A DNA stretch of 32,000 nucleotides from Candidatus Electrothrix sp. GW3-4 (GCF_037902255.1 NZ_CP147990.1:2220001-2252000), one strand, 5' to 3'. Positions 1 to 32,000 are shown, counted from the stretch's first letter. Numbers and translations are program-made. The notes: generated from the letters alone by a model not told the origin.

Positions 1-532
1 GAAACAGGTTTGCCAGGGCTGCTGCGCTGACAAGTTTTGCAATACCTTGCCCGTCTTCCAGGCAGATGCCCTCTTGCTCTCCATGACCGGAGAAATGAAC
101 AATCTGCGGCCTGGTGTCCAGGATGGCCTGCATCAGGGTGTCCGAGGTGACTGCCCATTCCTGGGTGAGGTGGAGGAGGTCGCGTTCTTTTGCAAGCTTC
201 AGGTCCGTAGATATTTGCCGCACCTCTTCGTCCAGGCGGAGGCGGGCCGTGTCCATCGGGTTTGCAGCGAGGAAAAGGATGGTTGTTTTGCCGGTGCTCG
301 GAGAAGGTTCTTGCTCTGGCGCGCTTCCTCCTCCCTGCAATTCAGCCAGTTCCTGCTCTACCTGCTGGCGCTCCTGCTTCATCCTGGCAATATCACTCTC
401 CATACGAAAGCGCTCTTCAGCACGGGTTTCAGCATTATATTGTTCCTCCACAAGAGCCAGTCTCTTGCTGATCCGCTCCCATTTGCTTTCTGCCTCTTTG
501 ATCTTGGCGGCGGTTATAAAATCAAGGGACAT
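1..532 (-). CDS. Coiled-coil N-terminus + CHAT/caspase-fold peptidase domain protein (partial; C-terminus runs off the left edge)
   Basis: Open 177-codon minus-strand frame, missing from the supplied track because no stop lies inside the window. ATG at 532-530 is preceded by AGGAG with a 6-nt spacer. Translation: MSLDFITAAKIKEAESKWERISKRLALVEEQYNAETRAEERFRMESDIARMKQERQQVEQELAELQGGGSAPEQEPSPSTGKTTILFLAANPMDTARLRLDEEVRQISTDLKLAKERDLLHLTQEWAVTSDTLMQAILDTRPQIVHFSGHGEQEGICLEDGQGIAKLVSAAALANLF. The pattern ILFLAANP..RLRLDEEVR...IVHFSGHG matches the N-terminal half of short CHAT-type caspase-like domains, including the His-Gly of the catalytic dyad. The catalytic Cys would lie off-window. Confidence 0.6.
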   Translation of the reverse strand, partial: MSLDFITAAKIKEAESKWERISKRLALVEEQYNAETRAEERFRMESDIARMKQERQQVEQELAELQGGGSAPEQEPSPSTGKTTILFLAANPMDTARLRLDEEVRQISTDLKLAKERDLLHLTQEWAVTSDTLMQAILDTRPQIVHFSGHGEQEGICLEDGQGIAKLVSAAALANLF

Positions 533-600
533 AATGTGCTCCTCTCTTCTTCATCTTCTTCTTTTTTCGGGTAGATGCGTCCCTGGTGAGAGTTGGGCTT

Positions 601-1512
601 TTAATATGCCTGGACGCCAAATTTCAGGAGTAACCGTGGCAGGATGTCGTCAAGATTCTGAACATCTTTATCTTCCAGCTCAATAAGATTGAATCCGTAT
701 TTCTGATATATTTCCTGCTTAATCTTTTTTCTGTTCAAATATTTCTCATCGTTTTCGTATCCCCAGTATTCTATATAGACCTTTCCTGTGGGGATATAAA
801 AATCACTGTAGACATTCTCCTCCACAGGAAGCTTACGCTCATAGGCATGAACAATTTCAGCCATATACAACCAGTTATCGATCAACATTTCAGCTTTTGA
901 ACGTACAAAATGTCCATCGGTGGCACGATGTTTCGCTTCAAATTTCTCCCGGAAATCTGTTGTCTTTTGAGCCGCTCCGTTTCCCTGATTCTGTTCATTA
1001 TCTTGTTCAGAATATGTCCCTTTTACATGATTAACTGTCTCGATAAGTGATTTTGAGTTCAACAGACTTGCTGGCCATTTCGCATAAGGCACCCCAGACC
1101 TTTGAGCTTCAGCCTGCTGCCCTCCCTGCCGCTTTCCATGCTCAGTAACCAACCATCCTTTCAGCCCTTTTTTAATCCAACCTATTTCCGAAAGGATAAA
1201 GTTAACTTTGTTCGCGGAAAGATCAAAATGCTTTCCTATCGCTGTCGAAGTGAGCATGTTTCCAGTACTTGAAGCAGGTTCCAGTAGTGATTCAGGTGTA
1301 TCTTCATTTAACTCAAATGTTTCTGGCCATACGATATATTTCCCATATTTTTTGGACTCTTTGTATTCGCCCCCTCTCTCTTCCCCTTTTCGAGTCAAAA
1401 TCCAAGCAGTTTCCTCTCGTTCAATCAATCCTTGCTCTGACAAAAGCGCAAAAAGGTCTTTTGGAGCCATTCCCTGCGATTTTGCCAACTGACTTGTGGA
1501 TATTTTTTTCAT
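601..1512 (-). CDS. Tandem HTH-like modules + C-terminal PD-(D/E)xK nuclease-fold domain protein
   Basis: 303-aa ORF. It has two similar N-terminal modules of about 60 aa (ISTSQLAKSQGMAPKDLFALLSEQGLIE... and LTSTAIGKHFDLSANKVNFILSEIGWIKK...). The C-terminus FVRSKAEMLIDNWLY..HAYERKL..YSDFYIP..VYIEYWG fits the S.E..I / YE / DF.(I/L)P / IE(Y/H)(W/F)G pattern. I recognise that pattern from the nuclease module attached to helicase IV/UvrD-like proteins. Confidence 0.55.
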   Translation of the reverse strand: MKKISTSQLAKSQGMAPKDLFALLSEQGLIEREETAWILTRKGEERGGEYKESKKYGKYIVWPETFELNEDTPESLLEPASSTGNMLTSTAIGKHFDLSANKVNFILSEIGWIKKGLKGWLVTEHGKRQGGQQAEAQRSGVPYAKWPASLLNSKSLIETVNHVKGTYSEQDNEQNQGNGAAQKTTDFREKFEAKHRATDGHFVRSKAEMLIDNWLYMAEIVHAYERKLPVEENVYSDFYIPTGKVYIEYWGYENDEKYLNRKKIKQEIYQKYGFNLIELEDKDVQNLDDILPRLLLKFGVQAY

Positions 1513-1660
1513 TTCACGGACCTTTTAGTGATGATTTAAAGGAAAGTCTTAAGTAATACCGCAAAACTAACTCGACTCATTGGAGAAAAAAAGGACACTG
1601 TACCGTTAAGTGAGGTCGAGGCTATGTCAATAAAAACACAGCTAAAACCCGCCCCGCCTT

Positions 1661-2698
1661 TTAGAAAACTGCTCTTTTCTCACGCACAGCCTGTCCCGCC
1701 TGGGTCAAACGATAGCATTGCTTGGAACTACGCGGTTTATCTGGGATGGTCATCTCTATCAGGCCCGCATCCAGAGCCGGGCGGAGATAGAGCAACCGAA
1801 AATTCTTTTCCGCTTTCAAACCCAACTCTTCCTGAATCGCCCGACGATTCATCTCGCCCTCAAGCACTCCAAGCAGCTGCTGCACTTCGGGTGTCACTTC
1901 GGGTGTAACTTCGGGTGTAGATAGTTCCTCGCAGGCCGCTAACATAGCGGAAAGCATAAATTCAACAAAACAAGTGGACTCACCTTCACTATCGCTCTGG
2001 CGCAAGGCTCGATAATATTCCTCCTGTCGATCATGAACCACCGTTTCAATGGGAATGAAAAAGAAGATTGATCGCCATTGCCCCAAAATCAGGGTTTGCC
2101 AAAGCCGCCCCAGCCGACCATTAGCATCCATAAAGGGGTGAATGAATTCAAGCTCGTAATGAAACACTGAGCTGGCAACTAAGGGATGGAGGTCCGTCGT
2201 AGCCAACCAACTCAGCAGGGAGTTCAGAAGAGCAGGCAGGTTCTCAGCAGGAGGAGCCACATGAATCACCTCCCCCTGCCGCTTAATACCTACACTTCCG
2301 CGACGCAGTTTGCCGGGCTCGTCCAGGAGAGCCGTCATGAGCACGTTATGGGCCTCGCACAGATGCGCCAATTCTCCCGGTTGCCATTGCCCCAGCTGCT
2401 CATAGGCAAGAAAACTATTCCGCACCTCCTGCACTTCTTTCGGGGTCCCCAGCACTCGTTTACCGGCCAGCACTGCTGTTACCTGCTCTAGGCTCAGGGT
2501 GCTTCCCTCTATGGCAAGTGATGCCTGAACAGTACGGATGCGATTATCACGCCGCAAATGGGGCGCAACCTGTTGTTCTCGGTTAACCTGAAGGCGCCCC
2601 AAAACCTCGCCTACCTGCTCCACCAAATCAAGAATGCGCGAAGTCAGTGTAAAAGGCGGTGTATAGCTTTCCATGCCTTTATCGTCCAAGTCCTGCAA
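1661..2698 (-). CDS. Fic family protein (AMPylase-type), class II autoinhibited, with C-terminal wHTH-like tail
   Basis: 345-aa ORF. The Fic motif is HPFMDANGRLGR, with Ala in place of the usual Gly before NGR. The inhibitory-helix motif SLAIEG ([S/T]xxxE[G/N]) lies N-terminal to the core. The track start at 2698 is TTG; ATG at 2674 (MESYTPPF...) is an alternative start. Confidence 0.9.
   Translation of the reverse strand: MQDLDDKGMESYTPPFTLTSRILDLVEQVGEVLGRLQVNREQQVAPHLRRDNRIRTVQASLAIEGSTLSLEQVTAVLAGKRVLGTPKEVQEVRNSFLAYEQLGQWQPGELAHLCEAHNVLMTALLDEPGKLRRGSVGIKRQGEVIHVAPPAENLPALLNSLLSWLATTDLHPLVASSVFHYELEFIHPFMDANGRLGRLWQTLILGQWRSIFFFIPIETVVHDRQEEYYRALRQSDSEGESTCFVEFMLSAMLAACEELSTPEVTPEVTPEVQQLLGVLEGEMNRRAIQEELGLKAEKNFRLLYLRPALDAGLIEMTIPDKPRSSKQCYRLTQAGQAVREKRAVF
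1883..1918 (-). repeat. 12-nt in-frame tandem repeat x3 inside the Fic gene (encodes TPEV-TPEV-TPEV linker)
   Basis: Plus strand reads cacttcgggtgt cacttcgggtgt aacttcgggtgt. The protein reads ELSTPEVTPEVTPEVQQLL, between the Fic core and the C-terminal tail. Confidence 0.85.
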
Positions 2699-2707
2699 TT
2701 TCAGCGA

Positions 2708-3916
2708 CTACGCCAGATCCTTCCCAGCAAGGCCCTTCTTCGTCACCATCTTCAGCACCGCATAACCAGCAGCCCCGGAAATAAGAGAACCCAGGATAAT
2801 ACCGATCCGCTCATCAAAAACCTTTTCACCGCCCTGGAAAGCCAGCCCGCCGATAAAGAGGCTCATGGTGAAACCAATACCACAGAGCAGGGAGGCCCCG
2901 TAGAGATGGCCCCTTGTGATTTCCTTGGGCAATTGAGCAATCTTCAGTTTGAGGGCGAGGAAACAGAGGCCAAAGACGCCAAGCTGCTTACCAGCAACCA
3001 ATCCAAGAGCAATCCCCAGCGGCACAGGATGGAGCACCTGATCCATGCCCACGCCTTTCAAATTAAGGCCGGAATTGGCAAAGGCAAAGACCGGCAGGAT
3101 AAAGTATGCAACAACGGTGTGGAGACTATGCTCAAGACTTTTCAGGGGGGAGATCTCAGGGTTCTTCTTCGAGGAAAGCGGAATGAACATCGCCAGCAGC
3201 ACACCAGCAATAGTGGCATGGACCCCGGATTTCAGGGTAGCAAACCACATGATCGCACCAACCAGCAGATAAGGCGCCTTGGCAGACACCTGCATCCGGT
3301 TCAGCACAGCCAGCACGACCACACAGCCAGCCACCCCAGCCAGAGGTACGGTAAAGATCTCACTGGTGTAAAAAAAGGCGATAATCAGCACTGCGCCAAG
3401 ATCGTCAAAAATCGCCAGAGAGGTCAAGAAGACCTTTAAGGAATTAGGCACCCCGGAGCCGAGGAGGGTCAGTACGCCCAAGGCAAAGGCAATATCTGTT
3501 GCTGTGGGAACAGCCCATCCCCGCATGGCCATAGCATCACCGGTATTCAAAGCAGTATAGATAAGCGCAGGAATCAACATCCCGCCTATGGCTCCAACCA
3601 CAGGGAGCATGATGTTCTGGCTGTCAGAGAGCTCACCTTCCAGTATCTCTCGTTTTAATTCCAGGCCAACCAGGAAGAAAAAAATCGCCATCAATCCGTC
3701 ATTCACAAGATGATGGAGTGAGAGGTTTAACCCTATCTCCTGAATTCCAGGTATCCAGACCAGGGGATAAAGATGGAGTATCCCCTCATAGAGATGATTC
3801 ACGCCGGGAATATTGGCAGAGATTACAGCCAGGGCCGCAGCAAACATAAGGAGAATCCCCCCGGCTGCCTCCATCTTCAAAAACTCACTGATAAATGCTG
3901 TCGCCTTCTCCTTCAT
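2708..3916 (-). CDS. nhaA: Na+/H+ antiporter NhaA
   Basis: 402-aa polytopic ORF, collinear with E. coli NhaA as I recall it. Matching segments are NDGLMAIFFFLVGLELKREI, VPTATDIAFALGVLTLLG, LAIFDDLGAVLIIAFFY (the DD pair) and KSGVHATIAGVLLAMFIPL. Confidence 0.95.
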   Translation of the reverse strand: MKEKATAFISEFLKMEAAGGILLMFAAALAVISANIPGVNHLYEGILHLYPLVWIPGIQEIGLNLSLHHLVNDGLMAIFFFLVGLELKREILEGELSDSQNIMLPVVGAIGGMLIPALIYTALNTGDAMAMRGWAVPTATDIAFALGVLTLLGSGVPNSLKVFLTSLAIFDDLGAVLIIAFFYTSEIFTVPLAGVAGCVVVLAVLNRMQVSAKAPYLLVGAIMWFATLKSGVHATIAGVLLAMFIPLSSKKNPEISPLKSLEHSLHTVVAYFILPVFAFANSGLNLKGVGMDQVLHPVPLGIALGLVAGKQLGVFGLCFLALKLKIAQLPKEITRGHLYGASLLCGIGFTMSLFIGGLAFQGGEKVFDERIGIILGSLISGAAGYAVLKMVTKKGLAGKDLA

Positions 3917-4195
3917 ACTCCTCCTCCTTTAGAAAACTGTTCTCCCTAGCTACCCCAGCTCAGCCATCCCAGCTTCTTTATGATAATAGTAGAGGTATTA
4001 TCCCTTGTAATTTCCTGACCTGTCAAGTTGGAAACAGGGAGAAGAAGTCAGTTATTATGGAGTATCAAACATAAAAAAAATCCTGACAAACTCCATTAGA
4101 CAGCTACCACACGTACAATTTTTTGAATTGTAACAAAACGATAGAAAAGACTTTTTTTTCTTGACCAACACCTACCCATGCGCTACTTTAAAATA

Positions 4196-4214
4196 AATGA
4201 TAATCATTATCAAT
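4196..4214. promoter_or_regulatory. Fur box (iron-responsive repressor operator)
   Basis: AATGATAATCATTATC at 4196-4211 is identical to positions 4-19 of the 19-bp Fur consensus GATAATGATAATCATTATC. The palindromic core is TGATAATCATTATCA. It sits 17-35 nt upstream of the ATG at 4231, just downstream of a possible TTGACC(4161-4166)-17 nt-TACTTT(4184-4189) promoter. Confidence 0.6.
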
Positions 4215-4230
4215 AAAGGGAGGCGTACAG

Positions 4231-4602
4231 ATGAAAAAAGATAATCTGTTTTTAATATTGACCATCTTGCTGGTATCATACGCTCTCTGGGCTTCAGCTG
4301 CACTCGCTGGCCCAGGAGACCACCATCTACCTGATGTCTCGGCATTAACTATAGAAGAAGCTGAAGCAAAATATGGAGTAGGATCTGGATACGAGCACCC
4401 ATTGCTCTTTGAAGTGAATACGGAACTTGGCCCTAAAAACTGTGTATCAATAGGCCCTGACTGCAGTAAGGCGTGCCCAACACCAAAAATCTACTATCAA
4501 TCACCGCACCACTACCTCAACAGGGATGGAAGCAGCACAATACGAGTGGATATTTATTTTGACAACAATGAGACAATAACCTCAAGGGATCCATCATGCT
4601 GA
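4231..4602 (+). CDS. Small secreted Cys-containing protein of unknown function (putatively Fur-regulated)
   Basis: 123-aa ORF with SD AGGGAGG 7 nt upstream. It has an N-terminal signal peptide (MKKDNLFLILTILLVSYALWASAALA/GP) and four Cys in the mature part. I recognise no domain. Confidence 0.6.
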   Translation: MKKDNLFLILTILLVSYALWASAALAGPGDHHLPDVSALTIEEAEAKYGVGSGYEHPLLFEVNTELGPKNCVSIGPDCSKACPTPKIYYQSPHHYLNRDGSSTIRVDIYFDNNETITSRDPSC

Positions 4603-4633
4603 AGGGATCCCCTCCTGGTACTGCATAATAACA

Positions 4634-4711
4634 CCCATCCCTCCCCTCCGGGGAGGGGCAACAAAACATGAAAGTACTGGGTGACTCCAAGGAATCACCC
4701 AGTACTTTCAT
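4634..4711. repeat. Bipartite hairpin (REP-like) intergenic element, copy 1
   Basis: Sequence: cccatccctcccctccggggaggggcaacaaaacatgaaagtactgggtgactccaaggaatcacccagtactttcat. Hairpin A is CCCCTC/GAGGGG. Hairpin B is a perfect 17-bp stem, atgaaagtactgggtga / tcacccagtactttcat, around the loop ctccaaggaa. It lies between convergent genes, and a second copy is at 8554-8632. Confidence 0.75.
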
Positions 4712-4746
4712 TGTCCACGCAGCCCAGTTCTCCAGCTGCCCCCCCC

Positions 4747-5904
4747 TCAACTCTCCAAAAGCCCAAGGACCATCCCGGCCTCTGCTGTTTCAGAAGCCAG
4801 GGTTACGGAGGATTCATCTTGAGAAGCAAAGGTCTCAAGAAAAAGCTGCTGGGGCCTTACCTCAGAAAGAAAATACAGGGTCAGGGTACAGCGCCCGTGT
4901 TCCTTTTCTGGATAATGTCCTTCCAGCAGATCAATCCACGCCTCTTGCATGTCTTCTGAAAAAGCCGACGCTGCTGACGCCGTCAGGAATGCTCTGATTG
5001 CAGCAATCAACGCACCTGCCTCTTCCTGAAAATGCTCTCGCCGGAGGAAGGCTCCATCCTCCTCAGAATAAAAGCCGGGCAGAGGAAGAATCAGCAACGG
5101 TTTCGCTGGCGAGGAATGCCCCTGCCGGTACTGTTCCAGCAGGGCCTCAACTGCATCCGGGCTGCGACTGATAAAGGCAGTACCTGCAAATGATTGCTGA
5201 TGAAGGGCAAAGAGACGGCTCCAGGCCTTGAGACGCAACCGTTGTTGTTGAAAGGGAATCTCATCGCCTGGACCACTGGTTGGCAGCTCAAGATCTGGCA
5301 GGTCTCCGTCCTCTTCCCTGCGCAGCTCCCTGAACAACATTTCCTGCTGTTGCCTCATTCTATCCAGGTTCCGGCGGATCTCTGCCTGATTGCGATCCAT
5401 GGACTCACCAAGCTTGAGCAGCAACCTCGCCTGCCAGAGGCGTACAGAAAAAACGTTCTTTTCTTGCCCCTTTTCCGGTTCAGGAGTATGTTCCCCAGAA
5501 CCTGCTCGGATACCGCTCTGCTGCAGCAGGGTATCTATGATGGAGTGCTCGCGTTCATCCTCCCGCACAACGTGACCAAGGCCAGCTGAGAGGTTACCAA
5601 GATGACCTGCATAATCCTCAGGCCGTAAGCGGATATCCTGAAGGAGCGCAAGAAAACGTTCCCGGTCTTCTCCAAGCGGAGCCGGACAGGTATAGGCAAT
5701 GCATCTGCTGCGCTCCTGCTGGCCCAACATCTCGCGTACCAACGGAGTATCTGCTTCGGGCAGATCATCCTCAACCGGTCTCAGAAAAAGGACCTGCGTA
5801 AAAAGCAGGGGCAAGGGCAAGACCACACCATCGTCAGGCAGAACATCGGGAAAAATATAGGCAAGATCAACTGACATTATGCAAACATTCCGGGAAAAAT
5901 TCAC
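4747..5904 (-). CDS. Acidic hypothetical protein, no recognisable domain
   Basis: Long minus-strand ORF (389 aa from the GTG at 5916 in the track). GTG at 5904 has GAGGA 5 nt upstream. ATG at 5877 (MSVDLAYIF...) is another candidate start. The protein is D/E/R-rich with a central coiled-coil-like stretch (NQAEIRRNLDRMRQQQEMLFRELRREE). Confidence 0.55.
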   Translation of the reverse strand: MNFSRNVCIMSVDLAYIFPDVLPDDGVVLPLPLLFTQVLFLRPVEDDLPEADTPLVREMLGQQERSRCIAYTCPAPLGEDRERFLALLQDIRLRPEDYAGHLGNLSAGLGHVVREDEREHSIIDTLLQQSGIRAGSGEHTPEPEKGQEKNVFSVRLWQARLLLKLGESMDRNQAEIRRNLDRMRQQQEMLFRELRREEDGDLPDLELPTSGPGDEIPFQQQRLRLKAWSRLFALHQQSFAGTAFISRSPDAVEALLEQYRQGHSSPAKPLLILPLPGFYSEEDGAFLRREHFQEEAGALIAAIRAFLTASAASAFSEDMQEAWIDLLEGHYPEKEHGRCTLTLYFLSEVRPQQLFLETFASQDESSVTLASETAEAGMVLGLLES

Positions 5905-6244
5905 TCTGTTCCTCACCGTCGCAGCCTATCTGCTCTTTCATCTGCGTTTAGGGCCGTCAGCAGCAAGTATTGTGACAGGAACTGCGGCCCAGTTACTGAC
6001 CACAGCTCCCTATTCTCTTGGGTTCACCTGGATTCTGGTGATAATTATCCGTTTTCTTCATGATGGAAAACGCCCATCCTGGGACAGGATCGCCCGAATT
6101 TTCTTCACCATTGGCATCCTGTTCGCCTTTTATTTTGCCCTGTACGAACGCAATGAACGAGTCCTGCAGGAACAGGGGCAGCAAGAGCAGGTGCAATCCG
6201 CCACAGATTCGGGCCAGCGCGGGCAAGAGCGTAAAAAAGAGTGA
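5879..6244 (+). CDS. Small membrane protein (about 3 predicted TM segments) with Q/E-rich tail
   Basis: 121-aa ORF with hydrophobic stretches FTLFLTVAAYLLFHL, LGFTWILVIIIRFL and IFFTIGILFAFYFALY. No obvious SD. Its start abuts or overlaps the start of the divergent gene. Confidence 0.45.
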   Translation: MQTFREKFTLFLTVAAYLLFHLRLGPSAASIVTGTAAQLLTTAPYSLGFTWILVIIIRFLHDGKRPSWDRIARIFFTIGILFAFYFALYERNERVLQEQGQQEQVQSATDSGQRGQERKKE

Positions 6245-6374
6245 GCCTGCACGGAGGAGCCCGCACATAAAAAGAGCAGAGATATTTCTCTTGAATATCC
6301 CTGCTCAGGAACGACAACATCTCCGGCCATCTCCGGCCCCAAGGGGCGGAACAGAGCCCCCCTCTCAGGCCTTG

Positions 6375-7493
6375 TCAGCCAAGATGCTCCAAGACAATTT
6401 TCAACATCCGACGAACCGGCTCAGCAGCTCCCCAGAGCAGCTGGTCGCCAACACTGAAGGCACTCAGGTACTGCTCCCCCAGGTTCATCTTGCGCAGGCG
6501 CCCCACCGGGATATCCAGGGTTCGGGTTACCCGGGTGGGTGTCAGTTTATTCACTGTTTCTTCCTTGGTATTGGCTACCAGGTAGACCCATTTATTATGA
6601 CTGGCAATGGCCTCTTCAATATCCGCTAAGGGAATATTCTGGTTCAGTTTGATGGTAAAGGCCTGGCTATGACAACGCATGGAACCGACCCGAACACAGC
6701 AACCATCAATAGGAATCTGGTTCTCAGCGCTATACCCAAGGATCTTATTGGTCTCAGAGACCCCTTTCCACTCCTCCCGGGTCTGGCCGTTGTCCATAGC
6801 CCGGTCAATCCAGGGAATCAGGCTGGCAGCCAGGGGGGCGCCGAAATTCTTGGTCAGAAAACGAGGGCTGCGGATCGTCTCAGTGACGTTTTTATCAATG
6901 ATCAAGGCTGTCTCGTGATCATCCAGCACGTTCTCGGCATTTTCACCGATCAGCCGCATCTGATCCACCAGCTCAATCATATTCTTGGCCCCGGCCCCGG
7001 ATGCGGCCTGATAAGTCTGTGAGGTGACCCACTCAACCCAACCCTTTTCAAAAAGACCGGCTAAGGCCATCAACATGAGGGAGACCGTGCAGTTGCCGCC
7101 AATATAATCCTTGATCCCGTCAGCCAGGCCCTGATCAATGATCTTACGGTTTACCGGGTCCAGAACAATAATGGAGTCCTTTTCCATGCGCAGGGTGGAT
7201 GCCGCATCAATCCAGTACCCCTCCCAGCCCTCACTCCGCAGCTTGGGATGTATATCAGAGGTATACTCGCCGCCCTGACAGGAGAGTAGAATATTGGTTT
7301 CCTTGAGCAGATTCAGGTCGTGGGCATCAAGCAGTTCATAGCTGGTACCGTCAATCTTGGGGCCTTCCTGACCTGCCTGGGAAGTGGAGAAAAACAGAGG
7401 TTCAATGCCCTTGAAATCATCCTCCTCACCCATGCGCTCCATGAGCACGGATCCGACCATGCCTCGCCAACCGATTATACCTACTTTTTTCAT
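6375..7493 (-). CDS. asd: Aspartate-semialdehyde dehydrogenase
   Basis: 372-aa ORF, collinear with E. coli Asd. Matching segments are MKKVGIIGWRGMVGSVLMERM, GGNCTVSLMLMAL, YQAASGAGAKNM, RCHSQAFTIKL and GDQLLWGAAEPVRRML. Confidence 0.95.
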   Translation of the reverse strand: MKKVGIIGWRGMVGSVLMERMGEEDDFKGIEPLFFSTSQAGQEGPKIDGTSYELLDAHDLNLLKETNILLSCQGGEYTSDIHPKLRSEGWEGYWIDAASTLRMEKDSIIVLDPVNRKIIDQGLADGIKDYIGGNCTVSLMLMALAGLFEKGWVEWVTSQTYQAASGAGAKNMIELVDQMRLIGENAENVLDDHETALIIDKNVTETIRSPRFLTKNFGAPLAASLIPWIDRAMDNGQTREEWKGVSETNKILGYSAENQIPIDGCCVRVGSMRCHSQAFTIKLNQNIPLADIEEAIASHNKWVYLVANTKEETVNKLTPTRVTRTLDIPVGRLRKMNLGEQYLSAFSVGDQLLWGAAEPVRRMLKIVLEHLG

Positions 7494-7519
7494 TACAATT
7501 TCCTGGGTTCTGCGGCGGG

Positions 7520-7549
7520 ATCATACCACCAAATTATTCATAGTAACAA
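7520..7549 (-). promoter_or_regulatory. Possible sigma70-type promoter for asd
   Basis: Minus-strand TTGTTA (7549-7544), an 18-nt spacer, then TATGAT (7525-7520), about 27 nt upstream of the asd ATG. A 14-bp palindrome cttgtttaaacaag at 7550-7563 abuts the -35. Confidence 0.3.
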
Positions 7550-7617
7550 CTTGTTTAAACAAGCACAGTATCATTGAGCAAAGGAACCAGCTCGGCAGAG
7601 GGACAAGCAAGTCACCG

Positions 7618-8538
7618 TCAAACAATCCGCAAATAATGGATCAGCTCTGAGGCGATAATCGGCGCAACAGAGTAGACCTCCAGCAGATCGTCTTTTTGGG
7701 TACCGGGAAAGGTGTCAGCCCCGATAATCCGATGAATACCCTTTTCCTTGAAGCGCTCACGGGAATCCCCGGAAAGCACCAGGTGCGTGGCCATAACCAT
7801 CACATCCACCGCACCAGCCTCATAGCAGCGATCTGCGGTCTGTAACATGGAGCCACCGGTCCGGATCATATCGTCACAGATAATAGCGGTCTTGCCCTTA
7901 ACCGCGCTGGACAGCTGACTAACAATGGTTTGATCCACATCGTACCTGTCCTTATTCGCTGCGGTATGCGGGCATTTCAGGATCCCGGCCAGCAGGGCTA
8001 CCCGTTTACTAAAGCCGTAATCAGGGGAAACCAGCACATAATCCTCCAGGTCCATATCGCGAATCTTTTGCGCAGCCAAGGTCTCAGTCCAGAGATGGCG
8101 GGTACGAACCTCACCGGAATGGGCATGGAGCACGGCCTCGGAATGGAGATCAACAAAGGCCACATAGCTGGGGCGGGTACGGAAAATCTGTCGGGTACGG
8201 GTCACCCCCTTGGGGATTTCACCGGACTCTGGTTTGGCCCGTTCCATAGTGGAATAACCAAGATAGGGAATGACGACATTCACGCTCCGGGCATTCCAGT
8301 AGCGCCCGCCCGCGATCAGGTCGATCAGTTCCTGAATAGCCTCATCCGTATGGGTTGACGCGATGATAATAATATCCCGTCCTGAGACATCACAGGGAAA
8401 GGCATGATATATTTCGCCGTCAGCAAACTGCTTACGGATCATCGGGGTACAGACAACCCGCAGTTCCGCAGCCACCTTATCAGCAAGGGGGACGGTATCC
8501 TGGGTTGCAATCAGAAAAATATTTTCTCGTCTGGTCAT
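7618..8538 (-). CDS. Ribose-phosphate diphosphokinase (PRPP synthetase) family protein, divergent
   Basis: 306-aa ORF with a PRPP-binding loop (KTAIICDDMIRTGGSM) and overall Prs-like layout (FADGEIY..., VVIPYLGYS..., VDLHSE...). The canonical YARQDR and DLHA.QIQGFF motifs are replaced by YSTMERA and VDLHSEAVLHAHSG. Confidence 0.75.
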   Translation of the reverse strand: MTRRENIFLIATQDTVPLADKVAAELRVVCTPMIRKQFADGEIYHAFPCDVSGRDIIIIASTHTDEAIQELIDLIAGGRYWNARSVNVVIPYLGYSTMERAKPESGEIPKGVTRTRQIFRTRPSYVAFVDLHSEAVLHAHSGEVRTRHLWTETLAAQKIRDMDLEDYVLVSPDYGFSKRVALLAGILKCPHTAANKDRYDVDQTIVSQLSSAVKGKTAIICDDMIRTGGSMLQTADRCYEAGAVDVMVMATHLVLSGDSRERFKEKGIHRIIGADTFPGTQKDDLLEVYSVAPIIASELIHYLRIV

Positions 8539-8553
8539 TGTTCTCTATAAACT

Positions 8554-8632
8554 CCCATCCCACCCCCTGGGGTGGGACAACAAACCATGAAAGTCAGGCA
8601 AACGATTCCAAGGAATCACTCGGTACTTTCAT
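8554..8632. repeat. Bipartite hairpin (REP-like) intergenic element, copy 2
   Basis: Sequence: cccatcccaccccctggggtgggacaacaaaccatgaaagtcaggcaaacgattccaaggaatcactcggtactttcat. It is collinear with copy 1. Hairpin A is retained with a different sequence (CCCACCC/GGGTGGG). The outer 8 bp and the loop of hairpin B are kept, but its inner stem is degenerate. It lies 22 nt downstream of the leuB stop, in the leuB/prs-like spacer. Confidence 0.75.
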
Positions 8633-8653
8633 ATAAATCTTACCTTACCCAGC

Positions 8654-9739
<1,086 letters not shown>

Positions 9740-9985
9740 TCACTACCCGAAGATACTGCTTTCGCCTCCAGGCTGCTGAATGATGAACCCGTCTCTGGGG
9801 ACAGGATCTCAATGTTAATGAATATACTCTACAACCGCAATAAAGTGATCTCTTCACCTTCCGTGCCCGACCTGTGTAACGTCGGGAGAAATTCACGCTA
9901 TAAGCGAAATGAATAGCGCAAATAAATACGACTCAAATACGGCAAAACCTACCAGAATTTTTTTTTTTTGCCATCATTTGCCCAA

Positions 9986-10014
9986 GAAAAAGCACGAAAG
10001 CACGAAATCGTGCT
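9986..10014 (-). terminator. Rho-independent terminator candidate downstream of rsmG
   Basis: Minus strand reads AGCACGATTTCGTGCTTTCGTGCTTTTTC. AGCACG can pair with either CGTGCT, and the second CGTGCT is followed by TTTTT. The structure starts 12 nt after the rsmG stop. Confidence 0.5.
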
Positions 10015-10026
10015 TCAGCAGGACAA

Positions 10027-10710
10027 TTATGCAACCTTTTGCAACAGGGTCAGGACTCTCGGATCACCAGAAAACGGAAGGGAAAATTTATGCTCTCCCA
10101 AGGCATTCCAGCCCGGAGCCCCCTGCCCATCCTGGCTGGTTTGCTTCCCCAGAGGAGTCTCATCTGTCGCGCCCATCATGATGACCACCGTATCCTTGGT
10201 AGCAATCTCTTTGATCAGAGGCAGAAAGGTCTCCTTTGCAGCCACAGCCCGGCTGGTGATAAAGCTGAAGGGCGGGCCACCCCAGCCCTGGCCTGCCTCA
10301 ATCCGCTGATCCATGATCTGCACATTGGTCAGGCCCAGAGTCCGGACGATATGACGTAAAAAAGAAACCCGCTTCTGCCGAGGTTCAACCAGGGTAACGC
10401 TGAGTTCCGGCAGGGCTGTTGCCAGCACCAGGCCGGGAAAACCGGCGCCGCTACCTACATCCAGTAGGGTTGCCCCGGCATGCCCCTCCTGTTCCAAGCC
10501 GTATTGGCGAAGAACAGGGAGCAGGGTCAGGGAGTCGATAAAATGCTTTTCCACGATATCCGTTGCACTGGTCTTGCGGGCAATCAGGTTGATCCGTTTG
10601 CTCCATTTTTGCAGCTCCTGGCAATACAGGAGGATACTGTCAACCTGTTGGGGCAAGAGAGAAAGGTTGAGCTTATTCAGACCACTGAGAAATTGTTTTT
10701 GATTACACAT
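10027..10710 (-). CDS. rsmG: 16S rRNA (guanine527-N7)-methyltransferase RsmG/GidB
   Basis: 227-aa ORF with SAM-binding motif LLDVGSGAGFPGLVLA and RsmG-like context (KWSKRINLIA..., VTLVEPRQKRVSFL...). Confidence 0.9.
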   Translation of the reverse strand: MCNQKQFLSGLNKLNLSLLPQQVDSILLYCQELQKWSKRINLIARKTSATDIVEKHFIDSLTLLPVLRQYGLEQEGHAGATLLDVGSGAGFPGLVLATALPELSVTLVEPRQKRVSFLRHIVRTLGLTNVQIMDQRIEAGQGWGGPPFSFITSRAVAAKETFLPLIKEIATKDTVVIMMGATDETPLGKQTSQDGQGAPGWNALGEHKFSLPFSGDPRVLTLLQKVA

Positions 10711-10789
10711 GGGTTGTCAGCAGGCAGGACATGGCTAAGAGGTTGAAATATTCAAGGTTAAGATTTTGCACGGTATGCACCTTACAAGG

Positions 10790-11338
10790 CTAATTTTCAC
10801 TCCCGTACCCTTCATAATAATAGGATTGTTCTATCCCTTTAAAAATAATTTCCCGGTTGTTAATCTTCTCGGTTACGTTTGCTGACAGGAGGGTTCTGAT
10901 TTCCAAATCATTGACCGGACTTCTTTCTATTGCCTGCAAATACAGCGCCTTGTCGACAATCTGCCAGTTGACCACTTTCTTCAGCCGGTTTTTCAAAATC
11001 ATATCCAGCCAAATACGCATAGCTCTTCCGTTCCCTTCCATGAAAGGATGGGCGATATTCATCTCAACATACTTGGCTATGATTTCTTCAAAGGTCTCCT
11101 CCGGCATTTGTTCGATCTTTATCAGTATTTCATTCAAGTACAGAGAGTTGGCAAACCTGAAGTTTCCTTTTGCTATGTTGTTTGTGCGTATTTCTCCGGC
11201 AAAATCATACAGGCCCTGAAAAAGATAATGATGGATTTGTTGCAGGCCCTTTGTTGTGCCGATTTCAAATTGATCAATATCGCCGCTTTCAAAGAGACGA
11301 TATGCGTTATGGAGACTTTGTTTATCGATATGTTGCAT
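10790..11338 (-). CDS. Fic family protein, class III (C-terminal inhibitory motif)
   Basis: Canonical Fic motif [12 protein letters not shown]. The C-terminal SYYYEG fits [S/T]xxxE[G/N]. I prefer ATG at 11338 (MQHIDK...) with GGGAG 5 nt upstream; the track start at 11350 is GTG. Confidence 0.88.
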
Positions 11339-11359
11339 ATAAACTCCCACCCCTGAAAA

Positions 11360-11397
11360 TCAAAAATCAATAGGGTCAGACTCGATTGATTTTTTGA
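11360..11397. other. 12-bp-stem inverted repeat at the 3' end of the transposase pseudogene, in the 5' leader of fic
   Basis: tcaaaaatcaat (11360-11371) pairs with attgattttttga (11385-11397) with one extra T, around a 13-nt loop. On the minus strand it is followed by TTTTC. The fic SD lies only about 12 nt beyond it. Confidence 0.4.
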
Positions 11398-11854
11398 CGA
11401 TATTCCTCTGATTTTCTATCGCCGCCTTTCTGTTTGGGAATCAATTGACGATTGATCTTCGCTTCTATCTTTTCTTAAAATAAGCACTTCCCAGTACCCA
11501 TGCTTTGTTGGTCGCCTCCCGAATTTCTTTGAGTGAAGTTTCCATCCAGGTGCTGATCAAATAAGGCTCTGTACATTTCCCTTGCGTTTCTCTGGAGTCT
11601 CAGACAATGCCTGATAAAGAGGGTGGGGATTAACCATATTATCATGTTTTCCCAAAGCATTCATTCGATAACTGGACTAAGGGTACTCGGCGGGGTGACT
11701 GACCATTTCTGCCCGTACCGGGTTCATTTCTAAATTGTAATGTGAAAAACAAACAATAAGTTGTTTTCAGTTTGTTATTACAAATAAAAAGGGCGACCCT
11801 GTTGGATTGCCCTTTGCTGTTGAAGTTCCCAATACGGTAACTACGAACTACCAT
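11376..11854 (-). pseudogene. IS200/IS605-like Y1 (RAYT-type, COG1943-like) transposase pseudogene, 5'-truncated with frameshifts and in-frame stops
   Basis: Stitching the three minus-strand frames gives (VV)RSYRIGNFNSKGQSNRVALF / KQLIVCFSHYNLEMNPVRAEMVSHPAEYP*SSYRMNALGKHDNMVNPHPLYQALSETPEKRKG / AREMYRALFDQHLDGNFT / LKEIREATNKAWVLGSAYFKKR* / IEAKINRQLIPKQKGGDRKSEEYRQKINRV*. This follows the family pattern RYIELNPVRA.MV..P.(D/E)YPWSSYR.NA.G......PHPLY.ALG.....R...YR.LF........EIR.ATN....LG...F...IE...GR......GRP. The TAG at 11679-11677 sits where the conserved Trp (TGG) should be. At least 3 frameshifts are present, and no HUH-containing N-terminal part is recognisable. Confidence 0.7.
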
Positions 11855-11867
11855 CTAGTGTTCAAAC

Positions 11868-11978
11868 AACGTTGATGGTTTCGTAAAAAGTCCAATTTTA
11901 CGAAAAATCGTATTGTAACCCATTGAGTTGTCGTTGACAATTTGTCATTTTCTGACTTTTTACGAGATCATCAACGTT
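11868..11978. repeat. 25-bp inverted repeat pair flanking a 61-bp spacer
   Basis: aacgttgatggtttcgtaaaaagtc (11868-11892) versus the reverse complement of gactttttacgagatcatcaacgtt (11954-11978): 23 of 25 positions match. A nested small hairpin ttcgtaaaa/ttttacgaa lies at the left end. The pair sits between the stop of the large secreted-protein gene and the transposase remnant. Confidence 0.7.
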
Positions 11979-12086
11979 AAGTTGACGAGTCTTTTTGCTG
12001 CTGTTTTCTAAGGCCGAGCACGTTGAGAGAATAATGAATCGTTTGCCCCCCGTCAGTTTAACGTTGCAGCAGCACTAGTCAGCTGT

Positions 12087-14624
12087 CTACTGGACAGGTA
12101 CGTACTCATCCGCACCCATGTCATAGCCCGCACCCAAGGGCCTTACATCACCATCAATATCACCTGCTGGGGCATCATTGGGGGATCCCTGGTCAATGGC
12201 AGGAGATCCCAATCTTAGGTGGTAGTCCCCATTATCACTGTCCACAAACATTGGATCCGCCGCAATGCAGGTTGCATCGAACTCGTAACTGCCTATACTG
12301 CGATCATTTGTTCTAAAATTATTTTGATTATTCATTACATCGGAGTAGGTGAACAAAAACGTATTTCCTAAACCCAGCCAAGCATACGCTTCGTGTGCAC
12401 CGAGATCACCGGCTGCCTCATTCCCCCAGAAGATGCTGTTATGTATGGATACATTTGACAGGCGATTGAATATGCCACCCCCGCCAGTATTTCTCCCTGT
12501 ATTGATCTGTTTGTTGTTGCTGACTGTACTGCTGGTCATGTTCAGATTAATAGGCAATCTATTATAGTTACCCAGAAAAAGTCCGCCACCGTTACTGCCT
12601 GCGGTATTGTCAACAACGTTGCTGTTGGTTACGGTTACTTCACACCCATCCTTTAAAAACAGGCCGCCACCGTGACCGGTAGCGCTATTGGAGCTGATTG
12701 TTGAATTATTTATACTGACTGCCGGTCCAGGGTTCCCATTATAGCTCCTTGTGCAAAAGACACCACCTCCCCATCCTCTACCGGTGCTCGTTCCGACTGC
12801 CGTATTATTACTTATCGTTGTATCTTCAATGGTCAAACCACAGACGGAATTCTGGAGGAATATACCGCCGCCGTTACCACCTGTTGACCTGTTATCGGTT
12901 ATAACACTGCGTGAAATCAGGTGCGGTCCACCACTATTTAAAAATATGCCAGCTCCAGAGCCAGTATATTCATTGTTCCGAATGATTGTATCTTTCACAA
13001 TCAATCTGCTGTGGGTCGTAATAGCATATATGCCGCGCAGGTTATTTTCAATGATGCAGTTTTTAACTGTAAGCCCTCCATTCAGGACGATACCGTAATA
13101 GCCGCCGGAAATATTGAAGCCGTCAATAACAGTATTTGTTACACCCTGAACGCCGATTGTGCCCGTTCTGGAATCATCAATATACGTTCCCTGAATAGTT
13201 GTTACTTCAGGCCCGCAGACTGACTGCAGAGTAATATTGCTATTATTTCCCTGCCCGGTGGTGAATCTGAGATTCTCAAGGTAAGTCCCCTCATAGACCA
13301 GTATTGTTACATCATGGGTGATAGCCGACTGGATGGATTCTCCATCATGAATGGCAACTGCATCGACCACCTCTACTCTTCTTGTCGTCGTGGCCTCACC
13401 CACGGCATCCTCAATGCCGTTATTTGCATAAAAACGATAGTTATATGTTCCTGCGCTAGGTATTGCCGTGGTGTATCTGTACACCTTGCCATCGGTGCAA
13501 TCGATATCGAGTGGATCATCTTCCACCATATCAAATTGTTCACTGCTACTATATCCTTCACCATTCAAATCGATCCAGACCTGAAAAACTCCTGAAGACA
13601 GGCAATTATCAGGATCAGTATATTTCACTACAAATTCAAAATTCTCTCCTGCTGCACCGAGGGCTGGCTTGACACCGTTTGTTACACAGGTGCCTTCTAA
13701 CCAGTCAAGCTGCGGAAGATTACCAACTGCGTCACCATTATCATTGAAGCCTGGGTATTGGTCTACATCACCGCAGACACCATCGTTGTCCGCGTCATTG
13801 TCTTTATCATAGGGGCATGTATCGCAAACATCACCGATTCCGTCTCCATCCGAATCAGCCTGGTCTGGGTTTACATCCTGGGTACAGTTGTCTGCACTCA
13901 CACAAAAACCGTCACCGTCATAATCATATGCGTTGATGTCACAGCCGTAATCGATCCAGTCCTCATCATCATTCGTACCGTCATCATATTTAAGGCATAG
14001 GGGGCTAATACCACAAATACCGTCATTATCCGGATCATTAGGCGCATCGTTCGGGCAAGCATCGCAGCTGTCAGCTATGCCGTCTCCATCAGCATCCGTA
14101 TTGTCATCAAAGCCGGGGCATTGGTCAACATTACCGCAGATACCATCGTTATCCACATCATTGGCTGCATCGTCAGGGCAGGTATCACATCCGTCAGCAA
14201 TACCGTCTTCATCGGCATCCGCATTATCATCAAAGCCGGGGCATTGGTCTACATCACCGCAAACACCATCACCATCAGCATCGTTGGCTGCATCAAAGGG
14301 ACAGATATCAATTGAATCCTCGATACCATCACCATCGCTATCAACACATATTCCGATGTAATCTCCATGTTTCGCCAAATGAGTGGAGACCGACGCCTCG
14401 CCTACTTTTATTGTATTAGGATTTGATGAATTTTCGGAAGGAAAATGACAGATCGTGACCATTATTTCGGCTGACACCAGAGACGGCATAAACATAATTG
14501 GCAGGACAAGCACCATCAGCACCAAGCCTGTACCCATCTTGTTTATATATTTGTTTCTGCTAGAATCAAAGGCTCCCAGCATTTTCTTGATAATGATTAC
14601 ATTAGATCTAATTTGTACCATCAT
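12087..14624 (-). CDS. Large secreted protein: thrombospondin type-3-like Ca-binding repeats + right-handed parallel beta-helix (PbH1) repeats
   Basis: The track ORF is 887 aa. I prefer ATG ATG at 14624/14621 with GGAG at 14630-14627. A signal-like segment is MGTGLVLMVLVLPIMFMPSLVSA/EI. D-rich CPxD..ND.D.DG.CG repeats occur with a 41-aa period. A central beta-rich region follows. The C-terminal half has Gly/Asn-rich beta-helix repeats (GGGIFL, GGGVFC, GGGLFL, GGGIFN) and ends in GDIDGDVRPLGAGYDMGADEY. Confidence 0.8.
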   Translation of the reverse strand: MMVQIRSNVIIIKKMLGAFDSSRNKYINKMGTGLVLMVLVLPIMFMPSLVSAEIMVTICHFPSENSSNPNTIKVGEASVSTHLAKHGDYIGICVDSDGDGIEDSIDICPFDAANDADGDGVCGDVDQCPGFDDNADADEDGIADGCDTCPDDAANDVDNDGICGNVDQCPGFDDNTDADGDGIADSCDACPNDAPNDPDNDGICGISPLCLKYDDGTNDDEDWIDYGCDINAYDYDGDGFCVSADNCTQDVNPDQADSDGDGIGDVCDTCPYDKDNDADNDGVCGDVDQYPGFNDNGDAVGNLPQLDWLEGTCVTNGVKPALGAAGENFEFVVKYTDPDNCLSSGVFQVWIDLNGEGYSSSEQFDMVEDDPLDIDCTDGKVYRYTTAIPSAGTYNYRFYANNGIEDAVGEATTTRRVEVVDAVAIHDGESIQSAITHDVTILVYEGTYLENLRFTTGQGNNSNITLQSVCGPEVTTIQGTYIDDSRTGTIGVQGVTNTVIDGFNISGGYYGIVLNGGLTVKNCIIENNLRGIYAITTHSRLIVKDTIIRNNEYTGSGAGIFLNSGGPHLISRSVITDNRSTGGNGGGIFLQNSVCGLTIEDTTISNNTAVGTSTGRGWGGGVFCTRSYNGNPGPAVSINNSTISSNSATGHGGGLFLKDGCEVTVTNSNVVDNTAGSNGGGLFLGNYNRLPINLNMTSSTVSNNKQINTGRNTGGGGIFNRLSNVSIHNSIFWGNEAAGDLGAHEAYAWLGLGNTFLFTYSDVMNNQNNFRTNDRSIGSYEFDATCIAADPMFVDSDNGDYHLRLGSPAIDQGSPNDAPAGDIDGDVRPLGAGYDMGADEYVPVQ
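13740..14340 (-). repeat. Coding tandem repeats (123-bp period) encoding the TSP3-like units
   Basis: agccggggcattggtc recurs at 14111 and 14234, exactly 123 nt apart. A diverged copy agcctgggtattggtc lies at 13748. The protein repeat is CPGFDDN.DADxDGIADxCDxCPxDAxNDxDNDGICG. Confidence 0.8.
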
Positions 14625-15478
14625 GTCTCCTTTTTTTAGTTTGGTTAAATAAGAAAATACCCTCGTATAATATATCAGTAAGTTAAATTTAAATTCATTA
14701 TGACAAATCTCCGAGCAATGTAATATAGGACCAACTATTATAAAACTCACAAAAACGCAAACTGTATGTTCAACAAACTGACCTATTACTAATTGGTGTG
14801 GATGTTAGCAAAGCTATGCATGACGCTTGTTTCGGGAAAACTAACCACACAATTTCTTTTAAAAATAACAGAGAAGGGTTTTTCAAGGGTCTTCCGGCAA
14901 ACGCGTACTCAGCTTCTCAAGAGGCCCCACAGTAGGGCTATAGAGACATATGCCGACTTAATAGAATCGCATTTATTCGTCTTCTTATAGAAGCCGTTCT
15001 AACCCACTATCTGAAAAGGCTTTTTAGCTGAAAAAAGAAAAAATACCATGCGCCTCTCGATTGCATCACGCTTATTTGGCGACAAAAAAGATAAGCACTT
15101 TCGCCTGTGCTTCTCCTCTTATTACGATATACAACGACTAACATGGAAAACGGATGGTAAATCCCCCCTCTTCCCAGCGAATACTCCCAGGGCCCTCAAA
15201 CCCTTCGAAAATCCCCAACACCCCGAACCCCGAATCAAATCCTCAAGCATGACAGCAACATGTAACCAGAAACAATTCAGGATGTCAAAATATTTAATGA
15301 AAACTATCCAGATACGCAGGCGACCTGTTGTTGCAGGTTCCCTGAAATCGAACCACAGCAGCAATTGCGATGAAGAGATAAGCGGTCGGTACCGATGGCG
15401 GTGAGCAAAGCGAGAAAATCAGCTCCCGCTGCGGACCCGCACGCGCGGTGTGTGGGGACTGAGAAGTACCGTTTCTTC

Positions 15479-16849
15479 TTACAACTCCTCTGAACTCCGT
15501 TCAACCCGAGTCACCTCACACTCCAACCGCCCCTTATGGAGCAAGACCTCAATGGGATCTCCAACCTGAACCTGATCTGCTGCGGTGATCACGGTTTGGC
15601 GAGGACCAGTACCTTTTCGGGCCACGGCATAGCCGCGTGCCAGGGTGGATAAGGGACTCACCGCCTCCAGCACCCCTGCGGCTCGAGCAAGTTCCTGCTC
15701 CTTATCGCTGATGAGGTGGATACCGATCTGGTGCAGCCGGTGCTGCATCTCCTCAATGCGCTGCTGATAGAGATTCAGGACCAGTAAGGGGTTATTCCGT
15801 TTGAGCCGGTTTTCCACCCGGTCCAGGCGGGCCTGAAGGGCTGCCAGATTGGCCCGCATGGCATGTTCCATGTTTTCCGCCATATGATCCAGGCGAAGCA
15901 GCAGGGTATCCACCGGTTGGGCCGCACCAGACAGCTTATGCCGATAGAGGATGATCCGCTCCTGAAAGCGCTCCAATTGCCCCTGCATGGTGCGGTGGAG
16001 CCTGCGGGCCTGATCCACCAGATGCTCGCGCAGGGCCTGACCGTCCGGCAGCAGCATCTCAGCGGCCCCGCTGGGGGTGGGGGCACGGAGATCGGCCACC
16101 AGATCGGCAATGGTGAAGTCGATCTCATGGCCCACCGCGCTGACCACCGGGATGGTTGAGCTGCGGATCTCCCGCGCCAGCGCCTCGTTGTTAAAGGCCT
16201 GGAGGTCCTCGGTAGAACCACCGCCCCGGCAGAGGACAATGGCATCCGCTGCCAGTCGACCTGCCTCCTGCAGGAGATTAATCTCCGACACAGCCTGACG
16301 CAGTTCTTTTGCCGCCTGCTCGCCCTGCACTGCTGCCGGATAGACCGAGATCCGTACCTGGGGGTATCTCTTGTGGGCAATGCGGATGAAATCATGGACC
16401 GCAGCACCCGAGGGTGAGGTCACCAGGACAAGGTGCTCTGGCAGGGGTGGGATCGGCCTTTTCAGCTCCTGATCAAAGAGCCCTTCAGCGGCCAGCCGTT
16501 TTTTCAGCTGCTCAAAGGCGAGCTGCAAGGCCCCTTCCCCGTGGTAATCCAGACTGTCGATGATGAGCTGGTAGTCGCCCCTGGGCTCGTAGACCGAGAC
16601 CCTGCCCAGACAGACCACCATGTCGCCGTCCTTGGGCGGCTGAACCAGGTAGCGTTGCTGCATCTTGAACAACACGGCCTTGATCTGGGCCTGCTCGTCT
16701 TTGAGGGTGAAGTAGATATGGCCGGAGCCCGGTCGCCGCAGGCCGGAGATCTCACCGGCCACGCTGATAAAGGCAAAGCGGCCCTCCAGCATGGCCTTGA
16801 TGGAGCGGGTCAGCTCAGAGACGCTGAAGATCTTTTGTTGACTCAACAC
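15479..16849 (-). CDS. xseA: Exodeoxyribonuclease VII large subunit
   Basis: 456-aa ORF. The N-terminal OB region FISVAGEISGLRRPGSGHIYFTLKDEQAQIKAVLF parallels E. coli XseA [33 protein letters not shown]. A central catalytic region and a long C-terminal coiled coil follow. The GTG start overlaps the upstream stop. Confidence 0.92.
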   Translation of the reverse strand: MLSQQKIFSVSELTRSIKAMLEGRFAFISVAGEISGLRRPGSGHIYFTLKDEQAQIKAVLFKMQQRYLVQPPKDGDMVVCLGRVSVYEPRGDYQLIIDSLDYHGEGALQLAFEQLKKRLAAEGLFDQELKRPIPPLPEHLVLVTSPSGAAVHDFIRIAHKRYPQVRISVYPAAVQGEQAAKELRQAVSEINLLQEAGRLAADAIVLCRGGGSTEDLQAFNNEALAREIRSSTIPVVSAVGHEIDFTIADLVADLRAPTPSGAAEMLLPDGQALREHLVDQARRLHRTMQGQLERFQERIILYRHKLSGAAQPVDTLLLRLDHMAENMEHAMRANLAALQARLDRVENRLKRNNPLLVLNLYQQRIEEMQHRLHQIGIHLISDKEQELARAAGVLEAVSPLSTLARGYAVARKGTGPRQTVITAADQVQVGDPIEVLLHKGRLECEVTRVERSSEEL

Positions 16850-18408
16850 CAGATCACCTCCACAGAGCGCCCGGACGCGGTGGTGCAGTCCTCGCGGGAG
16901 AGGCGTTCCTCCCAGGGGATGCTGCGCTGGTCCGGCCGCCGATCAAAGATGACCAGATGACAGGTATGGGGTGCGGTTTGATCGGCATAACGCTCAACCT
17001 GGACCAGGCCCTGGGCACGGGTCGCCTCCCGGCCCATGCGGGGATGGACCAGTTTGATCTCGATCAGGTTGCGACCACCGGCAAAACGGATCAACAGATC
17101 CATCCGGCCCCGGCCTGCGGCATACTCCCGATCCACCATGCCGCCGCCATTGATAATGCGCTGGAGAAAGGCCATGAGGAGGAGGTGGGGAAAGGCCTCG
17201 GTATAGTCGGCCTTTTCCTCCCAGATCTCGGAATTCCAGGCCCAGAAGCGCTGAAACTCGTCCATCAGGGCGTCCATATCCAGGGTGCCGTCAGGGCGCT
17301 GCCAGCTGAATTCCGGGACCGGGATATTGTCCTGATAATTCTGGCTGAGGTAGCGGGCAATGACTTCCCGGTAGATGGCATTAGCGATCACCAGCGAGCC
17401 CTCCCAGGCGATCAGGCCCAGGTCGAGACAAAACTCCACATCACGGTCAGAACGGCCCAAGGTCGGATCAGCATGCCCGATGATCATGGGTTGAATCACC
17501 CGACGCACCCGTTCTTCTTTAAGCCGTTCGCCCAGGGAATCAATATGGGTTGCCCGTGAGGCGACAAGCCGCTCCCGTGCCTGATCCACATGTTCCGGCT
17601 GTACAGCTGTCTGTGCGGCGGGAATGATCCGATAGACGATCTGCTCGCAGAGAGCATTGACCAGCCAGGGTTGACCAGAAGAACAGGCCCATATGCGTTC
17701 CAAAGCATCAGGCGTGAACTCCTGCCCGGTTGCTTGAGTATGCTGAGAAGTAAGAGCGGCGATGTCGGCCTGAGTAAAATTCGTCAGCGTGGCAGAATCA
17801 TGCTTGATGTTGAAGGGACTGCCCGGATTGAGTGCCTGCCCCCCTTTGCTGGTGACCAAATAATCCCGCAGGTCTCGCATGCCCACGAGGGCCACCGAGA
17901 CAGGGAAAATCCCGACACCCCGACCACTGAAGCCGTCACGCAGTTGGCGAAGAAAGCTGACCAAGGCGGGTCCTGAAACTACATCCACCTCGTCAAACAG
18001 GACGACCAGTTTTTTGGGAGCGGTCTGTTCTGCCCAGCGGCTCAAGATAACGGACAGGTAACTGCCCGGAGAGGCCTCCTGGGGATATTCGGGAACAGGC
18101 AGGTCCAAGGCTTTCGCCGATTTCTGGACAGCATCCACCATCAACGGCATGGCCTGGTCTCTTTCCGTAATTTCCTGGCAGCGTTCCAGGCTGACATAGC
18201 AGGCCACGGCCTCGGTTCCAGCGTTGATCTCGTGCATCCAGGACTGGAGAAAGGTGGTCTTGCCGGTCTGGCGGGGCGCATGCAGGACCCAGTACAGTTC
18301 ATCCCGGATGTAGCGATCCAGACTGGCCCCGATCAGGCGGTCTTTAGGCGGCAGCATGTAATGAAGCCGGGGGAAGCAGGGGCCGGTGGTGTTAAAGTAT
18401 TTTGGCAT
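16843..18408 (-). CDS. AAA-ATPase-like + C-terminal PD-(D/E)xK domain protein (uncharacterised 'FNTxGPC' ATPase family)
   Basis: 521-aa ORF. The N-terminus is MPKYFNTTGPCFPRLHYMLP. Walker A is HAPRQTGKTT and Walker B is LVVLFDEVD. The C-terminal GRGRMDLLIRFAGGRNLIEIKL is a D...E.K nuclease-fold signature. Confidence 0.75.
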   Translation of the reverse strand: MPKYFNTTGPCFPRLHYMLPPKDRLIGASLDRYIRDELYWVLHAPRQTGKTTFLQSWMHEINAGTEAVACYVSLERCQEITERDQAMPLMVDAVQKSAKALDLPVPEYPQEASPGSYLSVILSRWAEQTAPKKLVVLFDEVDVVSGPALVSFLRQLRDGFSGRGVGIFPVSVALVGMRDLRDYLVTSKGGQALNPGSPFNIKHDSATLTNFTQADIAALTSQHTQATGQEFTPDALERIWACSSGQPWLVNALCEQIVYRIIPAAQTAVQPEHVDQARERLVASRATHIDSLGERLKEERVRRVIQPMIIGHADPTLGRSDRDVEFCLDLGLIAWEGSLVIANAIYREVIARYLSQNYQDNIPVPEFSWQRPDGTLDMDALMDEFQRFWAWNSEIWEEKADYTEAFPHLLLMAFLQRIINGGGMVDREYAAGRGRMDLLIRFAGGRNLIEIKLVHPRMGREATRAQGLVQVERYADQTAPHTCHLVIFDRRPDQRSIPWEERLSREDCTTASGRSVEVIWC

Positions 18409-18422
18409 AATATTTTTCTACT

Positions 18423-18467
18423 CAGGGTGTTCCCTGGGCCGGTTAGATATTGCCCTGTTGGGCCATT
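18423..18467. repeat. Intergenic repeat family 'CAGGGTGTTCCCTG...GCCCTGTTGGG', copy 1
   Basis: cagggtgttccctgggccggttagatattgccctgttgggccatt aligns with 19770-19815 (cagggtgttcccctgagctggctaaatacagccctgttggggcatt). It begins with the hairpin CAGGG-tgtt-CCCTG. Confidence 0.7.
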
Positions 18468-18569
18468 ATTTTCCTGAAGGCACGGTTCCTGTTCGGCAGG
18501 CATACAGGGCGAAGGATTCCAAATCAAGGATTTTGAACCTGCATGTTACCCCGGCTTAAATTGGTCATC

Positions 18570-19466
18570 TTAAAACTCAATACCTGCTTGTTTCAATAAT
18601 TTTTCAAGCCTGGCTTTTTCCGCTTCAACTCTCTCTTTTTCCGCTTCTGCCTTTTCTTTTCCCTCTTCTGCTTTCCTTTTTTCCGCTTCCGCTTTCTCTT
18701 TTTCCGCCCTTTCGTAAGCTATGAGCCGCTCCTGAGTCGCTAATTCTTCTAAGATCTCATCCTCTATATTCATATCTTCACAAAGTTCTTTGCTGGCAGA
18801 AGCCTTGTGCAGCCGCCTGATGATGACCTTGAATTCCTCTGGAAACGAGGATTCCAGTACATCAAGAAAATGGTTACTCTCTTTGCTGGCATTGCTCTGA
18901 TCAAAGATACTCAACAGTGTTTCCAATTTATTACGATGTTTTTTACGCAACCTCCTCACCTGGATGATATAACTGTCGTGGGTGAGACTTTCTATAAACT
19001 CTTCTTTCCGGGTCAGCTTCTCCTTGGTGGCATGGTCGTAATAATCTCTTTTCACGTGGATAACCGGGCTGTCATTATACTCCAGGTTATGCCCGAGTAT
19101 ATAAATACTTATAATGGGAAGCGCCTTCTTTTTCTGCGTCTTCTCATCCAGATGGATGTTGGAGTCTTCCTGATACTGTTTGCCGAGATATTTACGAAAC
19201 CGGGTTATATCAGTGGGAAATTTAGCCTTTTGCAACTCAATGAGAACCAGCCTACTGCTGCCGTCTGGCTCCCGTATTTTTGCTGCGAAATCAATCCGCA
19301 ATACTGTCAGGCCGCCGTCAGGAAGTTTTCTGTTCAACTCGGTAAAGGCGAAATCAAGGGATTCTATCTCCTGTTCAATGATGTTTGATATGACCAGTTT
19401 GGCAACTCGCATATCCTGCATCAGATATTTGAACACGACATCGTAGAGGGGATTTGCGACTTTCAT
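18570..19466 (-). CDS. PD-(D/E)xK nuclease family transposase-like protein (Rpn/YhgA-like, PDDEXK_2-type)
   Basis: I prefer ATG at 19466 (MKVANPLYDVVFKYLM...) with GAGGAA 7 nt upstream. Core segments are VLRIDFAAKI...RLVLIELQKAKF...RFRKYLG. The C-terminal K/E-rich coiled coil is KEKAEAEKRKAEEGKEKAEAEKERVEAEKARLEKLL. Confidence 0.7.
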   Translation of the reverse strand: MKVANPLYDVVFKYLMQDMRVAKLVISNIIEQEIESLDFAFTELNRKLPDGGLTVLRIDFAAKIREPDGSSRLVLIELQKAKFPTDITRFRKYLGKQYQEDSNIHLDEKTQKKKALPIISIYILGHNLEYNDSPVIHVKRDYYDHATKEKLTRKEEFIESLTHDSYIIQVRRLRKKHRNKLETLLSIFDQSNASKESNHFLDVLESSFPEEFKVIIRRLHKASASKELCEDMNIEDEILEELATQERLIAYERAEKEKAEAEKRKAEEGKEKAEAEKERVEAEKARLEKLLKQAGIEF

Positions 19467-19539
19467 TGTTTTATTCCTCGTTCCTGATGGAAACGGCATG
19501 AATGTGTTGCGTGCCCAGGGTATTACCCTGAGCTGGTTT

Positions 19540-19618
19540 GTAGGGGCGCACCTGTGTGTGCGCCCGGACTTTTATCGTGGATAATGAAGGAGGGCAGACA
19601 CAGAGGTCTGCGCCCTAC
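19540..19618. repeat. Nested double-hairpin element enclosed by an outer helix
   Basis: The outer helix pairs tgtaggggcg with cgccctaca (one bulged G). Inner hairpin 1 is GGGCGCAC-ctgtgt-GTGCGCCC (19544-19565). Inner hairpin 2 is GCAGAC-acagag-GTCTGC (19594-19611). A partial copy of the CAGGGT.. repeat immediately precedes it at 19516-19539. Confidence 0.65.
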
Positions 19619-19639
19619 AACAAATCCGGGGGATTTCAT

Positions 19640-19755
19640 ACCCTGAAAGGGTTATCCCTCCCCAGCGATAAATCACCGGGCTATGATCGAATGTCCCTCC
19701 GGGACAAGAGTCCCGAAGGGACGGCGGAAAATAGCCCGCTGTTTTAACGGCGGGC
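19640..19755. repeat. String of short GC-stem hairpins (source of spurious 'PSGT / SLRD / KSPGY' ORFs)
   Basis: The hairpins are accct-gaa-agggt (19640-19652), gtccc-tcc-gggac (19693-19705), gtccc-gaa-gggac (19710-19722) and gcccgc-tgttttaacg-gcgggc (19734-19755). Track ORFs on both strands translate this stretch into low-plausibility peptides. Confidence 0.6.
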
Positions 19756-19769
19756 AACTTCAGGTTACC

Positions 19770-19815
19770 CAGGGTGTTCCCCTGAGCTGGCTAAATACAG
19801 CCCTGTTGGGGCATT
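19770..19815. repeat. Intergenic repeat family 'CAGGGTGTTCCCTG...GCCCTGTTGGG', copy 2
   Basis: See 18423-18467. The two copies are in the same orientation and about 1.35 kb apart, flanking the Rpn-like gene. Confidence 0.7.
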
Positions 19816-20209
19816 GGTGCTTTCGTCATGATCGCAGAGGCATATCAATTTCCTTACCGGATCTTCCGAGTAGCCACAAAGGAGACTGTTGCAGAGGCAG
19901 AGGAGCATGTCTCAATGGCTCAGCAAAGGGGAATACCAAGGGAGCAGGCCTGCGATGCGGTTGTGCAGGGTGGCAAAACAACAAAGGAGTGCTCCTGAAT
20001 GATTTTTCTTTGCTCCTCTGTCGTTTTTCAGGGCTATTTTGCCGTCTTTCTGCGCTCCTTTATTGCCTTTGCTCCGCTATTTCGTTATTTTTCCTGGCTG
20101 TGCAACGGAAGGACAAAGGCCCCATTGCTTTTGCGGGACTTAAGGCATCTTTTAACCACCTGCTCGTCGCTCGCGCGGTCTGAACGCTGTTCAGTCATGC
20201 TTCCCTTGC

Positions 20210-21841
20210 CTACCGGCCCTGCTGAACAGGGAGAACAAGCCGGAAGCCCAGATTAGGACCGTAGTCATCAGGCATGTACCTGTTCCGGTACGCCGAGCGC
20301 ACGCTCTCGGGCCCGAAGTTCCAACTACCACCGCGAACCACGCGGAACGAGCCGGAAGAAGGACCGGTCGGATTATCCTTCGGAATTGTCCCATAATAAT
20401 CATTAGCGTACCAATCCCCACACCATTCACAAACATTGCCGCTCATGTCATACAATCCAAAGGTATTGGCTTTCTTTTCTCCCACCGGACGAGTGCTGTC
20501 TCCGCTGTTGCCATAATACCAGGCCACAGCATCCGAGTTGTCTCCGCCACTGTATTTGTACGCAGTCCCTGCACGAGCGGCGTACTCCCATTCCGCCTCG
20601 GTGGGCAGACGATACTTTCTGCCGGACTTGTTGTTCAGCTCAGCAATGCCCCCCTGCACATCCTCCCAAGACACCTGCTCCACTGGATACTTATCCCCTT
20701 TTTTGAATTTGGCCGGGTTCTCGCCCATAATCTTCTGCCATTGCCCCTGAGTGACCTCATATTTCCCCATCCAAAAGCCATCCACACAAACCTCATGTAC
20801 TGGCTTCTCATCATCATATCCACTTTTATTTGAACCCATCTGAAAACAGCCCTTAGGAATAGAGACAAACTCCATGTCGGTGATCGGGTCAGTTATAGTG
20901 TCGCCCTGCTGCGGTACGGAAAAACGAACTGGTTCAACTTTCCCACTACGTTGCCCCACAGACTGTCCATTATTCCCCCGCCTCGCAAAATCTCCTCTCC
21001 CACGTTTTTCCGCCTGTACAAGCAAGGGAGGCTCAGTCTGATTCTGCAATACCTTAGGCACAAAAATAAAATCTCCCTGCTCAACATCCTGCCCGGCCTT
21101 TCTGATGTCCCCATACAACGGAGTCTGATCCGCCTTGAGCGCAACGGGACGTTTGATCAAATCGAACAGACTATCACCCTCCAAAAGCTCCCGGTTCTTC
21201 CTCAACACCTCCAGAAACACCCAGGCAAAAACAGAATGACCGCTGCCGCCGGAGTCCAACACTGGCTCTTCTCCACCCGAGGTCAGGGCAGTGCGGGAGC
21301 GCCGCTGCAACATCCGCTGAAGGAATCGGTCCCGGCTCATGCCAGCAGCCAATTTCGCCCCGGAATCCCGTAACAGGCTGCCGGAATAACAGGAATCTGC
21401 CACCACAAGTACATGTCTTACCCGAATAGCCCTGAGCGTGTCTGTAATTCGCGAGGTGGGAACCCAGTACAACTCACTGTTCCTTTGCGCATTCACAGGT
21501 TGCCAGTAATCGACCCCGGTTGTTTTATCAAGAAATCCATGCCCAGCATAATAGATGAGCAGACTGTCCTCTTCCCCGGTCATAGTTCTGCGCAAGTCAT
21601 AAACCGCTTTCTCAAGCTGGTCCCTGTCCGGGTTCAAAACCAACTGTACGGTAAAGCCGTACTGCTCCTTTAACAGCCCAGCCACCGCCTTTGCATCCGC
21701 TATCGGGGTCTTCAAAGGTGTTAGGTGTTGATATTTCTCAATACCGATCACCAAGGCATGAAAATCTCCATAAGGAGAAGCGGCCTGTACCGGAACCGTG
21801 ATTGCCAGAACGAGCAGAATATACAAAAATCTTGTCAGCAT
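20210..21841 (-). CDS. Exported caspase-like (peptidase C14) + FGE-sulfatase/SUMF1-domain fusion protein
   Basis: 543-aa ORF with signal peptide MLTRFLYILLVLAITVPVQA/AS. The caspase His and Cys motifs are LLIYYAGHG and LVVADSCYSG. C-terminal FGE-type motifs are RLPTEAEWEYAARAG, GNVCEWCGDWY, RVVRGGSW and LGFRLV. Confidence 0.88.
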   Translation of the reverse strand: MLTRFLYILLVLAITVPVQAASPYGDFHALVIGIEKYQHLTPLKTPIADAKAVAGLLKEQYGFTVQLVLNPDRDQLEKAVYDLRRTMTGEEDSLLIYYAGHGFLDKTTGVDYWQPVNAQRNSELYWVPTSRITDTLRAIRVRHVLVVADSCYSGSLLRDSGAKLAAGMSRDRFLQRMLQRRSRTALTSGGEEPVLDSGGSGHSVFAWVFLEVLRKNRELLEGDSLFDLIKRPVALKADQTPLYGDIRKAGQDVEQGDFIFVPKVLQNQTEPPLLVQAEKRGRGDFARRGNNGQSVGQRSGKVEPVRFSVPQQGDTITDPITDMEFVSIPKGCFQMGSNKSGYDDEKPVHEVCVDGFWMGKYEVTQGQWQKIMGENPAKFKKGDKYPVEQVSWEDVQGGIAELNNKSGRKYRLPTEAEWEYAARAGTAYKYSGGDNSDAVAWYYGNSGDSTRPVGEKKANTFGLYDMSGNVCEWCGDWYANDYYGTIPKDNPTGPSSGSFRVVRGGSWNFGPESVRSAYRNRYMPDDYGPNLGFRLVLPVQQGR

Positions 21842-21843
21842 AC

Positions 21844-22527
21844 TTACTCTCCTAGTCTGCCTGCCTTTTGCCGCAGTCTTGCCAATTCAGCACGGGCATC
21901 CGCTGCATCCTGCACCTTTCCGTCTGCTTCCAGCAAGTCTGCAAACAAGGTCAAATTCGCGGCCTTGTCGATCTCCGACCCGTACAGATAGGCCAATCGC
22001 GCCATTGCCAGGGCCTCACCGATTCGCCCTTCCTCCTTCCACGCCCTGGCGATATTCGCCAAAGATTCGGCTGCTTCTTCCCGAATCAGGTCAGATTTGT
22101 CCAACACTCCCCATTCCTCAAGAGATGCTTTGCTCCCAACTTTCAGATCAGCTCCTTCCTGACGCAACGCTCCATCAAGATGAATATTCTCATCACGGCG
22201 AACCTCTGCTTTACTCGTCGTTTTTTCACCCGCAGCTGTTTTCTCATGAACATTCTCTGTCTTCATCTCCGGCGGTCCCTGCCACAGCATAATCCCGATC
22301 AACACCGTGCCGAACAGGGCAAAGTAGGCACCGGGCCAGAAATCCGTCAATCGCAAGGTAAATAGACTCGACTCGACCTCCGCCGAAGCAGTCCCTACCC
22401 CGGAACGGGCAAGCTCAGCAGGACGATTGAACAAACGAAATCCCAAATAGATAGAAAGCGCACCAATAGCCAACACGCTCAGACGATAGACAGTAACATA
22501 GAGCAAGAACTCAGTGGAATTGGACAT
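21844..22527 (-). CDS. Two-TM membrane protein with helical TPR-like C-terminal domain
   Basis: 227-aa ORF. The TM segments are LSVLAIGALSIYLGFRLF and GAYFALFGTVLIGIMLW. The C-terminal helical repeat-like region is EEAAESLANIARAWKEEGRIGEALAMARLAYLYG...DAADARAELARLRQKAG. Its stop lies 2 nt before the caspase ATG, and its own ATG lies 2 nt after the upstream stop. Confidence 0.7.
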   Translation of the reverse strand: MSNSTEFLLYVTVYRLSVLAIGALSIYLGFRLFNRPAELARSGVGTASAEVESSLFTLRLTDFWPGAYFALFGTVLIGIMLWQGPPEMKTENVHEKTAAGEKTTSKAEVRRDENIHLDGALRQEGADLKVGSKASLEEWGVLDKSDLIREEAAESLANIARAWKEEGRIGEALAMARLAYLYGSEIDKAANLTLFADLLEADGKVQDAADARAELARLRQKAGRLGE

Positions 22528-22529
22528 AC

Positions 22530-23585
22530 CTACCGCCCGCCCCCCATCTCCCGATAGACCAGCAACGGAGACACCAGCACCCTGGGATAGCGGCAGGTGC
22601 GCACCATCTGCTCAAAGCTCTCAAAGCCACGAAAGACACTGCGGAAGCCCCGCTCCACGGCCTCTTTGCTCGATAAATCGCCGCTCAAAAACTCCTGATG
22701 CGGGTTAAAGGCCGCATCCTCCGGGTTGGGCACCGAGCTGACAATACCCAACATGGTCACCTCCTCGGTGGGGACCGAACCGTAGGTGAAATGAAAGGCA
22801 GAGACATCCATATCAAAGAAGTTCTCCTGCTTCAGATGGCCAAAAACCTGCACGGCCATCTGCTCCTGGTCTGGATAGACCCGCAGGTTGATGATGCCGG
22901 AAATAAAGGTATCAATCCAGGTCCTGAGCCCGTCTAAGATCCACGGCTCAACCACTCCGGCCTTGGTATGGTTCTCCAGCAGATCTTGCAGCTTTTTCTT
23001 CTGCTCCTTGAGCGGTGCCTGCTGAATATTACGGGCATTGCGGTCCTTGATCTTGGCGATCTCTGCCTCCCGGACCTTGATCTGCTCCACCAGCTCCTTA
23101 TAGGCCTCTGTGCTCTTCACTGCTGCCTTATTGCTCTCATTGATCAAGGCAGCAATATCTGGAAAGGCCTCAGAAATCTTCCTCATCCGCTCGTAATGCT
23201 CAAGCACGCAGCGCCCGGTCACCTTGACACAGAAGGTATCTTTTAAGGTCTTGCGGAATTCCTTGTCCTGGATCTGCTCCGCCATCTTCTTACCAGAAAG
23301 TTCGACCAACTGCCCCTGATTGACCAGTTCTTGTTCCAGCTCCTGAAACAGGAGATGATGGGGCTTGACCTGTTCCTGTGCCCCCTGCCCTTCCTGGGCC
23401 GCACTGCCGGAATCGCCTTTAAAGATCTTAAAGTCGTATTTCTTTTTGCTCTCCGCCGGATTAACAGTGGCATAGGTAGCATCCCCGGCAGAGACAACCG
23501 CTCCGGTGAGCTGGTTGTACACGGAAAGAATCTTCTTGGTGTCTACATAGAGATAATCACAAAGGGACAGGTTCTTCTTTTTCAT
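22530..23585 (-). CDS. Hypothetical cytoplasmic protein with central coiled coil, no recognisable domain (first gene of the caspase operon)
   Basis: I prefer ATG at 23585 (MKKKNLSLCDYLYVDTKKILSVYNQL...) with AAAGGA 6 nt upstream; the track start at 23654 is TTG. It has no signal peptide or TM segment. The central coiled coil is EAYKELVEQIKVREAEIAKIKDRNARNIQQAPLKEQKKKLQDLLE. The C-terminal part looks beta-rich. Confidence 0.65.
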   Translation of the reverse strand: MKKKNLSLCDYLYVDTKKILSVYNQLTGAVVSAGDATYATVNPAESKKKYDFKIFKGDSGSAAQEGQGAQEQVKPHHLLFQELEQELVNQGQLVELSGKKMAEQIQDKEFRKTLKDTFCVKVTGRCVLEHYERMRKISEAFPDIAALINESNKAAVKSTEAYKELVEQIKVREAEIAKIKDRNARNIQQAPLKEQKKKLQDLLENHTKAGVVEPWILDGLRTWIDTFISGIINLRVYPDQEQMAVQVFGHLKQENFFDMDVSAFHFTYGSVPTEEVTMLGIVSSVPNPEDAAFNPHQEFLSGDLSSKEAVERGFRSVFRGFESFEQMVRTCRYPRVLVSPLLVYREMGGGR

Positions 23586-23733
23586 GGGGTATCCTTTCGC
23601 TGTTTCAGCGGTGAAGATTACTTGTTTTTTCAGAGAATACGCAGAATTCGTCAACCTTTTTACTTACCAAAGACCGCAGCAGCCTGTCAAGCTGAAGTCC
23701 GTACTCCCCTGAAGGACCCAAAAGGAGAGAGAC

Positions 23734-23762
23734 TTGACATCACCTTGTCATAAAGGTATTTT
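23734..23762 (+). promoter_or_regulatory. Possible sigma70-type promoter
   Basis: TTGACA (23734-23739), a 17-nt spacer, then TATTTT (23757-23762), upstream of the membrane-protein remnant and the histidine kinase. Confidence 0.3.
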
Positions 23763-23851
23763 TCACTATCGACTTCCCTTATCAGAGGGAGCTCGGCATA
23801 TCGTTTTTCGCTACCTCTTTTTCATCCGACCACAGCGGATACATACAAAGA

Positions 23852-24039
23852 ATGCTCCTGGCCGCCTTAAAAAAACTCTGGTCCGCCTTCACCGACCTGC
23901 TGCCCATCATCCTGGTCATCGCCTTTTTCCAGCTACTTGTCCTGCGCCAGCCCTTACCTCATCTGGGCTAATCTGGCGAGGTGCAGTCGGGGCCGTGCTG
24001 GTGCTTGTGGGCCTGGACAGCCAACTGAGTATCATGTGA
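23852..24039 (+). pseudogene. Truncated and frameshifted membrane-protein gene remnant (DUF1538-like N-terminus, from memory)
   Basis: ATG at 23852 gives MLLAALKKLWSAFTDLLPIILVIAFFQLLVLRQPLPHLG, then TAA at 23969. The hydrophobic continuation GAVGAVLVLVGL is in another frame and stops at 24039. No further membrane-protein sequence follows. Confidence 0.35.
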
Positions 24040-24297
24040 CCAGGCCCGTGACCACCGTTCCACCGGACAGGGGGTATCTGCTACGTGGCACGCTTGCTCC
24101 ATAACGCAGGTTTAAGCCGAGTACCGGTGGCGGAGAAGGCGATTTGATCGGTATTATTTCGCTCTCCCTACGCTCCTCCCCTATCGCAGCCCGTTGGCGG
24201 TTTGCATACATCTCAAAGGCCTTGCTCCAAAAACCGCTGCACCACATAAATTGTGTGTTATTCATAGGTCATTGCCAACCAAAGGAACCCGCTTTCC

Positions 24298-26895
24298 ATG
24301 CATACAATGCATCCCATCATACAAAGAATAAAGATATATTCCCTTATCGGCGCTTTTACCTGGTCCGTGGTTGTTTTAGGAACCTTGTACTGGAACATCA
24401 CAGACGCAAAACGTCAGGTATTTGAACTCGCCAAGCAATCCGCTGTTGATAATTTCAATAAAGATCGGGCTGCCCGTCTATGGGCCACCTCGCATGGCGG
24501 GATATATGTCACGCCAACGGACAAAACCCCTCCTAATCCCTATCTTTCCCATGTCCCTGACCGAGATGTGGTCACTACATCAGGAAAAAAACTCACGCTC
24601 ATGAATCCTGCGTACATGTTACGCCAGATGATGAATGACTACTCTAAGCTCTATGGTATTAAGGGAAAAATAACAGGACTTGTTGTCCTCAACCCCATCA
24701 ATCGCCCGGACCAATGGGAGATCAACGCCATTAACTCCTTTAAAAAAGGAAAAAAGGAGACCGTTGAAATCTCTGAGATTGATGACACACCCTATCTTCG
24801 TTTAATGCGCCCGATGTGGATGACCAAGGGCTGTACAAAATGTCACGGACATTTGGGATTCAAGGAGGGTGATTTGCGGGGAGCTGTTGGGGTTGCAATC
24901 CCCATGGCACCTTACCAGGACCTCTTTAAACAGCGCATAAACACCCTCATACTTCTTTACGGGGTCATCTGGATCTCTGGAATATTTGGCATTTATTTCA
25001 TTTACTTTCGCAGCAAGTTATACGCAATAGACCGACAAAACTCTGAAGAATCCATACGCTCACTCAACCTTGAGCTGGAGCATCGCATTGATGAACGGAC
25101 AAAAGAACTGCAAGAAAAGGAGACTCGCCTCTCCGCTATCGTCAATAGCTCCCCTGAAGGCATCATCACAGTGAACGAGCAGGGCATTATTGAATCGGCT
25201 AATCCAGAAATAGAAGAACTCTTTGGTTATACGAGTGATGAGCTTGTCGGTAAAAATGTAAGGATGCTGGTTCCCCCCTCGCACCGTGATCAGCATAATG
25301 CGTATATTGCGAATTATCTCAAAACATTTAAGTCCAAACTTATTAATTCAGATCGGCAAGTGAGCGGCCAACGAAAAGATGGGCTCCTGTTTCCTATGTA
25401 TCTTGCTATCAGGCACACGCAACTCGGCGACCACCATCTCTTTACAGGCATGATGCACGACCTGACCAAGGAAGTAGCGGCAGAAAAACTTTTAAAACAG
25501 GCCAAGGAACAGGCTGAACAGGCCAACGAGGCAAAAACCCTTTTCCTGGCTAATATGAGCCACGAGCTGCGCACCCCATTAAATGCCATTCTAGGGTTTA
25601 CCCAGATACTGCAACGGGATACCAAATTCGATGAGAACCAACAAGAAACCCTTGCAATTATAGAGAGAAGCGGACATCATCTCCTTAATCTCATCAATGA
25701 TATTTTAGACATCTCCAAAATTGAGGCAGGAGGCGCAAAGCTCGAAGAAAAAAACGTTGACCTGTTAGCCTTACTCCAGAATGTCACAGGTATGTTTTCT
25801 GTCCATGCGGCAAGCAAAAACTTATTTTTCAAAATAAAAACGGATAAAGACCTTCCGAGGTATATTTTAACTGATGAAGGAAAACTCCGGCAGGTATTCA
25901 TTAATCTCCTGGGCAATGCATTTAAATTCACAGAAGAAGGAGGTGTCACCCTCCGAGCACGTTCCATGATAACATCTGAATATACCTACCAACTTCACTT
26001 TACAATCAAAGATACAGGTATCGGTATTGATGAGGAACATTTGGAATCTATCTTTTCTCCCTTTGTCCAAACAGAGGAAGGCGCTGCAAAGTCAACAGGT
26101 ACGGGACTGGGGCTTTCTATTACCCGTCAATTTGTTCAACTCATGGGAGGCAACATCACAGCGGCCCATGCAATTAACAAAGGCTCTATCTTTTCTTTCG
26201 ATATTACGGTGAGAGCGGCAGAACCTTCTACAGTCCAGGAGAGCCTGCCTGCCCAGCCCGTAACAGGACTTGCACCAGGCCAGCGCCCACTTCGTATCCT
26301 GGTTGTGGAAGACATCCTAGAGAGCCGGACTCTCCTGGTTCATCTTTTGAAAAATATTGGTTTTGAAGTTAAGGAGGCTGTTCATGGTCAACAGGGTGTG
26401 GAGTTGTTTCACTCTTGGCACCCTCACCTGATCTGGATGGACCTGCGCATGCCTGTTATGGATGGATATGAGGCCATCAAACAGATCAGGCAAACAGAGG
26501 CGGGGCAGAAAACCATTATCATAGCTCTCAGCGCCCACGCCTTAAAGGAGGAACGGGAAAAGATCTTTCGTCACGGTTGCGATGATTTTTTAAGCAAGCC
26601 CTTTGCTGAGCAGGATCTTTTTGCAACCATGGAAAAATATCTTGGCGTACGCTTTCTCCGCAAAGGTGAGGAAGTATCTTTATCTTCAGAGCCCCAGTCC
26701 GCACAAGAAGCTCCCCCTGAACTACCAGAAGACGTAAAAAAAGAATTACTGGCCGCAGCAGCCCTGCTGGACCAAGAAGCCTGTCTGGAAATTATTGCTC
26801 AGCTCCAATTATCTGAGCCATCAGTCCTTGCTCCTTTGAACAAGATGATAATAGATTATAATTTTGAAGGACTTGAAAAGTTTCTCAAGGAATAA
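24298..26895 (+). CDS. Hybrid sensor histidine kinase: periplasmic heme-c-type (CxxCH) DUF3365-like sensor, TM, PAS, HisKA, HATPase_c, REC
   Basis: 865-aa ORF with an N-terminal TM segment. The sensor domain carries GCTKCHGH. A second TM is LILLYGVIWISGIFGIYFIYF. The PAS region is EGIITVNEQGIIESANPEIEELFGY. The H-box is LANMSHELRTPLNAILGF. The N/G boxes are LGNAFKFT, IKDTGIGI and GTGLGLSI. The REC domain is RILVVEDI...LIWMDLRMPVMDG. Confidence 0.9.
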   Translation: MHTMHPIIQRIKIYSLIGAFTWSVVVLGTLYWNITDAKRQVFELAKQSAVDNFNKDRAARLWATSHGGIYVTPTDKTPPNPYLSHVPDRDVVTTSGKKLTLMNPAYMLRQMMNDYSKLYGIKGKITGLVVLNPINRPDQWEINAINSFKKGKKETVEISEIDDTPYLRLMRPMWMTKGCTKCHGHLGFKEGDLRGAVGVAIPMAPYQDLFKQRINTLILLYGVIWISGIFGIYFIYFRSKLYAIDRQNSEESIRSLNLELEHRIDERTKELQEKETRLSAIVNSSPEGIITVNEQGIIESANPEIEELFGYTSDELVGKNVRMLVPPSHRDQHNAYIANYLKTFKSKLINSDRQVSGQRKDGLLFPMYLAIRHTQLGDHHLFTGMMHDLTKEVAAEKLLKQAKEQAEQANEAKTLFLANMSHELRTPLNAILGFTQILQRDTKFDENQQETLAIIERSGHHLLNLINDILDISKIEAGGAKLEEKNVDLLALLQNVTGMFSVHAASKNLFFKIKTDKDLPRYILTDEGKLRQVFINLLGNAFKFTEEGGVTLRARSMITSEYTYQLHFTIKDTGIGIDEEHLESIFSPFVQTEEGAAKSTGTGLGLSITRQFVQLMGGNITAAHAINKGSIFSFDITVRAAEPSTVQESLPAQPVTGLAPGQRPLRILVVEDILESRTLLVHLLKNIGFEVKEAVHGQQGVELFHSWHPHLIWMDLRMPVMDGYEAIKQIRQTEAGQKTIIIALSAHALKEEREKIFRHGCDDFLSKPFAEQDLFATMEKYLGVRFLRKGEEVSLSSEPQSAQEAPPELPEDVKKELLAAAALLDQEACLEIIAQLQLSEPSVLAPLNKMIIDYNFEGLEKFLKE

Positions 26896-26913
26896 TATGG
26901 GTGTTTTTTTACC

Positions 26914-27786
26914 TCAGCTTGCTTTCCTGAAAACCTTAGGTACAGTATAGGGGACCTGAAGATACTCAAGCACCTTTCCGGTCTTATGGTAATCATGTTG
27001 ATGAAGGAGGTGAGAGAAGTTCAGGGATATGCCAAGATACGTGCGTCGCTCCTTATCAACTTCTGCTGCCTCGTATCCCTGGGTACAATAGCCAGCATGT
27101 AGTTCCAGCCATTGCAGCCAGGAATCGTGCAAGGCGTCAAAGCCATCGAGTTTGACCACTAGGGCATAGTACATATTGGAGTAATCATCAAAGATCCCTT
27201 GAACCGGGACATTGAGGGCATATTCGACGCGAACGTCTATTTTACGATCAATCTCTGGATACTGTGCGAGGAGCATGCTGGTTAATGCCCCAAGGGTATT
27301 CATCGTCATGTCATTCCAGTCAAACCCCTGTGTTTCGCTGGTTCCGTCATCAAGCTCCATAATGGCCTGTATCCCCCAAGCCGAGAACACGCCGTAGCGA
27401 CCAGCTCTTTTTTTGTTATACCCCCAAGAGTTGTACAGCCCGGTAAAGGTATCGGCAAGGGTATAGGTCGACCAGAAATGCCCCATTTTATCTGCACCGC
27501 CATATTTCGTGTCCTTTTCAAACCAACCTTCATTGGTAAAATGAAAGCTTGCCGAGCCATAATTCCAATCAGCAGCCCCATACAGGCTAATAAAGGCGGC
27601 AGCAGCAACATTAACGTACAGGGCCTTTTTCTCCTTAGCGAGCGCATCCCACCAGCCTATATGTGCTGTCCGGCTTCCTTGATCAGGAGCCGTGATATTC
27701 GCTAGATCTCCACCAAAGGCCGGAGAGATAAAAGTCGCTGTGAGAGCAGAGAGCACTGCCAAGAGTTTGAAGGGGTTTCTTTTCAT
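26914..27786 (-). CDS. Secreted protein with YfiM/DUF2279-like N-terminal half and an extra C-terminal beta-rich half
   Basis: 290-aa ORF with signal peptide MKRNPFKLLAVLSALTATFISPAFG/GD. GGADKMGHFWSTYTLAD...ELDDGTSETQGFDWNDMTMNTLGA parallels E. coli YfiM DKAQHFLASA...[24 protein letters not shown], as I recall it. Confidence 0.55.
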   Translation of the reverse strand: MKRNPFKLLAVLSALTATFISPAFGGDLANITAPDQGSRTAHIGWWDALAKEKKALYVNVAAAAFISLYGAADWNYGSASFHFTNEGWFEKDTKYGGADKMGHFWSTYTLADTFTGLYNSWGYNKKRAGRYGVFSAWGIQAIMELDDGTSETQGFDWNDMTMNTLGALTSMLLAQYPEIDRKIDVRVEYALNVPVQGIFDDYSNMYYALVVKLDGFDALHDSWLQWLELHAGYCTQGYEAAEVDKERRTYLGISLNFSHLLHQHDYHKTGKVLEYLQVPYTVPKVFRKAS

Positions 27787-28125
27787 TGTATCGGTTCAGG
27801 AGGAGACTTCCATATGCTAATTGGAATTGGTAATTGGTGATTCGGCCAGAGTTACAATACGCCTCCTGGTACCAACTGGCGGAGAACACATCTGATTGGC
27901 TTACAAAAAACAACAAAAGCTCAGCAAGTACATAACAGCATATCTCACTGTTTCATAAAAGACAAAATTTTTTCGTGTCAATCTCGGATCAATCCTCTGG
28001 AGACGCAGAGCCATCTTCTTAAGGAGGCAAGTATTCAAAACAAGCTCTCCAACATCAGCGAAATAAGCCAGCGTAGCTCTACGCAGAGTGCGCATATTCC
28101 AAGCCGAGAAAAACCGACGGAGAGA

Positions 28126-28154
28126 TTGCGTTGACAGCGCGATTCAGCTATGAT
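28126..28154 (+). promoter_or_regulatory. Possible sigma70-type promoter for livM
   Basis: TTGCGT (28126-28131), a 17-nt spacer, then TATGAT (28149-28154). The SD AGGAAG (28165-28170) and ATG at 28176 follow. Confidence 0.35.
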
Positions 28155-28175
28155 GTGCTGGAGCAGGAAGCCCTC

Positions 28176-29465
28176 ATGAGCAGGCAAGATCGCTACGGGA
28201 CAGTAACTTCTCCTGCACCAGTTCTCAAGATCACTCTGAATATGAACAAGATACTCACAGCTCACCACCTTAAAAAAGCAGTTTTCATTGCCCTCTGGTT
28301 CGTTTTTCTCACCTTTCCCCTCATGGTGATTAAGGTGAATCCCTATGAAGAAACCGTTGTCTGGCGTTGGCAAAATATGCTCTATGTGGCGCTGGTCAGT
28401 TTCGTTCTCTACCTGTTCAGCCAGGCTGTTTTGGGCTGGAAGGCGACACAGAAGAAAAAGAAAAAAGTACGCATTACTCCTGAGCGGGCGAAAAGGGATT
28501 GGCAGCATACCTTGCTCAGGGAGCCCAAACTCTTTGTCCCGCTTCTTGGCCTGCTACTGGTGACCTTCTCTGCTTTTCCGTTTTTTCTTTCCACCTATCA
28601 GATCAACATCATGATCACGGCCCTGATGTACGTGGTCTTAGGGCTTGGCCTCAATATCGTGGTCGGGGTAGCGGGCCTGCTGGATCTGGGCTATGTGGCC
28701 TTTTACGCGGTCGGGGCCTATTCCTATGCCCTGCTCAACCTCCATTTCGGCATTGGCTTCTGGACGGCCCTGCCCGTCGGCGGCCTGCTGGCTGCCTGTT
28801 TTGGCATCCTGCTTGGCTTTCCGGTCCTGCGCCTGCGCGGTGATTATCTGGCCATCGTCACCTTGGGTTTTGGAGAAATCATCCGCTTGGTCCTGGAAAA
28901 CTGGACCGATTTTTCCCACGGCCCCAGTGGCATCGCAGGTGTTCCCCGGCCTGGATTTTTTGGCATGGACATGTCCCTGGATCAATCCATCAACTATCTC
29001 TATTATCTGATGATAGCCTTGGTCATATTTACGGTGTTCATGATCAACCGCCTGCAAAACTCACGGATCGGGCGGGCCTGGTTTGCCCTGCGCGAGGATG
29101 AGATCGCCTGTCAGGCTATGGGTATCGATAAGACCAAGACCAAACTCACCGCCTTTGCCCTGGGTGCCTTCTGGGCCGGTATGGTTGGGGTGATCTTTGC
29201 TGCAAAAACCACCTTTGTCAACCCTTCTTCCTTTACCTTTCTTGAATCCGCTATTATCCTCTGCATCGTCGTGCTGGGCGGGATGGGCTCCATCATCGGG
29301 GTGATTATCGCAGCCCTGGTCCTGATGCTGCTGCCGGAATACCTGCGGGCCTTTGCCGATTACAGAATGCTGGTCTTTGGTGCAACCCTCGTCGTTATGA
29401 TGGTCTTCCGACCCAAGGGTTTGATCTCCACGGTGCGGCGGACATACAAAAGAGAGAACGCATAG
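28176..29465 (+). CDS. livM: Branched-chain amino acid ABC transporter permease LivM
   Basis: Collinear with E. coli LivM: GLGLNIVVGVAGLLDLGYVAFYAVGAYSYALL, GFPVLRLRGDYLAIVTLGFGEIIRL, GRAWFALREDEIACQAMG, FTFLESAIILCIVVLGG. I prefer ATG at 28176 because of its SD. The track start is TTG at 28131, and ATG at 28242 is also possible. Confidence 0.9.
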   Translation: MSRQDRYGTVTSPAPVLKITLNMNKILTAHHLKKAVFIALWFVFLTFPLMVIKVNPYEETVVWRWQNMLYVALVSFVLYLFSQAVLGWKATQKKKKKVRITPERAKRDWQHTLLREPKLFVPLLGLLLVTFSAFPFFLSTYQINIMITALMYVVLGLGLNIVVGVAGLLDLGYVAFYAVGAYSYALLNLHFGIGFWTALPVGGLLAACFGILLGFPVLRLRGDYLAIVTLGFGEIIRLVLENWTDFSHGPSGIAGVPRPGFFGMDMSLDQSINYLYYLMIALVIFTVFMINRLQNSRIGRAWFALREDEIACQAMGIDKTKTKLTAFALGAFWAGMVGVIFAAKTTFVNPSSFTFLESAIILCIVVLGGMGSIIGVIIAALVLMLLPEYLRAFADYRMLVFGATLVVMMVFRPKGLISTVRRTYKRENA

Positions 29466-29513
29466 TTTGAGAGAATTACCGGAAAAAGTAGAAACGGAAC
29501 AGGAGAAATACTC

Positions 29514-30140
29514 ATGAAATCCTTTTCAAAATGGACAATTGAAGAGGTGGAAGAAACTTTTCATATCGTTCAGCAAAAACAGAACCAACAACTTGAACAG
29601 TGGATGCACCCGGTTCCTGCGCCGTCCGACACCGAAAAGCAGCAGTTGCAACGGCTTCAGGAAAAATTGTTGGATAATGTATGGGACTGGAATGAAGAGG
29701 AACTCAAGGTCTATTTCATTATTCCGCTTCTTGAGCTGATTCGTTTTGAGGAGACCGATTGTAAATCCTTTCTTTCCCGAGAACTTACCATGACCGTTGA
29801 AGACGACACTGTCTCCGGTATTGTTGATTTCATGGTGGCTGCCGGAAGACGTTCTCCGAAAAAACCATATTTTTTTATTCATGAATATAAGAAAGAGCAT
29901 GATTCCTCCAACGATCCGCTCGGACAGCTAATGATCGAAATGGTCACGGCCCAGCATCTGAATGCTGATAACCATCCTGTGTACGGGGCCTATGTTATGG
30001 GGCGTTATTGGCATTTTGTCGTGCTCCATGAACAGCACTATGCCGTTCACACAGGACTCAATGCTGCTGATGAGGAACTCCTGCATATCTTCGGAGTGCT
30101 CCAAAACAGCAAAAAAATTATCAAAGAGTGGAGTCGGTAA
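29514..30140 (+). CDS. PD-(D/E)xK fold protein resembling the type I restriction HsdR N-terminal (HSDR_N_2-like) domain
   Basis: 208-aa ORF with SD AGGAGA 7 nt upstream. The core GIVDFMV...PYFFIHEYKKE...GQLMIEMVTAQ...GAYVMGRYWHFVVL gives D...E.K, then Q, then the G..W.F pattern. Confidence 0.55.
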   Translation: MKSFSKWTIEEVEETFHIVQQKQNQQLEQWMHPVPAPSDTEKQQLQRLQEKLLDNVWDWNEEELKVYFIIPLLELIRFEETDCKSFLSRELTMTVEDDTVSGIVDFMVAAGRRSPKKPYFFIHEYKKEHDSSNDPLGQLMIEMVTAQHLNADNHPVYGAYVMGRYWHFVVLHEQHYAVHTGLNAADEELLHIFGVLQNSKKIIKEWSR

Positions 30141-30141
30141 C

Positions 30142-30429
30142 ATGGGTGTGACACGGCTTGAGCTGCTGAAGATGCCCGAAGCCCAACGCCGGGCTTATGA
30201 AAAATACCTAATCAATAAAGCCGTCAAGAAAGATATGCTCGAATCGGCATACGAGAGAGGCTTTGAAGAGGGTATTGCGAGAGGGATCAGAGAGGCAGGT
30301 AGGGCGAAAGGAAAACTTGAGGTAAAAAGAGAGATTGCGGTTAAACTGCTTGCTTCGGGAAGTTTAGAGATAGAGGCTATTGCGGAAGTTACGGGGTTGT
30401 CGATTGAAGAGCTTCAGGGGTTGCAGTAG
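30142..30429 (+). CDS. Small helical protein resembling the C-terminal tail (DUF4351-like) of Rpn/PDDEXK_2 transposase-like proteins
   Basis: The ATG lies 1 nt after the upstream TAA, with GGAG 8 nt upstream. Translation: MGVTRLELLKMPEAQRRAYEKYLINKAVKKDMLESAYERGFEEGIARGIREAGRAKGKLEVKREIAVKLLASGSLEIEAIAEVTGLSIEELQGLQ. The E.G.EEG...G tract and the IA..LL..G...E.IA..TGLS.EE...L ending are typical of that tail. Confidence 0.55.
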   Translation: MGVTRLELLKMPEAQRRAYEKYLINKAVKKDMLESAYERGFEEGIARGIREAGRAKGKLEVKREIAVKLLASGSLEIEAIAEVTGLSIEELQGLQ

Positions 30430-30458
30430 GGTAATCTCTATGCGGAGGGCAAATAAGC

Positions 30459-30617
30459 ATGAACAAGAACTCTATTTCAAAAACCTCTACAGATGAATAC
30501 CCTCAAGTGACGCAAGCAGATTTCGACCGGGCTGTTTTGCGCCGGAACCTCGAACCTGATGAAGAAAAACAGCGCATTACTCTTGTGCTTAATGGAGTAA
30601 AGAAGCGGGGAAAATAA
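30459..30617 (+). CDS. Short DUF4415/BrnA-antitoxin-like protein (probably truncated)
   Basis: 52-aa ORF not in the track, with SD GGAGGG 9 nt upstream. Translation: MNKNSISKTSTDEYPQVTQADFDRAVLRRNLEPDEEKQRITLVLNGVKKRGK. It follows the 'P.lt..DF.rAv.r......K..itlrl' pattern and then ends early. No BrnT-like partner is seen. Confidence 0.4.
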   Translation: MNKNSISKTSTDEYPQVTQADFDRAVLRRNLEPDEEKQRITLVLNGVKKRGK

Positions 30618-30634
30618 ATAAAGGAGAAGCATCA

Positions 30635-31603
30635 ATGAAGTTCTTCAGGCATATTGTAATGTTGGCGATAGTTTTCTTTCTGGCAGCAGTTTGCGATGCA
30701 TCCGCTTATGAAGCCGAGATCAAGAAAATGTCCGCAACAATGGCGGAAAAAATCTCCGCGACGGAAAAAGACAAAATAGCTGTTGTGGATTTCACCGACC
30801 TTCAGGGGGATGTAACAGAGCTTGGCCGATTCGTTGCTGAGGAGTTTTCCGTTGCTCTTGCCGGTGCGGGCAAAGGATTCAAAGTTGTAGACAGAACTCA
30901 TCTCAAAAGCATTATCAAAGAGAACAAGCTGTCCGCAACCGGGTTGATAGATCCTGCGACTGCAAGAAAACTGGGAAAGATTGTCGGGGTGGAAGCCTTG
31001 ATTACCGGGACGCTTACGCCGTTCGGAGACAGTGTGCGGATCGCCGTTAAAATTCTGGATTCCTCCACTGCGGAAGTCGTTGATGCAATAAGTGGGAATA
31101 TTGCCAAGACAGAGGCCGTTAAGGATTTACTTGCCACCAACCTTATCTTCAGGAAAGGGCCTCCTAGTGACACAGGGGAAGGTGAGCCGGGGAAACCTCT
31201 GCAAACGGTTGAAGCTGGAGGCTTACTCGTTCAGCTTATGGGTGGAAAATTATCCAATGGGAATTTAACATTTTCTTTTTTGATCATTAGTCCTAAACAA
31301 GATAAAAAAGTTTATATGTTGACTAATCACAGTTCAAGAATATTTGATTATGAGGGCAATGAATACGAAGCGATAAAGGGTCAGATCGGTTATTCAGAAC
31401 GTAGCTCTAGAGCTATAGAAAAAAATATTATTGCGGGAGTTCCCATCAAATCAAGCATCAGCTTTGAAAATATTCCTCCAAAAATAACAGGGGTAGCACT
31501 GCTTGAAGTTAACTTTATTGATTTCACAGCTCAATTCCACAATATTTCCCTGTCTAAAAGGAGTAATAATAGCTCTGCTCAGTTATATGCAGGATCGGAG
31601 TGA
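30635..31603 (+). CDS. Secreted protein with FlgO/LpoB-like (CsgG-fold) N-terminal domain and beta-rich C-terminal domain
   Basis: 322-aa ORF with SD AAGGAGA 7 nt upstream and signal peptide MKFFRHIVMLAIVFFLAAVCDASA/YE. The segment KIAVVDFTDLQGDVTELGRFVAEEFSVAL...FKVVDRTHLKSIIKENKLSATGLIDPATARKLGKIVGVEALITGTLTPFGDSVRIAVKILD is the pattern I associate with FlgO/LpoB-like domains. Confidence 0.55.
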   Translation: MKFFRHIVMLAIVFFLAAVCDASAYEAEIKKMSATMAEKISATEKDKIAVVDFTDLQGDVTELGRFVAEEFSVALAGAGKGFKVVDRTHLKSIIKENKLSATGLIDPATARKLGKIVGVEALITGTLTPFGDSVRIAVKILDSSTAEVVDAISGNIAKTEAVKDLLATNLIFRKGPPSDTGEGEPGKPLQTVEAGGLLVQLMGGKLSNGNLTFSFLIISPKQDKKVYMLTNHSSRIFDYEGNEYEAIKGQIGYSERSSRAIEKNIIAGVPIKSSISFENIPPKITGVALLEVNFIDFTAQFHNISLSKRSNNSSAQLYAGSE

Positions 31604-31925
31604 TGTCACTAAACCTGTTGATCAGGCTGATCCGCCTCCGTCGGCTGAACATACAGTAGCGAAGGAATATTATACACTGTTCGAGCATCAGTCTCTGTTT
31701 ACTCAGGAGGCTCGAACTAACCTATCGGTTAGTTTTCAGAATATTGAGGGGGAGGAATTTGTCAGCCTCAATATTGCTCCCACAGGTAAAGATGCATCTG
31801 TTCGTGCCGTGTTCAAGGGATATACGGAAGAATTCACGTCTTCATCCGGTATATTCAATGTCCAAGTGCTGGATATTGATTACAGGAAGCGAAAGGTTGC
31901 CATTCGGGTCAGTCGAAAAAAATAA
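31587..31925 (+). CDS. Small hypothetical protein
   Basis: The track ORF starts at 31503, inside the previous gene. The first ATG that gives only a short (17-nt) overlap is 31587 (MQDRSDVTKPVDQ...). It has a K/R-rich C-terminus and no recognisable domain. The start is uncertain. Confidence 0.4.
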   Translation: MQDRSDVTKPVDQADPPPSAEHTVAKEYYTLFEHQSLFTQEARTNLSVSFQNIEGEEFVSLNIAPTGKDASVRAVFKGYTEEFTSSSGIFNVQVLDIDYRKRKVAIRVSRKK

Positions 31926-31965
31926 AGATAGCGTATAACCAACAACCTCAACCCCACACAACATC

Positions 31966-32000
31966 ATGAGCAAAATGACAGAAGCAAAAAAACGAGATTT
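31966..32000 (+). CDS. 5' end of an ORF running off the right edge (MSKMTEAKKRD...)
   Basis: ATG at 31966 opens a frame that stays open to the window end. It is too short to identify. It might be where the liv ATPase genes resume, but that is a guess. Confidence 0.25.
   Translation, partial: MSKMTEAKKRD

Follow-up and report, generated by a model that had tools for sequence, protein, structure and literature searches.

A predicted exported caspase paired with a membrane-TPR protein beside a DUF6414 gene in Candidatus Electrothrix sp. GW3-4

Introduction

In the EACC1-caspase system (Kaur et al. 2020 eLife "System 4"; Evans et al. 2025), the 5' gene encodes a small membrane protein, the "constant" component, and the gene beside it encodes a C14 caspase with a variable additional domain. 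Coupling between the two genes is tight, enrichment is seen among multicellular bacteria, and some members are linked to DGRs. EACC1 is cleaved by its caspase, and pore formation follows (bioRxiv 10.1101/2025.11.14.688446). Fusions of a caspase or orthocaspase to an FGE-sulfatase-fold (CLec) domain have also been described, which include DGR variable proteins with orthocaspase N-termini (PMC3501461, PMC7517822, PMC10907252), and orthocaspases cleave after basic residues (PMC6426788). Besides, the two-gene Dodola system consists of DolA, a DUF6414 protein, and DolB, a ClpB-like ATPase.

Here we analyse three adjacent genes on the minus strand of a 32,000-nucleotide stretch of Candidatus Electrothrix sp. 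GW3-4 (NZ_CP147990.1:2220001-2252000), which is called the window and from whose first letter all positions are counted; the loci compared with it carry L numbers. A sequence-only reading had taken the three genes as one translationally coupled, island-like operon, perhaps an envelope-spanning sensor/effector module in which the first gene is a substrate or regulator.

Results

Organization of the locus

Gene 1 (22530-23585) encodes a cytoplasmic DUF6414-family protein of 351 aa, gene 2 (21844-22527) a 227-aa caspase-partner protein in which a linker joins a 2-TM hairpin to a TPR domain, and gene 3 (20210-21841) a predicted-exported C14 peptidase of 543 aa with an FGE-fold (CLec) binding domain. 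These gene calls were reproduced by independent assemblies. The three co-oriented reading frames and both 2-nt junctions are present exactly as first read: TAG-GT-ATG between genes 1 and 2 (22525-22532, minus strand), which is also the exact left breakpoint of a cassette swap relative to Ca. E. aestuarii, and TAA-GT-ATG between genes 2 and 3 (21839-21846, minus strand), which is preceded by AGGAGA and whose 2-nt spacing is kept across cable bacteria.

The "decayed gene remnant" beside the operon proved genuine. Upstream of gene 1 lies a deletion scar (23644-24167) with remnants of two genes: 23644-24016 derives from the 5' part of a DUF1538 gene and 24037-24167 from the 3' end of a CBS gene, as found by blastx and blastn against L002, L003, L053, L005 and L007; both genes are intact in sister genomes. 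Below gene 3, the repeat-filled non-coding flank of about 700 bp corresponds to a 710-bp spacer (19500-20209), in which Electrothrix repeats are dispersed and two Acido-Lenti-1 RNA motifs form an inverted pair. Taken as a whole, the locus lies between DUF2279 and xseA, at a position that is ancestral and syntenic among cable bacteria and shows local indels; it is no newly acquired island.

Gene 2 encodes a hairpin-linker-TPR protein

Gene 2 has no family in Pfam, NCBIfam, PADLOC or PHROGs. A profile search gave 1192 matches with E<=1e-3, of which 338 reach E<=1e-10, and by these matches the protein is one member of a large family that has no name. Of the 150 best representatives, about 140 align from residue ~1, that is, from the hairpin onward. 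Conservation in the family is highest in this two-helix membrane hairpin (residues 4-83; 22279-22518, minus strand); its conserved positions are R15 inside TM1, G22, G29, P65-G66 and G73, so that both hydrophobic helices are Gly-rich. Residues 129-225 (21853-22143, minus strand) form a helical domain with pLDDT of 80-93, which matches TPR proteins in Foldseek with a probability of 1.00, and the family profile matches consensus TPR chains. Outside this domain the model is poor (pLDDT 64.7, and below 50 in the linker). The earlier description of a 2-TM protein with a helical-repeat tail is therefore borne out by two hydrophobic segments and a true TPR tail.

The linker between hairpin and TPR domain is variable, and R111 (codon 22195-22197, minus strand) is its only conserved position. 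Arg or Lys occupies this column in 100% of 60 family members and in 96% of 79 independent metagenome members; R-G is usual at this site in the family, but R-D or R-A is found in the cable-bacterial subfamily. We infer from this conservation that R111 may be the site of caspase cleavage. As for topology, the mean number of K+R in the family rises from 0.07 at the N-terminus to 4.55 in the TM1-TM2 loop and drops to 1.7 behind TM2. Taken by itself, the positive-inside rule would place the loop in the cytoplasm, because K+R is highest there, and the linker and TPR tail in the periplasm.

Gene 3 encodes a caspase fused to a TvpA-like domain

The N-terminus of gene 3 (residues 1-20; 21782-21841, minus strand), MLTRFLYILLVLAITVPVQA/AS, resembles a Sec signal peptide in a heuristic reading of its hydropathy, with a basic n-region, a 14-residue hydrophobic core and the AxA-like site VQA/AS. 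The protein is predicted on this heuristic to be Sec-exported and to act in the periplasm. Residues 28-241 (21119-21760, minus strand) form the caspase domain, which matches Peptidase_C14 of Pfam with 74.6 bits, and the His/Cys dyad is intact, as had been noted, with H101 in YYAGHG (21539-21541) and C151 in ADSCYSG (21389-21391). The cysteine motif is D149-S-C151, i.e. D-S-C instead of Q-A-C, and 41 partner caspases show no variation in the D-x-C, H-G and C columns. In metacaspases the Asp of the D-x-C motif lines the S1 pocket.

The FGE-sulfatase-fold domain (residues 324-536; 20234-20872, minus strand) matches PF03781 with an E-value of 6.2e-50. PDB entries of FGEs match at E~1e-21, while the best PDB match is Treponema denticola variable protein 1 (TvpA; E 2.8e-36), so the domain is of the TvpA/DGR-variable-protein type. 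In the alignment to FGE 2q17, the enzyme's RGGSYLCHDSYCNRYR stands against RGGSWNFGP---ESVR of gene 3, which has a gap and no Cys at the LCHDSYC of 2q17, where the catalytic cysteine pair follows the RGGS motif. Judged from the alignment, the domain is a non-catalytic, TvpA-like binding domain, which agrees with the ligand-binding role first proposed for it.

Gene 3 thus shares the architecture of the CLec fusions, and its FGE-fold domain is of the kind known from DGR variable proteins. A paralogous pair in L057 is, by its sequence, a DGR target: an RT accompanies a TR/VR pair, and most of the mismatches between TR and VR are at adenines of the TR. Gene 3 itself differs from such DGR-targeted proteins: a template-repeat search found no repeat of its 3' end anywhere in the 32-kb window, and it departs from the L057 template repeat at positions other than adenines too. 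The coupled 2-TM-TPR partner is not described in the papers searched.

Genes 2 and 3 form a recurrent pair

The junction GAGTAA-NN-ATG with its 2-nt spacing is kept in five cable-bacterial loci (the window, L049, L051, L053 and L057), and in L058 the two genes overlap by 4 nt. The pair occupies a conserved position beside xseA in several cable bacteria, occurs as several paralogues per genome, one of them DGR-diversified, and is lost or disrupted in close relatives (absent from L001, a remnant in L003, an insertion in L004). The same partner-caspase pairing is found in L059 (Desulfococcaceae) and L060. Genes 2 and 3 are thus a translationally coupled, co-inherited pair.

Among 80 metagenome loci with a gene-2 relative, 69 were evaluable, with at least 400 nt of flank. 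It turned out that 53 of the 69 have an adjacent caspase gene, directly downstream in 29 and in another arrangement in 24; no caspase was found by HMM in the other 16. The caspase gene beside a family member may be upstream or downstream of it or run on the other strand, and all tested neighbours (41 of 41) are Peptidase_C14. These partner caspases carry various extra domains, such as Sel1 (11), FGE-sulfatase (8), TPR, WD40 and Lcl_C, and about 24 of the 29 directly downstream ones have signal-peptide-like N-termini by the same kind of heuristic. The family therefore recurs beside caspases, mostly signal-peptide-like, with interchangeable sensor-like domains. The initial view of genes 2 and 3 as a tightly coupled membrane/periplasm protease module of conflict type gains support from these loci and from the conserved junction, and gene 2 is probably the substrate of the gene-3 caspase.

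Gene 1 is a separable DUF6414 gene

Gene 1 had been described as a 352-aa protein without a recognisable domain. It has 351 aa from its ATG, the Met at which its homologues also begin, and matches DUF6414 (PF19952) with 48.2 bits against a Pfam cut-off of 25 (E 1.6e-12). The motifs HFTYGSxPTE and FRGxFRGF are invariant and RTCRxPR is near-invariant among 210 homologues. No hydrophobic segment was detected in a 19-residue window scan. The AF2 model has a pLDDT of 72, and no PDB match was obtained by fold or by sequence.

In other Proteobacteria, homologues of gene 1 sit in defence islands beside known defence genes, and no caspases accompany them. Outside cable bacteria, none of 38 loci has gene 2 or a caspase as a neighbour, gene 1 was found in none of the 80 gene-2 metagenome loci, and no conserved partner gene was seen beside the homologues in 48 loci. 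Within cable bacteria, L049, L051 and L057 have the pair without gene 1, and L001, L005, L007 and L008 have gene 1 without the pair. All three genes adjoin in L002, L004 and L053 as well, but the 2-nt spacing between genes 1 and 2 in the window is 68 nt in L002 and L004 and 187 nt in L053, where the spacer contains a hairpin. Judged by the synteny criterion that the first reading itself had set, the three genes gain no support as an obligate unit; the synteny of genes 2 and 3 stands and that of gene 1 does not. By its distribution, gene 1 is separable from the caspase pair, a DUF6414 defence-island gene conserved across Proteobacteria. It is also unlikely to be cut by this caspase, because it has no export signal and the caspase is predicted to have one.

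Gene 1 is like DolA of Dodola in exceeding the Pfam DUF6414 threshold and in the company its homologues keep with defence genes. It differs in that the PADLOC DolA model gives no match even at E<=1, no ClpB-like gene adjoins it (its neighbours are gene 2 and a histidine kinase), and its homologues lack any conserved partner.

An EACC1-caspase pair occupies the same slot

In Ca. E. aestuarii (L141) and in L006, gene 1 is followed after 2 nt by EACC1 and then a caspase. Homology between the window and L141 stops at window position 22525 (L141 7061), a left breakpoint at the start codon, and resumes at 20124, the right breakpoint, about 90 nt past the caspase stop. The EACC1-caspase pair of Ca. 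E. aestuarii therefore sits in exactly the same slot after gene 1 as genes 2 and 3. Its caspase has only 372 aa and no recognised sensor domain. Given the same 2-nt spacing to cassettes of two unrelated types (window; L006 and L141), gene 1 may not be fully independent in the cable-bacterial lineage.

Gene 2 is not itself an EACC1: it has no match to PF19953 or to any Pfam family at E<=1, BLASTP against the EACC1 of L006 returned nothing, and profile-profile comparison (hhalign) gave a probability of 0.2%, with no homology detected.

Discussion

We favour the reading, at a probability of roughly 0.55, that the locus is a composite of a two-gene core, genes 2 and 3, and a separable gene 1. The core would consist of an inner-membrane protein, with a conserved two-helix hairpin and a variable linker and TPR domain facing the periplasm, and a Sec-exported peptidase of orthocaspase type fused to a non-catalytic lectin-fold domain. 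This FGE/TvpA-like domain, which in a paralogue is DGR-diversified, would bind a periplasmic or extracellular ligand, either a phage or foreign component or a damage signal. Ligand binding would activate the caspase, which would cut the gene-2 protein after the invariant Arg/Lys of the linker (R111), removing the TPR domain and leaving the conserved hairpin free to work on the membrane. The freed hairpin might then permeabilise the membrane and lead to death or arrest of that filament cell, in parallel with the caspase-cleaved EACC1 pores. Gene 1 would be a cytoplasmic, independent defence-island gene directly upstream of swappable caspase cassettes in cable bacteria, now fused into the transcription unit of genes 2 and 3 in GW3-4. 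Several points weigh against this reading: the 16 of 69 loci in which the HMM found no caspase, the R-D or R-A of the cable-bacterial subfamily in place of R-G, the low model confidence for gene 2 beyond its TPR domain, the vertical conservation beside xseA, and the same 2-nt spacing of gene 1 to two unrelated cassette types.

With odds slightly better than even, genes 2 and 3 would then be a periplasmic analogue of the EACC1-caspase death module. The likenesses are a small membrane protein 5' of a C14 caspase, a variable domain on the caspase (FGE-sulfatase in gene 3), tight coupling, enrichment in multicellular bacteria, DGR-linked members and the shared slot in Ca. E. aestuarii and L006. 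On the other hand, gene 2 has two TM helices and a TPR domain, whereas EACC1 has one TM helix with alpha+beta extensions; caspases of the gene-2 family have signal-peptide-like N-termini and are predicted to act in the periplasm; their position and strand vary; and cleavage and pore formation, reported for EACC1, are proposals for the present pair. The proposed removal of an inhibitory part to free a membrane-active one also recalls bacterial gasdermin-protease systems and other protease-gated effectors (Pepco, MBL), which have no sequence or fold relationship to genes 2 and 3. Unlike in the gasdermin systems, the proposed effector would already be membrane-inserted and the protease is predicted to be exported.

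A clearly less likely reading makes genes 2 and 3 a housekeeping envelope pair, in which the TPR protein is a tether or adaptor that positions or restrains the periplasmic caspase-lectin, and the protease processes envelope or periplasmic proteins or glycans without any death effector. The vertical conservation beside xseA suits it, as do the generic use of TPR domains as protein-binding scaffolds and the Sel1, TPR and PEGA-type domains of partner caspases, which are common in envelope proteins. However, conservation peaks in the hairpin and not in the TPR domain, TM1 contains an invariant Arg that one would not usually expect of a simple anchor, and one invariant basic residue stands in an otherwise free linker. 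The interchange of the slot with EACC1-caspase, the multiple paralogues with one DGR-diversified, and the loss or disruption in close relatives also argue against it. Less likely still is a true three-component system, with gene 1 as a cytoplasmic sensor or regulator working with a membrane partner and an exported caspase in one envelope-spanning unit. The 2-nt spacing in the window and before EACC1-caspase in L006 and L141, the adjacency in L002, L004 and L053, the lack of a sensor domain in the L141 caspase, and the place of DUF6414 as one half of Dodola are in its favour, but they are set against the counts of 0 of 38 and 0 of 80 loci, the cable-bacterial loci that have the pair or gene 1 separately, the longer or hairpin-containing spacers and the different predicted compartments of gene 1 and the caspase. 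The database name of gene 3, "SUMF1/EgtB/PvdO family nonheme iron enzyme", points to an enzyme of sulfatase maturation or of EgtB/PvdO type in a metabolic operon, which is extremely improbable. Its strong Pfam FGE-sulfatase match and sub-threshold NCBIfam matches to PvdO, EgtB and GldK would fit such an enzyme, but every NCBIfam match is far below the cut-off, a gap and non-Cys residues replace the catalytic pair, the closest structural relative by sequence is TvpA, and the flanking genes that were examined include no sulfatase.

Gene 2 thus represents a small, so far unnamed kind of 2-TM-TPR membrane protein that is found beside caspases in many bacteria. A wider and quite speculative idea, to which we give little credence, is that DUF6414 proteins, DolA included, are a general cytoplasmic sensor or adaptor wired to interchangeable downstream effectors, so that gene 1 would control swappable caspase death cassettes in cable bacteria. 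If this were true, those cassettes would be of EACC1 type in the cytoplasm and membrane and of 2-TM-TPR type in the periplasm, and together with gene 1 they would make up a cytoplasm-to-periplasm death relay, which might explain how "ghost cells" arise or filaments fragment in the multicellular cable bacteria.

Gene organization and conservation of the gene 2-gene 3 pair

The window contains three co-oriented genes on the minus strand, as the sequence-only reading had described: gene 1 (22530-23585), gene 2 (21844-22527; 227 aa) and gene 3 (20210-21841; 543 aa). The junctions TAG-GT-ATG and TAA-GT-ATG are read in the sequence exactly as it gave them, while gene 1, reported there as 352 aa, has 351 aa counted from its ATG. 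A TTG-extended gene 1 of 374 aa is unsupported; homologues begin at the same Met. The 351-, 227- and 543-aa calls recur in two independent read-set assemblies. Gene 3 is identical (100%) to a protein of Candidatus Electrothrix sp. GW3-4, which places the window in a marine cable bacterium. Scans for promoters (6 promoter-like sites vs 3.7 expected) and terminators (11 terminator-like sites vs 5.5 expected) were uninformative. Taken as a whole, our best explanation of the locus, a two-gene conflict module of genes 2 and 3 next to a separable gene 1, has a probability of roughly 55%.

Gene 2 falls into no Pfam, NCBIfam, PADLOC or PHROGs family. Its two hydrophobic helices and its TPR tail (residues 129-225, pLDDT 80-93, matched to TPR proteins by Foldseek and by profile) agree with the earlier description of a 2-TM protein with a helical-repeat tail. 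A word-indexed search (51 hits, cable bacteria only) suggested a cable-bacterial orphan, which was overturned by an exhaustive profile search that found 1192 representatives at E<=1e-3, a list whose weaker tail may contain TPR-only matches, and 338 at E<=1e-10. The alignment starts at the N-terminal hairpin in about 140 of the best 150 representatives, and the hairpin is the most conserved part of the family: R15 (inside TM1), G22, G29, P65-G66 and G73 show little or no variation across 60 representatives and 78-80 independent metagenome members. The linker is variable except for one column, which is R or K in 60 of 60 representatives and 76 of 79 metagenome members and corresponds to R111 in gene 2 of the window. 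Mean K+R counts rise from 0.07 at the N-terminus to 4.55 in the loop between the helices and fall to 1.7 behind TM2; from this distribution, the positive-inside rule would place the loop in the cytoplasm and the linker and TPR domain in the periplasm.

The sequence-only reading had asked whether homologues of genes 1 and 2 occur together with caspase-FGE genes in other genomes. To answer this for gene 2, we scanned metagenomes for its relatives with two hairpin motifs and 16 closer sequences, and got 80 loci, 69 of which had at least 400 nt beyond the gene and were evaluable for caspase neighbours. A caspase gene is adjacent in 53 of the 69, either immediately downstream on the same strand (29) or in another arrangement (24; upstream on the same strand, divergent, convergent, or later in the downstream ORF), while 16 have no caspase with the HMM used. 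All 41 neighbours tested with Pfam are Peptidase_C14 proteins; they carry diverse extra domains, among them Sel1 (11 proteins) and FGE-sulfatase (8), besides TPR, WD40, Lcl_C and others. Of the 29 downstream partner caspases, about 24 begin with a basic-hydrophobic-AxA-like N-terminus. Because such N-termini resemble signal peptides, partner caspases are generally predicted to be exported; the topology predicted above would put the linker and TPR domain of gene 2 in their compartment, the periplasm.

In cable bacteria, a gene-2 homologue is followed by the caspase-FGE gene at a 2-nt gap, GAGTAA-NN-ATG, in four comparison loci (L049, L051, L053 and L057), and the pairing is also found in a Desulfococcaceae genome (L059) and in L060. 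Genes 2 and 3 are coupled and co-inherited, and very probably they form a conserved pair. Outside cable bacteria, caspase-FGE homologues are sometimes without the partner: none lies upstream in L056, and the neighbour in L055 is an unrelated soluble 274-aa protein.

Several loci show further arrangements. A caspase cluster at L055:723-6653 consists of caspase-Lcl_C, CHASE2, the 274-aa protein and caspase-FGE. In Desulfococcaceae HSG9 (L059:1-7998), three caspase genes, two with Lcl_C, surround one gene-2-like gene. The orthologous caspase-FGE gene at L004:7794-10827 is interrupted by a 440-aa minus-strand ORF without Pfam match, presumably an insertion. In L002, a 613-aa gene without Pfam match sits between the caspase-FGE gene and a gene-2-like gene that is apparently broken into 161-aa and 79-aa pieces.

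The caspase-FGE protein

Gene 3 contains Peptidase_C14 at residues 28-241 and FGE-sulfatase at residues 324-536 (Pfam). The caspase dyad noticed earlier is intact, with H101 in YYAGHG and C151 in ADSCYSG. As for the signal peptide claimed with it, the N-terminus MLTRFLYILLVLAITVPVQA/AS does resemble a Sec signal peptide, on a heuristic reading only. The best match of the FGE-fold domain is TvpA, a variable protein of a diversity-generating retroelement (DGR) in Treponema denticola (E 2.8e-36), with true FGEs at about 1e-21, and in the alignment to FGE both catalytic cysteines are absent, replaced by a gap and non-Cys residues. Since it is TvpA-like and its catalytic cysteines are replaced, the FGE-fold domain is predicted to be a binding domain without enzymatic activity. 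Caspase-FGE fusions have been on record since 2012 (PMC3501461), and orthocaspase-CLec targets of DGRs are already known too (PMC7517822, PMC10907252).

A paralogous pair of a gene-2-like gene and a caspase-FGE gene lies at L057:1506-5799 (Logan SRR28154589), a locus that carries the GW3-4 paralogue P0180. Downstream of the pair come an HRDC-domain gene, a gene for a reverse transcriptase (RVT_1) and a template repeat (TR, 5411-5543), which shares 80-85% identity with the 3' end of the caspase-FGE gene (3706-3862), the mismatches being largely at TR adenines. This element is a DGR aimed at the lectin-fold domain of the paralogous caspase. Gene 3 of the window was rejected as a DGR target itself: there is no template repeat in the window, and its mismatches to the L057 TR are not adenine-restricted.

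Cassette replacement with EACC1-caspase

The EACC1-caspase system consists of a small constant membrane protein and a caspase with variable domains (PMC7159879); once EACC1 has been cut by its own caspase, its C-terminal fragment makes pores (bioRxiv 10.1101/2025.11.14.688446). In two genomes, Ca. E. aestuarii (L141) and a Desulfobulbaceae MAG (L006), the gene that starts 2 nt after gene 1, as gene 2 does here, encodes EACC1, and a caspase gene comes next. L141 is collinear with the window over DUF2279, a histidine kinase, gene 1, a 309-aa gene and an AAA-PDDEXK gene. Their homology stops precisely where the gene after gene 1 has its start codon (window 22525, L141 7061) and restarts about 90 nt beyond the stop codon of the caspase gene (window 20124, L141 8680). 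It is a precise cassette replacement between close relatives, in which EACC1 and a 372-aa caspase in Ca. E. aestuarii stand in the place of gene 2 and caspase-FGE. Gene 2 is not an EACC1 homologue (hhalign probability 0.2%), and its architecture differs. That two unrelated caspase pairs occupy one slot argues, by analogy, for functional equivalence of the two pairs.

Gene 1 and its relation to the pair

Gene 1 was thought to have no recognisable domain, but it matches DUF6414 above the Pfam threshold. DUF6414 is the family of DolA, which has a ClpB-like partner (DolB) in the Dodola defence system, whereas gene 1 has no ClpB-like neighbour and matches no PADLOC DolA model. PADLOC, NCBIfam and PHROGs scans of genes 1 and 2 were empty, except for an N-terminal PHROG of unknown function in gene 1. 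Neither the AF2 model of gene 1 (pLDDT 72) nor its family profile has a match in PDB, by fold and by sequence respectively.

About 210 homologues of gene 1 (45-50% identity) exist in Xanthomonas, Lysobacter, Vibrio, Thalassolituus and others. In the 38 non-cable gene-1 loci we found neither gene 2 nor a caspase, and no conserved neighbour. These loci are defence islands; the neighbours include type ISP/MmeI R-M, NERD, OLD, AAA_13, DUF6119, kinases and IS200, with PADLOC matches such as mad2/3/6, AriA, Old, DrmD, PD-T4-6, MkoA and GajA. In turn, none of the 80 gene-2 metagenome loci contains gene 1. Cable bacteria themselves have the pair without gene 1 (L049, L051, L057) and gene 1 without the pair (L001, L005, L007, L008, and L003 with a 41-aa gene-2 remnant); genes 1 and 2 are 68 nt apart in L002 and L004 and 187 nt apart in L053, where the spacer contains a hairpin. 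Gene 1 is separable from the caspase pair, and a three-component system in which it acts together with genes 2 and 3 is unlikely, even with gene 1 preceding two types of caspase cassette at identical spacing.

Just past the gene-1 match (about 7060-7100) in L016-L047, at least 13 non-cable loci have a co-directional gene 2-61 nt downstream. These genes belong to unrelated families, including NERD nuclease, OLD AAA_15-TOPRIM, protein kinase, MmeI/type ISP R-M, DUF6119 and a second DUF6414. Either dense packing of genes in defence islands or a conserved gene with variable partners could account for this pattern.

Flanks and history of the locus

The flanks had looked island-like to the sequence-only reading; we replace this by ancestral synteny, a deletion scar and a two-gene insertion. 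The order is DUF2279 ... gene 1-gene 2-gene 3-xseA in L053 and gene 2-gene 3-xseA in L051, with xseA at 15479-16849 in the window, and the locus is ancestral in cable bacteria. What had been taken for a decayed gene remnant is a deletion scar, made of remnants of a DUF1538 membrane-protein gene (23644-24016) and a CBS-domain gene (24037-24167), both intact next to gene 1 in L002, L003 and L053. The block DUF1538 x2 / P-II / CBS was removed by deletion near gene 1.

In the window, two genes have been gained in the interval from gene 3 to xseA, one of 309 aa and one of the AAA-PDDEXK_9 type. The former (18570-19499, minus strand) has no family match and a C-terminal EKAEAEK-type repeat (21-nt tandem repeats at 18614-18718); in Ca. 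E. aestuarii its unit of about 950 bp occurs four times in tandem (L141:9010-13056; 86-90% identity), where fragmented gene calls make some copies look decayed. The latter (16843-18408, minus strand; 521 aa) has weak AAA_22/AAA_14 and PD-(D/E)XK (PDDEXK_9) matches, none of which reaches its Pfam cut-off. It shares 7 nt with the start of xseA, and the orthologous interval between gene 3 and xseA of L051 and L053 lacks it. The spacer below gene 3 contains dispersed Electrothrix repeats and paired Acido-Lenti-1 RNA motifs (Rfam) at 19661-19706 (plus strand) and 19709-19754 (minus strand), scoring 31.5 and 43.1 bits against a gathering score of 37. The two motifs are arranged tail-to-tail with 2 nt between them, some 450 nt below gene 3; the family takes its name from other phyla.

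Proposed mechanism and implications

The Asp of the D-x-C motif lines the basic-specific S1 pocket of metacaspases, and D-x-C is invariant in partner caspases. Orthocaspases cleave after basic residues (PMC6426788). In the mechanism we propose, a ligand bound by the lectin-fold domain would activate the caspase, which would then cut its partner after the invariant basic linker residue; removal of the TPR domain would free the hairpin to damage the membrane. We put this cleavage forward tentatively, at somewhat less than even odds.

Protease-gated two-gene conflict modules are a known class, to which the gene 2-gene 3 finding belongs. The partner family (2-TM-TPR, coupled), the invariant basic linker residue, the exported location and the EACC1 swap did not turn up in the family libraries and literature that could be searched. 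DUF6414 genes appear as residents of defence islands with no fixed partner, and the common, unexplained "caspase-FGE-sulfatase" architecture can be read as a sensor-protease that has a defined partner. In cable bacteria, which live as multicellular filaments, the role of caspase-domain genes is an open question (PMC12163305).

What emerges is a large family, as yet unnamed, of membrane proteins that partner exported caspases, with a predicted cleavage site and a natural EACC1 swap that argues for equivalent function. Protease-gated death effectors are becoming a dominant logic of bacterial immunity, and to our knowledge the modules described so far operate in the cytoplasm or on the membrane face turned towards it. 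With this pair, caspase-gated killing would reach the periplasm, the compartment in which phage components and signals from neighbours arrive first.
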